Source: Bacteroidota bacterium (lineage in GTDB: Bacteria > Bacteroidota > Bacteroidia > Bacteroidales > JABHKC01). Taken from it: a stretch of DNA of 64,000 nucleotides. The translations under genes and the position numbers were made by a program. Positions 1-64,000 of the stretch are shown here, in pieces. The stretch covers positions 6,572 through 70,571 of the forward strand of contig JABHKC010000098.1 in the NCBI GenBank assembly GCA_018692315.1, written 5' to 3'. Numbering within the stretch: position 1 is the first letter of the stretch; every line of letters begins with the position of its first letter. Below the pieces are notes generated by a model. That model had not been told where the DNA came from. It saw only the letters and a list, made by a program, of their open reading frames with translations, and searched no databases.

Positions 1-26
1 CTACAAAAAAAATAAAATTAAGAAAA

Positions 27-803
27 ATGAACAAACTAAAAATCACATTAATACAATCAGATTTAGTTTGGGAAAATAGAGAAGAAAATCTAAAAAATTT
101 CTCAGACAAAATCTCTCAAGCTGAGGAAAAGGTCGATATAATAATTTTGCCTGAAATGTTCACCACCGGATTTTCAATGCAATCGAAAAAATTTGCAGAA
201 CCAATGAATGATGTTTCAATGAACTGGATGCATCAAAAAGCGAAAGAAAAACAATCTAGTATTGTTGGAAGTTTAATAATTGAGGAAGACAAAAATTATT
301 ACAACAGACATATTTGGATGAAACCAGATGGCAAATATCAATTCTACGATAAACGACATTTGTTTCGAATGTCGGGCGAACATGAACATTTTACTCCCGG
401 AAATAAAAGGCAAATTGTTGAATTTAAGGGATGGAAATTCTTGTTGATAACATGTTACGATTTGCGATTTCCTGTGTGGTGCCGAAATACTGAAAAATAT
501 GATGCCATGGTTTGTGTTGCAAACTGGCCAGAAGTGCGAAAACATGCTTGGACAACTTTATTGCAAGCACGAGCAATTGAAAATCAAGCATATGCTATAG
601 GTGTAAATAGAATTGGAAAAGATAACAGAAATACAAAATTTTCTGGAAATTCTGTCGTTTTCGATCCAAAAGGAAACAAACTGACGAAATCGATGGAAAA
701 TGAAGAATATATTGAAAGTACTGAAATATCTCTAAACGAACTGAATGATTTCAGAAAATCTTTTCCTGTAGATTTAGATGCAGATAAATTTGAAATATCA
801 TAA
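27..803 (+). CDS. carbon-nitrogen hydrolase family protein (nitrilase superfamily, omega-amidase/YafV-like)
   Basis: 258-aa ORF with Glu-Lys-Cys triad contexts typical of the superfamily (IILPEMFTTGF, YDKRHLF, LITCYDLRFP). Confidence 0.85.
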   Translation: MNKLKITLIQSDLVWENREENLKNFSDKISQAEEKVDIIILPEMFTTGFSMQSKKFAEPMNDVSMNWMHQKAKEKQSSIVGSLIIEEDKNYYNRHIWMKPDGKYQFYDKRHLFRMSGEHEHFTPGNKRQIVEFKGWKFLLITCYDLRFPVWCRNTEKYDAMVCVANWPEVRKHAWTTLLQARAIENQAYAIGVNRIGKDNRNTKFSGNSVVFDPKGNKLTKSMENEEYIESTEISLNELNDFRKSFPVDLDADKFEIS

Positions 804-831
804 GTTTCAGAAAATTTTTTGAAGAATATCA

Positions 832-2652
832 ATGAAGAAGTTTTACAAAATCCTAAAATATATTTTCCCGTATTGGAAAAATGCAAGTGTGAATATGATT
901 TTCATTTTGCTTTCAGTAATTTTCGGATTGTTTTCGTTTACAATGGCAATTCCCTTTCTCGGGATACTTTTTGAAAATCAAGAACTTATTACTGAAAAAG
1001 TTGTATTCGAATTCAATTTGGAATCCATGCAACATAATTTCAACTATTATTTGAGTCAAATAATTATAGAAAAAGGAGCGAAAGCTGCACTGGTTTTTGT
1101 GTCTATAATTATGGTAATATTTGTTCTTCTGAAAACTTCATTTCTTTATTTTGGGAAATATATAATGGCACCTCTTCGAAATGGTGTGGTAAAAGACATT
1201 AGAAACAAAATTTACAATAAAATTCTAAATCTTCAATTATCATATTTCTCTGATGAGAAAAAAGGCGACATTATGTCCCGAATAACTAACGATGTTCAAG
1301 AAATTGAAGTATCAATTATTCGTTCGATAGATGTGCTTTTTCAAGTTCCAATAACAATTATAATATATATTGTTGCACTTTTTGTGATGAGTTTCGAGCT
1401 TACTCTTTTTGTTTTAATATTGCTTCCGGTAACCGGATATTTAATTGGTCGTATTGGAAAAAGTCTTAGAAAAAAATCATTTCGTGCCCAAACCAAAATG
1501 GGAGTTTTGCTCACAATAATTGAAGAAACTTTATCTGGATTACGCATTATTAAAGCTTTCAATGCCGAAAAAAAATCGAAAAAGAAATTCGAAGATGAAA
1601 ACCATGATTACACCAAAATAATGATTTCGATGTGGCGGCGGCGAGATCTGGCAGTTCCTTTAAGCGAGTTTTTGGGGACAATAGTTATTGTAATACTTAT
1701 GTGGTATGGCGGCTCAATGGTTTTGAACAATCAAAGTAGCTTATCATCGCAAGAGTTTATTGGTTTTATCATAATTTTTTCTCAAATAATAAATCCGGCA
1801 AAAGCTTTAACATCTGCTTTCTACAACATTCAAAAAGGGATGGCTTCTTCCGAAAGAATTGAAAAAATTCTTGAAGCTGAAACAACAATTGTTGAAAAAG
1901 AGAATCCCCTTGAAATTAAAGAATTTAAATCTTCAATAGTTTACAAAAATGTGCACTTCAGATATGATACTGAGAATGTCTTGAAAAACATAAATCTAAC
2001 AATCGAAAAAGGAAAAACAATTGCTTTGGTAGGACAGTCTGGTTCTGGGAAATCAACTTTGGTAGATTTGTTAGCTCGCTTTTATGATGTGTCGAAAGGA
2101 GATATTCTTATTGATGGACAGTCGATTAAAGATTATAAAATTGTTGATCTTCGGAATTTAATGGGAAATGTTAATCAAGAATCAATATTATTTAATGACA
2201 CCATTTTCAATAATATCTCTTTTAGTTTTGAAAATGCAAGTTCGGAGCAAGTAATTTCGGCTGCCAAAGTTGCAAACGCTCACAATTTTATTGAAACTAC
2301 AGAAAATTCATATATGTCGAATATCGGCGACAGAGGCAACAAACTTTCGGGCGGACAAAAACAAAGAATCAGCATTGCTCGGGCGGTTCTAAAAAATCCA
2401 CCAATACTAATTCTCGATGAGGCAACCTCAGCTCTCGATACAGAATCGGAACGCCTTGTGCAAGATGCCCTAACAAATCTAATGAAAAATAGAACCTCAA
2501 TTGTGATTGCTCATAGATTATCTACCGTTCAATTTGCCGATGAAATATGCGTTCTGCACCAAGGTGAAATTGTTGAGCGAGGCAAACACAAAGATTTAAT
2601 TCAACTCAATGGAAATTATAAGAAGCTTCACGACCTTCAAATGTTTTCATAG
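832..2652 (+). CDS. ABC transporter permease/ATP-binding fusion protein (MsbA/ABCB-type exporter)
   Basis: N-terminal six-helix-type hydrophobic domain; Walker [10 protein letters not shown], signature [14 protein letters not shown], Walker [13 protein letters not shown]. Confidence 0.9.
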
Positions 2653-2714
2653 AATCAAGTCTTAAATCAATTTTCCAAAAATATCTTTTTCAAAAAAATA
2701 CCCAATTTATTAAC

Positions 2715-3572
2715 ATGAATTCAAAAAGAGTATCAGACAAAAAACCAGATTGGCTTAAAATAAAACTTCCCTCAACAAAAGAATATGCTCCTATTAAAGA
2801 AATAGTTAAAAGAAATAAATTACATACTATTTGCGAAAGCGGAAATTGTCCAAATCGAGCAGAATGCTGGGGAAGCGGAACAGCTACATTTATGATACTT
2901 GGGAATATTTGCACACGATCGTGTAAATTTTGTGCGGTTGAAACCGGAAAACCTAAACCCATTGACGAAACCGAAGCCGAAAAAATTGCACAATCGGTGA
3001 AGACAATGAATTTGAAACATTGCGTAATAACTTCGGTTGACCGAGACGATCTTAGCGATGGTGGAGCTTCAGCTTGGGTGAATACAATCAAAGAAATTAG
3101 GCGAAAAAATCCGAACACTACTATCGAAACTTTGATTCCCGACTTCAAAGCTAAAATAGAAAGTCTTAAAAAAATTATAGATATTAAACCGGAGGTTGTT
3201 TCTCACAATTTAGAAACTGTAGAAAGGCTTAATAAACTTGTCAGAAATCAGGCAAACTATGAAAGAAGCTTGAGTGTTTTGAAAACTTTAAAAGAAGCTG
3301 GGATTTTAACAAAATCAGGTATAATGCTTGGACTTGGCGAAACTCAGTCCGAAATTTTAAAAACAATGGACAACTTGCTTGAGGTTGGATGTCAGATTTT
3401 TACTCTTGGACAATATCTTCAACCAACAAGAAAGCATTTGGCTGTGGAAGAATATGTAACACCCCAAAAATTCGACGAATACAAAAATATTGGATTGAAA
3501 AAAGGGTTTAAAATTGTTGAAAGTGGTCCATTGGTCCGATCTTCCTATCATGCCGAAAGTCATCTATTTTAG
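2715..3572 (+). CDS. lipA: lipoyl synthase
   Basis: Radical-SAM CTRSCKFC motif plus N-terminal auxiliary cluster cysteines ([12 protein letters not shown]); length 285 aa. Confidence 0.95.
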
Positions 3573-3888
3573 ATATTCGACATAAAATAAAACACTAAAT
3601 CAAAAAAATCTAATTTTAGTTTTTGTTGATGTATTTCTTGTTTGATTTTCAAAATTATAAAATAAAGTATAGCTAATTTTGTCAATTTCTATTTGTCAAT
3701 CTATTTTTAGATAAAAACTAACATTTCCAAACTAAATAATTCAATCTTAAACTTAAGAAAATTAACATCTTACAAAATTATTTAATAATTACGGTTTAAA
3801 ACTTCAAAATGTTTTTTTTAAAAAAAAAATTGTACTTTTATAGCTGAATTTATTATGAAATTTTGATGTAAAATTAATAAAAATAATT

Positions 3889-6800
3889 ATGAAGAAAATT
3901 CATCTACTATTAGTTTTTGCAGTAGCAATATTGGGAGGTATCATCTATCTCGCCAGTTCGAATATCAATGTTAGCCCACATTATATTCCTCGTATCGATT
4001 CAAAAATCCATAAAAGCAAAAATATTAAAGCAGCTATGGAATGGTTGAATCTAAGAAAAGCAGGCAATAAAGAAGGAATAGTTGATTTAGCGAAAGTTAG
4101 AGAAGCAGAGCAAAAAGTTAAAGCTATGCGTTTGCAAAAAGGAACTTCCTCTATCAACCTTAATTGGGTTGAAATGGGTCCCGACAATATTGGAGGAAGA
4201 ACGAGAGCTTTACTGATAGACAAAGACGACCCAAACAAAATGATTGCAGGTGGCGTTGCAGGCGGAATCTGGATTTCTACTACTGCCGGCCAATCATGGT
4301 CTAAATATAATGATCTTGCCGAAAATCTTTCTGTTGCCTCAATTTGTCAGGCTGCTAACGGCGACATTTATGTTGGAACAGGCGAAGGTGCTTTTGCTGG
4401 TTATTATGGAAATACCACAGCAACAAACGGAATGAGAGGACAAGGCATTTGGAAATCGACCGATCGTGGATTAAGTTTCAACAGATTACCTTCAACATAT
4501 GTTGAAAATATTGCCGAAGATACTGCATTAGTAAATGCAGCATTTAGCACAGTTAGCGAACTTGCTGCCGATCCTACTGACGCAAATAAAATTTATGCTT
4601 CGACTACTCGAGGCTTGCTTGTTTCCTATGATGCAGGAGATTCATGGTCGAATCCAATTTTCATATCAGAAACCAGCCAAATAAATGTTTCAGATCTTTC
4701 AAAAGATGTTGCTGTAGCCTCAGACGGAACTGTAATTGCAGCAGTTGGAAATAAAGGATATATTTCTGCTGATGGTAGTTCACGTTCATTCACAAAAATC
4801 TCAGGAAATACAGATAGCCTTTTGCTTCCAAACTCAGGAATTTCCAGAATGGAATTTGCATTTGCTCCAAGCGATCCTAATTTCATATACTGTCTTGCTG
4901 CTCAACCAGGCGGTACTTTAGAAAATATATACCAATCTACAGATAAAGGTATTTCATGGAATGTAGTAGGACAAGGTGGTTATGCAGAATTTCAACCACT
5001 TGGAGATCAAGGAGAATATGATGCTGTAATTGCAGTTTATCCAGACGATAAAAACAGCGTATTAGTTGGTGGACAAGGAAATGTTTATAAAGGAACATCG
5101 CAAGAAGGCACCGACGAATTCTATTGGGAAGCTAAAACTGAATGGTATTTTGAAACTTCCAGCTTGTTATATGTTCATGCAGATCAACATGCAATAGAAT
5201 TTCACCCAAATTATAATGGAACAGACAATAAAATTGTTTACATATCTTCAGATGGTGGAGTACACCGTTCGGATTACGCCGGTGAATATTGGCAAACTAT
5301 GAATAAAAATTATAACACCGTTCAGTTCTATGCTGTTGGTATATCAGGAGATGGACGAGTTATTGGTGGAACTCAAGATAATGGAACACAATATATTGAC
5401 TTCTTAGGGAATACAGACCAAAATTCGGTAGAAGTAACCGGAGGTGATGGCGGATATGCAGAAATTTCAGAATTGGATCCAGATATTTCTTTTTCAACAT
5501 TATATTTTGGAGATTTATTTCGTTCAGCTTTTAGAACTGAAGGATACGGAAGTTTCTATTCAAGTAACCTTTCAGGAAAACATAACATTGGAACATCAGA
5601 CGGAGGACCAAGAGGAGGCTGTTTTGTTACACCAATTGCTCTTTGGGAATCATTCTACGATGAGTATAGCAACGATTATGTATCGTACATAAACGACACA
5701 ATATTTTTCAGCACCTTTCAAGATTGGGACGAGTTTTATGCCGAACTTATGGCAAATCATCCTGACGCTACTATTGATACTACAATTTCATATAGTCAGC
5801 AAAATGTTCTCACATTGTCGTGTGCAGTAACATTCCCAGCAGATGATATGTTAACTACCGAAAGTTTAACAAATGATCTCCCACTTGATTTTACACTTTC
5901 AGAACAATTATTACCCTCAGATACAATTTGGGTAAAAGACACATATCAGTCATTGTTTGCAGTTGGACTAAACGGAAATGGTTCGAATGGCGGCGATGGA
6001 GGGAAATTATGGGTTACTCGTCAGGCTCTAAATTTTGCAGCATTACCTGCTCCAGCCTGGTATCAGGTTCTCCCTGAAAATTACAACGGATCTGCTTTTG
6101 GTGAAATTCAAGACATTGTTATCTCCAAAGATGGAAATTATATTTATTTTTCAACTGATAACAACAGAGTATATAGAGTCTCAGGTCTATTATATGCCAG
6201 AGAAGCTGCCGAATATAATAACGATTCATCTGACGTAATAAAAACTTCCCTATTAAAATCATTCAATACAACAGTTACTAGTATTTCAATTGATCCGAAC
6301 GATGCTAAAAATATAGTAGTTACTATCGGTGGATATGGCGAAGGTGTGCATATTTATTATTCATCCAATGCTACACAATCACCTGCCAACAATGTTAGTT
6401 TTTCTGAGAAACAAGGTAATCTGCCATTTATGCCTGTATATTCAGCCATTTTGAATTGGAAAGATGGTGCCCAAGTAATGATTGGAACCGAATTTGGAGT
6501 TTACTCAACCGAAGATATTACTGCTGATGAACCGGTTTGGGTTGATCAAAATCCTAATGGATTTGCAAATGTTCCTGTTTTTATGCTACGTCAGCAAATT
6601 CAAGAAAACAGATGGAAACCATTAATAAATAATCACGGCTATATTTATGCTGCTACTCATGGCAGAGGTTTTTTCAGAGCCGAAAATATGGCAGGACCTA
6701 CAGCTATTAAAGAAATTGATGATTACAGTACTATCGCAGTTTCTGAAATTACTGTTTTCCCAAATCCAGTAAGTGATCTTGCTACGGTAAAATTTTACTT

Positions 6801-6996
6801 AAACGAAAGAAGTGAAATTTCAATAAATGTTTATAATTTGAATGGACAAATTGTAAAATCTGAAATTATAAACAATCAAACTAAAGGAAATCACAACTAT
6901 TCATTTGATGTTGAAGATTTGAAATCCGGAACTTATGTTTTAATTCTTACTACTGAAAATCAAAAATATTCTACAAAATTCATTGTAAATAAATAA
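3889..6996 (+). CDS. T9SS cargo protein with BNR/Asp-box (sortilin/VPS10-like) repeats
   Basis: Signal-anchor N-terminus; repeated S-x-D-x-G-x-SW boxes (STTAGQSW, SYDAGDSW, STDKGISW); C-terminal FPNPVSD...GTYVLIL sorting-domain pattern. Confidence 0.7.
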   Translation: MKKIHLLLVFAVAILGGIIYLASSNINVSPHYIPRIDSKIHKSKNIKAAMEWLNLRKAGNKEGIVDLAKVREAEQKVKAMRLQKGTSSINLNWVEMGPDNIGGRTRALLIDKDDPNKMIAGGVAGGIWISTTAGQSWSKYNDLAENLSVASICQAANGDIYVGTGEGAFAGYYGNTTATNGMRGQGIWKSTDRGLSFNRLPSTYVENIAEDTALVNAAFSTVSELAADPTDANKIYASTTRGLLVSYDAGDSWSNPIFISETSQINVSDLSKDVAVASDGTVIAAVGNKGYISADGSSRSFTKISGNTDSLLLPNSGISRMEFAFAPSDPNFIYCLAAQPGGTLENIYQSTDKGISWNVVGQGGYAEFQPLGDQGEYDAVIAVYPDDKNSVLVGGQGNVYKGTSQEGTDEFYWEAKTEWYFETSSLLYVHADQHAIEFHPNYNGTDNKIVYISSDGGVHRSDYAGEYWQTMNKNYNTVQFYAVGISGDGRVIGGTQDNGTQYIDFLGNTDQNSVEVTGGDGGYAEISELDPDISFSTLYFGDLFRSAFRTEGYGSFYSSNLSGKHNIGTSDGGPRGGCFVTPIALWESFYDEYSNDYVSYINDTIFFSTFQDWDEFYAELMANHPDATIDTTISYSQQNVLTLSCAVTFPADDMLTTESLTNDLPLDFTLSEQLLPSDTIWVKDTYQSLFAVGLNGNGSNGGDGGKLWVTRQALNFAALPAPAWYQVLPENYNGSAFGEIQDIVISKDGNYIYFSTDNNRVYRVSGLLYAREAAEYNNDSSDVIKTSLLKSFNTTVTSISIDPNDAKNIVVTIGGYGEGVHIYYSSNATQSPANNVSFSEKQGNLPFMPVYSAILNWKDGAQVMIGTEFGVYSTEDITADEPVWVDQNPNGFANVPVFMLRQQIQENRWKPLINNHGYIYAATHGRGFFRAENMAGPTAIKEIDDYSTIAVSEITVFPNPVSDLATVKFYLNERSEISINVYNLNGQIVKSEIINNQTKGNHNYSFDVEDLKSGTYVLILTTENQKYSTKFIVNK

Positions 6997-7016
6997 ACGA
7001 TTTTATAATAATGGGA

Positions 7017-7048
7017 AGCCCCATCCTAAACTGGATGGGGCTTTTTTA
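7017..7048. terminator. bidirectional intrinsic terminator between convergent genes
   Basis: gccccatcc (7019-7027) / ggatggggc (7034-7042) 9-bp GC-rich stem with taaact loop; T6 run on + strand and A-rich run on the other side. Confidence 0.7.
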
Positions 7049-7051
7049 TTT

Positions 7052-7927
7052 TCAAATTTTCATTTCAATTTCTCTACCAAAAATTATTGGTAAATTTGGT
7101 TCTGAATGTCCCGCATCGAAAGCAAAGCATACAGGATATTCATATTCACTTACAGCTGCGGCAATTATCTCATATGCACTTTTTCCAAACGGAATATTAT
7201 TATCGTTCATATCGTCCATTCCGCCAACGATAAGACCTTTTAGAGAGGCTAATTTTCCAGAAACTTTCAGATTCATCATCATCCTGTCTATGTGATATAG
7301 ATATTCGTCGAGGTCTTCAATAAATAATATTTTGTTCTTTAATGAAATGTCAAAATCTGTACCTCTCAGGCTATATAAAATCGATAAATTTCCACCGACT
7401 ACCGGGGCAGTGCATGTCCCTTTTCTGTTAAATTTATGTTTTGGAAAATCGCATTTCAAATCTTCGCCCTTCAAAGTTTTCATCATTTTTTCCATTGAAA
7501 TTGTGATTGTTTCATCATTTGGAAAATTTATTGGCATGGTAGCATGAAGAGTTTCAATCTCTAATTTTTCATGAATAAACGAATGTAAAACAGTAAGGTC
7601 GCTGTATCCGACAATCCATTTTGGATTTTTGACAAATTTCTCGAAATTTAAATAATCAATAATTTTAATAGTCCCGTAACCACCTCTTGCACTAAATATA
7701 GCTTTAATAGAAATGTCATCAATCATTTCCTGAAAATCTGCTGCACGTTGTTTATCTGTTCCAGAAAATTGATTTTCCGATTGAAAAATATTTTTCCCCA
7801 ATACTACTTCAAATCCTTCCTTTTTAAAAAAACTGATTGCTGGAATTAGCTCTTCATATGAAATTTTGCGAGCAGGTGCAACAATTCCAATTTTGTCGCC
7901 TTTTTTCAAATATGGGGGTGTTTTCAT
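7052..7927 (-). CDS. LD-carboxypeptidase (peptidase S66, muramoyl-tetrapeptide carboxypeptidase-like)
   Basis: GDKIGIVAPA N-terminus, nucleophile context IVGYSDLTVLH, C-terminal GHSEPN-type motif. Confidence 0.85.
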   Translation of the reverse strand: MKTPPYLKKGDKIGIVAPARKISYEELIPAISFFKKEGFEVVLGKNIFQSENQFSGTDKQRAADFQEMIDDISIKAIFSARGGYGTIKIIDYLNFEKFVKNPKWIVGYSDLTVLHSFIHEKLEIETLHATMPINFPNDETITISMEKMMKTLKGEDLKCDFPKHKFNRKGTCTAPVVGGNLSILYSLRGTDFDISLKNKILFIEDLDEYLYHIDRMMMNLKVSGKLASLKGLIVGGMDDMNDNNIPFGKSAYEIIAAAVSEYEYPVCFAFDAGHSEPNLPIIFGREIEMKI

Positions 7928-7962
7928 TAAAGATGGAATTATTCAATTATTCAAAGATGGAA

Positions 7963-9021
7963 TTATTCTTTTTTCTTAGAAAACTTGCTTTTAATCCATC
8001 GTGGCAAAATAAATGCACCTATAAACAAATAAGGATAATAAGTTGTTAATCTCCATAAAAGAGCCATTGAAACGGCAAATCCAAGAGGAATAAAATCGGC
8101 AAGGTATCTCGAAAAAACAAACTCAGCAAATCCGCTACCACCAGGCGTTGGGCTCACCAGCATCATTATCCACATTACCAATTGACGTGCAAATATTAAA
8201 AAATGATCGTTCACTACAAAAAATGCTAACAACAAACTATTTACAACCCAAAAACGAGATGTCCAGGACAGAAAGGAAGCAAAAAATGCTTTTACCCAAA
8301 AACTTATCGATTTAGTTCTTAATTCTTTTGAAGTTACAATTATATCTGATCCTGCCTGATTTGCTTGTTGCCGCCACTTCCGTAAAAAGGGCAATCTGAA
8401 AACCTGCAACAACAACCATTTTATTGCTCTCGGATTTACGAACAGCCCATAACTCAAGAAAATAGTATATACCAGTTTCAATGAATATCCGACAACGGCA
8501 AAATAGAAAAATTCATTTGTGAACGAAATAACCTCTGCTCCTACTTCGCCAATCGAAAATAATTCTGAAATTTGCACAACTAGAAACAAAAGAGGAAACA
8601 TTATCAAAAAATATATTTCATCTAAAAAAGAGGTAGTAAGCACAACCGCCGTGCTTCTTCCTACACTTAATCCTTCTTTGTTTATGTATAAAACTGCAAT
8701 ACTTGTTCCGCCAATTGCCGAAGGAGTAACTGCTGAAGTAAATTCCCACAGCATTATAATGTTGAATGTTTTTCGCCAATTTAGCGATTTATCCGAAAGC
8801 ACTCTCAATCTAATCATATAGCCAATATCTCTCACAGCCATCATTATGAGCGAGACCAAAAGCCACAAAACTGAATATCTTGTAAATTCAATTATTGAAA
8901 TGGCTTCAACATCAAATTCCTGATAAAGCATAAAGGCAACAACAATCAATCCGATTAGCATAGGATAGATTATTTTGTTTATACGAACTTTTTTCAGTAA
9001 TTGTGGAGTATTATCAGTCAT
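7963..9021 (-). CDS. flippase-like / lysylphosphatidylglycerol-synthase TM-region family membrane protein (UPF0104)
   Basis: 352-aa polytopic membrane protein; PTPGGSGFAEF motif characteristic of this family. Confidence 0.6.
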   Translation of the reverse strand: MTDNTPQLLKKVRINKIIYPMLIGLIVVAFMLYQEFDVEAISIIEFTRYSVLWLLVSLIMMAVRDIGYMIRLRVLSDKSLNWRKTFNIIMLWEFTSAVTPSAIGGTSIAVLYINKEGLSVGRSTAVVLTTSFLDEIYFLIMFPLLFLVVQISELFSIGEVGAEVISFTNEFFYFAVVGYSLKLVYTIFLSYGLFVNPRAIKWLLLQVFRLPFLRKWRQQANQAGSDIIVTSKELRTKSISFWVKAFFASFLSWTSRFWVVNSLLLAFFVVNDHFLIFARQLVMWIMMLVSPTPGGSGFAEFVFSRYLADFIPLGFAVSMALLWRLTTYYPYLFIGAFILPRWIKSKFSKKKE

Positions 9022-9317
9022 TCAATAAAATTATATTGTGCAAAAATAAATATTTATCCTTACAAAAATTGTAATAAATTGAAAAATGTATAGTGCATTT
9101 TTAAATGGATACAATCTCTACAAAAACAATATTAATTATTAACTGCTTCAAGTTCGAATAGCGATTACGCGAAATATTTGCTTTTATATGATTTTTTTAA
9201 AGAATCATTTGTTAAAATTAGAGTTGTATTTTACTGAATATCAGCATTTAAATTCATGTAAGAAAAATAAATTAAAATATTTAGTACTATGTATTGCATA
9301 TATCTATTTAATATATA

Positions 9318-9325
9318 TATCTTTG
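9318..9325 (+). promoter_or_regulatory. candidate Bacteroidota -7 promoter box (TAnnTTTG) upstream of the PadR-PspC pair
   Basis: tatctttg matches TAnnTTTG about 83 bp upstream of the ATG at 9408. Confidence 0.3.
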
Positions 9326-9407
9326 CAATGTAATATTCTTTGTAAGAAATAGTACTATAAGAATAATTGTTTTTTGAAATATTAATTATTAACCAAAAAC
9401 TGTAAAG

Positions 9408-9734
9408 ATGAAAATTGAGAATACTAAAGCTCAGATGAGGAAGGGAATTTTAGAATATTGTATTCTTTCAATATTATCGAACCACGATGCTTATGCTTCA
9501 GATATTATAAAAAAAATGAAAGAGGCAAAGCTGATAGTTGTTGAAGGAACGCTTTACCCTCTGCTCACACGACTGAAAAATGCAAAACTTCTGTCTTATA
9601 GATGGGAAGAATCTTCGCAAGGACCGCCTCGGAAATATTATGAAATTACAGATTTAGGAAAAATGTTTTTATCAGAACTCGACACATCGTGGAAAGCGCT
9701 GGTAGAAGCAGTGAATCTGATAAATCAGAATTAA
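9408..9734 (+). CDS. PadR family transcriptional regulator
   Basis: 108 aa; winged-helix pattern ILEYCILSIL...YASDI...EGTLYPLLTRL...W. Confidence 0.85.
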   Translation: MKIENTKAQMRKGILEYCILSILSNHDAYASDIIKKMKEAKLIVVEGTLYPLLTRLKNAKLLSYRWEESSQGPPRKYYEITDLGKMFLSELDTSWKALVEAVNLINQN

Positions 9735-9783
9735 AAAATTTCTTTAATAAAATTTAAATAATAATAAGTTAAAATAAAACCCA

Positions 9784-11361
9784 ATGAAAAAGACATTCAC
9801 AATAAATGTAAGCAGCATTATTTTCCATGTCGATGATGATGCGTTTGAAATTTTGCAGCAATACTTATCTTTGATAAATAACAGATATGCTGGAAGTAGC
9901 GAAGGTAAAGAAATTATTGCTGATATTGAAGCCCGAATTGCCGAATTGTTTAACGAAAAAATTAGCGACTCGAAACAAGTTATCAATATTGGAGACGTAA
10001 ACTGCGTTATCGACATTTTGGGCGAACCCGATGAATTTGAGGACGATGATACAGAAAGCCAGGACTCGAAAAAAACAAAACAGAGAGTTATTACTTCAGG
10101 CAAAAGACTTTTTCGGGATCCGGATAATAGAGTAATAGGTGGCGTTTGCGGTGGTTTAGGTGCATACTTTTCTATCGATCCGGTAATTTTTAGAATAATT
10201 TTCATTTTTGCAACCTTAGTTTACGGAAGCGGCCCACTCATTTATCTAATTTTATGGATTGCAGCTCCTGTAGCAAAATCAACTGCCGAAAAGCTTCAAA
10301 TGCGCGGCGAAAATGTTACCGTTTCAAATATTGAGAAATCGATTAGCGAAGAGTTCACCGAAGTAAGAAATAAATTTAAAAACTTTAAACACACAAAACA
10401 ATATTCTCAATCGAAAAACTTTTTTAACCAACTGCTTTCAATTACAGGCAATTTTCTAAATATTATTCTAAAAATAGTGATTATAACTATTGGCATTTCG
10501 TTTATTGTATCCGGAACGATTATTCTATTTGCTTTGGTAGGTGGAACAGTTTTCGACAATAGCTTCTTCTTTCCGCCGGCATGGGGAAATTTTGATTATC
10601 CACCCTACGAAATGTTTTATGTTTTGGCAGATCCTACAGTCGTAAATTTACTGTTTCTTGGAATTATCTTAATTATTGCCATTCCTGTTTTAGCAATTTT
10701 GTATGCTGGTGTAAAAATGATTTTTAAGTTTAAATCTAACAACAAGCTTATCGGATTAACAGCTCTTTCTCTTTGGTTATTAGGCATAATTCTTACAATT
10801 ATAGTTTCCGTAATGGCAGGAAAAGGCTTTAATTCTAAGGCAAGTTTGTCGAAAAACATATATCTAAAACCTGATAGTGCCGATGTTATTTATTTGAAAA
10901 TGAAACCCGACACACTATACAATTCTTACGAATATATCGATCAATTGATAGATTTCGATGAATTAATATTAACTTCGAGCGACTCAAAAAGAAAGTTTTT
11001 TATCAGGCCTGAATTTGAAATTAAAAAAAGCAGTACAGCAAATTATGAGATGGAAATGAGATTCCGTTCAAGAGGAGATGGCAAAAAAGATGCAATTCAA
11101 AATGCTGATCATATAATTTACAATTGGTCTCAAAAGGATTCATTAATACTTTTCGAGCAATATTTTACTCTTCCAGACGATTTTTTGTGGAGATACCAAA
11201 GCCTTGATATAACTTTAAAAATTCCAGAAGGAAAATCGGTCTATATAGAAAAAAGTATGGACGAGATTATCAACGAATATAATGTAAAAACTCCTGATTG
11301 GACACGGAAAATCTATAACAAAAAAATGATAATGGATTATGACGGATTAGTTGAATATTAG
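9784..11361 (+). CDS. PspC domain-containing membrane protein
   Basis: RLFRDPDNRVIGGVCGGLGAYFSIDPVIFRIIF PspC signature; several TM helices; immediately downstream of PadR as is typical. Confidence 0.8.
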   Translation: MKKTFTINVSSIIFHVDDDAFEILQQYLSLINNRYAGSSEGKEIIADIEARIAELFNEKISDSKQVINIGDVNCVIDILGEPDEFEDDDTESQDSKKTKQRVITSGKRLFRDPDNRVIGGVCGGLGAYFSIDPVIFRIIFIFATLVYGSGPLIYLILWIAAPVAKSTAEKLQMRGENVTVSNIEKSISEEFTEVRNKFKNFKHTKQYSQSKNFFNQLLSITGNFLNIILKIVIITIGISFIVSGTIILFALVGGTVFDNSFFFPPAWGNFDYPPYEMFYVLADPTVVNLLFLGIILIIAIPVLAILYAGVKMIFKFKSNNKLIGLTALSLWLLGIILTIIVSVMAGKGFNSKASLSKNIYLKPDSADVIYLKMKPDTLYNSYEYIDQLIDFDELILTSSDSKRKFFIRPEFEIKKSSTANYEMEMRFRSRGDGKKDAIQNADHIIYNWSQKDSLILFEQYFTLPDDFLWRYQSLDITLKIPEGKSVYIEKSMDEIINEYNVKTPDWTRKIYNKKMIMDYDGLVEY

Positions 11362-11533
11362 CATTATTCAATTGAAAATAATCAATTTATGGTCTGCAAA
11401 CAAAGTAAGTGTTTAGTTCAGGATGTTCGAGTTCAAGGCTTGCGAAGGCTTTAAAATCAAGGCGTTTGCATTTGCAAATAACTGTTTTAAAGTCTAACCA
11501 AACGTAGAAATCGGACATTATGACAAACACTAT

Positions 11534-11890
11534 TTAGTTCAGAGATAGAGGGAAAACATCGCAAAGCGAAATATGATTAATGCTGTTTTTTATGTCTTTT
11601 ATACAAGGAAGTTGAGTGTTCGAAATCAAATCGAGAATTGAAACAGAGGCATTGCAGATATGAAAAATCGCATTATTCATTCTTATTTTTTTCGAGATTT
11701 CGCTTAAAAGAATGAAACTTTCGCTATCTATAAAATCTATTCCTTTAAGGTTCAAAATCACTGTTGATATATTCTTTTCGAAATAAATATGCAATTCGTT
11801 TTCAATTTTTCTTAAGTGTGCTGAATTAAATCTTTTCGCTTCTTTGAATGAAATTAAAAGCTTGTCTTCCACTACATCTATAACTAACAT
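11534..11890 (-). CDS. STAS domain protein (anti-sigma-factor-antagonist-like)
   Basis: 118 aa; LNLKGIDFIDSESFILL pattern typical of STAS/SpoIIAA folds. Confidence 0.5.
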   Translation of the reverse strand: MLVIDVVEDKLLISFKEAKRFNSAHLRKIENELHIYFEKNISTVILNLKGIDFIDSESFILLSEISKKIRMNNAIFHICNASVSILDLISNTQLPCIKDIKNSINHISLCDVFPLSLN

Positions 11891-12484
11891 AATAAATAGA
11901 ACATTTAATTTTAAAAGCCGTGAAGATAAATCTTAAATTTTAAATTGCAAATTGCTCATATATTTTTCTTGATTTTAACATAAACAAAATTTGCTGCAAG
12001 GGAAATATGATAACATTCATTACCAAGTATTTTTGTAAAAATACAATTCTACATATCAGTAATTGTTAAAATGTTCCAATTCCACAAGAAAGAAAATCTA
12101 ATAAATCTTTGTAAATTAATTGTCTAAGAATTGGGAATAGTTAAAAAACATAGTCTGATTTTCAAAACCACCCTATCTACTCTTTTGTCTGCATAATTAA
12201 TATACATTTGTTTCAATGATTATTGATGCGATGTTGAACAATTTTAAAATATGCTTAATTCCTAACTTATTGAAAAGGAATAACACTGATATTAGCGATA
12301 ATGCAGTTAAAAGCAATTGCACCAAACATGATTTATGCAACTATTATATTTCAACTCTTGTCTAAATGACCAAAATGATTTCATGAATAAAATACATTCA
12401 CTATATATTTTTCGTTCAGGCCTATTTTACTAAAGCCAATTAAAATTTAGTAATATTAATTAATCACAAATAAATTATCGATTT

Positions 12485-12850
12485 ATGAAAAAACTATCCG
12501 GACTATTTTTAATATTCGTTTTCACAATTTTCAGTTTTTCTGTAGTTGCACAAGATGTTTCTACAAATCTGAAAGAAAAATTTAAAGTTTATGGCAACTG
12601 TGGAATGTGTAAAAGCAAAATTGAAAAGGCTGCCAATTCTGTTGAAGGAGTGAAAAGTGCCAAATGGAATGTTGAAACCAAAAAAATTATAGTAAAATTT
12701 GATAGCTCAAAAACAACTAATGAAGCTATTAAAAAAGCAATTGCTAAAGTAGGATATGATACAGAAGAATTTAGGGCTAAAGATGAGACATATAATGCCT
12801 TACATAGTTGCTGTAAATATGACCGACCAGCAGTGAAGAAAAACAAATAA
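12485..12850 (+). CDS. secreted heavy-metal-associated (HMA) domain protein
   Basis: Signal peptide followed by GNCGMCKSKIEKA (GMxCxxC-type metal-binding loop). Confidence 0.75.
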   Translation: MKKLSGLFLIFVFTIFSFSVVAQDVSTNLKEKFKVYGNCGMCKSKIEKAANSVEGVKSAKWNVETKKIIVKFDSSKTTNEAIKKAIAKVGYDTEEFRAKDETYNALHSCCKYDRPAVKKNK

Positions 12851-12873
12851 ATAATAATTCAAACTTTAACAAA

Positions 12874-13698
12874 ATGAGAAAATCAATAATTTTAATATTA
12901 AGCATTTTATACGCTGTATCAATATTTTCACAAGAATACGCAACTGACTTTACAGTTGATGATTGTGATGGGATTTCCCATAATCTTTTCAGCGAATTGG
13001 ATGAAGGAAAAGTAATTGTAATTACCTGGGTAATGCCTTGTTTTAGTTGTATAGGACCTGCAATGGGAGCTTATACAGGAGCTATGAGTTTTGAGAATTC
13101 ACATCCCGGGCAGGTATTATATTATATGTGCGATGATTATGCCAATAACAGTTGTTCATCAATAAGTTCATGGGCAGGAAGTAATAATATGGGAGAAGCC
13201 GATGCTTATTTTTCACATTCCGATATAAACATGAGTGATTATGGCTCAGCCGGAATGCCAAAAACAATTGTGGTTGGGTGTATAGAACACAAAGTATATT
13301 ATAATATGAATTACTCTGCCAATGGTATAGAAGATGCAATTAATGAAGCATTGCTTGATTGCAATATTGATACTAGTACTATTGATACTAGTACTATTGA
13401 TACTAGTAATACTAATTTAGTTAATGAAATTGGTAAAAGTAGTTTTGGTTTGAACATGTTTCCAAATCCTGTACAAAATACAGTTACTGTTTCATTCGAA
13501 ATGATTGAATCATCAATGGTAACTATAGATGTTCTAAACTTAACAGGAGAAACTGTGCTAAATATGTCAAATTCATTTCAAACTGTTGGATCTATTGACA
13601 TACAGTTCAATACAGATATATTAAGTAATGGTTGCTATTTTCTGAGAATTCAATCAGAAACAGGATTTGAGATTGCAAAATTCTCTGTTGCACATTAA
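12874..13698 (+). CDS. T9SS cargo protein with CxxC (thioredoxin-like) N-terminal domain
   Basis: Signal peptide; VITWVMPCFSCIGPA CxxC context; C-terminal MFPNPVQNTVTVSF...GCYFLRI sorting domain; internal TSTID x3 repeat. Confidence 0.6.
   Translation: MRKSIILILSILYAVSIFSQEYATDFTVDDCDGISHNLFSELDEGKVIVITWVMPCFSCIGPAMGAYTGAMSFENSHPGQVLYYMCDDYANNSCSSISSWAGSNNMGEADAYFSHSDINMSDYGSAGMPKTIVVGCIEHKVYYNMNYSANGIEDAINEALLDCNIDTSTIDTSTIDTSNTNLVNEIGKSSFGLNMFPNPVQNTVTVSFEMIESSMVTIDVLNLTGETVLNMSNSFQTVGSIDIQFNTDILSNGCYFLRIQSETGFEIAKFSVAH
13367..13411 (+). repeat. 15-bp in-frame tandem repeat x3 (attgatactagtact) encoding TSTID
   Basis: Three consecutive units read directly; the last unit differs at one base. 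Confidence 0.9.
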
Positions 13699-13854
13699 GG
13701 GTTTATAAATAAACTATCCATCTGTACTTGTTCTTTTGTCCATTTTCTTCGTTGTAAAAGTATTAAATAAACTGTGGCTATTCGCAACTTTTACGCCTTG
13801 AAAATAAACAAAATATATTCGTACATTTTGAATACTTTATTTATTTACAAACCC
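13699..13854 (+). mobile_element. MITE-like element, copy A (156 bp)
   Basis: gggtttataaataaa ... tttatttacaaaccc terminal inverted repeats; flanked by TAA on both sides (the left TAA is the stop codon of the upstream gene); reverse complement matches 19732-19890. Confidence 0.8.
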
Positions 13855-13957
13855 TAAGTTGTGATTCAACGAAAATTCAATATTTTTTAATTGGCGTTTT
13901 CTAATAGCCACTTATTTATTTAAAAATACATACCAGAGGTATGTGAAAATTAATTTT

Positions 13958-14989
13958 ATGCGTATTATTTTTATAGTAGTTTTAGGCCTATTTGTATTTT
14001 TTGATGGAAATTCTCAAGGTTGTTGTTCAGGTGGAAATGGGAGCCCTATTGCCGGTGGATTTTCACAAGGAGTTTTAAGGGCTAAACAAATAGAACTGGC
14101 AGGTAATTTCAGGTATTCGAGCAGCAATAAGTTTTTTGTAGAAGATAGGGATACTTTACCATTGTTTGATGAATTAAGTAGTAAGTACTTGTATTTGAGA
14201 GCAGGATATGGAATAACCAAGAAGTTAACAATGGAGCTTTCTTTTGGGTATTTTTTTGATAAGAGACTGGTTGAATTGAAAGATCGTAATCTTGAAGATC
14301 TTCATTCATCAGGTTTTGGAGATTTATTAATTTTTCCAAGATATGATGTATATTATAAGTCGTCAGCTTCAAGAAAAACAGAAATTACTATTGGCTTAGG
14401 GTATAAGATCCCATTAGGCTCAAACTCTGATTCATCAGTTGTTTTTGTTAGTCCGGAGGGAGAAAAATATTATGCAATTTCTGCACCAACAGTACAACCC
14501 TCCAACGGTTCACAAGACATTATTTTCTATTTGTTTGCTTTGAGAGCATACCCTTTAAAGAAGGTAAACTTTTTTGCTAATGCTTTATTTATTAAAAAAG
14601 GGTATAATTCATTGGGGCAAAAATTTGGCAACTATACAAGTGTGGGATTGTTTGCAAATAAAACATTTTTTACAAAATTCGGACTTACAACTCAACTAAA
14701 AGCTGAATGGATTGGAGAAATCAAATCGGCAAAAAATATTGACCTAATTGCCTATTATAATCTTGACCCAAATTCTACCGGATCAAAAAAACTGTTCTTT
14801 ATACCTCAGTTAAGTTACACTTTTAGACAACTTACTTTTTTTGGTTTAGCCGAGATACCAATGTATCAATATGTTAATGGAAATCAGGTAGGTTCTGAAC
14901 TTAGTATAACATTTGGTTTATCATATCGTTTCAGTAAGTTCTGTTCCGATCCTGTTTTGTTAGATGAACCTATAAAATCTGTTAATTAA
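13958..14989 (+). CDS. putative outer-membrane beta-barrel protein
   Basis: Signal peptide (ATG at 13958 preferred over the GTG at 13943); alternating beta-strand-like pattern; C-terminal aromatic-rich strands; Cys/Gly-rich mature N-terminus GCCSGGNGSPIAGG. Confidence 0.45.
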   Translation: MRIIFIVVLGLFVFFDGNSQGCCSGGNGSPIAGGFSQGVLRAKQIELAGNFRYSSSNKFFVEDRDTLPLFDELSSKYLYLRAGYGITKKLTMELSFGYFFDKRLVELKDRNLEDLHSSGFGDLLIFPRYDVYYKSSASRKTEITIGLGYKIPLGSNSDSSVVFVSPEGEKYYAISAPTVQPSNGSQDIIFYLFALRAYPLKKVNFFANALFIKKGYNSLGQKFGNYTSVGLFANKTFFTKFGLTTQLKAEWIGEIKSAKNIDLIAYYNLDPNSTGSKKLFFIPQLSYTFRQLTFFGLAEIPMYQYVNGNQVGSELSITFGLSYRFSKFCSDPVLLDEPIKSVN

Positions 14990-15140
14990 CTTTTCATATC
15001 GGAAATACTTAATTCAATTGTATTGAAACTTTGTAGTGCATTTAAGTAAATGTTATGTTAAAATTTCTACTATTTCTTTGTTACAAATCAGTGTACTGAA
15101 TAGTTATTATGATAAGGCTTCAAAATAATTCCTTTTTAAA

Positions 15141-15180
15141 CTTTGTGCAACTTTGAGCTACTCTGAGCAACTTTGTGTAA
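15141..15180 (+). repeat. four tandem degenerate 10-bp units (ctttgtgcaa ctttgagcta ctctgagcaa ctttgtgtaa)
   Basis: Read directly; followed by inverted cacaaag copies at 15190-15208. Confidence 0.8.
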
Positions 15181-15484
15181 AAGCTGTTTCACAAAGAATC
15201 ACAAAAGCCCCGATAGATATTGCGGCTGAGTTTCACAGAGAAAGTAAATTATGAACTTCAAGTTTCCGACACTGATTAGTTACATTTCTTTTAATACATT
15301 CAATTTCAATCAGGGATAATAGTTTCTCAAAACAGAATTCTATCAATACACAGATATTTAAAACTATTTTCTACTGGTATAGTGAAATTAATCGAAAATG
15401 AAATGTTTCAAATGCACCAATTTTTGATGTCCGAATAGAAGTATTTCATATATAAATGCAACCAAAAGATAAAATAAAAAGCCC

Positions 15485-15492
15485 TACTTTTG
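15485..15492 (+). promoter_or_regulatory. candidate -7 promoter box (TAnnTTTG)
   Basis: tacttttg lies 17 bp upstream of the ATG at 15509. Confidence 0.35.
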
Positions 15493-15508
15493 AGAAAAAT
15501 TTATTATT

Positions 15509-18500
15509 ATGAGAAAAAAGTTAATTATTATAGTGTTAACCATACTATTAGGAAGTTTTACAAATAATTTAGAAGCTCAGGCATGGTTAGAAAATAGTTC
15601 AAAAACAGAATCAACAGAAGGAATTTCAGATTTGAATTTTTTTGAAATTCAAAAAGCATTTAATCAATATTGGGAAAACAAACCTTATGAAAAAGGAAAA
15701 GGTTGGAAACAATTCAAAAGATGGGAGAATTTTGTAGAGCAACGAGTTTCGACAGATGGAAAAATAAATAATTCCATTTTCTGGTCAGAATATCAGAAAA
15801 AAATCAATAAAACTAAAAATAAGGCAAGCGTAGCAAATTGGACTGCAATGGGACCATTCGATACTCCCTTAAGCATGGACAATAGTTATAAAACAGGTTC
15901 TGGGCGTGTCAATTGCGTAGCTTTTCACCCAACAAATCAGGACATAATGTGGATTGGAGCACCGGCTGGCGGTTTATGGAAAACCACAGATGGGGGTGCA
16001 AGTTGGATAACAACAACAGACGATCTTCCAAGTATCGGAGTTTCAGACATTGCTGTAGATCCAAACAATCCTGATATTATCTATATTGCTACCGGTGATG
16101 GAGATGCCGGAGATACCTATTCGGTAGGCATATTAAAATCTCTTGATGGAGGTTTAAGCTGGCAAACTATCGGTTTAAACTTTTTCATATATGAAGAAAT
16201 AATAGTAAGACGACTATTGATAAATCCTTCAAATTCAAATATTTTGATTGCAGCAAGCAATGATGGAATTTATAAAACTATCGATGCCGGACAAAGTTGG
16301 ACAAATGTGCAAACAGGACATTTTAAAGATTTGGAATTTATGCCAAACAACCCAACAATTATATACGCTACAAAATATGGCGGATTTGGTGGCGGAAAAA
16401 TTTATAGATCGACCAATAGTGGCGACTCATTCACCGAGCTAAACACAGGTGTTAGTTCCAACGATGTCAATAGAATTGAGCTTGCAGTTACACCGGCAAA
16501 TTCTAATTTAGTATATGCACTTTTCAGCGATGCAAATAATGATGGATTTTATGCAACCTATAAATCAAGCGATGCAGGAGACAACTGGACGCAAACATTT
16601 TCGGGTAGTAATATGAATTTGTTAGGCTGGTCTGAAAATGGAAACGATGTTGGCGGGCAAGGCTGGTACGACCTGTCATTAGCGGTTTCTCCAACAAATG
16701 AAAATATTGTTTTTGTTGGAGGTGTAAACATTTGGAAATCGGTAAATGGCGGTAGTAGCTGGAATTGCAATGGCCACTGGTACGGTGCAGCAGGGATTGA
16801 GTATGTACATGCCGATCAGCATGTTTTAGCTTACAATGTAAATACCGGAGTATTGTTTTCAGGAAACGATGGAGGTTTTTACAAAACACAAAATGATGGT
16901 TCGAGCTGGACTGATATTAGCGATGGCCTCGAAATTTTGCAAATTTACCGCATTGGTTCATCTGCCACAAATGCCGGAATTGTAGTTGGAGGAACCCAGG
17001 ACAATGGTACTATGAAAATAAATTCCGGACAGTGGAACAATATTCTTGGAGGAGATGGAATGGAATGTATGATTGATTTCAATAATCCAAATATTATTTA
17101 TAGCACATATTATTACGGTAGTCTTCATAAATCGACAAATGGCGGTTTCACCTTTAACGACATTTCTCCTGCCAGCAATGGAGCCTGGGTAACACCATAC
17201 GCTATGCATCCTACAAATAGCAATACTTTATATGCAGGATATAGCAATGTTTATAAAACCACAAACGGCGGAAATAGTTGGGATCAGATTTCGTCGAACC
17301 TAACCGGTGGTACAGACTTGCAATCTTTAGCTATTGCAAAATCTAACCCTGATTATATATATACAGCAACTTACGACAATATATACAAAACAACCAATGG
17401 TGGCACCAATTGGGAAAATATTACATCAGGATTACCAAGCAATCCAAGCATTAAATATATTGCAATTTCAAGTACAGATCCTAACAAACTTTGGGTAACT
17501 TTTTCGGGCTTTTACACTTCTTATAAAGTCTATATGTCGGAAGATGGTGGAAATATATGGCAAAATTTTTCCGACAGCCTTCCAAATGTTCCTGCGAATT
17601 GTATTGTTTATGAAGATGATTCTAACGATGCCCTATATGTCGGAACAGACATAGGTGTTTATTACAGAAACGATTCTATTCCATATTGGATAGCATTTGA
17701 CGATGGTTTGCCAAATGTGGTAGTTTACGAACTTGAAATTCAATATTCAGAGAAAAAAATCAGAGCCGGCACTTTCGGGAGAGGTTTGTGGGAGTCTGAT
17801 CTATATTCAGAGCCAATGGCTCCAATATCTAACTTTCAGTTTACAAATACCTCAGATTGCAATGGGATTGTGAGTTTTGAAGATATTTCAGCAGGATTAC
17901 CAGAAACATGGGAATGGATTTTCGGAGACGGAAGTTCCTCTTTCGAGCAAAACCCAATTCATATTTATAACGATACTGGAATTTTTGTTGTTCAATTGAT
18001 TACTGAAAATAGTCTTGGAACAGATACTAATTTTTTGGAAATTTCAATTAGTTTAAATTCAGACTTGCCTGTAGTGTCGGGCGATGAACGTTGCGGCGAA
18101 GGTAGCCTACTTTTACAAGCAGATGCAAGCGGGCAAATCAACTGGTATGAAAACGAAATTGGAGGAAATTCATTAGATACAGGCGATTTTTTCCAAACTC
18201 CGATAATAACAAATAGTACAACTTTTTTTGCTGAAAACGAAATTGGCGGAGCTCAGTTTTATGGAGGAAAATTTGATAATTCCGGCGGAGGCGGTTATTA
18301 TAGTGGGAATAATCCATGGGGTTTGGTTTTTGACTGTTTGGAGGCATCAGAAATTGTTTCGGTTAAAGTATATTTTGACCCATCTGAAAGTGCCGGCAAT
18401 AGAGAGATAATGCTTCTCGACGAAAACAACTCCATAGTTCAATCTGCAAGTGTATTTGTTCCTCAGGGCGAAAGCCGAATAAATTTAGGTTTTGAAGTTC

Positions 18501-19231
18501 AGCCGGGAAGTAATTACAAATTAGTAGGGCAAAGTTCTCCAAATATGTACAGAAATAACAATGGTGGAATAGCTTATCCTTTCAACATTTCAAATTTGAT
18601 AACTATTACACAAAGCAGTCTCGACCTTTCGGGCTATGACCCAATAGATTATTACTATTTTTTTTACGATTGGGAAGTAAAAGAAATAAGCTGCAGAAGC
18701 AACAGAGTTCCGGTGCTTGCAACAATTAATCCAAATCCAACAGCAGATTTTTCATATATTACTGATAATTTGAATGTTCAATTCACTAACAATAGCCCGA
18801 ATGCAAATTCATATTATTGGGATTTTGGAGATGGGAATTTTAGCAGCGAGGCAAATCCTGTCCACAATTATTCATCTAACGGCATTTTTGAAATTACATA
18901 TATTGCAAGTTCTCAAAATTGTAGCGATACAATAACTCAAACAATCGATTTGACATATTCTACCGTAGAATTTTCTTTTATAGAAAAACTTAAAATTCTA
19001 CCAAATCCAAATTCTGGCGTTTTCATTATTGACTTTTCAATAGCCCAAGAAGAAAACATAAAATTAGAAATAGTGAATCTTGCTGGACAATCTGTTTATT
19101 CTGAAGAATTAACAAATTTCTCGGGGAAATATTCAAAAGAAATTCATCTCTCAGATATCGCAAAAGGAATTTATCAAATTCAAATTTCTTCTAAAGATAA
19201 AATCATAAATAGAAAGTTTAGTGTTGAGTAA
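15509..19231 (+). CDS. T9SS cargo protein with BNR/Asp-box repeats and PKD domains
   Basis: Signal peptide; many S-x-D-x-G-x-SW boxes; two PKD signatures (WIFGDGSSS...NPIHIY, WDFGDGNFS...NPVHNY); C-terminal LPNPNSGVF...GIYQIQI sorting domain; paralog of 3889-6996. Confidence 0.75.
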   Translation: MRKKLIIIVLTILLGSFTNNLEAQAWLENSSKTESTEGISDLNFFEIQKAFNQYWENKPYEKGKGWKQFKRWENFVEQRVSTDGKINNSIFWSEYQKKINKTKNKASVANWTAMGPFDTPLSMDNSYKTGSGRVNCVAFHPTNQDIMWIGAPAGGLWKTTDGGASWITTTDDLPSIGVSDIAVDPNNPDIIYIATGDGDAGDTYSVGILKSLDGGLSWQTIGLNFFIYEEIIVRRLLINPSNSNILIAASNDGIYKTIDAGQSWTNVQTGHFKDLEFMPNNPTIIYATKYGGFGGGKIYRSTNSGDSFTELNTGVSSNDVNRIELAVTPANSNLVYALFSDANNDGFYATYKSSDAGDNWTQTFSGSNMNLLGWSENGNDVGGQGWYDLSLAVSPTNENIVFVGGVNIWKSVNGGSSWNCNGHWYGAAGIEYVHADQHVLAYNVNTGVLFSGNDGGFYKTQNDGSSWTDISDGLEILQIYRIGSSATNAGIVVGGTQDNGTMKINSGQWNNILGGDGMECMIDFNNPNIIYSTYYYGSLHKSTNGGFTFNDISPASNGAWVTPYAMHPTNSNTLYAGYSNVYKTTNGGNSWDQISSNLTGGTDLQSLAIAKSNPDYIYTATYDNIYKTTNGGTNWENITSGLPSNPSIKYIAISSTDPNKLWVTFSGFYTSYKVYMSEDGGNIWQNFSDSLPNVPANCIVYEDDSNDALYVGTDIGVYYRNDSIPYWIAFDDGLPNVVVYELEIQYSEKKIRAGTFGRGLWESDLYSEPMAPISNFQFTNTSDCNGIVSFEDISAGLPETWEWIFGDGSSSFEQNPIHIYNDTGIFVVQLITENSLGTDTNFLEISISLNSDLPVVSGDERCGEGSLLLQADASGQINWYENEIGGNSLDTGDFFQTPIITNSTTFFAENEIGGAQFYGGKFDNSGGGGYYSGNNPWGLVFDCLEASEIVSVKVYFDPSESAGNREIMLLDENNSIVQSASVFVPQGESRINLGFEVQPGSNYKLVGQSSPNMYRNNNGGIAYPFNISNLITITQSSLDLSGYDPIDYYYFFYDWEVKEISCRSNRVPVLATINPNPTADFSYITDNLNVQFTNNSPNANSYYWDFGDGNFSSEANPVHNYSSNGIFEITYIASSQNCSDTITQTIDLTYSTVEFSFIEKLKILPNPNSGVFIIDFSIAQEENIKLEIVNLAGQSVYSEELTNFSGKYSKEIHLSDIAKGIYQIQISSKDKIINRKFSVE

Positions 19232-19250
19232 TGAATTTTCAGCTCTAAAA

Positions 19251-19290
19251 TATTCAGTAGGAAGTTAGTAAAAAATCTTCCTATTGAATA
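19251..19290. terminator. hairpin between convergent genes (bidirectional terminator candidate)
   Basis: tattcagtaggaag (19251-19264) / cttcctattgaata (19277-19290), 13 of 14 bp; the right arm overlaps the last codons of the ATL gene. Confidence 0.45.
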
Positions 19291-19637
19291 TTTTGAGCAG
19301 GGTCCCAAAACTTTTCCTTAAAATTTACAATCTTGTTATTTTCTATTATTATACCTTCACTTTCAAGAAGTTCTCTCATCGTATTTGCCCACCCAAAATG
19401 ATTTTTCCCGGTCAAAAGTCCATTTCTATTGACTACTCTGTGAGCCGGAACAAATTCTGCTTGCTCTGCCGATTTGTTCAATGCCCAGCCAACCATTCGT
19501 GTTGAACCCGGCGAAGCTAAAAACTTTGCAATTGCTCCATAGGAAGTTATTCGCCCGGGCGGAATAAGTCTGGTAGTTTTGTAAACTTTTTGAAAAAAAC
19601 TGGTTTCCTCATCTGGTTTTGCAATTTTTGTAGTCAT
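19281..19637 (-). CDS. MGMT-family alkyltransferase-like (ATL) protein lacking the acceptor cysteine
   Basis: 118 aa; DNA-binding-domain pattern ...SYGAIAK... and PAHRVVNRNG where active alkyltransferases have PCHRV. Confidence 0.8.
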   Translation of the reverse strand: MTTKIAKPDEETSFFQKVYKTTRLIPPGRITSYGAIAKFLASPGSTRMVGWALNKSAEQAEFVPAHRVVNRNGLLTGKNHFGWANTMRELLESEGIIIENNKIVNFKEKFWDPAQNIQ

Positions 19638-19731
19638 TAGTGTTGTTTTCTGAATTAACTATTCTTCAATTATAAATCTAACAATTCAAATCATAATATC
19701 TTTTATTAAAAATCGTGCACTCAGATTCTTA

Positions 19732-19890
19732 GGGTTTGTAAAAAATAAAGTATTCAAAATGTACGAAGATATTTTGTTTATTTTCAAGGCGTAAAAGTTG
19801 CAAATAGCCACAGTTTATTTAATGCTTTTTCAACGAAGAAAATGGACAAAAGAACAAGTACAGATGGATAGTTTATTTATTTACAAACCC
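19732..19890 (-). mobile_element. MITE-like element, copy B (159 bp, inverted relative to copy A)
   Basis: Reverse complement of 13699-13854 with about ten substitutions/indels by manual alignment; flanked by TTA on both sides. Confidence 0.8.
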
Positions 19891-19895
19891 TTAAA

Positions 19896-21443
19896 TCATT
19901 CATCAACAATTTTTTTACCATTAATTTTATATTCAATGCCTTTTTTGTATGAGATTGTATAAATCAGATTACTTTCAGAATCGTAATATCTCCACCGTTT
20001 TTCTTTCTTTCCGAAAAGGTACTCTCCTTCTTTTCTGATATTTCCGTTTTTAAAATAGTATCTGTGTTTGCCATGTTCTCGATCCTCAATAAAGCTCCCT
20101 TCAAAGCTTCTATCTCCATTCGGGAACGAATATTCCCACAATCCATCTTTTAGTCCATATTTATATTTTCCCTTTTCGATATGGTCTCCAACAAAATAGT
20201 ACCATTCTCCTTCTTTCTCTCCATCAATAAATTCTCCTTTCGAGATTATTTGGTCAAGTTCATCGTATTCAATAAATTGCCCTTCTTCTTTTCCATTGTA
20301 ATAATGTTCCTCTCTTTTTACTTTTCCGTTTTCGAAATACCAGATCCAATCGCCCGAAAATTTTCCATTCTTATAAATCCCTTTTTGTTCTTTGTTCCCA
20401 TTTAGGTAATAGTATTCCCACTTCCCATTTTTTTTATTGCTACGGAATTTTCCTTTCGATTTTATTTTTCCATCTGGATAAAAATACTTCCACTCACCTT
20501 GTTTTTTCACATTGTCGTCTATCATTCCTGTTCCTTTGACATTACCCAGATCGTCGTATAAAATAGCCGCAGATATTGTACCATTCTGCTCAAATTCTTT
20601 ATGAATACCTACAGGATTTTTGCCAATAAATCCTCCACTTTTTTTGATTTTTCCATTTTCATAAAATTCTTCTTTAACAACAATTTGCTCTTTTTCTTCA
20701 ATATTATCTCCTATCAAAATTCCATAATTATAGCGCTGATTTATGATTAGCTTACCCCTTCTGTCAAATTCCCGATAAAAACCATGTAATAAATCGTTTA
20801 GGTAATTTGCCTCCGATTTTAATCGATCGTTACTAAAAAATTCTTTCCATGCTCCCTGTTTTAAGCCATCTTTATCTTTTCTGTTAATTTTTTCTTTGCT
20901 GATTAAAAAATCATTTCGATAGTTCAAAACAGCTATCAATACACTGTCTTGATTAAATTCTTTGGCAATTCCATCTTTGTCGCCATTTTTATAATTAACT
21001 AATTTGTGAATTTTACCATTTTTGTAATAATATGACAATCCTTGCTTTATATCGTTTAGGTACAGCTCTTTAGAAATCAACTTGCCAAAATTTACACTAT
21101 CGTTTTTGTTAATACTATTTTTAAAATAATAACCATTCTTTTTTCCGTATCTGTAATTTATTATTTCGGAAATAGTCCCACTTTTTTGATAAAAATTCCA
21201 TACGCTGTCGAGCAGAAAGTTTTTTCTATTTCCTTCAGATTTTAATTCCCCTGTGTTATAATATGTTTTCCAAAATCCGCTGGGTTTGCCGTTTCTCATA
21301 TTTCCTTCGCTCGAAACCTTGCCATTTTGATAGTAGAAATAATTATACCCATTGGGATTAATTACTTCATCCTGAGCATAAATAAATTGCGAAATTATAA
21401 TAAACAAGGAAGTATAAATTATTTTCATTTGTTTATTTACCAT
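19896..21443 (-). CDS. MORN-variant repeat protein (YwqK-like repeats), secreted
   Basis: About 20 tandem G-x-W-x-x-Y-Y-x-N-G-type repeats; the likely true start is the second Met (MKIIYTSLFII signal peptide). Confidence 0.7.
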   Translation of the reverse strand: MVNKQMKIIYTSLFIIISQFIYAQDEVINPNGYNYFYYQNGKVSSEGNMRNGKPSGFWKTYYNTGELKSEGNRKNFLLDSVWNFYQKSGTISEIINYRYGKKNGYYFKNSINKNDSVNFGKLISKELYLNDIKQGLSYYYKNGKIHKLVNYKNGDKDGIAKEFNQDSVLIAVLNYRNDFLISKEKINRKDKDGLKQGAWKEFFSNDRLKSEANYLNDLLHGFYREFDRRGKLIINQRYNYGILIGDNIEEKEQIVVKEEFYENGKIKKSGGFIGKNPVGIHKEFEQNGTISAAILYDDLGNVKGTGMIDDNVKKQGEWKYFYPDGKIKSKGKFRSNKKNGKWEYYYLNGNKEQKGIYKNGKFSGDWIWYFENGKVKREEHYYNGKEEGQFIEYDELDQIISKGEFIDGEKEGEWYYFVGDHIEKGKYKYGLKDGLWEYSFPNGDRSFEGSFIEDREHGKHRYYFKNGNIRKEGEYLFGKKEKRWRYYDSESNLIYTISYKKGIEYKINGKKIVDE

Positions 21444-21512
21444 GTTATTTTATCAATTTATTGGAAACTTTTAAATTGTATAAATGTTTAGTATTGCAAA
21501 ATATTTGAAAAC

Positions 21513-22691
21513 TTATGCTTTCAAAATTAGTTTAACCATAGCTCCTCCCTCAGCACACTTGCCAATTTCAACTTTGCTTTCGTGAGCGTCCATAATTAAT
21601 TTTACCGCAGCAAGGCCCAGTCCATAACCTTCGGAGTGGTGCATAACTTTATCGCAAGAAAAAAATCCAAATAGTTTTTCGATGGCTTCGTCAGAGAATC
21701 CTTTGCCAGAATCACAAATTTCGCAGACAATATTGCCATCAATTTTTTGAGCATTAATTGTTATTTTTCCATTTTGGGGTGAATATCCAATGGCATTCTC
21801 AACGATGTTCGAAATACATTTTTGAAGCAATTCGAAATCTCCAATAACAATCAGGTCAGTATTGTTCATTTTAACAATCTCGATGTTTTTGTTCTCTATC
21901 GTTTTTGAATGTTCGCTAAAGGTTGTTTCAAAAATATCATTCAATGAGCATGGGTAAGATTGCATTCTGTATCGGTCGGCACGAAGTTCTGTAATCAACA
22001 ATGCAGTATCAGAAAATCTTACTAATTTTCTTGCAGCAATTTTCAATTCATTAACATATTCCAATTGCTCTGTGGTTCTTAGGGTGCTTTCCAAGAGGTC
22101 GGTAAAACCATAAATTCCGTTTAGAGGTGTTCTAAGTTCGTGACTAATTATTGAAAGAAATTCCGATTTAGCTTTATCCAAGGTGATAAGTCTTGAGTTT
22201 GCACCTTCCAGCTTTTTGTTCGATTCTACAAGTTCCGATGTTCGTTGTTCGACTTTTTCTTCAAGGGTTTGATTCATTTTAACCAATTGCTCCGATTTAT
22301 ACTTAAGTTCCAAATGAGTTTTAACTCTTGCGAGCAATTCGAGTGCATTAAATGGTTTTATCACATAATCCTGAGCTCCAAGATTCAATCCCTTGATTAT
22401 GCTATTAGAATCTGTTTTTGCTGTGAGAAAAATTACCGGAATATCTTTTGATTTTTCATTAGATTTGATTTTTTCGCATACTTCGTAGCCGTCCATTTCA
22501 GGCATCATAATATCGAGCAAGATTAAATCAAAATCATTATTATTTACTAAATTAAGGGCAGATTTCCCACTTTGAGTGTACGAAATATGATAGGATTCTT
22601 TTAGCAAAATGGATCCAAGAATTTGAATGTTTTTAGGTTGATCATCAACAATTAAAATGCTGTAATCACTATTCTTTTTAGTTTGTATCAT
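21513..22691 (-). CDS. hybrid response-regulator receiver / histidine kinase
   Basis: N-terminal REC (ILIVDD...DLILLDIMMPEMDG...K), coiled linker, H-box SHELRTPLN, HATPase G-boxes (DSGKGF, GYGLGL); no TM or sensor domain. Confidence 0.85.
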   Translation of the reverse strand: MIQTKKNSDYSILIVDDQPKNIQILGSILLKESYHISYTQSGKSALNLVNNNDFDLILLDIMMPEMDGYEVCEKIKSNEKSKDIPVIFLTAKTDSNSIIKGLNLGAQDYVIKPFNALELLARVKTHLELKYKSEQLVKMNQTLEEKVEQRTSELVESNKKLEGANSRLITLDKAKSEFLSIISHELRTPLNGIYGFTDLLESTLRTTEQLEYVNELKIAARKLVRFSDTALLITELRADRYRMQSYPCSLNDIFETTFSEHSKTIENKNIEIVKMNNTDLIVIGDFELLQKCISNIVENAIGYSPQNGKITINAQKIDGNIVCEICDSGKGFSDEAIEKLFGFFSCDKVMHHSEGYGLGLAAVKLIMDAHESKVEIGKCAEGGAMVKLILKA

Positions 22692-22770
22692 CTTATTTTT
22701 TTCAAAAAATCACTAAACATTAAAATATAGAATTAAACAAGCAATTTAATAATTTTACGTAAAACTACTA

Positions 22771-23871
22771 CTACGATTTATGATTTTTCATAATTTCAAC
22801 TTGTTTTAGAATTGATTCTTTGTGAACAAGTTGCAATAATTTTATTATAAAATCTTCCGAAAGTCCTAAGTTTTTCCCAATTTCTGAGCGCGATGATATA
22901 ATTTTTTCCCATCTTCTGAGCTGCAAAATTGTTACATCATTTTCGCATTTATATTTCCCTATATCTTCAACAATATTCATTCTTTGGCTTAGTAGCTCGA
23001 GCATTTGCATATCGATTGAATCTATTTGTTCTCTGAACTGTTCGAGCTGGTTTGAGAAATCTATGCTTAGATTTTCCGATTTTCTATAAACCAGGTCGGC
23101 AAGCAAATTATTTAACTCGGCAGGTTCCAACTGTTGATTTTTATCACTCAAGGCACTTTCCGGCGAAATATGGGATTCTATCATCAATCCATCCACAGCT
23201 AAATCTAAAGCCTTTTGTGATATTTCTTTTATATATTTTTTCGTGCCTGATATATGACTTGGGTCGTTTAGAATGGGCAGATTGGGCAGTTTTCGTTTTA
23301 GTTCAATTAGCAATTCCCATTTAGGGATATTCCTGAAAGGAGTTTTCTCGAAGGGATAAAATCCTCTGTGGATAGCTCCAATTTTTCTGATGCCATTATT
23401 TGCAAATCTTTCAATTGCACCCTGCCAAAGCTCAATATCCGGATTAATTGGATTTTTAATAAGAAATGCCAGGCCTGTACCTTTTGCAGCATTGGCAAGT
23501 TCCTGAACCGAAAAAGGATTTGAACAAGTTCTGGCACCAATCCAAAGAATATCAATGCCATATTTTAAACAAATGTCGATATGTTTAGGTGTAGCTACTT
23601 CTGTAGCTGTTAATAATCCGGTTTCCTCTTTTACTTTTTGCAACCATGCAAGTCCCTTTTCGCCAACTCCCTCGAATGTTTCGGGACGTGTTCTGGGTTT
23701 CCAAAGACCTGACCTAAAAACCGAAACCATTTTGTTTTCAGATATTTGTTGTGCTGTAGATAATATCTGACTTTCTGATTCGGCACTGCAAGGACCGGCA
23801 ATTATTAAAGGTTTGCTCGAAAATGGTTCAAACCATTCCTCTAAAGGAAGTATATTAAAACTATTTTTCAT
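22771..23871 (-). CDS. bifunctional 3-deoxy-7-phosphoheptulonate synthase / chorismate mutase type II
   Basis: N-terminal type I-beta DAHPS pattern (LIIAGPCSAES, KPRT), C-terminal CM helix (REQIDSIDMQMLELLSQRM). Confidence 0.85.
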   Translation of the reverse strand: MKNSFNILPLEEWFEPFSSKPLIIAGPCSAESESQILSTAQQISENKMVSVFRSGLWKPRTRPETFEGVGEKGLAWLQKVKEETGLLTATEVATPKHIDICLKYGIDILWIGARTCSNPFSVQELANAAKGTGLAFLIKNPINPDIELWQGAIERFANNGIRKIGAIHRGFYPFEKTPFRNIPKWELLIELKRKLPNLPILNDPSHISGTKKYIKEISQKALDLAVDGLMIESHISPESALSDKNQQLEPAELNNLLADLVYRKSENLSIDFSNQLEQFREQIDSIDMQMLELLSQRMNIVEDIGKYKCENDVTILQLRRWEKIISSRSEIGKNLGLSEDFIIKLLQLVHKESILKQVEIMKNHKS

Positions 23872-23905
23872 AAATTTTCAGATATGTATATTTGCTTACA
23901 AAAGA

Positions 23906-23941
23906 GCAAAAAAAACCTGTTACGAAAAACATAACAGGTTT
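23906..23941 (-). terminator. intrinsic terminator of the 23968-24732 gene
   Basis: aacctgtta (23914-23922) / taacaggtt (23932-23940) stem, followed on the minus strand by ttttttgctcttt. Confidence 0.65.
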
Positions 23942-23967
23942 AATACAATTATTATGAAAAATGAATA

Positions 23968-24732
23968 TTATCTTGATATATTCAAATATTTTGTTTGGGT
24001 AAAATTCTCTGAAACCATTTTGTAATAATAGTTTCCTGAGGCTAATTGGCTTGTGTTAAATTTCAATGTGTATTCTCCGGCACTGTAATCTTGATTTGTT
24101 AAATCTTCAATAAATTTTCCTTTTGTGGTGAAAAGTGAAATTTTTACATTGCTATCGTCCGATACATAAAATTTAATTTCGGTAAAATCTTTAGTAGGAT
24201 TTGGGGTGTTTTGGTAAAGCATACTATTTTCCAAAACTTCTCCATTTTGCTTAACTTTCAACTTATTAATTATGCTAATTCCATTTGTTTTGAAATTGCC
24301 ATTTCCTTCCAGGTAACTTTCCACTTCGAGAATATCAATTTGTCCGGTTTTGTGATGCCACAGTTGTAGAGTAAATAACTCTCCATTTGCAACTCCTTCT
24401 TTTTCTTCAGTTGTTTCGTCGTCTCCCCATATTGCAATAGCTGTATTTTTTCCGACATAACAAACACTTCCAACCAATTTTCCGGTCGAATTGAATGCTC
24501 CAATCTCATCTCCAACTTGTGGTTTTTCTAACCACACAAAATTTGGAATCCCAACTGTCATGTTATTTCCGGTATTCTTAATATTCACAAAATGTTTTGT
24601 GGATTGATAATCGGATTTCTCTAACACATTAGTTTGAGAATTAGATGGGTAGGTTAAATTTTGAGAATTTGAGTTTTGACTAATCAACAAGCCAACAACT
24701 AATAGCAGACTAAAAAATACTTTTGTTTTCAT
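23968..24732 (-). CDS. T9SS C-terminal sorting domain protein, function unknown
   Basis: Signal peptide; C-terminal NTPNPTKDFTEIKF...GNYYYKM sorting-domain pattern. Confidence 0.6.
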   Translation of the reverse strand: MKTKVFFSLLLVVGLLISQNSNSQNLTYPSNSQTNVLEKSDYQSTKHFVNIKNTGNNMTVGIPNFVWLEKPQVGDEIGAFNSTGKLVGSVCYVGKNTAIAIWGDDETTEEKEGVANGELFTLQLWHHKTGQIDILEVESYLEGNGNFKTNGISIINKLKVKQNGEVLENSMLYQNTPNPTKDFTEIKFYVSDDSNVKISLFTTKGKFIEDLTNQDYSAGEYTLKFNTSQLASGNYYYKMVSENFTQTKYLNISR

Positions 24733-24823
24733 GTTATCAAGTTTTAAATTAATTTACAAATATAAAAATAATATTTTATTACTACAATTTTATTTAATAC
24801 AAATAATACGAATCTTTGAAAAA

Positions 24824-24961
24824 TTAGTTATTACTTTCTTCTTCTATATCGGCAGTTAATATTACATCTTCCTTTTCTTCGCCTGTTTTGCGACTGTCGG
24901 GCGTAAAGAAAACTACAATAAAAGCGAGTGTAAACGACACTCCAAAGACCCACATTGGCAT
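24824..24961 (-). CDS. possible 45-aa single-pass membrane peptide (below ORF-track cutoff)
   Basis: Hand translation MPMWVFGVSFTLAFIVVFFTPDSRKTGEEKEDVILTADIEEESNN: one hydrophobic helix plus an acidic tail; no homology known to me. Confidence 0.2.
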   Translation of the reverse strand: MPMWVFGVSFTLAFIVVFFTPDSRKTGEEKEDVILTADIEEESNN

Positions 24962-25166
24962 TTTATAATTTTTTTAAATTTATTTATTACAAATATAAGA
25001 CTTTTTTTAATTAATTGAACTATTTTTCAGAAGTCGCCTAAATTTCAAATAACATAACTAATCATTGTCGGATACTTGATTTAATAATAAGCTTTCTTTG
25101 TGAAACCCAATAGCTATCGGCAAGCTATTACGCAAAGTGGGAGAATTATATTCTGGTAGCGTAAAA

Positions 25167-25199
25167 AGTCCCTGCGGGTTTTGAAAACCCGCAGGGACT
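25167..25199 (-). terminator. strong GC hairpin downstream of 25211-27151 (terminator candidate)
   Basis: agtccctgcggg-ttttgaaaa-cccgcagggact near-perfect palindrome 11 nt after the stop codon; on the minus strand followed by ttttac. Confidence 0.5.
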
Positions 25200-25210
25200 G
25201 ATGTAAGAAT

Positions 25211-27151
25211 CTAATTCGCCGGATAAAGCAAAGTATCAGCTGCCAGCATTTTTATTTGGTAGCCTTCGCCTGGGTTCATATTTCCTATATTGTCGATGCC
25301 ATACATTGGCCAATAGATTAAACCATTACCATTTTTTACCATTACAATATTCTGTGAAATATCATTGAGCATAGTGCTTATTACACCGCTATTTTGGCGA
25401 AGGTAGCCAATTATGTTCCAATCTTGCAATAGAGCTAATGGCGACCACTCCGGGACAGCTGCAATTCCGGACACTTCAAGTATGTTGAAATTGTACATTT
25501 TCAGTATATAGCCTTCTCCAAGCTGAAAATCGCCTATGGTATTTACATTATACATTGGCCAAAAAGTTTGGCCAATTTCATTTTTCATAAGAATCATATC
25601 GGTGGCTACATCGGTAAAAACTGAATCGCAATCGGGCACATAAGGATCAACATAGCTCGAAATTATCGACCAGCCCTGACTAAGATTTACAAATTGTTTG
25701 GTATGTTCAGGGACATATTGGCTTGCTGTTAAAAGAAAAATATCGAAGCTACTAGCAATGAAGAAGCCCGGTGAACAAAGACTATCAAATTTTAGTGTAT
25801 CCAATGCCGTAAAGACGCCACTCATATATATATCATAATTGTCTGCTACAAATAATTCTCTTAGGTAGGCAAATGGTTGTGCTTCCAAATTATTATACCA
25901 TTGTCTTACTCCAGAAGAATCAATTTTGCTTAATATTGGCATTTTGTCAGTTATTTGTGAAACTGGAATTATGGTATCATTATCAAATATTATTGTGTCC
26001 CCCTCGTAACAAAAAGAGAAATAAACACTATTGTCTTTATCATAGGTAATTACTGGTTTTACAGATTCATTTAAGGAAAATTCAGTAATAGCATACTTTT
26101 TCCACAATACTGAACCATTTGAATCTAATTTAACAATAAACGAGTTATGGCAATTAGGTTGAATCGGAAATACATTTGATGACCATATTGTATCAGAATC
26201 AAATAAAAATGTCAGACCACTCGAATACCCACTGATTAATACATTATTTGAATTATCAATTTTAACATCACAAATGAAGTTCTGGTCATATATTGAGCTG
26301 GCATTAGAATGGAGTAATTTGTTCCAGACAAGGTTGCCATTTGGATCAAATTTTAAAAGAAATGACACAAAATTACTATTGATTGCATTTAAAAGAATTC
26401 CGGCAACATTCAAAAGGTTCGAATTTGTCCATTGTGCGTAATAAATATTTCCATAATTGTCAACAGCCAGAGCTTCAGGCTCATCATCGTAAGTGGAATA
26501 TATCCTTTTAATCCAAAGCTCGTTCCCAAGCGAATCGTATTTTGCAATAAAGGCATCTTCACTGCCCGAATTGCTTATGGTTGTGCCTGCAAAACTTAAA
26601 CTTGGACTGTCATAATAGCCACTAACAATAACATTTCCATTTTTATCTAAAACGATATTTGAAGCATAGTCATCACCAGTACCTGATATAATATTTAGAG
26701 AAATTGGATTACCAAAAGTATCTTGTTTTGTAACAAAAAAATCTACTGTTTGGGTAACAGGAATGGTAGAACTTCCATAAGTATTAGACCAGTATGTTGA
26801 TCTTGACATTACAGAATACATATAAGTGTTGTTTTGCTGAAAGTCTGAAATAGTTGAGTATTGCAAATTTGGAATATCAAGAGCTTTTGATAAATTACCA
26901 TTGTCAGTGAATTCAATAAGAAAATTGTCCGAACCGGATAAAGATGTATCTGTAAAAAATAGTGTATCTGAATTGCCTGAGCCAATAGTATTAATAATTA
27001 ATTTGCAGTCTCCAAAATTATCAGTGTAAAGCCTGATAGGCGTATCATCCATATAATTCCCCATTGTTCTAAGCCAGTCATAAGAAGTAATTTGTGAAAA
27101 ACCAAAAAAATAATAGAAAATAAGGGAGAATACTAGTATATATTTTTTCAT
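25211..27151 (-). CDS. secreted SBBP-like beta-propeller-repeat protein with duplicated C-terminal domain
   Basis: Signal peptide; repeated GN(I/V)xxSGY... blocks; two C-terminal copies of about 70 aa (...FWPMYNVNTIGDFQLGEGYILKM / ...YWPMYGIDNIGNMNPGEGYQIKM); no canonical T9SS sorting domain seen. Confidence 0.5.
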   Translation of the reverse strand: MKKYILVFSLIFYYFFGFSQITSYDWLRTMGNYMDDTPIRLYTDNFGDCKLIINTIGSGNSDTLFFTDTSLSGSDNFLIEFTDNGNLSKALDIPNLQYSTISDFQQNNTYMYSVMSRSTYWSNTYGSSTIPVTQTVDFFVTKQDTFGNPISLNIISGTGDDYASNIVLDKNGNVIVSGYYDSPSLSFAGTTISNSGSEDAFIAKYDSLGNELWIKRIYSTYDDEPEALAVDNYGNIYYAQWTNSNLLNVAGILLNAINSNFVSFLLKFDPNGNLVWNKLLHSNASSIYDQNFICDVKIDNSNNVLISGYSSGLTFLFDSDTIWSSNVFPIQPNCHNSFIVKLDSNGSVLWKKYAITEFSLNESVKPVITYDKDNSVYFSFCYEGDTIIFDNDTIIPVSQITDKMPILSKIDSSGVRQWYNNLEAQPFAYLRELFVADNYDIYMSGVFTALDTLKFDSLCSPGFFIASSFDIFLLTASQYVPEHTKQFVNLSQGWSIISSYVDPYVPDCDSVFTDVATDMILMKNEIGQTFWPMYNVNTIGDFQLGEGYILKMYNFNILEVSGIAAVPEWSPLALLQDWNIIGYLRQNSGVISTMLNDISQNIVMVKNGNGLIYWPMYGIDNIGNMNPGEGYQIKMLAADTLLYPAN

Positions 27152-27336
27152 AACATATTAATTTAATAAACGATTTTTTAGTTTCTAATAAGACGTTTTT
27201 CAAAAGTTATTTCGTTTTTCAAAAATAAAACAAATTTTGTGTAAAGTCAAACTCATATGAATTTATTTTGCCAATTTTGAAAAGCTTAGTGCAATTTGGG
27301 TAAATTATTTTCGTGTTGTTTTTCGCTGTGTCGTTT

Positions 27337-27369
27337 AGACCTGACATGTTTTGAAAACCTGTCAGGTCT
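27337..27369. repeat. hairpin repeat sharing its apex with 25167-25199
   Basis: agacctgaca-tgttttgaaaacc-tgtcaggtct; same gttttgaaaacc core but a different outer stem. Confidence 0.6.
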
Positions 27370-27781
27370 GCTTTGTATGGGAGCTTTATCAAATTTTTGA
27401 GCTTTAACAAAGCTGCAAAGTTTGCAAGAAATTCTATAATCTTTTGAATAGTATTTATTCTTTTTTCTAATTTTTTCATTCAATGTTTTTTCAAAAAACT
27501 AAAACCTTTCATATGGTTATAACAAAAAGCCGAAAAATCTTTCATGTTTTTTTTGGGATTTTGGGATTTTTTCTGAGTTATTTGCTGTAAACATCTGAAT
27601 ATAAATTACAAAAAAAATGAAAAAAATTTTCCTTAATATCAAACAAAAAGTGTTGTTCCGGCAAAATATTGCCAAATGCTCAATTTATTTCTTTATGATT
27701 TTTATCATATCCTATTAATGAGTCATAAAATATCTTTATGCCTAATAAATTGTTATATTTTTTAATTAAAAAAAAGTAATT

Positions 27782-28057
27782 ATGGATCACGGACCTGCTG
27801 TGGAACTTGGTGTTGACCATGCCGCCAAGAAGAAATCAAAATTGGGAGTCTTCCTATTTTTTGTTTATTTAATCGTATATGCCGGCTTCGTAGCCATAGG
27901 TGTAGCAGATTACGAATTGATGGGAAAAATAGTGCTTGGAAATCAGAACCTTGCTGTGGTTTATGGTTTTGGCTTAATCATTTTCGCCATTTTGCTTGGT
28001 TTGTATTATAACTGGCAATGTACAAAGTATGAAAATTTAATGAATAAGGAGGACTAA
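27782..28057 (+). CDS. DUF485 small membrane protein (YjcH-like, ActP partner)
   Basis: 91 aa, two TM helices, ends 2 nt before the acetate symporter gene. Confidence 0.75.
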   Translation: MDHGPAVELGVDHAAKKKSKLGVFLFFVYLIVYAGFVAIGVADYELMGKIVLGNQNLAVVYGFGLIIFAILLGLYYNWQCTKYENLMNKED

Positions 28058-28059
28058 TT

Positions 28060-29973
28060 ATGATATACGGAGTTTCAGTTTTTGCGATAGTTTTATTTTT
28101 TATTTTTGTAATTTTCGTTTTAGGCTTATCCTTTTATTTTGCGAGAAAAACAAAATCTGCAAGTGGTTATTTTGCTGCAGGTGGCGCAATTCATTGGGGT
28201 GTAAACGGAATTGCTTTTGCCGGCGATTATCTTTCGGCAGCATCATTTCTTGGAATTTGTGGTATGATTGCATTTGTAGGTTACGATGGATTTCTATATT
28301 CTGTCGGTTATCTTGCAGGTTGGATTGTTGCACTTTTTCTTGTTGCCGAACCATTAAAACGACTTGGTAAATTTACTTTTACCGATGCTTTAGATTCAAA
28401 ATTTAATTCGAAAGCAATTCAATTGTCTGCGGCAATTAGTACATTGATAGTTTCAATTTTTTACCTGATTCCTCAAATGGTTGGTGCCGGTGCTTTGGTT
28501 ACTCCACTGCTTGGCTTACCTCACTGGGTTGGAGTTGTAATTGTTGGAGCAATTGTAGTTTTTATTGTAGCTACTGCCGGAATGACTTCTACTACTTACG
28601 TACAATTTATCAAGGGAGGCTTGTTGATTATTTTCTCTACAATTTTGGCTATATATATATTCAACAATGGTTTGTCCTTAACACCAGACAATGAAGAAAA
28701 TAAATATCATCAATTTGTTACATTAACACCCACAATCGAAAATAATGTTCTAAGTGTTGAGGGCTACAATATTGTAAAAGAGAAAGAAGTAAAAGGCCAT
28801 CAATTTGTAAAAATTAAGAAAAACAATGTAGCCAGATGGTACGATCTTGTGAAAGAAAATGGATTACCAGTTCTTAAAGAAATGCTTTCTACTACAGTTC
28901 CCAGCAATGGTGAAAAACTTTACAATGGCGAGCCTAAAGAAAATGCAAAGTTCTATCAGGTGGGGCACATGAGTAAAATTATTGTTGATGGCAAAGAAGT
29001 TGAAAGTACCGGACCTTTAGGACCATTCAAATTTTTATCGACAATAGAAAAAAGCGAACTTGTCAGGTTCCTGAAAGTAAAATTCAACGATGGCGATGAT
29101 AAAGTCGTTGTTTGGCATCAGAGAATCACTTCCGGAAAAGAAATGATGATGCCCGGTCTTAAATTTAAAATTGGGAAAGGTGCTAATTTCTGGACTAAAC
29201 TAAATTTTGTTTCATTGATGTTAGCCTTATTTCTCGGAACAGCATCATTACCTCATATTTTGATTAGATACTATACAGTAAAAAGTCAAAAAGATGCAAG
29301 AAAATCAACTATTGTAGCAATTGGTGCAATAGGAGGTTTTTATGTATTAACTTTATTTATGGGACTTGGAGCAGCTGTAAATGGCGTTCTCGATGTAGAA
29401 AGTAGTAATATGTCCGGTCCATTGCTTGCCAAAGCATTTGGTGTAGGATTGTTCTCAATAATTTCAGCCATTGCATTTGCCACAATTCTCGGAACTGTGA
29501 GCGGACTGATAGTTGCATCTTCAGGAGCAATTGCACATGACCTTATCGACAACTATCTTGGCAAAAATTTGGGAGATGATGGTAAAGTTAGAGCTGGAAA
29601 AATTGCAGCATTTGCTGTTGGGGTAGTTGCAATAATTCTCGGAATTTCCTTTAAAGGGATGAATGTTTCGTTCTTAGTAGGCTGGGCATTTGCTGTTGCA
29701 GCCTCGGCAAACCTTCCTGCAATTCTAATGCTATTGTTCTGGAAAAAAACTACTGCAAAAGGAATTGCATGGTCTATAGTTGCCGGAATAATTTCTGCCT
29801 TAGGAATTATTCTTACTTCGCCGACTATGTGGGATAGATACGGTTTAGACAAAGCCGATGCTCCTCATATGCTCGACAATCCTGCAATTATTTCATTTAC
29901 TCTTGCATTAGTGGTATTGATTTTTGTATCTCTTTCAACTCAAAAAGATAATGATAAATTAGCTCAAAAATAG
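28060..29973 (+). CDS. actP: cation/acetate symporter (SSF family) with a large hydrophilic insertion
   Basis: SSF pattern (GGAIHWGVNG, GDYLSAASFLG, LPHILIRYYTV); DUF485 partner upstream; about 175 hydrophilic residues inserted at aa 203-378. Confidence 0.8.
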   Translation: MIYGVSVFAIVLFFIFVIFVLGLSFYFARKTKSASGYFAAGGAIHWGVNGIAFAGDYLSAASFLGICGMIAFVGYDGFLYSVGYLAGWIVALFLVAEPLKRLGKFTFTDALDSKFNSKAIQLSAAISTLIVSIFYLIPQMVGAGALVTPLLGLPHWVGVVIVGAIVVFIVATAGMTSTTYVQFIKGGLLIIFSTILAIYIFNNGLSLTPDNEENKYHQFVTLTPTIENNVLSVEGYNIVKEKEVKGHQFVKIKKNNVARWYDLVKENGLPVLKEMLSTTVPSNGEKLYNGEPKENAKFYQVGHMSKIIVDGKEVESTGPLGPFKFLSTIEKSELVRFLKVKFNDGDDKVVVWHQRITSGKEMMMPGLKFKIGKGANFWTKLNFVSLMLALFLGTASLPHILIRYYTVKSQKDARKSTIVAIGAIGGFYVLTLFMGLGAAVNGVLDVESSNMSGPLLAKAFGVGLFSIISAIAFATILGTVSGLIVASSGAIAHDLIDNYLGKNLGDDGKVRAGKIAAFAVGVVAIILGISFKGMNVSFLVGWAFAVAASANLPAILMLLFWKKTTAKGIAWSIVAGIISALGIILTSPTMWDRYGLDKADAPHMLDNPAIISFTLALVVLIFVSLSTQKDNDKLAQK

Positions 29974-30003
29974 GAGCTAAACAGAAAATAATATTTTATA
30001 AAA

Positions 30004-30036
30004 AGCCGGGAGGATTTTACTTCCGGCTTTTTTTTA
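30004..30036 (+). terminator. intrinsic terminator after actP (probably bidirectional)
   Basis: agccggga / ttccggct stem, followed by a T run on the + strand and preceded by aaaa. Confidence 0.7.
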
Positions 30037-30124
30037 TTCAAAATTTCCCCCTGAGAAGGCTGATGAACGCAGAAAAAATCAGCACCCAATTTCCAATTTC
30101 TAATTCCTTAACAAGAATATATTT

Positions 30125-32200
30125 TCAAAAATTATATCGAATCCCACCAATAATTAATCGTCCGGGAGACAATTTCCCTTTTCTATCTACAAATTCATTA
30201 TCAAAAATATTTTGAACATCGAAATAGATTTTATAATGCGTTTTTATTGTTTTTGATATTTTCAGATTTGTAATAAAATAATCTTCAATCAATATTGTAT
30301 TTTCGTCGTCGTACCATTGTTCGTCAACATAGTTGCAGTTGAAGATTGCTGTAAAGAATTTGCTTTTCCAATTTAAATCGGCATAAAATAAATGCGGCGA
30401 AACATCTATCATATACTTTCCATCCAGATTTTTGTCAAGATTCAATTCTGAAATTTCAAAATCTACAATTTTCGTATTATTGTATGAATAGTTGGCATTT
30501 ATTGAAATTGCCTTATTCACAAAATAGCTCAAACTAAACTCACCACCCAAAACCCTTATTTTTGCAACATTGTCTGATTGCAGCACTGGTTTTAAATCGG
30601 TTCCTCCGGTATCAATAGAATCTCCATTTCCTATCAAATATTGAAAATCTTCGCCGATAGAATAATAAACAGCAGTATTTACTTTTATCTTTTCCAGAAA
30701 AATATTAGAATACCCCAATTCAAAGGAGTTTAAAGTTTCAGGTTTCAAATTCGGATTTGCCAAGCGAAAACCTTTACGAATTTTGCCTGTCTGGCTTAAA
30801 TCTTTAAGTTTTGGCGGTTTAAATCCAGTTCCAAAAGATGTGTAAATTTTCGATTTTTTATTTAGAGAATATTGAAGTGCGATTTTCGGACTTAAAGCAT
30901 ACCATTCATTTTCTTTAAAAAGCTCAGTAAAACTTTCAGTGAATCCAGTAGTTTTTGTTGGTTCACTTACATTTTGGAAACCATCGTAGAACCTTACAAT
31001 GTCGTTTCTTAAACCTGCAATCAACTTTAATTTATCCGAAAAAAAGTTTATTTCATCCTGAATAAAAATTCCAAGAATATTCATTTTGCTATGAAAATCA
31101 ATTTTGTCGGGTGAAGTTCGATATATCTCATTTCCATCGACATCGCCCATTTTTAGTTCTAATCCTATTGTTACAAAATTCTTGTTCAACATTCGATTTG
31201 AATAAGTTGCCCAAAATCCTTTGTCGATTTTGTCAGTATAGGAATCAAGTAGTTTATACTCAGCATAATCGTTCAATGATTCTTTCTGCCCATAAAAATT
31301 TTCTTCGGTAAAATAAAAAACTGCATTTAAAATGGCTTTTCCAATTTTACCTGTATATTTCGATTTAATTTGATTCGTGATATAAGTTTCGTAGCTCCCG
31401 TCTTCAACAAAAACCTGCCTTCCTGCCCCCCGCTTTTCATCATAATAATCATAAACAATTTCTATACTATTCGATTTATTGAACATATATCCAAGTTTTG
31501 TCCCTCCGCCATATTCCTTCAAATATGTTTCGACATCGGTTTCGTCGAGAAGTTCTGGTGGCTCAAAAATGTAGCCGTCTCCCTGTTGGTAAAAACCATT
31601 AAAATCCCAATATAAACCCTTGCTTTCGCGTATTTCGCTGCCGGCTAAATTTATCGAACTTCCAAAAATATTATAAGTTCCGTAGAAGGTTTTTGCAGAA
31701 CCTTCGAGTCTTTTCTCCGGTTTTTTTGTAATAATATTGATAACCCCTCCTAAAGCATTGTTGCCGTATAATGCAGAAGCCGGGCCTTTGATTATCTCTA
31801 TTCTTTCGATTGTTTCGGGATTAATATTATGCCAATTTACAGAACCGCCGGCAATTTTATTTTTCGGAACATTATCTACCAAAACTAATGTTCTTGCACT
31901 ACTTTCCAATCCACGCATAGTTACAGCAGAATTTTTCGAAAATAAGCCCCAGCTACGATTTACATAAATATTTGCCGCCGATTTTAAAATATCATCAACA
32001 TTATTCATTGGAAAATTTTCAATTTCCTCAGATTTTATAAGGTCAACCAGAGCAGGAATATCTTCAATTTTCCTTTTGGTGCGGGAAGCAGAAATAACAA
32101 TTTCGTCAAGTTTTTGATTAATTATTAATGAATCTTTTTCCTGAGGAAAAACTACGGATACTGAAAATGTCAGAATTAAGAATATTAATACTTTTTTCAT
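30125..32200 (-). CDS. TonB-dependent receptor
   Basis: Signal peptide, plug region (DEIVISASRT, GPASALYGNNALGGVINI), 22-strand-size barrel, C-terminal ...IRYNF. Confidence 0.9.
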   Translation of the reverse strand: MKKVLIFLILTFSVSVVFPQEKDSLIINQKLDEIVISASRTKRKIEDIPALVDLIKSEEIENFPMNNVDDILKSAANIYVNRSWGLFSKNSAVTMRGLESSARTLVLVDNVPKNKIAGGSVNWHNINPETIERIEIIKGPASALYGNNALGGVINIITKKPEKRLEGSAKTFYGTYNIFGSSINLAGSEIRESKGLYWDFNGFYQQGDGYIFEPPELLDETDVETYLKEYGGGTKLGYMFNKSNSIEIVYDYYDEKRGAGRQVFVEDGSYETYITNQIKSKYTGKIGKAILNAVFYFTEENFYGQKESLNDYAEYKLLDSYTDKIDKGFWATYSNRMLNKNFVTIGLELKMGDVDGNEIYRTSPDKIDFHSKMNILGIFIQDEINFFSDKLKLIAGLRNDIVRFYDGFQNVSEPTKTTGFTESFTELFKENEWYALSPKIALQYSLNKKSKIYTSFGTGFKPPKLKDLSQTGKIRKGFRLANPNLKPETLNSFELGYSNIFLEKIKVNTAVYYSIGEDFQYLIGNGDSIDTGGTDLKPVLQSDNVAKIRVLGGEFSLSYFVNKAISINANYSYNNTKIVDFEISELNLDKNLDGKYMIDVSPHLFYADLNWKSKFFTAIFNCNYVDEQWYDDENTILIEDYFITNLKISKTIKTHYKIYFDVQNIFDNEFVDRKGKLSPGRLIIGGIRYNF

Positions 32201-32258
32201 TGGAAAGATTTTAGAAATTGAAAATTTGACAGTTCAATGTATATATTCAAATTTAGTT

Positions 32259-33179
32259 TCATAATTTTTGCATTTTTATTGAAATTTCAATTTCACCTTC
32301 TTCCAGACCAATAACTTCAATTACTTTGAAGAGTCCATTTTTCCCATCTTCTGTAACAAAAGAATAAATATCGTCTGAAGCAAGATTTTTGGCTTTTCTT
32401 TTTCCGGAGTCAAACTCAAAACTATTTGCAAGAATAAGGCTGTCGTTCTGGCATTTGTCAAATTCTTCGACTAAAATATTTTCAAATAAGATAAATCGTG
32501 TAGTATTATTTTCTGTCCAATTCGCTAAGCCTGTTTGCCCTGGGAAAACCGAATCGTCGATATTTGCTCCCGGAGAAGAAATTGTGTTAGCGTCAGCCTC
32601 TATCAAATCGTAAAAATAGAGGAGATTTATTAAACTTTGATTTTCGAATGCTAAACTTTGGGTATAAATCTGCTGGTCGAGTAACGAATAAAAACTTCCG
32701 TAATTATTATTATTTTGAGCACCAAAAACGATTGATGGTATTTGAGCTATTTCTCCAAAAATTGATGCCGAATCTTTATATAAATTAATAGAAATAATAT
32801 CAGACTTTCTGCCATTTCTGTCCTTCACATAAAACGACCAAGTTTCTATATCGGCAATTCCTTTTGTTAAAATTTTCTCATACTCAAATGTATTTGAATA
32901 AAATCCGGAATCGATTGTAGTAATTTGCGTATCCAAAATGATAGTTTTGTTGAAATGAGTCAATGCGTCCAAACTTTGAGTTTCAGCAATAATCCCAATC
33001 TTGACACTATCATTAATTAGCAAACTTGTATCATTTGAGCAATATCCGTTTTCAGATTTAAGCGAAATTGTTGGATTCGGATATTCTTCAATATCTTCGG
33101 CTGTTTCGCAAGATATTATGAAAAATATCCCTGTTATAAGAAACATAAATTTCGTTATGCTTGTGTTTACATATCGCAT
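32259..33179 (-). CDS. hypothetical lipoprotein co-transcribed with the TonB-dependent receptor
   Basis: Lipobox-like GIFFIISC; 58-bp gap to the receptor gene; no recognisable domain. Confidence 0.4.
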   Translation of the reverse strand: MRYVNTSITKFMFLITGIFFIISCETAEDIEEYPNPTISLKSENGYCSNDTSLLINDSVKIGIIAETQSLDALTHFNKTIILDTQITTIDSGFYSNTFEYEKILTKGIADIETWSFYVKDRNGRKSDIISINLYKDSASIFGEIAQIPSIVFGAQNNNNYGSFYSLLDQQIYTQSLAFENQSLINLLYFYDLIEADANTISSPGANIDDSVFPGQTGLANWTENNTTRFILFENILVEEFDKCQNDSLILANSFEFDSGKRKAKNLASDDIYSFVTEDGKNGLFKVIEVIGLEEGEIEISIKMQKL

Positions 33180-33264
33180 TGTACATGTATTTTAAATTAT
33201 AAATTATTAGTAATTAATCAGTGCACACAACATTAGTATAAACAGAAAATTCCGTTTATCTATT

Positions 33265-33351
33265 TAGTGTATCTAAGAAAACAGTTCAAAAATAGAAATC
33301 TCTTTAAAATAAATTATTTTATAAAAATTGCCTGTTTTCTTAGATACACTA
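33265..33351. repeat. perfect 20-bp inverted repeat with 47-bp spacer
   Basis: tagtgtatctaagaaaacag (33265-33284) / ctgttttcttagatacacta (33332-33351). Confidence 0.9.
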
Positions 33352-33539
33352 TTTATTATATTTTTTAATTCCTTTATCAATTATCATTTCTAATTTCATT
33401 TTTCAAATATAACTTTTTCATCAAAACTAAATCATCTTATCAAAACCCATTTTCATTTGTTATTGTTTTCGGGTTTCTGATAATGCCTTCTTTATAGTGC
33501 TTATTACATACGCAACTCCAAAGGTCTCAAAGAACTTTA

Positions 33540-33720
33540 CCATCAGAGGTACAGCTTAAACTTTCTTTTGCTTGATGAACCGCTAAGTACGAGACCCGTA
33601 CGCTTAGTGGTACTTCGGCAGGCTCAGCAGAGCTGTGAGAGGTGCACTGGTGGCTATTATGCCATCAGCCGCCTACTCGATTGTATGCTGGGCTTTATTC
33701 ATTTTCAGTCAGTTAATAAT
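33540..33720 (+). ncRNA. candidate structured RNA of unknown class (GC-rich hairpin cluster)
   Basis: Local GC is far above the surroundings; hairpins at 33580-33610 and 33647-33668 each contain a G-T pair that is a wobble only on the + strand; no match to any RNA family consensus I can recall. Confidence 0.25.
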
Positions 33721-33790
33721 TTATTTACATTCATATTTTTTTCAATCGAAGCACTAATGTTTCTTAAAAAAATAGTTTTTTCGGGTCGGT

Positions 33791-33879
33791 AAAAAAAGCG
33801 TTGGCGCAGCCATACTCATTGACAAGTTTTGGCGATTGCGGTGGGCTTTTCGAGCGACTTGGCAATGTGTATGGTTGCG
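33791..33879 (-). terminator. long imperfect hairpin plus U7 tract downstream of the island operon
   Basis: 33805-33827 pairs with 33857-33879 (about 20 of 23 positions); on the minus strand followed by ccaacgc-ttttttt (plus-strand A7 at 33791-33797). Confidence 0.4.
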
Positions 33880-33891
33880 AAGTGTTGGGGT

Positions 33892-35247
33892 CTATTCTCC
33901 ATTTATTTCAATTAGTTTATCATTAAAATTCAGACCATTGTAATCAAATACATTCGATAAGTCATTTGAAGGTTCTATTCCAAATCTTGTACACATTTCA
34001 ATGTAGCAATCTTTTATTGTATCAAACTGTTCAATGTCATTTGTTCTTACCCCATTATTATCAGTTCCAGAGACTTTACATTTACTGTAAATTGAAATCC
34101 TTTCAGGCTGACCATCTATTTCAAGTAAAACAATTTGTTCTGCAGATTTCATTCTTACAGAGAAATATGTACCATCAGGTTTGTTTAATACAAAATTCAT
34201 ATTCTTTTTACTCCTATGAAATAATCTACCTCTTTTGAGGTTATTTAAGTCCTTGGTGATTTTAATAAGACTGTTCAATTCGTCTCTAAAAAATGGTGCA
34301 TCTACATCATTGTGAGCAAGTGGATTAAGAAGCAAGTCTTTGTATGTCTTCAAATCTGTAAATGGTGTGAAATCAACATTTTCTTCGGTACAGAAAATTT
34401 TAAAAGCGTGGATAAAATCATTTAAGTTTTTGTCAAATAATTTTGTCTCACCATCAACAGTTTTTTCTTCCTTTTTTAATTTTACAGGCAATAGTTCACC
34501 TAACTTTCTTTCAATCTCTTTCCTTAAATATATACCACAAGCAGCATAATCGTGCTGAATTAAAAAATCTTGTGCTGTTTGAATATTGTTTGGAAAAGGT
34601 TTAAAGTAAGGTTTTGAAAAGTCACCTGTATCATCTTGATACATTTCAATGAAATTCCAAATGTTAGTTTTACTATTAAATCTTATTTTGCTTTTTGCTA
34701 ATTCATAAAATGATTTGTCGTGAGTCATAAGAACTAACTGGTAGTCATCAGAATATTTTCCTAATAACAAATTCAAAACGATATTCCTGTTTCGCATATC
34801 TAAACTCAATAGCATATCATCTATTACTAAGGCTTTTAAATCTGCATCATAAAGTTTATAATCTAAAATAGCAAATCTTAATGAAAGACCAATTGCAGAC
34901 CATTTTGCCTCGTTTAAAAATGTGTGTGGCTTTTTAATTTTCGGATTATTTATATCGTCATATTTTGTTAGAGAAAAAAGTATTTTATGATTATAAAAAG
35001 TAAATTCTTCTTCTTGTACTTCAAATTGTTTTTGCTTTAATTCAAGTTTGATTTTAAAGTTGTAATCAAATTCATCTTCGATTAACTCATTTGCTTTTGT
35101 TGTGATGTTTGATATAAAACTCTTTAGCCAATTATTCCAAGCCTTTACCTTCTGCTTGTATGTTATGTATTTCTTATAATCTCCCTTTTCTTCAATTGAT
35201 AGTGCGGTTCTTAAAGATGCTGTGGGAAAAACATCTTCACCGTGCAA
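33892..35247 (-). CDS. ABC-type (PrrC/RloC-like AAA_13-style) ATPase, C-terminal fragment: signature, Walker B, H-loop and an effector-like domain of about 260 aa
   Basis: LNEAKWSAIGLSL (signature-like), ALVIDDMLLSLD (Walker B/D-loop), LVLMTHD (H-loop). The TTG start is an ORF-caller artefact, because the frame stays open upstream to the A9 tract at 35311-35319. Confidence 0.7.
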   Translation of the reverse strand: MHGEDVFPTASLRTALSIEEKGDYKKYITYKQKVKAWNNWLKSFISNITTKANELIEDEFDYNFKIKLELKQKQFEVQEEEFTFYNHKILFSLTKYDDINNPKIKKPHTFLNEAKWSAIGLSLRFAILDYKLYDADLKALVIDDMLLSLDMRNRNIVLNLLLGKYSDDYQLVLMTHDKSFYELAKSKIRFNSKTNIWNFIEMYQDDTGDFSKPYFKPFPNNIQTAQDFLIQHDYAACGIYLRKEIERKLGELLPVKLKKEEKTVDGETKLFDKNLNDFIHAFKIFCTEENVDFTPFTDLKTYKDLLLNPLAHNDVDAPFFRDELNSLIKITKDLNNLKRGRLFHRSKKNMNFVLNKPDGTYFSVRMKSAEQIVLLEIDGQPERISIYSKCKVSGTDNNGVRTNDIEQFDTIKDCYIEMCTRFGIEPSNDLSNVFDYNGLNFNDKLIEINGE

Positions 35248-35251
35248 ATTT

Positions 35252-35803
35252 TTAATTCTTTCTGGTCCCTTTTTTAATTCTTCTAATTCTTTTAAACAGG
35301 GTGAAGCTCCTTTTTTTTACATATGGCAATACTTCTTCTTCAAACCAAAGCCAAAGGTCATTATCTTTTGAGTGTTTTAGGTTGTGCAACTGGAAAAGAA
35401 CACGATAGTTTATAAAATCGGTTGCCATACTGCTTTTTACTACATCGACATTATTGCGAATTGATAAATCTCTACTTTTTCTGGAAATCCGAAATGTTTT
35501 TGGATTATTGCCATCATCATCTTTTAAAACCACTTTAATAAATGAGTTATTCCTGGCTGACGATGCGTGAATATTTACAAGACTATCATTACCAGTTTTC
35601 TTAAAGTACTTCCTAATATCATCATCATCCTTTTTTAGGCTCGATTCAAGTAATGTGTATAAAGCCCAATAGATTGTTGATTTTCCACTTCCGTTTTCGC
35701 CATAAATTAGTAAATGGTTTCCATCAATTTTAAGCAAAGGGCTTGCTGGCTCAACTTCCGAAAAAAACTTAAAATCGTTAATATGTAATTCGTGCAACTT
35801 CAT
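35252..35803 (-). CDS. ABC-type ATPase, N-terminal fragment (Walker A), truncated by a frameshift in the A9 tract
   Basis: LLIYGENGSGKSTIYWAL Walker A. The last 17 residues (RSFTLFKRIRRIKKGTRKN) are out-of-frame read-through after the homopolymer. Confidence 0.7.
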   Translation of the reverse strand: MKLHELHINDFKFFSEVEPASPLLKIDGNHLLIYGENGSGKSTIYWALYTLLESSLKKDDDDIRKYFKKTGNDSLVNIHASSARNNSFIKVVLKDDDGNNPKTFRISRKSRDLSIRNNVDVVKSSMATDFINYRVLFQLHNLKHSKDNDLWLWFEEEVLPYVKKRSFTLFKRIRRIKKGTRKN

Positions 35804-35804
35804 A

Positions 35805-38800
35805 TTAATGGGTTGATTCGTTTATGCGTTTTATGATATTTGGGCTATTAACAGATGAAAGCAATATTCTATTCCTAATTGGATTATCCTTCTCCTTTAA
35901 TTTGTAATATTCACGTTGAATTACATCCCGCTTTTCTTCAAAGGTTTCTAATTGGTTTATGCCTTCAAAATCTACAAATTGCAATACGTCTATTTTGTTT
36001 TCTTTCATATGCTTTTCAAAATAGAGTTCGTAAACCATATAGTCAATTACTTCTTCAAATGTAGATGACAATATTTCATGTGAAATACTATTTAAGATTG
36101 ATTCTGAGCTTTTCTTTATGAATAAAATGTAGTCAACTATTACATTAAATATTTCCTCAATTTCAATACTTGGATATGGTACAAGCAAGGGTTCTAATGC
36201 CTGAACACTTATTATTTGGTCACCTGTACCAGTTTGTGGTGAAGTTTTTATTAATTGATAAAGACCAATCTTCGAATTTAACACCGCGGTTAAATATTTT
36301 ATTTTTTCTCCTGTTGCAATACAAGTACTATCTAAGCAGTATATTTCTTCATCAGAATATGCAAAACGCATAATAGAACCGATCCGTTTCCAAATTACTT
36401 TTTCTTTCTTAAATTCAGCAACAAAACCTATTGGGTCTTGTGTTTCAAACCATTTATTCCCTGATTTCTTTCTCGTTTTTTCTTTAACACCTTTATTATT
36501 GATAAATGTTTCACCTGTTTGATTTAATTTAGGTTGAAAACTTTCAAGATACCTTCTAACAGCTTTAAAATCTTCTATTTCAATATTTAGACTTGGGAAA
36601 GTGGCTATTACATAATCATTCTTCCAATCCACATGATATCCCTGTATTTCACGACCCTTTAAGATGGGTCTTATAATTTCATCAGAAGAATTATCTTCTG
36701 CAACTAATTCGTCACGTTTTGCCTGGTCAATAATAAAAGCCCCATTAAAACCTGTTAAGATTCCTCTGTAAATTTCCAAATTCCAATCCCGTAGAGGCTT
36801 TCCAAATTCTACCAAAGCTTTATTAATAATTAGCTCTTCTTCATTTAAAACTATCCAAGCCTCTTCATTCACATCACATAGGGGAATAAAATCTTCATTT
36901 CTTAACGAAGTAATATTATATCTATTTGCTATTTCAATCCCCTTTACTTTATTTTTAAATGAATTCTTTTCACCAATAAAAATATTGGTATCAACTGTTG
37001 CACTATGAAATATCCCTGGACCAAGAATTAAAATTTTCTTGGGATTTATTTTTGTAAAGTAGTTTCTTAATGCTTTACCATATCCACCACGCATCCATTT
37101 ATTAGAAGTGATAAATGTTAATACACCACCTGTTTGCAGCAGATTAATTCCTTTTTCATAGAAAAGGCAATAAATATCTCCAGTGCGAGCAAATGTCTCA
37201 AAGCCTTCATTTTGCAAAATGTCAGCTTGTTTTCCCATTTTTTGTAATTGGATGTAAGGTGGATTCCCAATAAAGATATCAAAGCCTCCTTTTTCGAACA
37301 CATCCATAAAAAACAGATGCCAAAGAAAATAAGGGCGTTCATCGGTTTGTTCAAAGTCTTTTAACTTTTTACGCGCATTCCCTTTATTGTCCAAAAGTTT
37401 CTGCCGCTCTTTAATTTCCTTTACTTCTCGGCTTTTGTCATTATATATTTCTCTTAGCTCCTCATTCAGGTTTTCAAGTTTTATATTCAGTTTTTCCTGG
37501 TAGGTTGCTATTTCGATAAGAAGACGGTTTTCCCAAAATTCCAGAGATTTATCAATATGGTCGAGAACAATCTTATCAATGGCTTTATGTATTTTGGTCT
37601 TTTCATCTTTGTCCTCTACTTTAAAATAATCTTTAATCAACTGCTTTATGTCGGTTCTATTTTCTTCCGAAAAACTGTAATCTGTTTTTGGTTCTTCAAA
37701 TAGTGTTGGATTTACATGCATAACATTTGGTTCTTCAAATAAAGCAGTTTCACTCAAATCAATGCCTTCAAAACTTTCAAGCAAACTATTGCCTTGCATT
37801 ATTTTATAGTCAAGATTAGGTAAGGGCTCTGGTTTGGTTTCATCCACTACCAATGCCAACCAAAAACGTAATTGGGCAATATCAACTGCACCCTTTTCAA
37901 TATCCACTCCGTAAATAGAATTTTGGATTATGGCTTTTTTAACCTTTGCAGGATTAAATTCCTTATTGGTTTTCAGGTAAGGATAAATAAACTTTTTTGC
38001 TTCGAATAGTTCGTGTAAAATTCCGATAGGAAAAGCACCTGAACCAATTGCCGGGTCGCAAATTTTTACCTCATTTAACTTTTGGTCGAGGGCTATGGCA
38101 TTGTCTCTTACACTAAAATAAGATGAAACGCTGTGGTTACGTATGAACCATTCAACGTCAGCCTCAACTGGGAAGTGGTTTTTCAAATACTGTATTGTGC
38201 TTTCTTTGCACATATACTGGACTACTTCTTTGGGTGTATAAAAAGCTCCTTTTTCACGGTTTTCTTCGAGTAAGTTTTCAAAAATATGACCGAGCATTTC
38301 AGGATCAATTCCTACTTCGTGGTCATCGGGGCTGTTTTCATCAATGGTAAAATTGTATTGTGCAAAAAACTCAAACAGTTCTGCAAAATACTTTACAGGA
38401 AAATCAACACTCAAAATTTCTTTGGGTTTATCGGCATCAAATAATCCTCCATTCAAATATGGCACACGAGAACCATTGAGAAAACCATTTAATCCTTTGA
38501 TTTCAAAAACATCGTTTTTTCGTTTGGTGTTTAGTGTGTTAAAGAATAGTTTTGTTAAACAATGGCTATGAAATTGTTTTTTGTCTTCAAACTTCTCAAA
38601 AAGCAATTGCATAAATTGTTTTTCGCCACCTTCCCATTTTTTTGTATTAGCAGGGCAAGCCATCCAACCTTTCTTTTGCAGAAAATGTAGGAAAACAATA
38701 CGACCGAGAAGTTTTTTAGCAAAGTCGCGAATTGGTTTCTCTTGTTTGTCAGGTTCATCCTTTGATGTATCCAAAAGTATAGCCCGATAACCAAATTCAT

Positions 38801-39416
38801 CATTGGCAATGTATCTCCAAAACTTTTCGTAATGTTCTTTGTAGGATTTGAAGAAGTCCTTTTTCAATGGCTCAACCGAGAAAGTGTCCAATAATTGTTT
38901 AATACCAATTAATGCTCCCTTGGCTTTTTTCTCCGCCAATTCCGAAAGTCTTTTTGAGGCTGTAGTACATGATTCGTTGCCCCCAAGTAAATAGGTATAA
39001 CGTTTTGGTTTGGTTTCGCCTTTAATAAATTCACCAGTTTCCAAATCAATATCCGACCATTTGGCAATAAATGAAAAACGATAATCTTTTTGATTTTTAG
39101 AATAGAAAAACACCAAAGCACCGTGAGTAATATTTTGGTCGATATGTTTGGCTGCAATATCCCTTAATCCTTTACGGTTTTGGTCAATTCTAATGCTATC
39201 ATCAACTTCTACTTCGAAAATGGCAAGCGATTTATTGTCGTCCAGTTTAATAGCGCCGATCTGTTTTCCTGATTTTACTTTTTTCTGTTCAAAAAATGGA
39301 TTTGAAGGAGTCAGGAAATATTCAATTTTTCCAAAAAGCAAAGTCAATATAGATTTCCAATTTTCGTTGAAATTGTAATCTTTCTGTAATATATGTTTTA
39401 GGTCTTTTTCTTTCAT
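35805..39416 (-). CDS. Eco57I/PglX-type gamma-class N6-adenine DNA methyltransferase with TaqI-like C-terminal specificity domain (type IIG/IIL-like)
   Basis: 1203 aa; GAFYTPKEVV, motif I DPAIGSGAFP, long coiled insertion, motif IV IGNPPYIQ, TRD pattern YRGILTGFNGAFIID; N-terminal region of about 330 aa of uncertain function. Confidence 0.85.
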   Translation of the reverse strand: MKEKDLKHILQKDYNFNENWKSILTLLFGKIEYFLTPSNPFFEQKKVKSGKQIGAIKLDDNKSLAIFEVEVDDSIRIDQNRKGLRDIAAKHIDQNITHGALVFFYSKNQKDYRFSFIAKWSDIDLETGEFIKGETKPKRYTYLLGGNESCTTASKRLSELAEKKAKGALIGIKQLLDTFSVEPLKKDFFKSYKEHYEKFWRYIANDEFGYRAILLDTSKDEPDKQEKPIRDFAKKLLGRIVFLHFLQKKGWMACPANTKKWEGGEKQFMQLLFEKFEDKKQFHSHCLTKLFFNTLNTKRKNDVFEIKGLNGFLNGSRVPYLNGGLFDADKPKEILSVDFPVKYFAELFEFFAQYNFTIDENSPDDHEVGIDPEMLGHIFENLLEENREKGAFYTPKEVVQYMCKESTIQYLKNHFPVEADVEWFIRNHSVSSYFSVRDNAIALDQKLNEVKICDPAIGSGAFPIGILHELFEAKKFIYPYLKTNKEFNPAKVKKAIIQNSIYGVDIEKGAVDIAQLRFWLALVVDETKPEPLPNLDYKIMQGNSLLESFEGIDLSETALFEEPNVMHVNPTLFEEPKTDYSFSEENRTDIKQLIKDYFKVEDKDEKTKIHKAIDKIVLDHIDKSLEFWENRLLIEIATYQEKLNIKLENLNEELREIYNDKSREVKEIKERQKLLDNKGNARKKLKDFEQTDERPYFLWHLFFMDVFEKGGFDIFIGNPPYIQLQKMGKQADILQNEGFETFARTGDIYCLFYEKGINLLQTGGVLTFITSNKWMRGGYGKALRNYFTKINPKKILILGPGIFHSATVDTNIFIGEKNSFKNKVKGIEIANRYNITSLRNEDFIPLCDVNEEAWIVLNEEELIINKALVEFGKPLRDWNLEIYRGILTGFNGAFIIDQAKRDELVAEDNSSDEIIRPILKGREIQGYHVDWKNDYVIATFPSLNIEIEDFKAVRRYLESFQPKLNQTGETFINNKGVKEKTRKKSGNKWFETQDPIGFVAEFKKEKVIWKRIGSIMRFAYSDEEIYCLDSTCIATGEKIKYLTAVLNSKIGLYQLIKTSPQTGTGDQIISVQALEPLLVPYPSIEIEEIFNVIVDYILFIKKSSESILNSISHEILSSTFEEVIDYMVYELYFEKHMKENKIDVLQFVDFEGINQLETFEEKRDVIQREYYKLKEKDNPIRNRILLSSVNSPNIIKRINESTH

Positions 39417-40234
39417 TATTTCAACTTCTTAAGCCTGTCGTTATGTTTAAGCAACGATTTCATTTGGGTTATTGCCAATTGGTTAAGTTGCTGCAATCGT
39501 TCTGATTGTGGAATATCTTGTTGTATTAGCATTGCATTGATGCTTTCCATATTCGACAAAACTACTAATTGTTCAATGCTTGCAAAGTCTCTAATATTTC
39601 CCGTTTCGCCCGAATTTTCGTCACGCCATTGCTTGGCAGTTTTACCAAATAAAGCAAGGTTTAATACATCAGCCTCGTTGGCATAGATAAATGAAATTTG
39701 TCTTTTGTTGAGTTTTTCCGGAATTAGATTCTCTTTAATTGCATCGGTATGAATATGATAATTAACCTTTGCAAGTGTTCGTTGGAAATTCCATTCGAGT
39801 TTCAAACGGTCATTTTCATCTTCTTTAAGTCGTTGGTATTCTTTAACCAGAAGTAATTGAAATTTTGGACTAATCCACATTCCAAAATGAAAGGCAATGT
39901 CTTTATGAGCATAAGTTCCTCCATATCTTCCAGCCTTTGCAGTTAGACCAACAGCATTAGTAGCCTCAATCCACTGTTTAACAGATAAAACAAAATTATT
40001 ACTACCTGCTGTATTTTTAATTATACCGAATTCGGTATAATTAAAATCGGGATTATACAATGCTTCCCACTCACCAAGATATTCAATAGTACTTTTTAAA
40101 CTTAACCATTTAATTATTACAACCTCTTGATGTTGACTTCTTGCCATATCAGTAAGAGAAATATAATCATTTTCTTTTTGTGCGATTATCGCTATCTCTT
40201 TTCCTTCAATATTTATTTTCTTGTTTTTTGCCAT
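39416..40234 (-). CDS. KilA-N domain-containing protein
   Basis: ISLTDMAR...GTYAHKDIAFHFGMWISPKFQLLLVKEYQRL matches the KilA-N pattern common in Bacteroidota R-M loci; its stop overlaps the MTase ATG (TAATG). Confidence 0.7.
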   Translation of the reverse strand: MAKNKKINIEGKEIAIIAQKENDYISLTDMARSQHQEVVIIKWLSLKSTIEYLGEWEALYNPDFNYTEFGIIKNTAGSNNFVLSVKQWIEATNAVGLTAKAGRYGGTYAHKDIAFHFGMWISPKFQLLLVKEYQRLKEDENDRLKLEWNFQRTLAKVNYHIHTDAIKENLIPEKLNKRQISFIYANEADVLNLALFGKTAKQWRDENSGETGNIRDFASIEQLVVLSNMESINAMLIQQDIPQSERLQQLNQLAITQMKSLLKHNDRLKKLK

Positions 40235-40250
40235 CAGATATTATTTTTTC

Positions 40251-40273
40251 TAAAAAGGGGTCGAATTCGACCC
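40251..40273 (-). terminator. internal attenuator/terminator candidate between the helicase and KilA-N genes
   Basis: Perfect 16-bp palindrome gggtcgaattcgaccc (40258-40273), followed on the minus strand by cttttta. Confidence 0.4.
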
Positions 40274-40313
40274 GATTATTAGAGTTATAATTATTTTGAA
40301 TCGCCACCATTCA

Positions 40314-43300
40314 TTATGTGTAACTTTCTGTTATTATAATCTCAGGATTCAATATTTTTGAAGTAACAACTTTTACTTGTTCCACTTCATCAATTTCCTC
40401 GTTTACCAGTGGATAACTTTTCAATATGCCAATTATTCTTTCCAGTATTATTACCGGCTTTAAAGGACTTTTACCAACTGCTCTTTTTAGTTTGTTAATA
40501 TCACGTTGTAAATTTTGAAATCTACCTTTCCGAATGGCTTCTTTTGCAGTAATTATCAATTCTGTCTCTGCATCGTTTGTAAAAGGCAGATTAATCATTG
40601 CATCCAGGTAAGAAATTGCACGTTTTTCGTTTGGTCCTTGCGTAACATCAACTTTTTTATCTTTTGCTTTTTCCTCTTCAAGTTTTTCCGAAAACAGTTT
40701 AATTGCTGTTTTTACTTGTTCGTGATGTTTGGAATGTAAGGGTATTCCTTTTTCGTTTGCATCGGCTTCAAATTTCTTTATTGTTTCAAGAAAGGTTAAT
40801 TCTTCAATTTCATCTTTTGAATTCACATAAATAAAGGCATCTCTTTTTGCATCTTTAACAAAACTGATAGTGCTATTATTTAAGTCGCTGTTTTTTCTTC
40901 CGACTCTTGCCCGTAAAGGCATATTTTTTATTTGTTTGAAAAATGTTGGGTCTTTTTCTTTAATGTCCCTTATCATCATTAAATAAGCCAACTTCTCATC
41001 TTTTTCCTCTTCTAATTCGTGGTCAAAAAGTCCAAAAGTTTCTATCTCCTCATCTGGCGAATATATTTGACTATCTTCTCCAAGTGCAGCGTGAAAAGCC
41101 TGTAACTTCATTATTGCTTTTTTCTCCAATTCAATATCACTATTAACCTTTGCTGTTGGGTAGAAATTATAAACGTGTACTTCTTTTGCAATTGAACCAA
41201 TTCTATTTACCCGACCAATTCTTTGCATCAATCGGGTTGAATTCCAAGGTGTATCATAGTTGACAATCACATTTGCTCTATGTAAGTTAATTCCCTCTGC
41301 CAGAACTTCTGTTGAGATAACAATGTTGAAATTATTTTTTTGCTCCGATTTTAGAATATTAGCATCAAAATTACTTCTGATTATTGGCATTTTTTCTTTT
41401 CGTGATTTACTATCCACCATCAATATGTTTTCATCAATATATTTTGGTAATTCACGATATAAATATTCTGTAGTTTCTTTGCTTTCAGAAAAAACTATCA
41501 ATTTTGAGGTTGGATTAATTTTCTTCTTTAGAAGTATGGTTATCAAATAGTCAGCAAAGACTTCCAATTTAGGGTCGTCATCTATTTTTTGCCATTCTTT
41601 ATTTAACGATTTTAATAATTCGTAATCATTTTTAAGTCCTGGTAAGAAGTCGTATTCAAAATCATCAGGCTCACAAATATCTATTGTTGGGTCTTCTATC
41701 GATTTCTCAATTATCAATTCTAATAATTCTTCCTCTTTTCCTTCATTAATAAAGTCCGATACTGGTAAGTTTGGTGCAATATAAATCTTGCCATTTTCAA
41801 ACATTGTAACCATTGCTTTAGTAGCCATCATAAAGCGATACAAGGATTTCTTAAAAGCATAAAAACTACTGTCAATTCTTTTAACAAGTAATGTTTTCAT
41901 AATTTTTGCCAACTGACTGGAAATCATATCGGCTTGTTTATACTTTGCTTTTTTATGTGGTTTCAGAAAAGCAATTGCTTGGTATCTGTTGTAAGTTAAG
42001 CCTTGTGTTGGATGGCTTAATACAAACATTGTTTTATCATAAATGGTATCAAGATGTGGCTCTAATTGATAAAGTATCTTTTTTGGTGCTCCTACTTTTG
42101 GAAACTTAATGCCTTGCTTTTCTAAATCTTTAGAATATAAATCGTGAGCCATTAAATCGGTTCGTGTTCTTCGCACAATTAATGGTTCAATAACCTTTGT
42201 TCTAATTCTTTCATAAATCCGCTTAACTCCTTGTTGAACAACTTTTATGTCCGGCTCTTTTTTTAGTTTTTTATACGCATCAATTTGAATTCTGAAAAAA
42301 TGTTGCAAGTTCCCAATTTCAAGTGTAGAGTTTTTACTGTCTTGAAACAGATAAACTAAATTCGCAATATCTTCAGGTTTGTTATTCAGAGGTGTCGCTG
42401 AAACAAGCATTACTTTTTTTTGAACAGTTCTACCATCAGGAAGTATTCTACGAGTTGATGTTTTACATATTTTCTGTAATTCATTATACATTGTTGCTGT
42501 ATCAGAACGAAATTTATGTGCCTCATCAACAATTATTAAATCATATTTTCTTGCATCTCTAATTTTATGCAAACTTCCGTTTGTAATAATTTTTACATTA
42601 TCTAATCTGAATTTGTCGGTTGTTTCAGCCCAATTTTCTTTTAAAGCAGGCGGCACAATAATTAGGGTACGTGAGCGATGTGATGGAAAACCATTTGAAT
42701 AGAAATATTTTTTAGCAATTATTGTTGCTACAACTGTTTTCCCGAGTCCAACAACATCAGCCAAAATAAAACCATCGTGTTTCATTATTTTGGTAAAGCC
42801 ATCATTAACAGCATCTATTTGATATGAAAGCCTTTTAAATCCTCTCGGTAAATCGGTTATTGAGTTTGGGTCAAATTCTATACTTTTTCCAAAGTACTCA
42901 ACCAGGAATTTTAAATAAACTTCATAAGGTGTGTATGTGTCATTTAGATATGTTTCTTTTTGTAACTTCTCAATATAATCTTCCTCTATTGGAATTGATT
43001 CTCCCCATAATTTCTCAAATGTTTCAGAAGCAAAATCAATGTCGGTATTATCCCTAAGTTCTATATTAAATTCAAAATTTCTTGAAAGTCCAGCATCTGT
43101 TAAATTGCTTGAACCAGTAATTACAGAACCATATCCGTGGTTGTGTTTTTCTTGTTCTTTGAAGATGTAAATTTTAGCGTGAATATTTTGTTTAGGATGA
43201 ACCTTAATTTTTAGTTTTCCTGTAACGATATCTGAAATCAATTGAAGCATTCCTTCTTCAACTTCTTTATCATATTCGGCTTCTTGAATACTCTTTTTTA

Positions 43301-43574
43301 TTTCCTTGAAGAATTCATTTTGTGCTTTCTCAGCATTTGGATCAAATAGTAATCCTTGTTGTGAGGCTTCATTAATTAGATTGTCAATGTTTATTCCAAC
43401 AAGTATTCTTATTTCAGATGCCTTCTCAATGAATTTTCTAATCCTGAAATAGCCAGAAGCACGAAAATATCCAACTAAAGCATCAAAGAAATGAATATTT
43501 CTATGTTTGAATATTCCCTCAATTTTATTGATTAAGGTATTCTCTGCTTCGTTTGTAAAAAATTTAGTGCTCAT
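40314..43574 (-). CDS. PLD-nuclease-domain / SNF2-family helicase fusion protein
   Basis: Single HKD motif near aa 132-158 (NIHAKIYIF...GSSNLT); SNF2 motifs LADVVGLGKT, LIIVDEAHKFR, VSATPLNN, AEGINL, QRIGRVNRIG. Confidence 0.85.
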   Translation of the reverse strand: MSTKFFTNEAENTLINKIEGIFKHRNIHFFDALVGYFRASGYFRIRKFIEKASEIRILVGINIDNLINEASQQGLLFDPNAEKAQNEFFKEIKKSIQEAEYDKEVEEGMLQLISDIVTGKLKIKVHPKQNIHAKIYIFKEQEKHNHGYGSVITGSSNLTDAGLSRNFEFNIELRDNTDIDFASETFEKLWGESIPIEEDYIEKLQKETYLNDTYTPYEVYLKFLVEYFGKSIEFDPNSITDLPRGFKRLSYQIDAVNDGFTKIMKHDGFILADVVGLGKTVVATIIAKKYFYSNGFPSHRSRTLIIVPPALKENWAETTDKFRLDNVKIITNGSLHKIRDARKYDLIIVDEAHKFRSDTATMYNELQKICKTSTRRILPDGRTVQKKVMLVSATPLNNKPEDIANLVYLFQDSKNSTLEIGNLQHFFRIQIDAYKKLKKEPDIKVVQQGVKRIYERIRTKVIEPLIVRRTRTDLMAHDLYSKDLEKQGIKFPKVGAPKKILYQLEPHLDTIYDKTMFVLSHPTQGLTYNRYQAIAFLKPHKKAKYKQADMISSQLAKIMKTLLVKRIDSSFYAFKKSLYRFMMATKAMVTMFENGKIYIAPNLPVSDFINEGKEEELLELIIEKSIEDPTIDICEPDDFEYDFLPGLKNDYELLKSLNKEWQKIDDDPKLEVFADYLITILLKKKINPTSKLIVFSESKETTEYLYRELPKYIDENILMVDSKSRKEKMPIIRSNFDANILKSEQKNNFNIVISTEVLAEGINLHRANVIVNYDTPWNSTRLMQRIGRVNRIGSIAKEVHVYNFYPTAKVNSDIELEKKAIMKLQAFHAALGEDSQIYSPDEEIETFGLFDHELEEEKDEKLAYLMMIRDIKEKDPTFFKQIKNMPLRARVGRKNSDLNNSTISFVKDAKRDAFIYVNSKDEIEELTFLETIKKFEADANEKGIPLHSKHHEQVKTAIKLFSEKLEEEKAKDKKVDVTQGPNEKRAISYLDAMINLPFTNDAETELIITAKEAIRKGRFQNLQRDINKLKRAVGKSPLKPVIILERIIGILKSYPLVNEEIDEVEQVKVVTSKILNPEIIITESYT

Positions 43575-43849
43575 ATGGTTTTCAATATTTCTTTTAGTCC
43601 ATCTTTCAAATAATTAAGTTCTCCCAAGTCCGTAATTATTGCTGATTGTATAAACTGTATTTCAATCTCTTTTTCTGCTTTATCCAAAGTTTCTGCTAAA
43701 ATTGGAATCATTTCAGTTGTTGCACGTCTTTCGTTTCTCTCAATTTTACTCAATATTGAGGTATCAATATCAAGTGCCGCTGCAACTTTTCTCAGAGGTA
43801 ATCCTATGTCCTCTCTTGATTTCCGTATGTATTCTCCAAACGTTTTCAT
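43571..43849 (-). CDS. XRE-family helix-turn-helix transcriptional regulator
   Basis: FGEYIRKSREDIGLPLRKVAAALDIDTSILSKIERNER; ATGA overlap with the helicase gene. Confidence 0.8.
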   Translation of the reverse strand: MKTFGEYIRKSREDIGLPLRKVAAALDIDTSILSKIERNERRATTEMIPILAETLDKAEKEIEIQFIQSAIITDLGELNYLKDGLKEILKTI

Positions 43850-43862
43850 ATTGTCGTAATTG

Positions 43863-43882
43863 TTTTGACGATTTTGTCAAAA
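43863..43882. promoter_or_regulatory. candidate operator palindrome for the XRE regulator
   Basis: ttttgac-gatttt-gtcaaaa, perfect 7-bp arms, between the -7 box and the ATG of the HTH gene. Confidence 0.45.
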
Positions 43883-43885
43883 GTA
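43878..43885 (-). promoter_or_regulatory. candidate -7 promoter box (TAnnTTTG) of the island operon
   Basis: Minus strand reads tacttttg about 28 nt upstream of the HTH ATG; overlaps the palindrome. Confidence 0.4.
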
Positions 43886-44166
43886 GGATAATTTTTTTGT
43901 TTTTCGGGCTGGATTTGTGCGTTGGGTTCCCTAATTGTCCCGAAGGGCAAAAGCGGGTCGGCAAAAACTATTTTTTTCTTGCCCCAAATTTCATTCTTGA
44001 CTGATATTTTATTAATTCGATTTTTCAATTTTCAATCAGTTTATTTCAATATACTTCGGTTCTTTAGCCTTGCATACAACATCTGTGTAAGAGGAAACTT
44101 CCTCTTATTATTTTATTAGTTGCGTAACTATTATTTCCATTTTCAGGGGAATATGGTGAACTTTTG

Positions 44167-44286
44167 TTAAATAATGTCATCTATTGGTTTTTTAAAGTTT
44201 CTAAATTTATTCTTGCAAACATGTGTGTAAATTTCTGTTAAACTAAACCCAAGCCAGCTAATTAAGAAATAATCTCGTGAGTTCAT
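44167..44286 (-). pseudogene. tyrosine recombinase/integrase, C-terminal stub only
   Basis: Hand translation MNSRDYFLISWLGFSLTEIYTHVCKNKFRNFKKPIDDII* matches the ...LLGHSxxxTTEIYTHVxxxxLxxIKSPLDxL C-terminus (catalytic Tyr box); stop codons immediately upstream. Confidence 0.55.
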
Positions 44287-44616
44287 CTTTATTATTTTTT
44301 AAAATATGTAAATATGAGAAAAAATATTAATCTACTGTAAAATAATTGTTTGAAATATTAAACAAAATGCAAAGAGGCTTTTAGTGAATAATCAATACTG
44401 AAAAACTGTCATATGCAAATAATTATTATCAAATATTACCTAAGGGGGCTTCTAAAAATAGTAAATTTCAAGGCGTAAGAAATTTGAAAACCGGAGTTTT
44501 CTATTGTAAATGAGGATTTTAAAATTTTGAAACAACTAAGAAATTTGCATTTTTTGAAGTCGCCTAATTATCTACAACAAATGACATTTCGCTTCTTTAC
44601 ATATCAAAGAACTAAA

Positions 44617-44787
44617 TTATTTAATGAAAAATCTACCAGACTTCAAAATATCATTTCCGAAAATACGATAAAAATACATTCCACATCTTATTTTTGGAAA
44701 ATTTATTTCTGAAATGCCAATATCAAATTTCTTTATTAAAAATTCTTTAAGCAAGGCAGCCAAAAGCCTAAATCCTGGTCCTGAAAA
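44617..44787 (-). pseudogene. T9SS C-terminal sorting-domain remnant
   Basis: Hand translation ...FDIGISEINFPKIRCGMYFYRIFGNDILKSGRFFIK*, the typical end of a T9SS sorting domain; no N-terminal part, and it abuts the RND gene stop. Confidence 0.5.
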
Positions 44788-44806
44788 TTAAGTTTTGTCA
44801 AAGCAA

Positions 44807-47800
44807 TTAGTTTTCAATTTGAGTTTTCAATTCAAAAGCTTTCTCATTTAATCCCCAAATTTTGCTTTTCCCAATATACAAAACATGATACATTGACGGA
44901 ACAATTATGAGTGTGAGGAATGTAGCAAAGGATAATCCGAATATCACTGTCCAGGAAAAGGCTCCCCAAAAACTTGTCATATCTCCACCAAGATAAATTT
45001 TTGGATCTAAGTTGTTTAGAAAGGAAACAAAATCAATATTTATTCCAATTGCCATCGGCAGCAATCCGAGAATCGTAGTTATTGCAGTTAGTAGAACGGG
45101 TCGTAGTCTGATTTTCCCGGCAAAAACAATACATTCTAAAGAATCGGAAATTTTCAAATCATGTTCTTTTTTCAGGCCTAAGTCCTTCTTCTTCCGCATT
45201 TTTGTTAAATTGATATAGTCTATCAAAACTATTGCATTATTTACAACCACACCGGCTAATGAAACTATTCCAATTCCTGTCATTATTACAATAAAATCCA
45301 TTTTGAATGTTGCAATTCCGCCAAGAACACCTATTGTACTAAGTACCACACTCATAATTATGATAAATGGTTTAACAACCGAATTGAATTGAGATACTAA
45401 AATAATTGCAATTAGCGAGACTGCAATAAGCAATACCCGCAATAAAAAAGCCATTGATTCTTCTTGCTCTTCTTGCTCGCCCGTAAATTGATAATCATAA
45501 CCTTCAGGGAATGGGAATTGTGCCAGAATTGGTTTCAATTGATTGTTAATTTCTGTGGCATTATATCCTTCAATTATATTTGAATAAATCGTAATCATTC
45601 GGTTCAAATCTTTTCTTTTCACAGCACCGTAGGTAGTATTATACGAAAATGTTGCTACTGCTGAAACAGGTATCTGAATGATTTTTCCGCTCGATTGGCT
45701 TCTAAAAGTAACCTTCATATTCATCAAGGAAGAAATGTCGTTTCTGTATTTTTCTTTAAGCCTTAATACAATTGGATATTCGTCTTCGCCAACTTTGAAA
45801 TCTGAAACTTCTTTACCAAAAAGAGCTGTTCTGATGGTTGAGGCAATCATACCGGTTGATAGTCCGAAACGCCTTGATTTTTCTCTGTCTATATGAATTA
45901 GCATCTCGGGCATACCAACATCCAAATCAATTTTTAGACCTTCGATTCCTTCAATTTCAGCATGATTTATTATTTGCTGAACGGTATCGCTTAGATATAA
46001 TAATTGTTGAAAATCTTTACCACTAATTTCTAAATTTATTGGTTTGCCGGTAGGAGGTCCATTTGAATTTTTTTCTATCGAAAATTGTATGTTTGCGTAT
46101 TCACCAATCAATTCGTCGCTTAGTTCTTTCATAATATCGCTTGTTAAAACACCGCCACGGTCTTCGTAATCGACAAAAGTTACAGTCAATAGAAACTGGT
46201 TTGGTGTTTCCGAAAAGTTGAAATAATCTGATTCTGCTTTTGCACCAAGACCTACGGTTGTCAAAACTGATTTAACGATTTTCTCATTTTTCTTCAAAAC
46301 TCTCTCAACATGTTCTTCAATTATCATTGCAACAGAATCCGAAGCCGTAACATCCATTCCAATAGGTAGTTCGGCAAGAATATTAACGTATTCAGGATCG
46401 TTTTCGGGGAAGAATAAAACTTTAGGTGAACGTGCACCAAGAAACATGATTGTGAAAATTAGAAGCATGAAAGTCCCAAAAATAAAATAGTATGGATTAT
46501 TCTTTCGTAACACAAAATGGATGAATTGTTCGTATAAGTTTTCGAGTCTCAATAGAAAAACTTCTTGAAACCATCTGCCTAATTTATTTAAAATGAATAG
46601 ATTAAACAAGCCAATAATTGTTGCAATTCCGAAAAGAGTGCCAAGAATATTGCTTTGCGCAAGATAGAACAAAATACAAAGGACAAATGTTATTGCCGAA
46701 ATTATGAGCGATCTTTTTCTGTTTGGAGGCTCTTTGTGTGCATCTTTTTTTACTAAGGATGAAGCAAAAACAGGAATTATTACTAAAGCAACAAACAATG
46801 ATGAGGTAAGTACAATTATCAATGTTATTGGCAGATATTTCATAAATTCTCCCATGAGGCTATCCCAAAAAATTAATGGGAAAAATGCAGCAAGTGTTGT
46901 TGCCGTTGAGGTAATTATTGCGATTGCAATTTCTCCGGCGGCTTGTCGTGCTGCTTCGAATTTAGAATATCCACGGTCGATATACCTATAAATATTTTCG
47001 ACCACCACAATTGCGTTATCTACGAGCATTCCGAGTGCAAGGATTAATCCAAAAAGAATTATCATATTAATCCGATAGCCAAGAAAGTTGAGTATAACAA
47101 AAGAAATGAGCATCGACATTGGAATTGCCGAACCTACCAGCATTGCATTTCGCGTTCCAAGAAAAATGTAGAGAACAATAATAACGAAAATGATTCCGAG
47201 TATCATTGAGTTTTCTAAATTCGAAAGTTGTTTACGAATCATTACTGATTGATCGTTGGTTAAAACTATCGACAAATTTTCGGGAATACTGTGACTTTTT
47301 CTTGCCTGATCAAGTATTTCGAAAATCTGATCGGTTGCATCAAGCAAATTTTCACCGCTTTTTTTCACCACTTGCAAAGAAACCACTGCTTGCCTGTTTA
47401 GTCTGGCAAAATTGTTCGGTTCTTCGTAACCATCAACTATTTCTGCAACATCCCTTAAATATACAATTTTACCATCCTCGTGTTTTACTATAATATTTTC
47501 TATCTCTTTTACGGATAAAAATTCGCCAATTATTCGGATTGAACGATGGGTTTTATTTAATTTTAGCTCTCCGGCCGACATAGAAATATTTTCGAAAGCT
47601 ATTGCATCTTCAATGTCCTGAAAGCTAATTTTACTTGCTTCAGTTTTGAGCGGATCAATATTTATCTTAATTTCTCTTTCGTTAATTCCAGCAATATTAA
47701 CTTTCGATATTTCTTTTATTTTTTCGATTTCATCTTGCAGATAATCGGCAAATCGTTTTAGCTCAATCAGGCTGTAATCTCCTGAAAGATTAATATTTAT

Positions 47801-48280
47801 AATTGGAAATTCCGAGAAATCTATGTCGTTCACTGAAGGGTCTGCCGGCAGATCGTCTGGCAACTCGCTTTTTGCTTTGTCCACAGCATCTTTCACATCT
47901 ACCAGAGCTTCGTTGATGTCGATATTTGTATTAAATTCCACTATCACTGCCGACACGTCTTGTGAAGATGTAGAACTTAACCTTTTTACATTTTTTACAG
48001 TTTCCAGCTCTTTTTCGATTGGTCTGGTTATTAGGTTTTCGATATCTAAAGGTGGATTTCCGGGATAGATCGTATTTACAAGAATTGTAGGAAAAAATAC
48101 TTCTGGAAATAGTTCTTTTGGCAACGAGCGATATGAATATAAGCCAAAAATTAGGAAAACTATTGCTAATAAATAAATCGTATTTTTATTTTTTAATGCA
48201 AATGAAGTTAGAAAAAAATCTCTGATTACTTTTTTCTTTGTTTGTGATTCAGTAATAATTTCCTGATTATCAGTGTTCAT
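44807..48280 (-). CDS. efflux RND transporter permease subunit
   Basis: 1157 aa, 12-TM AcrB/CzcA architecture, conserved GMLVDNAIVVVENI and VVNNAIVLIDY motifs. Confidence 0.9.
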   Translation of the reverse strand: MNTDNQEIITESQTKKKVIRDFFLTSFALKNKNTIYLLAIVFLIFGLYSYRSLPKELFPEVFFPTILVNTIYPGNPPLDIENLITRPIEKELETVKNVKRLSSTSSQDVSAVIVEFNTNIDINEALVDVKDAVDKAKSELPDDLPADPSVNDIDFSEFPIININLSGDYSLIELKRFADYLQDEIEKIKEISKVNIAGINEREIKINIDPLKTEASKISFQDIEDAIAFENISMSAGELKLNKTHRSIRIIGEFLSVKEIENIIVKHEDGKIVYLRDVAEIVDGYEEPNNFARLNRQAVVSLQVVKKSGENLLDATDQIFEILDQARKSHSIPENLSIVLTNDQSVMIRKQLSNLENSMILGIIFVIIVLYIFLGTRNAMLVGSAIPMSMLISFVILNFLGYRINMIILFGLILALGMLVDNAIVVVENIYRYIDRGYSKFEAARQAAGEIAIAIITSTATTLAAFFPLIFWDSLMGEFMKYLPITLIIVLTSSLFVALVIIPVFASSLVKKDAHKEPPNRKRSLIISAITFVLCILFYLAQSNILGTLFGIATIIGLFNLFILNKLGRWFQEVFLLRLENLYEQFIHFVLRKNNPYYFIFGTFMLLIFTIMFLGARSPKVLFFPENDPEYVNILAELPIGMDVTASDSVAMIIEEHVERVLKKNEKIVKSVLTTVGLGAKAESDYFNFSETPNQFLLTVTFVDYEDRGGVLTSDIMKELSDELIGEYANIQFSIEKNSNGPPTGKPINLEISGKDFQQLLYLSDTVQQIINHAEIEGIEGLKIDLDVGMPEMLIHIDREKSRRFGLSTGMIASTIRTALFGKEVSDFKVGEDEYPIVLRLKEKYRNDISSLMNMKVTFRSQSSGKIIQIPVSAVATFSYNTTYGAVKRKDLNRMITIYSNIIEGYNATEINNQLKPILAQFPFPEGYDYQFTGEQEEQEESMAFLLRVLLIAVSLIAIILVSQFNSVVKPFIIIMSVVLSTIGVLGGIATFKMDFIVIMTGIGIVSLAGVVVNNAIVLIDYINLTKMRKKKDLGLKKEHDLKISDSLECIVFAGKIRLRPVLLTAITTILGLLPMAIGINIDFVSFLNNLDPKIYLGGDMTSFWGAFSWTVIFGLSFATFLTLIIVPSMYHVLYIGKSKIWGLNEKAFELKTQIEN

Positions 48281-48433
48281 ATTTTATTTTTTTATTTTTT
48301 ATTTGCAAATTCTTAAATAGATATTTCGCATATTGGATTTCTGAACTATAAGATTTAATTCAATGGGATTGTTTTCACCAATAAATTTTCACTTATTATG
48401 CTAATAAAAGAATCGAATATAATTAGTCATTTT

Positions 48434-48471
48434 ATCAGTTTATAAATTTCATTAAAAATTTATAAACTGAT
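48434..48471. repeat. perfect 16-bp AT hairpin directly after the toxin gene stop
   Basis: atcagtttataaattt-cattaa-aaatttataaactgat. Confidence 0.7.
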
Positions 48472-48474
48472 ATT

Positions 48475-48849
48475 TTATTGGTAATTATTCCGAATTCTCA
48501 GCTTTGTGTCTTCTATTATCACTAAAGAATTTGATAAAATATCTGTTTTCAGATTTAATAGCTGACTATAAACTTTTATTACATTTGTTGCTTGAATGTT
48601 TTTTAGCTTAATATAGATAATTCCATAATAACTAATCCCTTCAAAAATATCTGACTTCCCAAAGTCTTCGTCGTGGGTCAAAACAAACCGGTTTCCTAAA
48701 TATGCAGTTTTAATAAGCTCTTCGTCGGTTTTTCCAATCCAATTGTTTTCTTTTACGTCAAGTACATCTATGTTTTGTAGTCGAAGAAAATTGACTACTA
48801 CAGGAGAAATATTTTCATCGGTAAGTAATTTTATCTTTTTAAATATCAT
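48475..48849 (-). CDS. DUF5615-family PIN-like putative toxin
   Basis: 124 aa; LLTDENISPVVVNFLR...DVLDV...THDEDFG pattern; ATGA overlap with the upstream DUF433 gene. Confidence 0.65.
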   Translation of the reverse strand: MIFKKIKLLTDENISPVVVNFLRLQNIDVLDVKENNWIGKTDEELIKTAYLGNRFVLTHDEDFGKSDIFEGISYYGIIYIKLKNIQATNVIKVYSQLLNLKTDILSNSLVIIEDTKLRIRNNYQ

Positions 48850-49073
48850 AACTTAACCTCCAAATTTAGATTATCAATATTTTTGTAAAAATGTGCCAAA
48901 TATTTGTAGCAGGCATGTAAATCTTCCTTTATAATATGAGAATAGTCTTGAAGAATTTCATCTTCCGATACTCCGGAAGCAAGTAAATTGAGAATAAATT
49001 CAACACTTATTCTTGAACCAGCAATAATTGGCCTTCCTCCAGCAATTTTCGGATTAATTGTAATTCTTTCCAT
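48846..49073 (-). CDS. DUF433 domain putative antitoxin
   Basis: 75 aa; INPKIAGGRPIIAGSRISVEFILNLLASGVSEDEILQDY is the DUF433 signature. Confidence 0.75.
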   Translation of the reverse strand: MERITINPKIAGGRPIIAGSRISVEFILNLLASGVSEDEILQDYSHIIKEDLHACYKYLAHFYKNIDNLNLEVKL

Positions 49074-49143
49074 AACCTCCCAAATTCATAATAATAAATC
49101 TTCAAAAATATTGATTTTATTTAAATATCAAAATCCAACCAAA

Positions 49144-50319
49144 TTAATTTGACGGATTTACTTTATCGCCATCGGCAATAAGATTATAACCTTTGACAAT
49201 AACCTTATTCCCTTCGGATAGTCCTTTTGAAATAATTGTATTGTCGTTTTCCGACATTCCGGGTTCAACATAAACTTTTTTCGCAAAGCTACCGTTGTTA
49301 GTCTTCTCGGCCACATAGAGGTATGTTCCTTTCATATCTTGTTTTAAAATTATAGAAGGAACAACAAGAGCATTATTGTTTTCATAATCATTTAGTTTTA
49401 ATACAGTTGTAAGATTTGGTTTTAGTAAATTATTTTTGTTTTTTATTAATAATTGTGTTTTGAAAGTTCGGTTTTGAGTACTAATTACATTTCCAATTCT
49501 ATAAATATCAGTATAAATTGTCATTTCCGGGTAGGCTGATATTTTAAGCAGAACAGAATCTCCTTCCTTAATTTTTGAAATATATGCCTCAGAAATATCT
49601 GCATTAATATATACCGATTCCAAATTTACGATTAGCATAAATTGCATTCCGGGAACAGCCAATTCTCCTTCCTTTAAAGATATCATTTCAATTGTTCCGT
49701 TGATGGGTGAAGTAATCAATGCCATGTTTTTTTGTGCTCTTAAAGTACTGAGCTTATTTTCGAGGGAAATTTTGTTGTTTTTTGCATTCAAAAAATCTAT
49801 TTCGGAGCCAATTTTTTTATCCCAAAGCTGCTTTTGCTTTTTGTACAACAGACTTGCCAATTCTAATGAAGATTCGATTTCTTTTATTGTATTGTCTGTA
49901 ACACTGGTATTTAGCTTAGCAAGCGATTGACCTTTTTTTACTTTTTGTCCTTCAACTACATAAATTTTATTTATCTGGCCATTAATTTCGGGACTTATAA
50001 ATGCTTGTTTTACAGCTTCGACACTACCGCTTGCCTCAAAAAAGTGTTCAAACTTTTCAGATACAACAGTTTTACTAACAACTTTTTGAATATGTTCTTG
50101 ATTGTCCGCTCCTTTGATTTCTTTTAATTGGCCTTTCAATTCGTGATTTTTTGCATTAAGTTCGGCAATCTCTTTTTTGTTTTTTGACATTTCCTGATTT
50201 ATGGATTCTTCTGTGATTGCTGGATTGCTACACGAAAGAAGAAACATAAAACCAATTATTAAGATTTTTAAATTCGCTATATTTTTAAAAAAAGCAAAAA
50301 CTCTATTTTGTAATTTCAT
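49144..50319 (-). CDS. efflux RND transporter periplasmic adaptor subunit (MFP)
   Basis: Lipoprotein-like N-terminus (LLSCS), coiled-coil hairpin, barrel-sandwich and beta-barrel pattern. Confidence 0.85.
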   Translation of the reverse strand: MKLQNRVFAFFKNIANLKILIIGFMFLLSCSNPAITEESINQEMSKNKKEIAELNAKNHELKGQLKEIKGADNQEHIQKVVSKTVVSEKFEHFFEASGSVEAVKQAFISPEINGQINKIYVVEGQKVKKGQSLAKLNTSVTDNTIKEIESSLELASLLYKKQKQLWDKKIGSEIDFLNAKNNKISLENKLSTLRAQKNMALITSPINGTIEMISLKEGELAVPGMQFMLIVNLESVYINADISEAYISKIKEGDSVLLKISAYPEMTIYTDIYRIGNVISTQNRTFKTQLLIKNKNNLLKPNLTTVLKLNDYENNNALVVPSIILKQDMKGTYLYVAEKTNNGSFAKKVYVEPGMSENDNTIISKGLSEGNKVIVKGYNLIADGDKVNPSN

Positions 50320-50331
50320 TTGTTGCGGGTT

Positions 50332-51699
50332 TTAATTTTTATATAATAATTTATTTAGACCGGAATTTGCTTTAAGCAAATCTATCATTTTGTTGAAATA
50401 ATTTGATTGTGCTGTAAGATATTGATTATGAACTTGTGTTAAGTCGAAACTCGTTGAAATTCCTTCTTGATATTTGGTTAATGTTTTTTCATAGATTTTC
50501 TTGGCAAGTTCCAGATTTTGTTTCAAGTTTAAATATTCTTCATAGTTTGTTTTTAAATCAGATTTTGCTTGTTCGACTCCAAGAATTAAATTTTGTTCGA
50601 CTTGCCATTTTGTATTTCTAACTTTTTCGAGCTCAATTTTTGCTTGTGAAACTTTCGACAATTTCATGCCGCTCGACAAAAGGGGAACTTCGATATTTAA
50701 TCCAAAAATATCGGGTGGCGAAAAATTAAATTCCGGTTTGTTCATTTGTTCTTCGTGATTATAAAAAGCTGCTACACTTGGAAGAAATGTCGATTTTTCT
50801 CTTTTCAAACTCAAGTTCGACAGATTTTCCTGGGTTGTAATTAATTTGTAATCAATATTATTTTCTACAAAAAATTGTTCGTTCAATAATTGTTCGTACG
50901 ATATATTTGAAAGAATATCGTCAAGATTATCAGTTAATTCAATATCAATTTCAGTTTCCAAACCTAATTGCATTTTCAAAAGTTTGTATGTCAAACCTAC
51001 CTGACGTTCTAATGAGCTTAGCGAGTTTTTAATGTTGGAAAGTGTGAGTTCTATTTGGTCAAAATCTGTATCTTCCACAAAACCAACATTTAACATTTCC
51101 TTTATTTCATAAGCAATTTTTTCTGTATTTGTTAGAGTCGATTCTAAAATTTCCTTACTTTTTTCGGCTATTAGAACCAAGTAATATGTATTTATTATCA
51201 ATTCTTTAATATCTGCTTCGGTCTTCTGCAGGTTTTGTTCTGAGAGCTTTTTATAGATTTTCGATGCCTGCAATCCAACAATATATTCGCCACTAAAAAC
51301 CAACTGCGACACATTAAAATCGAAGGTAACATTTTCTTTTGTTCCAAGTTGGATTGGCTCTCCTTCAACATAGTTATCCATGACCATATCTGATGTCAAT
51401 GGCATTGTTGCATCTATTGACTGCCAATCGATATAGCCGCCAAAGTTCATTTCCGGGACTTCCAAAATATTCGAATAATTTGCTGTTCCGGTGGCATGTG
51501 GCAAACCTATTGCAGTGGTTTCCCAAACTTTCTTTTTTGCTAAAACAATATCGAGTTTTGCATTTTTTATTTGGGCATTATTTTTAAGGGCATAATCCTG
51601 AGCTTCTTTCAAGGACAGTTTCATAACTGTCTGCGACTGCATATTGAGAGCTGAAAATAGTATCACTATAACAGCCAAAATGCCATGTTTAATCTTCAT
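50332..51699 (-). CDS. TolC family outer-membrane efflux protein
   Basis: Signal peptide, LSLKEAQDYALKNN opening, duplicated coiled-coil/beta repeats. Confidence 0.85.
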   Translation of the reverse strand: MKIKHGILAVIVILFSALNMQSQTVMKLSLKEAQDYALKNNAQIKNAKLDIVLAKKKVWETTAIGLPHATGTANYSNILEVPEMNFGGYIDWQSIDATMPLTSDMVMDNYVEGEPIQLGTKENVTFDFNVSQLVFSGEYIVGLQASKIYKKLSEQNLQKTEADIKELIINTYYLVLIAEKSKEILESTLTNTEKIAYEIKEMLNVGFVEDTDFDQIELTLSNIKNSLSSLERQVGLTYKLLKMQLGLETEIDIELTDNLDDILSNISYEQLLNEQFFVENNIDYKLITTQENLSNLSLKREKSTFLPSVAAFYNHEEQMNKPEFNFSPPDIFGLNIEVPLLSSGMKLSKVSQAKIELEKVRNTKWQVEQNLILGVEQAKSDLKTNYEEYLNLKQNLELAKKIYEKTLTKYQEGISTSFDLTQVHNQYLTAQSNYFNKMIDLLKANSGLNKLLYKN

Positions 51700-52319
51700 T
51701 ATATTTGGGTTTTTAGTTCTTTAAGTTTTTCGTAAAGCAATTTTATTCCATTCGGGTTTGCAATTCCATGAATGTGATAAATAAATAATTCATAGAAAAC
51801 TTCTGTAGAAATAATTTCTTGATTGGAAAAATTTTCGCTTCTGCCAATATTATCCATTCGGTCGAGATAGAATTTTACTATTATTTGTTCATTTATCTCT
51901 TTTCTGAATAGATTTTGCTTTTTCCCTTTTATGATGTTATTAAGAAATATTTCGTACATCCTTTCTCGTCGGTTGCACTTCAAATTATTCAGTAAGGAAG
52001 GATAGTATTTTTTCAAATCGTAGAAAGTGGAAGGATTGTGCTTTTGCAAAATATGGTTTACATGTTTATTTATCTCAAATAATTCGTCAATTGCATTTAG
52101 ATTTTTTTCTAACAAATTGTCTAAAAACACATTTCTTTCCTCAATATCAGCCTGCAAAACTTTTTCAACAAGCTCAGTTTTGTCTTTTATGTGTTGATAC
52201 AATGTCTTTTTCGAAATTCCAAGTTCTCTTGCAACATCGTCCATTGTGATACTTTTTATCCCATATTTCTGATAAAGAACTCTTACATTAGAAACTATAT
52301 TTTGTAAATCCTTATTCAT
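51699..52319 (-). CDS. TetR/AcrR family transcriptional regulator
   Basis: N-terminal HTH YGIKSITMDDVARELGISKKTLYQH; heads the efflux operon. Confidence 0.85.
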   Translation of the reverse strand: MNKDLQNIVSNVRVLYQKYGIKSITMDDVARELGISKKTLYQHIKDKTELVEKVLQADIEERNVFLDNLLEKNLNAIDELFEINKHVNHILQKHNPSTFYDLKKYYPSLLNNLKCNRRERMYEIFLNNIIKGKKQNLFRKEINEQIIVKFYLDRMDNIGRSENFSNQEIISTEVFYELFIYHIHGIANPNGIKLLYEKLKELKTQI

Positions 52320-52441
52320 GCGGCAAAAGTAATTCTAAAAACTTAGGAAACAAATTATTTATAAAACGTTTCTATTGTTTATTTAGTTTTTTTTCGTTTA
52401 ACTATGAAGAAATCTTGAGTGTAACTTCAAATTTTCTTTAG

Positions 52442-52699
52442 AAAGTTTTGATTATTGAAGGTGAATAGCAACTACTTAGAACAATTTCGGATTTTTTAAT
52501 GACGGAGAAATATATTTGCGAGTTTTCCGAAAACTTTGATTCGGCCATAAATTCCTTAGATGATAAAATCGCAGGTTTATATTTAGGAGCTGACGATTAT
52601 TTGACCAAACCATTAGAAATTTACGAATGGAATTCCAGAATTAAGGCACTCATTAGAAGGAGGCAATTCGATGGAGATAAAATAGTAAAATCGAATTAG
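52442..52699 (+). pseudogene. response-regulator receiver-domain pseudogene
   Basis: Frame reads *KVLIIEGE*QLLRTISDFLMTEKY...GADDYLTKPLEIYEWNSRIKALIRR: no start codon, an in-frame TAG at 52466, an internal deletion, and no output domain. Confidence 0.6.
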
Positions 52700-52942
52700 A
52701 ATATAATTATTCAACCCTCGCTTTACATCTTTCGTAAAAATAATAAAAACCAAAACCCTGTATTTTATCAGCGTTTTGGTTTGAATTACAATTTTTATAA
52801 AAAATTTTCGCTTGGATTAAATCTACGAGTAAACAAATTCCATATTCTCGATTTTATTGAATGGAGTTTTATTTACAAAATTAAGTACAAGTAAACAAAA
52901 TTACAATCAATAGAGATTTTATTCATTTTGAGTACGGTATTA

Positions 52943-54250
52943 TCATTCAGAACCAACTTTCTGTTTAAACCATGCCAAATCTTGCGATTTAGGTCTTTCT
53001 ATTGAAAATCCTAAAGCTCTGTCCCAGACCAATTGTGCTAAAACACCAAGTGCTCTTGAAACACCAAATAAAACTGTATAAAAATCGTATTCCTTAATTC
53101 CATAATGCAGGAGCATCACACCTGAATGAGCATCGACATTTGGCCAGGGATTTTTTATTTTCGAGATGTTTGACAGAATCGGAGGGACTACTTCATATAT
53201 ATTATTAACAACTTGAAACAAAGGATCCTCCGGAAAATGCTTTTGTGCAAATTCTCTTTGAGCTAAATATCTGGGGTCGGTTTTTCGTAACACAGCATGA
53301 CCATATCCAGGAACCACTTTACCTTCTTTCAATGTTCGGGTAGTATATTCTGCTATTTGTTTTTTACTTGGATTTTCGTTCCCAATTTCTTCCAACATTT
53401 TAAATATCCATCTAATAACTTCCTGATTAGCCAAACCATGCAAAGGTCCGGCTAATCCGGCCAGTCCGGCAGCAAATGAATAATACGGATTGCTAAGAGC
53501 CGAACCAACCAAATGTGTTGTATGTGCCGAAACATTTCCTCCTTCGTGGTCGGTATGAATTGTTAAATATAATCTGAAAAGTTCTTTTACTTCTGGGCTA
53601 TCATATCCCATCATATGAGCGAAATTTGCTGCCCAGTCTAATCCGGGTATCGCTTCAATAAAATTAGAATTATGGAAAGATCTTCTATAAATGTAGGCAG
53701 CAATTCGCGGCAAACGAGCAATAAGGTCCATTACATCTTCGTAGGTAAGATCCCAGTAATCTTTCTTGACTAAACCTTGCCTGTGAGCAAGCCTGAATTT
53801 TGATTCGGTTGACATTGATGCAATTGAACTTACAAGCTGAGTCATCGGATGTGCATCAACAGGAAAGGAGTTTATAATATCGTAAACATATTGAGGAACT
53901 TCTGCTCGGTCGTACCATTCTTTCGAGAGTTGAGTAACATCGTCTTCAGTAGGGATGTGATTTAGCAACATTAAATAAAATAGCCCTTCAGGCAAAGGAT
54001 AATTTCCTCCTTTTGCTGTAGGCAAAATTTTCTTTAATTCCGGAATTGAATATCCACGAAATCTTATACCTTCTTCCGGATCAAGTTTCGAGGTGCTTGT
54101 TAACAGACTGACAACACCACGCATTCCAGTCAAAACCTGTTCTAAAGTTACATCGCAGATAACTTTTTTTCCATGCTCCCTATTTAGCTTTTTAATACTT
54201 TCAATAAAAGGAGGAGCTTCTTCGTAAATAATTTTTTTAATTTTTTTCAT
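52943..54250 (-). CDS. gltA: citrate synthase
   Basis: GYGHAVLRKTDPR, HTDHEGGNVSAHT and GPLHGLANQE signatures. Confidence 0.93.
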   Translation of the reverse strand: MKKIKKIIYEEAPPFIESIKKLNREHGKKVICDVTLEQVLTGMRGVVSLLTSTSKLDPEEGIRFRGYSIPELKKILPTAKGGNYPLPEGLFYLMLLNHIPTEDDVTQLSKEWYDRAEVPQYVYDIINSFPVDAHPMTQLVSSIASMSTESKFRLAHRQGLVKKDYWDLTYEDVMDLIARLPRIAAYIYRRSFHNSNFIEAIPGLDWAANFAHMMGYDSPEVKELFRLYLTIHTDHEGGNVSAHTTHLVGSALSNPYYSFAAGLAGLAGPLHGLANQEVIRWIFKMLEEIGNENPSKKQIAEYTTRTLKEGKVVPGYGHAVLRKTDPRYLAQREFAQKHFPEDPLFQVVNNIYEVVPPILSNISKIKNPWPNVDAHSGVMLLHYGIKEYDFYTVLFGVSRALGVLAQLVWDRALGFSIERPKSQDLAWFKQKVGSE

Positions 54251-54742
54251 AATATTTAGTTTTAAAATAAATAATTTAACTATTCAGACTTATTGCTTAA
54301 AACAAAAAAATAAGAACTCAAAATTCCGTTTGTGAAGATCAATGCTTGTATAATTTGCTTGAATCAGATGCAATCAGTTTTCTGAAGTAAAAACTTATAA
54401 CTATAGAGCTTCAACTTTCATCAACAAAATACTTATACGAAGCATTCTTACTCAAATATTGCATCCATTTTGGATAACTTTGTCAAAAAAAATATGTACT
54501 ATCCAAATTTAATACAAATTAAAGCTAAAAGCAAATATTAATTGAATTTGGAAACTATTTATTACATATTCTCAAGTCAATTTTTTCAATAAAAAGAGAA
54601 AAAAGCAAATTTTCATTGATAGATATGAAATCATTAAAGTTATTCTCTCCCTATTTTTATGGCATATGTTTGTTAGTTGAAATAAGCTCGGAAAATAAAA
54701 TTTAGTAGGAATCAAATTTTTAAGTAATAATAAAAATAAAAG

Positions 54743-54750
54743 TAAATTTG
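54743..54750 (+). promoter_or_regulatory. candidate -7 promoter box (TAnnTTTG)
   Basis: taaatttg lies 27 bp upstream of the ATG at 54777. Confidence 0.35.
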
Positions 54751-54776
54751 TGCCGTATTAAAAACGAGATTTTATT

Positions 54777-55706
54777 ATGAGCGAAAAAAGTATTAGTGAT
54801 AACAAAAATAAACAATTGATGGGCGAAACGAATAAGACGAAAAAGAGCAATTTGGCTTATATTATTTTACTGGTAATAATGGCAATAGCGATTGCAGCAA
54901 TATCATGGTTCTATTATCAACAGAAAATAGAAACAGAAAAAATTGTAAGCGTATTAAAAATTGAGAAACAAGATATTCAGACCGAATTGGACATTTTGCT
55001 TAGCGAATACGATACTTTAAAAACCAACAACGACACTCTTAATGTAAAATTAGCTGAGGAAAGGTCAAAAATTCAGCTTATGATTGAAGATGTTAAACAA
55101 ATTAAGGCAACAAATGCTTCAAAAATTCGACAGTACAAAAAGGAGCTTGGGACATTGCGAAATATCATGAAAAGCTACATCACTCAAATAGATTCTTTAA
55201 ATACAAAAAACCAGGAATTAACCCTCGAAAATATTGAAGTTCGAGAGAAAATTCAAAAAGCAAAAAACAGAAATCAAAAGCTTTCAAAAACAAATGAAGA
55301 TTTAAGCAATATTGTAGAAAAAGCCGCTGTTCTGAAAGCAAATAATTTTGATATTATATCCTTGAATAAAAGGGGCAGAGAGACTAAAAAAGCAAGCCGG
55401 CTTAAAAAAATCAAAGTGTGCTTCGATATTTCAGAAAATGTAGTTGTTGAGCCCGGAGCCAAAGATGTTTTTATTCGAATTGTTCGCCCCGATGATCTGG
55501 TGCTGACAAAATCGGTAGAAAACCTTTTTGAATTTGAAGGAATGGAGATAGTATATTCGGCAAAACGACTACTTGAATATGAAAACAAAGAAGCCCAAAT
55601 TTGCATTTTTTGGGAAAATGATGAAATATATTTGCCCGGAAATTATTCTGTAGATGTATTTTTGGAAGGAAACCTAGTTGGTTCAGCCGATTTTGAAATG
55701 AAATAA
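54777..55706 (+). CDS. membrane-anchored coiled-coil protein, function unknown
   Basis: One TM helix (aa 25-45), about 150 aa of heptad-rich sequence, C-terminal beta-rich domain. Confidence 0.4.
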   Translation: MSEKSISDNKNKQLMGETNKTKKSNLAYIILLVIMAIAIAAISWFYYQQKIETEKIVSVLKIEKQDIQTELDILLSEYDTLKTNNDTLNVKLAEERSKIQLMIEDVKQIKATNASKIRQYKKELGTLRNIMKSYITQIDSLNTKNQELTLENIEVREKIQKAKNRNQKLSKTNEDLSNIVEKAAVLKANNFDIISLNKRGRETKKASRLKKIKVCFDISENVVVEPGAKDVFIRIVRPDDLVLTKSVENLFEFEGMEIVYSAKRLLEYENKEAQICIFWENDEIYLPGNYSVDVFLEGNLVGSADFEMK

Positions 55707-55712
55707 ATAGCT

Positions 55713-56459
55713 ATGAAAAAGAATCTATATCTAATTTTTTTGTTAATTGCTAATTTTGCTTTTTCTCAATTTTCTCTTGAAAATGCAAAAACAATTCCGA
55801 TGTTTACTGTAAATTATTCCTTGCAATTTCCTCAAAAAGATTTGGCAGAAAGGTATGGTGTTAATTCGATGATTGGCTCATCGTTTTCGCTAAAGCTAAA
55901 ATCGAATTTTATTATCGGAATTGAAGCAAGCTACCTTTTTGGGAACAATCTAAAAGAAGATGGAATTTTCGATAAAATAAAAACTTCGAACGGTGAAATG
56001 ATTAATCTTTATGGAGAATATGCAGATTATATTCTTTCTGAAAGAGGTTTTTTTATGGGTGCAAAACTTGGGTATCTGTTTCCGGTTTTTTCGCCAAACG
56101 AAAATTCAGGAATCCTGATATATGCAAATTTTGGACTTCTTCAGCATAAAATTAGAATTGAAAATAACGGAAATAATACTCCGCAAATAATTAACGATTA
56201 TGCAAAAGGATATGATAGGCTAACCAATGGTTTTGCAATCAACGAATTTGTGGGTTATTCGTATATGAGCGACGATGGAAATTATAATTTTTACGCCGGA
56301 ATCGAATATTATCAAGCCTGGACAAAAAATCGTCGCGATTTCAATTTCGACACAAAACAACAGGACAATTCAGACAGGCAAGATTTTTTATACGGAATTA
56401 GAGTTGGTTGGATAATTCCAATTAAGCGGCAAACAGCGAATAATTATTATACAAAATAG
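55713..56459 (+). CDS. hypothetical secreted/outer-membrane protein
   Basis: Signal peptide, alternating aromatic beta-strand pattern; 6-bp gap to the upstream gene. Confidence 0.35.
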   Translation: MKKNLYLIFLLIANFAFSQFSLENAKTIPMFTVNYSLQFPQKDLAERYGVNSMIGSSFSLKLKSNFIIGIEASYLFGNNLKEDGIFDKIKTSNGEMINLYGEYADYILSERGFFMGAKLGYLFPVFSPNENSGILIYANFGLLQHKIRIENNGNNTPQIINDYAKGYDRLTNGFAINEFVGYSYMSDDGNYNFYAGIEYYQAWTKNRRDFNFDTKQQDNSDRQDFLYGIRVGWIIPIKRQTANNYYTK

Positions 56460-56537
56460 AATCTACTATTTCTGTTATCAATGAGCATTTCGCTTTTTGC
56501 ATAAAACCTGAACAGTCTATCTTTTTCATATTAGAAA

Positions 56538-57776
56538 ATGCTTCAACTTTATAATTTTTCAATCAGAATATATTATGCACTAATTTTTTTCGCCTCAGTT
56601 TTTGGCAATTCTAAGGCAAAATTGTGGATCGATGGCAGGAAATATATTTTTGCAAAACTAAAGTCGGCAATAAATACAAGCGAGGAAATTATCTGGTTTC
56701 ACGTAGCATCGCTTGGAGAGTTTGAGCAAGCTTTGCCACTTATTGAAGAAGTAAAATCGCAATTCAAAAATTGCAAAATATTACTTACATTTTTTTCACC
56801 TTCGGGTTTCGAAATAAAGAAGAACTATCGAGGAGCTGATTATATTTTTTATCTCCCCTTGGATACAAAATCGAATGCTAGAAAATTCGTAGAAATTGTA
56901 AATCCGAAGTTCGTAATTTTTGTGAAATATGAATTTTGGTATCATTATTTAAATTGTCTGAAAAACAGAAAAATACCAACTTATGTTGTGTCAGCAATAT
57001 TCAGAAAGAATCAACGATTTTTTAAGTGGTACGCTGGCTTTTTTAAGAAAACCTTAAATTCATTCAATCATATTTTTGTTCAAAACGAAATTTCAAAAAA
57101 CCTTCTTAGTTCAATAAATATAAATCAAGTAAGCATTGCCGGTGATACTCGTTTCGACAGAGTTGCAAAAATTTCTGAACAGTCGAAAAAAATTACTTTA
57201 GTCGAAAAATTTAAGCAAAATAGTCAGATAATTATTGGAGGAAGTAGTTGGCAGAAAGAAGAGGAAATTCTTATAAATTTTATCAATCAGGCCGAAACAG
57301 AATCTAAATTTATTATTGCTCCTCACGAAATTAAAAAAGAAAATATTGATCGGATTTTTAATTCAATAAAACCTAAAACTATAAAGTTCTCGGAGGCAGG
57401 TCCCGAAACTATTAATCAATTTGAAGTGCTTATTATTGACAATATCGGAATGCTGTCATCTCTTTATAAATATTGCGAAATTGCCTTTATTGGCGGCGGT
57501 TTTGGTGTTGGAATCCATAATATTCTTGAGGCAGCAACTTTTGGTTTGCCTGTAATTTTCGGACCAAATTACTCAAAATTTCAAGAAGCAAATGAGCTTA
57601 TTCAACTTAAAGGAGCTTTCCCAATAAGCAATTTCGAGGAATTTAATGGAACAGTAAAAAATCTGATTGCAGACAAATCTATGCTTGAAAAAACCTCCCG
57701 GATTTCAAGTGCATATGTTGAATCTAAAATTGGTGCAACAAAAATTATTATAGATTTTTTATTGAATGAAAATTAG
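56538..57776 (+). CDS. waaA: 3-deoxy-D-manno-octulosonic acid (Kdo) transferase
   Basis: IWFHVASLGEFEQALPLIEE and C-terminal GGSF/GHNILEAA-type motifs. Confidence 0.85.
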   Translation: MLQLYNFSIRIYYALIFFASVFGNSKAKLWIDGRKYIFAKLKSAINTSEEIIWFHVASLGEFEQALPLIEEVKSQFKNCKILLTFFSPSGFEIKKNYRGADYIFYLPLDTKSNARKFVEIVNPKFVIFVKYEFWYHYLNCLKNRKIPTYVVSAIFRKNQRFFKWYAGFFKKTLNSFNHIFVQNEISKNLLSSININQVSIAGDTRFDRVAKISEQSKKITLVEKFKQNSQIIIGGSSWQKEEEILINFINQAETESKFIIAPHEIKKENIDRIFNSIKPKTIKFSEAGPETINQFEVLIIDNIGMLSSLYKYCEIAFIGGGFGVGIHNILEAATFGLPVIFGPNYSKFQEANELIQLKGAFPISNFEEFNGTVKNLIADKSMLEKTSRISSAYVESKIGATKIIIDFLLNEN

Positions 57777-57834
57777 AGTTGAATTTTTTCTCTTGCAAAG
57801 CTGCAACAGGCTTTTGAGGGGAAAGTTCAAAACA

Positions 57835-58716
57835 CTATGAATAAATTTCCTTTTTCGATGCCAGTAGTGTATTTTTCAGTAAAGAAACAATGGTCATTGG
57901 GCCAACTCCGCCAGGAACGGGAGTTATATATTCACATTTCTCTGAAACTTCATCATATTTTACATCGCCTTTTAATTTCCAGCCCGATTTTGTTTTGTCA
58001 GATTTTACACGATGCATTCCTACATCGATTACTACTGCCCCGTTTTTAACCATATCTGCCGTTAGAAATTCGAGTTTGCCAATTGCAACAATTAATATAT
58101 CTGCATTTTTTGTAATCTCTTTTATGTTTTTTGTACGACTATGGCAAACGGTAACTGTAGAGTTTCCAGGATATGCTTTCTTCATCATCAGCAAACTAAG
58201 TGGCGTACCAACAATATTACTTCTTCCAATTATTACACAATTTTTCCCTACGGTTTCGATTTCATATTTTTTAATCAACTCAACTATTCCGAAAGGTGTG
58301 GCAGGCAAATATGCAGGTAGCCCTATTACCATTCTTCCAACATTCTCGGGATGAAAACCATCTACATCTTTTGATGGGTCGATAGCCAATGTAATTTTTT
58401 CTTCAGAAATATGATCTGGCAATGGTAGTTGTACTATAAAGCCATCAATTTCAGGGCTTTGATTTAGCTGCGAAATTTCTGCTAATAATTTGTTTTCAGA
58501 AATATTTTCGTCGAATCTCAAAGTAGTAGAATCAAATCCAACCTGTTCGCAAGCTTTGGTTTTGTGCCCGACGTAAGTTTCGCTCGCCGGATCGTTGCCA
58601 ACAATTATTGCTGCAAGATGCGGAACTTTCCCGCCATTTTCATTTATCTTGTTTACTTCTTCAGCAATCTGATTTTTTATTTCAGATGAGATTTTTTTTC
58701 CATCAATTATTTGCAT
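57835..58716 (-). CDS. folD: bifunctional methylenetetrahydrofolate dehydrogenase/cyclohydrolase
   Basis: [39 protein letters not shown] signatures. Confidence 0.95.
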
Positions 58717-58792
58717 TTTTTTAATTTGTATGTTTGAAATTCGGGAAAGCTTGAATAAAGTTTCTAATTTCTAATTTCCAATTTTTGACTCT

Positions 58793-60127
58793 CTACCTTT
58801 TAGCAGCAGTAAGGTTATTCATCATTCGTTTTAAGTTTTTTCCGCTGCTTGCCATTTTCATAATTTTTCGAGTTTCGTCAAATTGTTTGATCAATTGATT
58901 AACTTCTTGAACCGTTGTTCCGCTACCATTTGCAATTCGGCGGCGGCGGCTACCATTCAAAACAGTGGGATTGTCTCTTTCTATGGGTGTCATCGATTGA
59001 ATTATTGCTTCAATATTCTTGAAAGCATCGTCATCCATATCCATATTTTTTATTGCTTTTCCAACTCCGGGAATCATTCCGGCAAGGTCTTTCATATTCC
59101 CCATTTTTTTTATTTGCTGAATTTGCTTATAAAAATCGTTGAAGTTGAATTGGTTTTTCGCAATTTTCTTTTGAAGTTTTCTTGCTTCATCAGCATCGAA
59201 ATGTTCTTGAGCTTTTTCTACAAAGCTTACTACATCGCCCATTCCAAGAATACGGTTTGCCATACGGTCGGGGTAGAAAATCTCTAAAGCATCGAGCTTT
59301 TCGCCTGTACCTACAAATTTGATTGGCTTATTTACAACCGATTTTATTGTTAAGGCTGCTCCACCTCTTGTGTCACCATCAAGTTTTGTAAGCACAACAC
59401 CATCATAATCGAGACGATTGTTAAATTCTTTCGCAGTATTTACAGCATCTTGCCCTGTCATTGAATCAACAACAAATAATATCTCGTGCGGATTGATTTT
59501 ATTTTTAATTGTGGTTATCTCGTTCATCATTTGTTCGTCTATTGCCAAACGACCTGCCGTATCTACAATCACCAAATTATGTCCGTTTTCCTTTGCATAT
59601 TTTACCGAAGCTTTGGCAATTTTCACAGGATCGAGATTTCCTTCTTCGGAATAAACCGGAATATCAATCTGTCCGGCAAGAACTTTCAACTGCTCAATTG
59701 CAGCAGGACGATAAACATCACAAGCCACCAACAAAGGATTTTTCCCTCGTTTTGTTTTTAGATAGTTTGCAAGTTTACCCGAAAATGTTGTTTTACCGGA
59801 ACCCTGCAAACCAGCAATAAGAATTATGCTTGGATTGGTTTTAATGTTTACATCAACCTGATCGCCTCCCATGAGACCGGTCAGCTCATCGTTAACAATT
59901 TTTATCATCAACTGGCTTGGTTTCAGCGATTTTAGCACATCTTGTCCAAGGGCTTTTTCCTTTACTGTATCAGTAAACGATTTTGCAATTTTGAAATTTA
60001 CATCGGCATCTAACAATGCTCTTCGTACATCTTTTAAGGTTTCGGCTACATTGATTTCTGTAATCCTGCCCTCGCCTTTCAGTATTTTAAACGACTTTTC
60101 TAATCTATCTGATAATTTTTCGAACAT
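58793..60127 (-). CDS. ffh: signal recognition particle protein
   Basis: NG domain GLQGSGKTT, DTAGR, TKLDGD; Met-rich M domain. Confidence 0.95.
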   Translation of the reverse strand: MFEKLSDRLEKSFKILKGEGRITEINVAETLKDVRRALLDADVNFKIAKSFTDTVKEKALGQDVLKSLKPSQLMIKIVNDELTGLMGGDQVDVNIKTNPSIILIAGLQGSGKTTFSGKLANYLKTKRGKNPLLVACDVYRPAAIEQLKVLAGQIDIPVYSEEGNLDPVKIAKASVKYAKENGHNLVIVDTAGRLAIDEQMMNEITTIKNKINPHEILFVVDSMTGQDAVNTAKEFNNRLDYDGVVLTKLDGDTRGGAALTIKSVVNKPIKFVGTGEKLDALEIFYPDRMANRILGMGDVVSFVEKAQEHFDADEARKLQKKIAKNQFNFNDFYKQIQQIKKMGNMKDLAGMIPGVGKAIKNMDMDDDAFKNIEAIIQSMTPIERDNPTVLNGSRRRRIANGSGTTVQEVNQLIKQFDETRKIMKMASSGKNLKRMMNNLTAAKR

Positions 60128-60272
60128 AACTTTTCAATTTTTTGCAAAATTATAAAATCTTTGGGATTGAAGTAGAAATTTGAGACAATAAATATTTCGA
60201 AATTATAATTTGGAATAAGGAACTATTTGTTCTATTTTTATGTCAAAATTAAAATGCCGATAACAAACAATT

Positions 60273-62360
60273 ATGAAAACAAGATTTATTATTATAATAA
60301 GTACATTATTAATTTCAACAAACATTTTTGCACAAGGACTTTTGCTTGATTGGGTGGCAGGTTTTGGAGGAGCAAATGCTGGAGGTGGAGGTAAAACTAT
60401 TACTGTTGATAACGATGGGAATGTTTATACGCTTGGTAATTTTTTTGGAACTATGGATTTTGATCCTGGAATTGGAGTTTCTAATCTTTCATCAAATGGA
60501 CCATCAAATGAATTTATTACAAAATTTGACAATTCTGGAAATTTAATATGGGCAAGAAGAATAGGTGCGAATAGTAATCAATATGGTCAATTTATTGCAA
60601 TTGATCCGTTTGGCAACCTTTATCATGTTGGATCTTTTTCTGGAACAGTTGACTTTGATCCGGGAAGTGGTATATTTAATCTTAGTTCGAACGGGATTAA
60701 TGATATTTTTATTTCTAAACTTGATTCATCAGGCTATTTTATATGGGCCAAAAGTATAGGAGGAATAGACTCTGATATGGCAACTTCTGTGGATATTGAT
60801 AATGAGGGAAATGTATGCCTAACAGGAACTTTTAGTGAAACTGCCGATTTCGACCCTAATATTGGAATTCATAATATTACATCAAATGGTAGTTCGGATA
60901 TTTTTGTATTGAAACTTAGTTCTACTGGAGATATGATTTATGCGTACAATTTTGGGGGTGATACCGGTGATAATATTGGAAAATCAATAACTATTGATGC
61001 CTCACACAATGTCTATGTTGCCGGAACTTTTTGCGATACTGTAGATTTTGATCCCGATCCGTTTGGAGTATATAATCTAAATGAAACACATGGTACAATT
61101 TTTATCTTAAAATTAGATAACTCCGGTAATTTTGTATGGAGTATTAACATTGGGGGCAATGCTACTTGGTTAAATAGTTGTAGTTCGCTTTCTGTTGATG
61201 ATTCTGAGAATGTCTATTTAACCGGCGAATTTACAGACACTATGGATTTTGATCCGGGACCAGGTGTGTATAATCTAATTTCATTATTTTACATAGACAT
61301 TTATATTTCAAAATTTGATGAAAATGGCAATTTTGATTTTGTGAAAAGTGTTAGAAGCGAAAACTTTATGGTTAGTAATGCAAGTAATTCCATTAGTATT
61401 GACAATTCAGGAAATATTTATACAATAGGAGCTTTTCAAATTGTAGCTGATTTCGATCCTGATCCGATAGGCATTGATTATTTGACATCAAATGGATTAT
61501 ACGATATTTTTATTTCAAAATTAGATTCATTCGGAAATCATGTTTGGGCACAAAACTTTGGTTCAAATTCTTTTGATGAAGGAACATCAATTACTGTTGA
61601 TAATGCAGGAAATGTCTTTTCAACAGGATATTTTGAAAACACGGTAGATTTTGATCCTAATTCTGGCATATGTAATTTGACATCTAATCCAATTAATTTC
61701 CCAAACCCTTTCATCTTAAAACTTAAGACTTGCTATGAGACATCATCTACTTTAGAAATATTTTCCTGCAAAAACTACATTTCGCCTTCAGGAGATAGCT
61801 TAACAAATTCAGGGGTTTATATTGATACAATTGCAAATGCTGCGGGTTGCGATAGCATCATAACTTTAGATTTGACAATATATAATGTTGATACTTCAGT
61901 TTTCCAAAATGGAAATACCTTGTCTGCTAATGCAAACGGAGCAATTTACCAATGGATAGATTGTGGAAATGGAAATATACCAATTGCTGGAGCAACAAAC
62001 AAAATATTTATTCCCACTGCAAATGGCAGCTATGCAGTAATAATTACAGAAAATGGCTGCACCGACACAAGTTCGTGTTATATAATAAACACAGTTAGTA
62101 TATCAGAAAATGATTTTGATTCAGGAGTAAAAGTTTATCCAAATCCGGCAAATGAAAAAATTCATATAGATTTCGAAACCTTTTATCCAAAAGGAACTGT
62201 TGAAATAATAAATAATTCCGGTCAGCTTTTGATTGAAAAGAATTTTGCAAATCAAAAAACAATCGAGTTGGATATTAAAAAATTACCGGCTGGCGAATAT
62301 TTTGTAAGGAAAGTTGTGGAAAATAAAACTATCTTTGTTGAAAAATTTGTGAAGGAATAG
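60273..62360 (+). CDS. SBBP beta-propeller-repeat T9SS cargo protein
   Basis: About 9 repeats of GNxYxTGxFxxTxDFDPGxGxxNLxS...DIFISKLD; C-terminal VYPNPANEKIHIDF...GEYFVRK sorting domain. Confidence 0.7.
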   Translation: MKTRFIIIISTLLISTNIFAQGLLLDWVAGFGGANAGGGGKTITVDNDGNVYTLGNFFGTMDFDPGIGVSNLSSNGPSNEFITKFDNSGNLIWARRIGANSNQYGQFIAIDPFGNLYHVGSFSGTVDFDPGSGIFNLSSNGINDIFISKLDSSGYFIWAKSIGGIDSDMATSVDIDNEGNVCLTGTFSETADFDPNIGIHNITSNGSSDIFVLKLSSTGDMIYAYNFGGDTGDNIGKSITIDASHNVYVAGTFCDTVDFDPDPFGVYNLNETHGTIFILKLDNSGNFVWSINIGGNATWLNSCSSLSVDDSENVYLTGEFTDTMDFDPGPGVYNLISLFYIDIYISKFDENGNFDFVKSVRSENFMVSNASNSISIDNSGNIYTIGAFQIVADFDPDPIGIDYLTSNGLYDIFISKLDSFGNHVWAQNFGSNSFDEGTSITVDNAGNVFSTGYFENTVDFDPNSGICNLTSNPINFPNPFILKLKTCYETSSTLEIFSCKNYISPSGDSLTNSGVYIDTIANAAGCDSIITLDLTIYNVDTSVFQNGNTLSANANGAIYQWIDCGNGNIPIAGATNKIFIPTANGSYAVIITENGCTDTSSCYIINTVSISENDFDSGVKVYPNPANEKIHIDFETFYPKGTVEIINNSGQLLIEKNFANQKTIELDIKKLPAGEYFVRKVVENKTIFVEKFVKE

Positions 62361-62453
62361 ATATTATTCTTTTTTCAAATAAAATATCGTATGTTTTATT
62401 GTGTTTTTTTTTATAGAAAATTTCAATGAGATTTGTAATTCAAAACTATTATT

Positions 62454-64000
62454 ATGAAAACGAAAATTTTTATCCTAACTAGCATTTTTTTTATTTCAAC
62501 TAACCTATTTGCTCAGCAACTACAATTTGATTGGGCTGCAGGCTTCACTGGAGAAACTGGATCTGGAACAAGTTTTGACATGGACTCAGCAGGAAACATA
62601 TATTCAGTAGGAGGATTTTCAGGAACAGGAGATTTTGATCCAGGGTCTGGAGTATATAATCTGACCTCAAATTATTTTACTGCATATATTTCTAAATTAG
62701 ATGCAGCAGGTAATTTTGTTTTTGCAAATAGAATTGGCAATGGTGGAGATGTTGGTTGTGCTGATATTACAATTAATCTTGAGGGAAATTTTCTTATTAT
62801 AGGGCGTTTTGCAGATACATTAGATCTTGATTTTGGGCCTGGCGAATATTTAGTTCCCGGACCAGGAATGTATATTGCTAAATATAATTCATCAGGAGAT
62901 TTAATTTGGGCAAAAGCTATTGCTACAAATGGTGTTACTGGTGTCTCAATTTCTACAGACGCATTCAATAATATTTATATCTCAGGTAAATTTACCGGTA
63001 TTGTTGATTTTGACACAGGACCAAACGTTTTTAATCTTTCTCCTACAGTCAATACAAACAATCCCGATATATTTATATTAAAATTAGATTCATTGGGAGA
63101 TTTTTTATGGGCCAAACAAATAGGAGGAGAATTCTGTGATTATGCACATTCAATGTGTTTAGACAATATAGGGAATGTATATGTAACCGGTGAGTTTAAG
63201 AGTACTACAGATTTTGATCCAGGCCCTGGCGTGTTTAACCTTTCTGCAGAATATCTTTCATGTTATATTGTCAAATTAAATTCTTCAGGAAATTTTGTGT
63301 GGGCAAATACCTTTGAAGGTGGAATGTCTCGTGGGCATTCAATTGTTTGTGATAATTCAGGTTATATTTATGTAACAGGGAATTTCTCTGGAACTGTTGA
63401 TTTTGATCCTGATTCAATTGGAATTTTTGAATTGACTCCGCAGGAAAATTTTGACGTTTTTATTTCTAAAATTGATACTTCTGGTACAATTTCTTTTGTA
63501 AAACATATAGAATGTTACAATTGTATTAGTTATTCAATTGCTCTTGATGCTACCGGGAATATTTATACTACAGGATATTTCCATGTTTCAGTAGATTTAG
63601 ATCCAGCAATTGGGATTTATAATCTTTATGGAAACAATGATATATTTATATCAAAATTAGATGTATCAGGAAATTTTGCTTGGGCAGGCAGCTTTGGCAG
63701 TACTGAATGGGATTATGGCAGGGATTTGAAAACTGACCATGAAAATAATGTAATTTTAGTTGGAGGATTTCATGAAGTTGTTGATTTTGATCCCGGACCA
63801 AATGTTTATAATTTGAGTTCAACATATAACCTGAACAATTATTCCCAAAACGCATTTGTATTGAAATTGAGTCAATGCTCTGAAGTGTCAAGTATAATTT
63901 CAGAATCAGCCTGCTTCAGCTATTATTTCAATGATACTACAATCACAAGTAATGGTACGTATTACGATACTATTACAAATGGTTCTGGTTGCGATAGCAT
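62454..64000 (+). CDS. SBBP beta-propeller-repeat protein, 3'-truncated by the window edge (not in ORF track)
   Basis: ATG at 62454; hand translation MKTKIFILTSIFFISTNLFAQQLQFDWAAGF... stays open to position 64000; same repeat unit and same ...GSGCDS... module as 60273-62360. Confidence 0.7.
   Translation, partial: MKTKIFILTSIFFISTNLFAQQLQFDWAAGFTGETGSGTSFDMDSAGNIYSVGGFSGTGDFDPGSGVYNLTSNYFTAYISKLDAAGNFVFANRIGNGGDVGCADITINLEGNFLIIGRFADTLDLDFGPGEYLVPGPGMYIAKYNSSGDLIWAKAIATNGVTGVSISTDAFNNIYISGKFTGIVDFDTGPNVFNLSPTVNTNNPDIFILKLDSLGDFLWAKQIGGEFCDYAHSMCLDNIGNVYVTGEFKSTTDFDPGPGVFNLSAEYLSCYIVKLNSSGNFVWANTFEGGMSRGHSIVCDNSGYIYVTGNFSGTVDFDPDSIGIFELTPQENFDVFISKIDTSGTISFVKHIECYNCISYSIALDATGNIYTTGYFHVSVDLDPAIGIYNLYGNNDIFISKLDVSGNFAWAGSFGSTEWDYGRDLKTDHENNVILVGGFHEVVDFDPGPNVYNLSSTYNLNNYSQNAFVLKLSQCSEVSSIISESACFSYYFNDTTITSNGTYYDTITNGSGCDS

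Follow-up and report, generated by a model that had tools for sequence, protein, structure and literature searches.

Five consecutive minus-strand genes in the 64-kb stretch of DNA analyzed here (the window, 64,000 nucleotides) combine a PLD-SNF2 protein, a DNA methyltransferase (MTase), and an ABC ATPase with two small DNA-binding-type proteins, and the question is to which kind of system they belong. The initial annotation could place them in no named system; it had proposed a Type III-like two-component restriction core with an acquired ATPase effector and a KilA-N adaptor. The gene positions and domains that it gave are borne out by ORF calls and Pfam, which agree for all five parts.

43571-43849, minus strand: XRE gene, 92 aa (ORF call; Pfam HTH_3)
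40314-43574, minus strand: PLD-SNF2 gene, 1086 aa (ORF call; Pfam)
39416-40234, minus strand: KilA-N gene, 272 aa (ORF call; Pfam KilA-N)
35805-39416, minus strand: MTase gene, 1203 aa (ORF call; Pfam Eco57I, N6_Mtase, TaqI_C)
35803, minus strand: start of the ABC ATPase gene (ORF call)

As described before, XRE and PLD-SNF2 share a 4-nt ATGA overlap, KilA-N and the MTase share a 1-nt TAATG overlap, and a 1-nt gap separates the MTase from the ATPase. However, the five genes are not the single seamless operon once proposed, because a 79-nt gap containing a terminator-like hairpin separates PLD-SNF2 from KilA-N. Overall, the locus is probably a restriction-modification (RM)-type system with PLD-SNF2 as R, the MTase as M/S, and KilA-N as an embedded gene. 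We regard it as one member of a widespread, unnamed family of ATP-dependent RM-type defense cassettes.

The ends of the cassette are marked by repeats and hairpins, as follows.

33766-33781, no strand: left arm of a split hairpin flanking the insertion site
33782-33789, no strand: 8-bp direct repeat CGGGTCGG, left copy
33806-33878, minus strand: 19-bp hairpin just after the ATPase stop (RNAalifold)
43954-43961, no strand: 8-bp direct repeat CGGGTCGG, right copy, at the cassette boundary
43962-43977, no strand: right arm of the split hairpin, reverse complement of 33766-33781

Only two copies of CGGGTCGG occur across the 64-kb window, one per cassette end. Joining the flanks yields a single hairpin (dG -11.7), and DNA homology to a related locus, L001, spans 33798 to 43885. 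Of the extent first assigned, 33782-44286, the start coincides with the left direct repeat, but the end lies at 43961 instead of 44286. In the hairpin at 33806-33878, 6 of the 19 pairs show compensatory double changes (RNAalifold; window, L001, and L009), and this conserved structure is either a cassette 3' end element or a terminator. Relatives of the cassette were found within integrative elements and defense islands, with a patchy distribution that crosses phyla at ~80% identity, including Acutalibacteraceae among Bacteroidota. Other carriers of the system include Prevotella sp. oral taxon 299 F0039, Tenuifilaceae CYCD, and Chryseobacterium sp. Leaf394. The locus (33790-43953, ~10.2 kb) is best read as a self-contained, horizontally mobile anti-phage cassette. 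It is also important to consider a role outside defense, with the MTase as an epigenetic regulator and the SNF2 protein as a DNA-repair or remodeling factor. Housekeeping roles are indeed known for solitary MTases and for SNF2 proteins of bacteria (RapA, for example), and the frameshift described below might then be tolerated. Such a role is nevertheless very improbable given the patchy cross-phylum distribution, the toxin-type genes embedded in the integrative elements and defense islands, and the combination of a conserved PLD nuclease site with a diversifying TRD.

The PLD-SNF2 and MTase genes make up the conserved core. They lie in this order on the same strand in all 72 informative loci, over helicase identities of 34-91%, which upholds the earlier proposal of a two-component, Type III/ISP-like restriction core made of PLD-SNF2 and an MTase with its TRD. 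In PLD-SNF2, Pfam domains follow one another as PLDc_2/RE_NgoFVII (residues 82-190), SNF2-rel_dom/ResIII (250-490), and Helicase_C (677-793). Its catalytic motifs are H132-x-K134, GSSN (155-158), GLGKT (276), and DEAH (350), and 40 representatives of 30-54% identity show little or no variation at H132, K134, GSSN, Walker A, and DEAH. The top PADLOC match, almost full-length at 155 bits, is C3a139 ("HKD+Snf2"). This protein is the predicted nuclease-translocase and restriction subunit.

The MTase matches Pfam Eco57I, N6_Mtase, TaqI_C, and MmeI_Mtase, with motif I DPAIGSG at 454 and NPPY at 718, and its catalytic residues are conserved across the family. We assign it as a gamma-class N6-adenine MTase with a single TaqI_C-type TRD, acting as modification and specificity subunit. 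TRD identity ranges from 27 to 85%, versus 81-97% at motifs I-III, and the TRD is mosaic among relatives. In close relatives the helicase is 74-96% identical, whereas the MTase is only 48-77% identical. As far as sequence comparison can tell, the divergence of the MTase relative to the helicase and the mosaic TRD point to diversification of specificity.

In PADLOC, the MTase scores highest against REase_MTase_IIG models (522 bits, collinear over residues 64-1132), a label to be expected from annotation pipelines. It could be read to mean that the 1203-aa protein is an ordinary Type IIG enzyme that both cuts and methylates, with the helicase and ATPase as unrelated neighbors in a defense island. 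Adjacency of helicase and MTase in 72 of 72 loci spans deep divergence and is therefore not a chance neighborhood. In addition, the N-terminal domain of the MTase has no conserved D..(D/E)xK anywhere in the family and no fold match in the PDB, including MmeI- and BpuSI-type nucleases. The Type IIG explanation is improbable, and the cassette appears to carry no second nuclease in this domain.

The sequence data show the gene content, the motifs, the co-conservation, the mosaic TRD, the frameshift, the inserted state of KilA-N, and the limits of the cassette. For the two-subunit RM-type reading, we infer every biochemical step, including methylation, cleavage, and protection, for all members of the family. 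The MTase would read a short asymmetric site via its single fast-evolving TRD and mark host DNA. PLD-SNF2 would be recruited or licensed at unmodified sites, translocate on DNA using ATP, and cut. Each PLD-SNF2 chain carries one HKD half-site, so pairing is required for one active site; by analogy with BfiI, SauUSI, and MtsD, two chains may thus come together to form it.

Comparison with named systems agrees with the earlier view that none of them fits. Neither DrmA/DrmB, PglZ/BrxC, nor B3 partners were found within +/-10 kb of the locus by Pfam and PADLOC. DISARM, BREX, MANTIS/Gao_RL, Hma, Type III, and Type IIG were each considered as an identity for the cassette and rejected on a defining feature. 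Class 1 DISARM shares with the cassette its SNF2 helicase, PLD nuclease, and N6A MTase (DrmD-, DrmC-, and DrmMI-like, respectively), but PLD and SNF2 are fused here, the defining DrmA and DrmB (DUF1998) are absent, and scores fall far below the family cut-offs. Partial HMM matches to DrmD, DrmMI, DrmC, and PglX could suggest that the locus is what remains of a decayed class 1 DISARM system after loss of DrmA/DrmB, or of a BREX system after loss of PglZ/BrxC. The DrmD match reaches 149 bits against a cut-off of 610, however, and PglX reaches 70 against 500; dozens of loci, drawn from different phyla, conserve the compact four-gene layout, and none of them adjoins DrmA/B or PglZ. Such a remnant is extremely improbable.

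Hma (HmaA-HmaB-HmaC; PADLOC) likewise encodes a helicase, a methylase, and an ATPase in an operon of three genes, its SNF2 helicase being fused to a nuclease, and it is also a hotspot for embedded defense genes. It differs in that HmaB is an m5C MTase and that HmaA has its nuclease, of the PD-(D/E)xK type, at the C-terminus; the HmaA model covers just the helicase C-lobe of PLD-SNF2 (residues 684-832), and none of the 23 PADLOC families matching the ATPase is HmaC. Type ISP (LlaGI/LlaBIII) and Type III enzymes share with the cassette a nuclease, an SF2 ATP motor, a gamma-type N6A MTase, and a single TRD. They act at asymmetric sites with one-strand methylation and ATP-driven communication along DNA, and the same would be expected here. 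Unlike them, the cassette splits this set over two proteins, R (nuclease and motor) and M (MTase and TRD), and has a PLD/HKD rather than an Mrr/PD-(D/E)xK nuclease and an SNF2-like motor. In Type III specifically, Mod is a beta-class MTase and Res has a C-terminal PD-ExK nuclease.

The closest analogue is MANTIS (Gao_RL, BREX-related type 2, MtsA-D), which the initial annotation did not name. Both have a specificity-setting N6-adenine MTase, a second ATPase, and an effector in which an N-terminal single-HKD PLD nuclease is fused to an SF2/SNF2-type helicase, and MANTIS often has a small repressor too. Alignments of PLD-SNF2 to two models, PLD_Helicase of PADLOC and phospholipD_antiphage of NCBIfam, are collinear but weak, the NCBIfam score being 151 bits against a cut-off of 1100. 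In MANTIS the second ATPase is the AAA+ DUF499 protein MtsA, whereas here it is of ABC/Rad50 type with a helical C-domain and is missing in many relatives; the cassette also has no DUF3780/3870 MtsB, and its genes run in the opposite order, starting with the helicase.

The ATPase gene itself is broken in the window, which confirms the A-tract lesion to which the initial annotation had alluded.

35252-35803, minus strand: N-terminal ATPase fragment, 183 aa, with Walker A (Pfam AAA_23, AAA_15, SMC_N)
35311-35318, minus strand: A8 tract with +1 frameshift; A7 in the closest intact relative
33892-35310, minus strand: remainder of the ATPase gene, with signature/Walker B/H-loop and helical and beta-rich domains

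The 183-aa fragment, with the Walker A motif GENGSGKST, terminates in out-of-frame codons past the A8 tract; where L001 reads GTAAAAAAAGAT in frame, the window reads GTAAAAAAAAGG. The gene is thereby split into two ORFs of 183 and 451 aa. Six independent assemblies show an identical 183+451 split, and at least 23 metagenome contigs carry the 451-aa product. The frameshift is fixed in the present genome, in which at most the two-gene core would be active, barring rescue by A8 slippage.

When repaired, the ATPase is 636 aa long (AF2 model, pLDDT 85), with Rad50-type matches at residues 290-376, a helical domain at 406-520, and a beta-rich C-terminal domain at 521-636. R427, E431, N493, and H497 are invariant, and the helical domain carries an invariant R-x3-E...[S/A]H, the pattern of the PrrC/RloC triad (PMC2610378). 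Foldseek matches it weakly to the HEPN structures 2hsb and 2q00 (E-values 0.6-1), no HEPN match was returned by Pfam, PADLOC, NCBIfam, or the PDB sequence profile, and the canonical HEPN Rx4-6H arginine is replaced (LNPLAH). We regard the domain as weakly HEPN-like. ABC-HEPN fusions have been described from R-M operons that also carry RhuM/Fic genes (PMC3710099), and the loci of relatives contain RhuM and Fic genes.

PrrC and RloC likewise combine an ABC ATPase N-domain with a C-terminal helical R-x3-E...(S)H domain and are encoded within R-M operons. The differences are that sequence and profile matches are not significant (Pfam AAA_13 is sub-threshold and covers the ABC part only), that the spacing from R-E to H is longer (57-65 residues versus 36-52 in RloC), that the partner here is not a Type I enzyme, and that RNase activity is putative. 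Our favored reading is that the ATPase, with a C-terminus reminiscent of PrrC/RloC, may be a similar guard. Its ABC heads would be coupled to a HEPN-like domain that is silenced by the R-M proteins and unleashed upon their inhibition. Taken alone, this guard role is tentative, at somewhat less than an even chance.

The ATPase follows the MTase in 16 of 37 loci, at a spacing of -11 to +15 nt, and is missing from the other 21. Independent disruptions of it are seen in two lineages that keep intact R and M genes. By these absences and disruptions, it is dispensable for retention of the core. At the same time, the ATPase family is found only alongside the PLD-SNF2/MTase system, and "acquired ATPase effector" is too simple a description. 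Three distant homologs (38-44% identity) all lie within the same PLD-SNF2/MTase/ATPase trio, which marks the ATPase as a third component dedicated to one subtype, and the neighborhood survey found the trio co-conserved across a large subclade.

This exclusive association and the translational coupling to the MTase are also what would be expected of a MANTIS-like, obligatory dual-ATPase system. The ATPase would then play the MtsA/BrxC or HmaC part as loader/regulator for MTase DNA binding, methylation, and PLD-SNF2 licensing. The parts list of MANTIS matches (N6-MTase, second ATPase, and HKD-SF2 helicase), and the ATPase evolves as fast as the MTase (35-61% versus 48-65%). Methylation itself depends on the second ATPase in MANTIS, so the frameshift would inactivate the whole system, which in the present genome would be inert and decaying. 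Yet the 21 of 37 wider-family loci that carry the pair without the ATPase, and the intact 1086-aa and 1203-aa ORFs retained in two ATPase-less lineages, are difficult to reconcile with an obligatory role. The ATPase is ABC/Rad50-like rather than AAA+ DUF499, the DUF3780/3870 partner is absent, and the conserved R..E..H helical domain is left without a role. We consider the dual-ATPase explanation possible but doubtful.

The smaller genes are additions around the core. XRE precedes it in 11 of the 65 loci possessing an upstream ORF, and its 4-nt overlap with the helicase gene recurs in L001, L008, L009-17, and L122. Upstream lies a regulatory region.

43865-43885, minus strand: promoter/operator (-7 box and palindrome)

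The Bacteroidota-type -7 box TAnnTTTG (43878-43885) overlaps a palindrome, TTGAC-N6-GTCAA (43865-43880), and a third GAC/GTC half-site lies upstream of the XRE ATG. Across 11 loci, with helicases down to 42% identical, there is no variation in the TA..TTTG columns, and the palindrome is kept. XRE is a probable C-protein-like controller of the cassette. By analogy with RM controllers, it would bind the promoter-overlapping palindrome and set the timing and level of expression. Its similarity to known proteins is that of a generic HTH (Pfam HTH_3, E=3.5e-8; weak PADLOC matches to HTH_VI, capH, and Control_protein), which counts against the controller reading.

KilA-N, by comparison with relatives, is an embedded independent cassette and a candidate defense or regulator gene, PDC-S22, rather than the adaptor once suggested. 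It matches PADLOC PDC-S22 over its full length (E=2.5e-130, residues 1-270); the type of host system seen here lies outside the guilt-by-embedding survey, and its function is a candidate only. The relatives examined, close ones included (L001-4, L008-12, L017, and L119-122), lack it between helicase and MTase, and its homologs, at 55-65% identity, occur in unrelated contexts. In front of it lies the hairpin noted above.

40258-40273, minus strand: terminator-like hairpin GGGTCGAATTCGACCC plus T-run, between the helicase gene and KilA-N

This is the best-scoring terminator-like site within 33500-44800, and it sits in sequence missing from insert-free relatives; KilA-N probably arrived together with its own upstream terminator. 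Lying between R and KilA-N, this terminator may cause the genes further downstream to be expressed separately from R. Elsewhere in the family, the slot is occupied by other embedded genes.

The ~10.2-kb cassette is an unnamed, widespread, and well-delimited defence cassette, a variant within the methylation-based motor-nuclease class. Its five genes lie on the minus strand and span 33.8-43.9 kb of the window, and every domain call made in the initial annotation was recovered by Pfam.

Genes of the cassette, in window coordinates
43571-43849, minus strand: XRE gene, 92 aa (ORF calling)
40314-43574, minus strand: PLD-SNF2 helicase gene, 1086 aa (ORF calling)
39416-40234, minus strand: KilA-N gene, 272 aa (ORF calling)
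35805-39416, minus strand: methyltransferase (MTase) gene, 1203 aa (ORF calling)
Start at 35803, minus strand: ABC ATPase gene, split into 183-aa and 451-aa ORFs

The catalytic motifs are intact (HxK with GSSN, GLGKT, DEAH, DPAIGSG, NPPY, and GENGSGKST). The ATGA overlap, TAATG overlap, and 1-nt gap behind the claim of a single operon were all found, but the packing is not seamless: the 79 nt that separate the helicase gene from KilA-N contain the region's strongest terminator-like hairpin, so that "one operon" is only approximate. Rfam and tRNA scans of the window found no RNA genes.

An exhaustive search for PLD-SNF2 proteins returned 1177 clusters (50% identity, E<1e-30), more than 150 of which align over the full length. 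Relatives at 78-96% identity number in the hundreds and are mostly from Bacteroidota, with one match labelled Acutalibacteraceae; the named ones belong to Melioribacteraceae, Chitinophagaceae, Tenuifilaceae, Prevotella, and Chryseobacterium, and there is a partial match from Chlorobiota. Because helicase identity is ~80% across these groups, the sequences point to vigorous horizontal transfer. Gene neighborhoods were surveyed at 96 loci, in which ORFs were called and then labelled by iterative HMM search with the window proteins; the scan of genome contigs gave only four useful loci, and the survey rests on the metagenome scan. An Eco57I/TaqI_C MTase lies downstream on the same strand in 72 of the 77 distinct loci with a full-length PLD-SNF2 protein, and in the other five the contig ends within 340 nt. 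The PLD-SNF2 protein and the MTase are the invariant core of the system.

Related cassettes sit in integrative elements (with integrase, HTH_17, and DUF3987/VapE primase) or in defence islands. In the related loci L013-L016 (95-8206), the cassette adjoins a set comprising an XRE gene, an OLD-TOPRIM ABC ATPase, an N6_N4 MTase, and a ResIII helicase, with a SLATT and SMODS pair also nearby, a typical defence island. Other relatives (L009-L012 and L017) are whole contigs of ~8.6-9.7 kb, and several independent assemblies stop ~100-250 nt beyond both ends of a four-gene cassette, as expected if the cassette has more than one context per sample. The trio of PLD-SNF2, MTase, and ABC ATPase also occurs in Prevotella sp. 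oral taxon 299 F0039, an isolate cultured from the human mouth (NC_022111.1, 8001-17690), where ~1.4 kb of extra sequence separates helicase from MTase. This public record, the sole full-length match when annotated plasmid records were searched for a name, carries no annotation there. Further cultured carriers are Tenuifilaceae CYCD, Chryseobacterium sp. Leaf394, and Splendidivirga corallicola BMA10; CYCD, like L009, has all four genes intact.

The MTase has the gamma order, with motif I (454) before NPPY (718), together with Eco57I/N6_Mtase domains and a TaqI_C-type target-recognition part (TRD). Its best PADLOC models are REase_MTase_IIG/Type IIG (522 bits). Type IIG enzymes share the gamma-class N6A MTase and the TaqI_C-type TRD, and they carry an N-terminal PD-(D/E)xK nuclease in the same polypeptide. 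The Type IIG models do reach the N terminus of the window MTase (113 bits); however, its N-terminal 180 residues hold no conserved acidic or lysine catalytic motif across 55 family members, and an AF2 model of the region (pLDDT 76) gave no fold match below E=0.03 in a Foldseek search of the PDB. Neither of these two results supports the MTase N terminus as a nuclease, and the PLD site of the helicase is thus the only nuclease site conserved family-wide in the system. One 1366-aa homolog of the window MTase (P0136) also has PF04480 (DUF559, Vsr-like endonuclease), and some family members may have gained a nuclease of their own. Compared with close relatives, the MTase is a mosaic, 81-97% identical around motif I and 27-85% identical in the TRD, and the helicase is much more conserved than the MTase. 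Such a pattern is the signature of specificity shuffling in a restriction-modification (RM) system.

The initial annotation had been unable to place the locus in a named system, and our comparisons agree, as DISARM, BREX, MANTIS/Gao_RL, Hma, Type III, and NgoAVII/CglI each miss at least one defining feature. Class 1 DISARM requires a DrmA and DrmB core, and neither DrmA nor DrmB (DUF1998) was present in the cassette, within +/-10 kb, or in the Pfam lists of related loci. The NCBIfam DISARM_DrmD model scores the window SNF2 protein at 149.5 bits (cut-off, 610), and PADLOC DrmMI scores the MTase at 99.6 bits, against 522 for REase_MTase_IIG. BREX requires the PglZ phosphatase and the BrxC/PglY ATPase alongside PglX; no PglZ or BrxC was found in the window neighborhood or in relatives, and PglX models give the MTase 55-70 bits (cut-offs, 400-900). 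Type III systems pair a beta-class Mod with a Res that has an SF2 motor and C-terminal PD-ExK, whereas here the MTase is gamma class and the PLD domain is N-terminal. NgoAVII/CglI-type systems have a PLD and B3 R protein, a separate N helicase, and a C5 MTase; RE_NgoFVII does match the PLD domain here (E=3.9e-8), but that domain is fused to the helicase, the B3 domain is absent, and the MTase is N6A. Hma, suggested by the title of the initial annotation, was set aside, as HmaB is an m5C MTase and HmaA carries a C-terminal PD-(D/E)xK nuclease, in contrast to the N6A MTase (NPPY) and N-terminal PLD domain here. MADS was also set aside, the ATPase heads giving only a weak mad3 match (52 bits).

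The closest known analogue is MANTIS/Gao_RL, whose effector combines an N-terminal HKD nuclease with an SF2 helicase and works with an N6A MTase; both features are found here. However, the DUF499 AAA+ ATPase (MtsA) and the DUF3780/3870 protein (MtsB) are missing, and the sole second ATPase is ABC/Rad50-like. Neither DUF499 nor DUF3780 appeared in any Pfam list of the loci, and, in a reading by eye alone, none of the large ORFs near distant loci resembled DUF499. The NCBIfam phospholipD_antiphage model gives the PLD-SNF2 protein only 151 bits (cut-off, 1100), so the kinship with MANTIS is architectural rather than orthologous. In functional terms, the core would be a Type ISP/Type III-like enzyme divided over two proteins and equipped with a PLD nuclease, and the trio is an ABC-ATPase analogue of MANTIS. 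The helicase's best PADLOC model is C3a139 "HKD+Snf2", a family merely noted beside type III CRISPR loci, and we found no paper naming or testing the PLD-SNF2/MTase/ABC ATPase architecture.

The family shares its logic of MTase-directed recognition and a motor-nuclease with MANTIS, BREX, and DISARM, and so lends itself to comparison with them. What sets it apart is a core of just two genes, to which an ABC ATPase may be added in place of the AAA+ loader; the contribution of a second ATPase to methylation-based immunity thereby becomes directly testable. Familiar parts are joined here in a combination that is uncharacterised, abundant, and amenable to experiment. A "Type IIG" methylase and a PDC-S22 candidate are all that current defence finders would flag; they would miss the predicted restriction subunit and the ATPase. 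In the window copy the ATPase gene is broken and a PDC-S22 gene is embedded.

That embedded gene encodes the KilA-N protein, for which the role of adaptor had been proposed. It is a full-length match to PADLOC PDC-S22 (E=2.5e-130, 431.6 bits, residues 1-270 versus 1-272 of a 281-position profile). KilA-N is absent from the related loci L001-L004, L008-L012, L017, and L119-L122, where the MTase begins 1-12 nt past the helicase stop, and in 11 loci the junction is occupied by other genes. The occupants include YhcG/DUF1016, PIN, RhuM-Fic, 23S-IVP, PDDEXK_3, AAA_14-DUF4143, Bro-N, AlbA_2-HATPase_c_4 (the embedded gene in L013-L016), and a second, truncated KilA-N. Homologs of KilA-N (55-65% identity) have a Tn3 transposase as neighbor, lie close to a Type I RM system, or sit amid housekeeping genes. 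With homologs in unrelated neighborhoods and other genes at the junction, the adaptor idea is without support; KilA-N is an insertion. Other defence genes repeatedly take up the helicase-MTase junction, which makes the system a new host for the "embedding" phenomenon.

At the other end of the cassette, an XRE gene overlaps the helicase start in 11 of the 65 loci with an upstream ORF; in the window the overlap is 4 nt. The region upstream of XRE has an invariant TAnnTTTG box, overlapped by the palindrome TTGAC-N6-GTCAA, in loci whose helicases are down to 42% identical. Controller (C) proteins of RM systems are small HTH proteins encoded upstream of R, with palindromic C-boxes at their own promoter, and both the position and the conserved palindrome match here. 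The palindrome on the promoter, which XRE would bind, gives the layout of an autoregulated controller protein, although the likeness of XRE to known C proteins is only that of a generic HTH (PADLOC Control_protein, E=0.0011; PDB matches of ClgR type).

The ABC ATPase gene is split by one extra A in the A-tract at 35311-35318, and removal of one A yields a 636-aa protein collinear with intact relatives, the closest of which has A7 and is in frame. The frameshift is genuine: at least 23 contigs carry the exact 451-aa product, and the same 183+451 split occurs in six independent assemblies. In a second lineage (L013-L016), the ATPase gene carries an independent frameshift and truncation, with the R and M genes intact. 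Either the core can do without the ATPase or the frameshifted copies are recently dead; as a speculation, slippage on A8 could yield some full-length protein.

The neighborhood survey found the trio co-conserved in a large subclade. Of the 37 loci whose downstream sequence is long enough, 16 have the ATPase gene directly after the MTase gene (spacing, -11 to +15 nt); in other loci this slot is taken by McrBC, a MotA-like protein, DUF6602, an AAA_21 ABC ATPase, or RhuM. Since three distant ATPase homologs (38-44% identity) also all lie within the same trio, the ATPase is a dedicated component of one subtype and not a promiscuous neighbor.

The ATPase heads are Rad50/SMC-like. Short forms (516-532 aa) stop after a helical domain (residues 406-520, window numbering), and long forms gain a beta-rich domain. 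The helical domain has the invariant residues R427, E431, N493, and H497 in motifs LRKxxE and LNPx[A/S]H; R427-x3-E431 and [S/A]H497 are invariant in 48 homologs, with 57-65 residues from R-E to H. This R-x3-E...(S)H arrangement is the pattern of the PrrC/RloC anticodon-nuclease triad (PMC2610378), and fusions of ABC to HEPN have been described inside R-M operons (PMC3710099). In PrrC and RloC, which cleave tRNA in the anticodon loop, an Arg-x3-Glu-x36-52-His triad is joined to an ABC ATPase N-domain; the window protein has a longer spacing, lacks the canonical HEPN arginine, and gains no support from profile searches. Foldseek against the PDB gave two partial, weak HEPN matches for the helical domain (probability 0.82-0.84, TM 0.55-0.61 per target, E ~0.6-1), and the C terminus returned nothing from a structure search of BFVD, Pfam at E<=10, PADLOC on 49 homologs, or a PDB profile search. 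We favour, as an unproven reading, a PrrC-like guard role; the main rival is a MANTIS-like loader role.

DNA homology with the closest relative (L001) runs from 33798 to 43885. Just outside these limits is an 8-bp direct repeat, CGGGTCGG, with only two copies in the window (33782-33789 and 43954-43961). The 16-nt arms outside the repeats (whole ends, 33766-33789 and 43954-43977) are mutual reverse complements and, when joined, form a single hairpin. From the repeats and complementary arms, the cassette appears to have entered the loop of a former hairpin, with duplication of 8 bp; the unoccupied site is predicted to read AAAAAAATAGTTTTTTCGGGTCGGCAAAAACTATTTTTTT. The cassette encodes no recombinase gene. 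After the ATPase stop lies a 19-bp hairpin (33806-33878, minus strand, in the window; 9580-9680 in L001; 8812-8905 in L009) with six compensatory pairs across the three cassettes; its role may be that of a terminator or of a recombination end. The CTTCG and CCAACGC motifs that flank it recur upstream of XRE in L009 and L013. A more ambitious proposal, which we regard as rather unlikely, is that the trio forms a two-layer immune unit: the ABC ATPase would be a new, very divergent PrrC/RloC-type HEPN RNase hard-wired to a non-Type I RM system and firing when phage inhibitors disable the restriction complex, and the cassette, from promoter to hairpin, would be transferred whole into hairpin loops by a recombinase acting in trans.

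A search for the empty site via flanking genes found the island on every AcrB contig. L109, a contig with the 306-aa hypothetical gene, was rejected as an empty site; its upstream context differs, but the divergence comes 60 nt before the repeat. Both L109 and L116 come from sample ERZ508549, in which the arrangement of AcrB and island exists alongside a contig with hydrolase genes before the 306-aa gene, a sign that this spot has been rearranged at the strain level. Upstream of the 306-aa hypothetical gene and a TonB-dependent receptor, a GC-rich stretch (~33600-33723) is 97% identical in L109 despite a wholly different upstream context; no Rfam family matches it, and it is a possible leader or regulatory RNA. 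A DUF433 and DUF5615/PIN_10 pair (48475-48849 and a 75-aa ORF immediately upstream, ~48846-49073) looks like a toxin-antitoxin module; it lies in an efflux operon, between the genes for the RND adaptor and the AcrB pump.

Follow-up and report, generated by a model that had tools for sequence, protein, structure and literature searches.

The terminal gene of an R-M-like defence operon in an uncultured marine Bacteroidota clone, encoding an SMC/Rad50-type ABC ATPase, is split by one additional adenine in a homopolymer (A7 to A8), and this split allele is fixed across independent metagenome assemblies of the clone, with intact partner genes alongside it and intact full-length orthologues in its relatives. 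The extra base, fixed in one clone, probably arose recently by replication slippage (+1) and probably inactivates the ATPase; the ATPase is probably missing from the defence system of this widespread marine organism. All coordinates refer to the window, that is, the whole stretch of DNA analysed, 64,000 nucleotides in length.

Structure of the split gene

The two ORFs of 183 and 451 aa listed for this region are two halves of one gene, arranged around the homopolymer as follows.

35252 to 35803, minus strand: 5' ATPase fragment (183-aa ORF), with the Walker A motif GENGSGKS and the N-lobe of an SMC/Rad50-type ABC head
35311 to 35318, minus strand (T8 on the plus strand): A8 homopolymer, the +1 insertion site, at which A7 or A10 would restore the frame
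33892 to 35310, minus strand: 3' ATPase part in the +1 frame, homology resuming at GGA (35310-35308)
35247 to 33892, minus strand: listed 451-aa ORF, with a TTG start at 35247, 5 nt past the stop of the 5' ORF

Across the junction the minus strand reads TTG CCA TAT GTA AAA AAA AGG AGC. The 183-aa ORF comprises 164 genuine residues, up to PYVKK, followed by 19 out-of-frame residues (rather than the 17 counted in the original prediction) and a TAA at 35254-35252, and the 3' part carries the helical insert, the signature region, Walker B (DD), the D-loop, the H-loop and a C-terminal domain of ~240 aa. In the +1 frame, a TAA at 35319-35317 overlaps the start of the run, and the frame is open from there to 33892. 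Because homology changes frame between PYVKK and GASPC in the alignment to homologues, the frame break is limited to the run; the expectation that an ABC ATPase gene is split at a homopolymer, and that the break is confined to it, was therefore borne out, the frame change lying exactly inside the run. The tract itself had been misread as A9 at 35311-35319, and is in fact A8, with plus-strand T8 at 35311-35318. Since the intact reading GTA AAA AAA GGA requires A7, the lesion is correctly described as A7 to A8 (+1).

Deletion of one A (A8 to A7) yields a single protein of 636 aa, the A7 and A10 repairs giving 636 or 637 aa; the anticipated removal of one A to form a protein of about 640 aa does join the halves, the step involved being A8 to A7 and not A9 to A8. 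The A7-repaired protein aligns gap-free and over its full length with more than 100 intact homologues of 617-650 aa. The repaired junction reads PYVKKGASPCLKELEELKKGPERIKNLHGEDVF and shows no gap against intact homologues such as P0001, the closest of them, which reads PYVKKGAEPCLKEL, with PYVKKGAEPCLKELEGLKKGPEKIRNLQGEDVF at this point. A single-base repair that gives a seamless full-length alignment with more than 100 homologues is beyond chance, the run itself being unexceptional.

Operon context and features of the ATPase

The ATPase gene is the last of an operon with the order XRE-HTH, HKD-SNF2 helicase, (KilA-N), N6-methylase and ATPase, whose remaining members are listed below.

43571 to 43849, minus strand: XRE-type HTH, 92 aa, first gene of the operon, with a 4-nt overlap with the helicase start
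40314 to 43574, minus strand: N-terminal PLD/HKD nuclease fused to SNF2 helicase (PLDc_2 + SNF2 + Helicase_C), 1086 aa, intact
39416 to 40234, minus strand: KilA-N domain gene, PADLOC candidate PDC-S22 (E 2.5e-130), between helicase and methylase
35805 to 39416, minus strand: Eco57I/PglX-like N6-adenine DNA methyltransferase, 1203 aa, intact, resembling type IIG enzymes, its gene lying immediately 5' of the ATPase gene

The methylase carries an Eco57I/N6_Mtase domain match, and the arrangement of XRE-HTH and helicase recurs in the related loci L014/L015. The ATPase can be regarded as a genuine core component of the R-M-like system, since the helicase-methylase-ATPase order is kept in more than 20 loci across phyla, including Bacteroidota, Sulfurovum, a beta-proteobacterium and Poribacteria. 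In the window, no tRNAs were found and Rfam gave no match.

The KilA-N gene is present in some related loci only (L019, L028, L036 and L038), in the manner of an embedded accessory gene. Additionally, the intact HKD-SNF2 helicase gene contains one in-frame A8 of its own (42414-42421, minus strand), which is equally slippage-prone.

Residues 1-378 of the ATPase form an SMC/Rad50-type ABC head, as indicated by matches to Pfam SMC_N (41.2 bits against a cut-off of 40) and AAA_23, by a PDB profile search that returned Rad50 at 6.5e-07, and by Foldseek matches of the AlphaFold model of P0001 (pLDDT 85.8) to the cohesin SMC1A, SMC and Rad50 heads at 2e-11. Invariant residues include the Walker A stretch G35-S42, N297/E298, Walker B D328/D329, S333-D335 of the D-loop, and H361, so that Walker A, signature region, Walker B, D-loop, H-loop and a bipartite head with helical insert, as characteristic of SMC/Rad50-type ABC proteins, are all present. 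According to the model, the break at residue 164/165 falls past the N-lobe and ahead of the long helical insert.

The C-terminal domain (33895-34620 in the window, minus strand; residues ~395-636) is modelled by AF2 with a pLDDT of 89 as helical and beta-rich subdomains, and gave nothing significant in Pfam, PADLOC, the PDB sequence profile search, Foldseek against PDB, or BFVD. Its helical half shows faint, non-significant matches to HEPN-like folds (2hsb, 2q00 and Csm6; probability ~0.8, E ~0.6), and its conserved residues are R427, E431, N493 and H497, a pattern that is not Rx4-6H. On the basis of the model, the domain could be a PrrC/RloC-like effector domain; the earlier suggestion that the gene encodes a potentially toxic effector thus receives weak support from structural matches that are themselves non-significant.

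Occurrence of the A8 allele across metagenomes

As homopolymers are classic error sites, the split might be attributed to an artefact of sequencing or assembly, the true sequence being A7 and the gene intact. The source clone is sampled in many metagenomes, and 12 contigs from 12 samples, obtained from ENA and JGI and originating from different centres and assemblers (SPAdes NODE_, MEGAHIT k141_, JGI), were read at this site. Samples that contain the clone include JGI 3300000164, 3300003496, 3300022912, 3300024259, 3300025584 and 3300028274, as well as ENA ERZ508549, ERZ23491529 and ERZ27250217. All 12 independent contigs carry A8, as consensus assemblies in which minority length variants are hidden, and all match the window at 100% identity over 4-13 kb, with zero indels even at other runs and with 4 SNPs near the divergent end of one. 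Furthermore, the exact 183-aa fragment is recorded on 29 contigs, at least four of which are NCBI MAG records, and the exact 451-aa fragment on 36 (23, with 13 more under a TTG=Leu translation).

Contigs retrieved through the ATPase fragment itself constitute a sample biased toward split alleles. A look-up through the exact neighbouring 1203-aa methylase returned 22 contigs in two neighbourhood types, both of them with the 183 + 451 split. Exact A7, A9 and A10 products were absent among ~15 billion sequences, and no near-identical intact protein was found in the collection, where the best full-length relative is 85% identical and none exceeds 86%. The agreement of the 12 contigs across samples, centres and assemblers, the absence of indels at their other runs, the MAG records and the exclusively split alleles of the methylase-anchored look-up led to rejection of the sequencing-error reading, and an artefact is extremely improbable. 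Every observation of the A8 allele represents one clone in one state, and 'fixed' accordingly rests on one evolutionary sample.

Relatives were also sought by broader scans. In a family-alignment scan of genome contigs the generic P-loop pattern dominated, and no more than 13 loci came back; a metagenome scan returned 10 relatives, with the clone itself absent among them.

A further observation concerns the region downstream of the operon. The contig ERZ508549 NODE_864 (L004), from the same clone, matches the window to 33552 and carries different genes beyond (L004 7696 onward), with 4 SNPs just before the ~33552 junction and still with A8. Either the region downstream of the operon varies from this point on, or the contig is a chimera.

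The homopolymer in its family and its genome

The long run is new in the window's lineage, since its relatives read GTG/GTT AAA AAA GG or AAA ATT at the same site: GTG AAA AAA GGA in L013, GTT AAA AAA GGT in L016 and GTT AAA ATT GGT in L014. Most homologues have KI or KR, not KK, at the run position, and no conserved long tract was found in the orthologues, which show an A6 interrupted by G/T, or AAA ATT. Judging from these sequences, the A7 precursor appears to have arisen in the window's lineage from an ordinary Lys-Lys pair and a GTA valine codon. A comparison of tract length in relatives had been proposed in the original prediction as a check on switching; it identifies the long run as lineage-specific and absent from orthologues.

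Runs of this kind are common in the window, whose genome has a GC content of 32%. ORFs of at least 150 aa contain 44 A7/T7 and 7 A8/T8 runs, about 1 per kb, and six other A8/T8 runs lie in frame within intact ORFs. Besides the one in the helicase gene (42414-42421), an A8/T8 run is located at 30028-30035. The coding share of A/T runs is 44/62 at 7 nt, 7/18 at 8 nt and 0/2 from 9 nt upwards, whereas 81% of the DNA is coding; this small sample, counted in the window only, hints that runs of 8-9 nt or longer are selected against in the coding DNA of this genome. Baranov et al. (2005; PMC1088944) link the scarcity of long A/T runs in coding DNA, a pattern that the window's counts resemble, to selection against slippage, typically seen from a length of 9 nt, and genes interrupted at A/T runs can regain their reading frame in the mRNA (PMC1088944). 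As runs of at least 8 nt appear depleted in coding sequence, A8 may be mildly slippery, possibly to an extent sufficient for some rescue.

Phase variation driven by SSRs is well established for R-M systems, and a run of eight is on the short side for a phase-variable A/T tract. Reversible slipped-strand phase variation would make the gene a contingency locus that toggles between A7 (ON) and A8 (OFF), switching the ATPase and with it the defence system. This explanation is favoured by a break that lies exactly in a homopolymer, by a frame that is restored in one step and then contains no second lesion, by the membership of the gene in an R-M-like system, and by the apparent depletion of runs of at least 8 nt in the window's coding DNA. 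However, no length variant of the run was found in the 12/12 contigs, in ~65 contig records or in 5.8 billion protein clusters, the run is absent from orthologues, the six other A8/T8 runs are stable in frame within intact genes, and relatives lose the gene through non-reversible lesions. Of the features expected of an SSR contingency locus, the frame-switching repeat is present, but tract-length polymorphism was not observed in the contigs and records searched, nor was the tract retained in orthologues. The ON/OFF switch put forward in the original prediction thus gains no positive support from a run of which no length variant is recorded, which is not conserved and whose like is ordinary in the genome, and such switching is unlikely.

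Age of the lesion and decay in relatives

Among the best 120 protein clusters, three relatives carry an ATPase broken by other, non-reversible lesions. In L017 (126-4191), an in-frame TAA occurs at ATPase codon 104 and the methylase is 5'-truncated, its first 474 residues being gone; in L018 (3605-5472), the P-loop region is deleted and a frameshift is present; and L039 (2554-3066) retains an isolated ATPase remnant, residues 41-212, with no methylase nearby. Because the three relatives were inactivated independently, loss of the ATPase gene or of the system can be considered a recurrent and ordinary event. Inactivating lesions in orthologues had been named beforehand as an outcome that would speak for plain decay and against switching, and the reading of decay is the best supported, in the form of a recent loss-of-function mutation, relatives having been inactivated by other kinds of lesion.

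In the window, disruption of the ORF relative to intact orthologues, as in a pseudogene, is accompanied neither by further lesions nor by signs of relaxed selection. The repaired frame contains no other stop or indel, and a relative-rate count against L013 and L032 revealed no excess of amino-acid change on the window's terminal branch (unique nonsynonymous/synonymous changes of 36/62 on the window branch, and of 24/53 and 37/69 in the intact relatives L013 and L032, respectively). The lesion appears to be young, given that there is no second lesion and no excess of amino-acid changes; from these sequence comparisons, either the frameshift would be recent or the gene would still be under constraint. 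The fully open downstream frame of 451 codons at 32% GC fits a recent lesion, and equally fits continued selection.

Origin and consequences of the frameshift

In the mechanism considered probable, slippage would have added one A to the lineage-specific A7, converting GTA AAA AAA GGA into GTA AAA AAA A GGA and frameshifting the SMC/Rad50-like ATPase gene; the mutation is fixed in one clonal population. Translation would stop 19 codons past the run and sever the Walker-A half from the half that holds the signature, Walker B and H-loop, leaving the ATPase lost or down to trace levels. Losing a restriction-side or suicide component while the methylase stays would be harmless to the cell, and the loss may have been tolerated or even favoured. 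Reversion at the same run would be possible in principle; nothing points to its use as a switch.

A different consequence would follow if the A8 allele were a low-expression state, in which some full-length ATPase is still made by leaky or recoded expression. Two routes could lead to this: the RNA polymerase could slip and leave one A out of the transcript, or tRNA-Lys could slip by +1 in the ribosome on A AAA AAA AGG, with AGG in the A site; the product would in both cases read exactly VKKGASPC. The codon following the run in the 0 frame, AGG, is uncommon (3.0 per 1000 codons vs 14.1 for AGA), a +1 slip would leave AAA in the P site with GGA as the next codon, the downstream frame is fully open, and restoration at the mRNA level is documented for genes disrupted in A/T runs (PMC1088944). 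On the other hand, the frameshift is unconserved, the other family members examined being single ORFs at the site, and conservation, the hallmark of programmed recoding, is absent here; moreover, A8 is shorter than the 9-nt length from which selection against slippage is typical (PMC1088944). Leaky expression by either route is considered distinctly unlikely.

The same degree of doubt attaches to a more elaborate possibility, in which the A8 allele would act as a throttle or reversible switch that keeps a PrrC-like, potentially suicidal ABC ATPase at trace level inside an unnamed three-gene defence system. Slippage of the RNA polymerase, a +1 slip of the ribosome on AAA-AGG, or an occasional return from A8 to A7 could each serve this purpose, and jointly they too are given little probability.

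It is also conceivable that both fragments remain functional as a two-chain ATPase, in which the N-lobe chain would join a C-terminal chain translated anew from TTG 35247 to form an active head. By analogy, this would resemble Rad50 catalytic domains rebuilt from separate N and C chains, the C-halves of Rad50 being separate chains in profile-matched PDB entries (e.g., 1f2t_B and 1ii8_B); in addition, the model places the break between the N-lobe and the helical insert, and the TTG start is close to the stop. However, residues 165-185 would be lost, including the nearly invariant G179, TTG is a weak start, and no homologue is naturally split at this point, which renders a two-chain enzyme very improbable. 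Inactivation of the ATPase by a recent +1 slippage mutation stays the preferred reading.

A conserved hairpin at the 3' end of the operon

Immediately 3' of the ATPase stop lies a conserved hairpin element, with further copies at other loci.

33791 to 33885, minus strand: conserved hairpin element of ~95 nt, immediately 3' of the ATPase stop, with no Rfam match
Copies in L013 (4477-4570), L018 (5478-5572) and L032 (9902-9996)
Copies in L014 (9388-9480 and 194-284), L037 (9568-9663 and 655-744), L019 (11555-11645) and L042-L045

The arms of the hairpin, at 33873-33857 and 33827-33811, pair over ~15 bp and are followed by a T7 run, and the element has the layout CACATT-stem-TCGC...CCAAAA-stem-AAAGAG, with flanking GCCAACGC motifs. 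It maintains 88-91% nucleotide identity between loci with ATPases that are only 55-85% identical at the amino-acid level, is far better conserved than the coding sequence beside it, and 1-nt indels between copies indicate that it is non-coding. With a covariance model, diverged copies were detected at the same 3' place in L019 and L038, and L014 and L037 proved to have an additional copy on the upstream side of the operon; an upstream copy was not found in the window. In the model-fitted alignment, 10/15 pairs are changed on both sides, and 0/500 shuffles reach the observed covariation score. Furthermore, a pattern scan of IMG/VR returned four more copies, each adjoining an unrelated DNA-methylase gene (N6_N4, C5 or HsdM), with no copy close to a system like that of the window. 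Candidate roles for the element are those of a terminator, a 3'-UTR RNA, or a cassette-boundary or recombination site.

Implications

Taken alone, the joining of the two ORFs into a single frameshifted gene is a matter of routine annotation. The case also shows cleanly how independent metagenome assemblies allow a genuine, fixed frameshift in a homopolymer to be told from an assembly error. The context may outweigh the lesion itself, as the operon of HKD-SNF2 helicase, N6-methylase and SMC-like ATPase is conserved across phyla and fits none of the named systems tested, while a covarying hairpin of ~95 nt marks its 3' end and recurs beside other methylase genes.

Comparison with known systems

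Phasevarions are built on SSR-driven phase-variable R-M genes. The present case is like them in that a frameshift lies in a simple repeat within a gene of a methylase-linked defence operon; it is unlike them in showing no tract-length polymorphism and an unconserved tract, and in that the ATPase is hit rather than the mod or methylase gene.

Among named defence systems, DISARM class 1 (DrmD SNF2, DrmMI, DrmC PLD) shares the modules of an SNF2 helicase, a PLD nuclease and an N6-adenine methylase. Matches to the DrmD and DrmMI models are sub-threshold (DrmD reaching 149 bits vs the NCBIfam cut-off of 610), and the assignment to DISARM class 1 was rejected, given that DrmA and DrmB (DUF1998) are absent from the operon, the scores lie far under the cut-offs, and an ABC ATPase is present instead.

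A closer architectural parallel can be drawn with the DUF499-centred, BREX-related (Hma) Type-2 BR systems, in which an HKD-SNF2 helicase and an N6-methylase go together with a DUF499 AAA+ ATPase (PMC8565338, PMC12839542). The operon is likewise a tripartite set of ATPase, N6-methylase and helicase, with an N-terminal HKD nuclease fused to Swi2/Snf2, and it contains an HmaA model match at 8e-29. In contrast to BR/Hma, its ATPase is an SMC/Rad50-type ABC protein and not a DUF499 AAA+ enzyme, and the DUF3780 gene is absent; membership was rejected on the ABC/SMC type of the ATPase, in which no DUF499 match was found.

PrrC and RloC are ABC-HEPN anticodon nucleases linked to R-M operons (PMC3710099). 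The ATPase recalls them in joining an N-terminal Rad50/SbcC-like ABC ATPase to an extra C-terminal domain within an R-M-like operon, and a protein of the PrrC/RloC kind would be potentially toxic. PrrC/RloC models gave no sequence match, and the Rx4-6H motif was not identified in the C-terminal domain.

Equally relevant to the lesion itself are the authentic frameshifts and homopolymer pseudogenes of AT-rich bacteria (PMC1088944). Unlike the usual authentic frameshifts, the run here measures 8 nt and thus lies under the 9-nt threshold (PMC1088944). As in those genes, an A/T run altered in length by one base divides a coding sequence that is intact in all other respects, and the frame could formally be restored in the DNA or in the mRNA.
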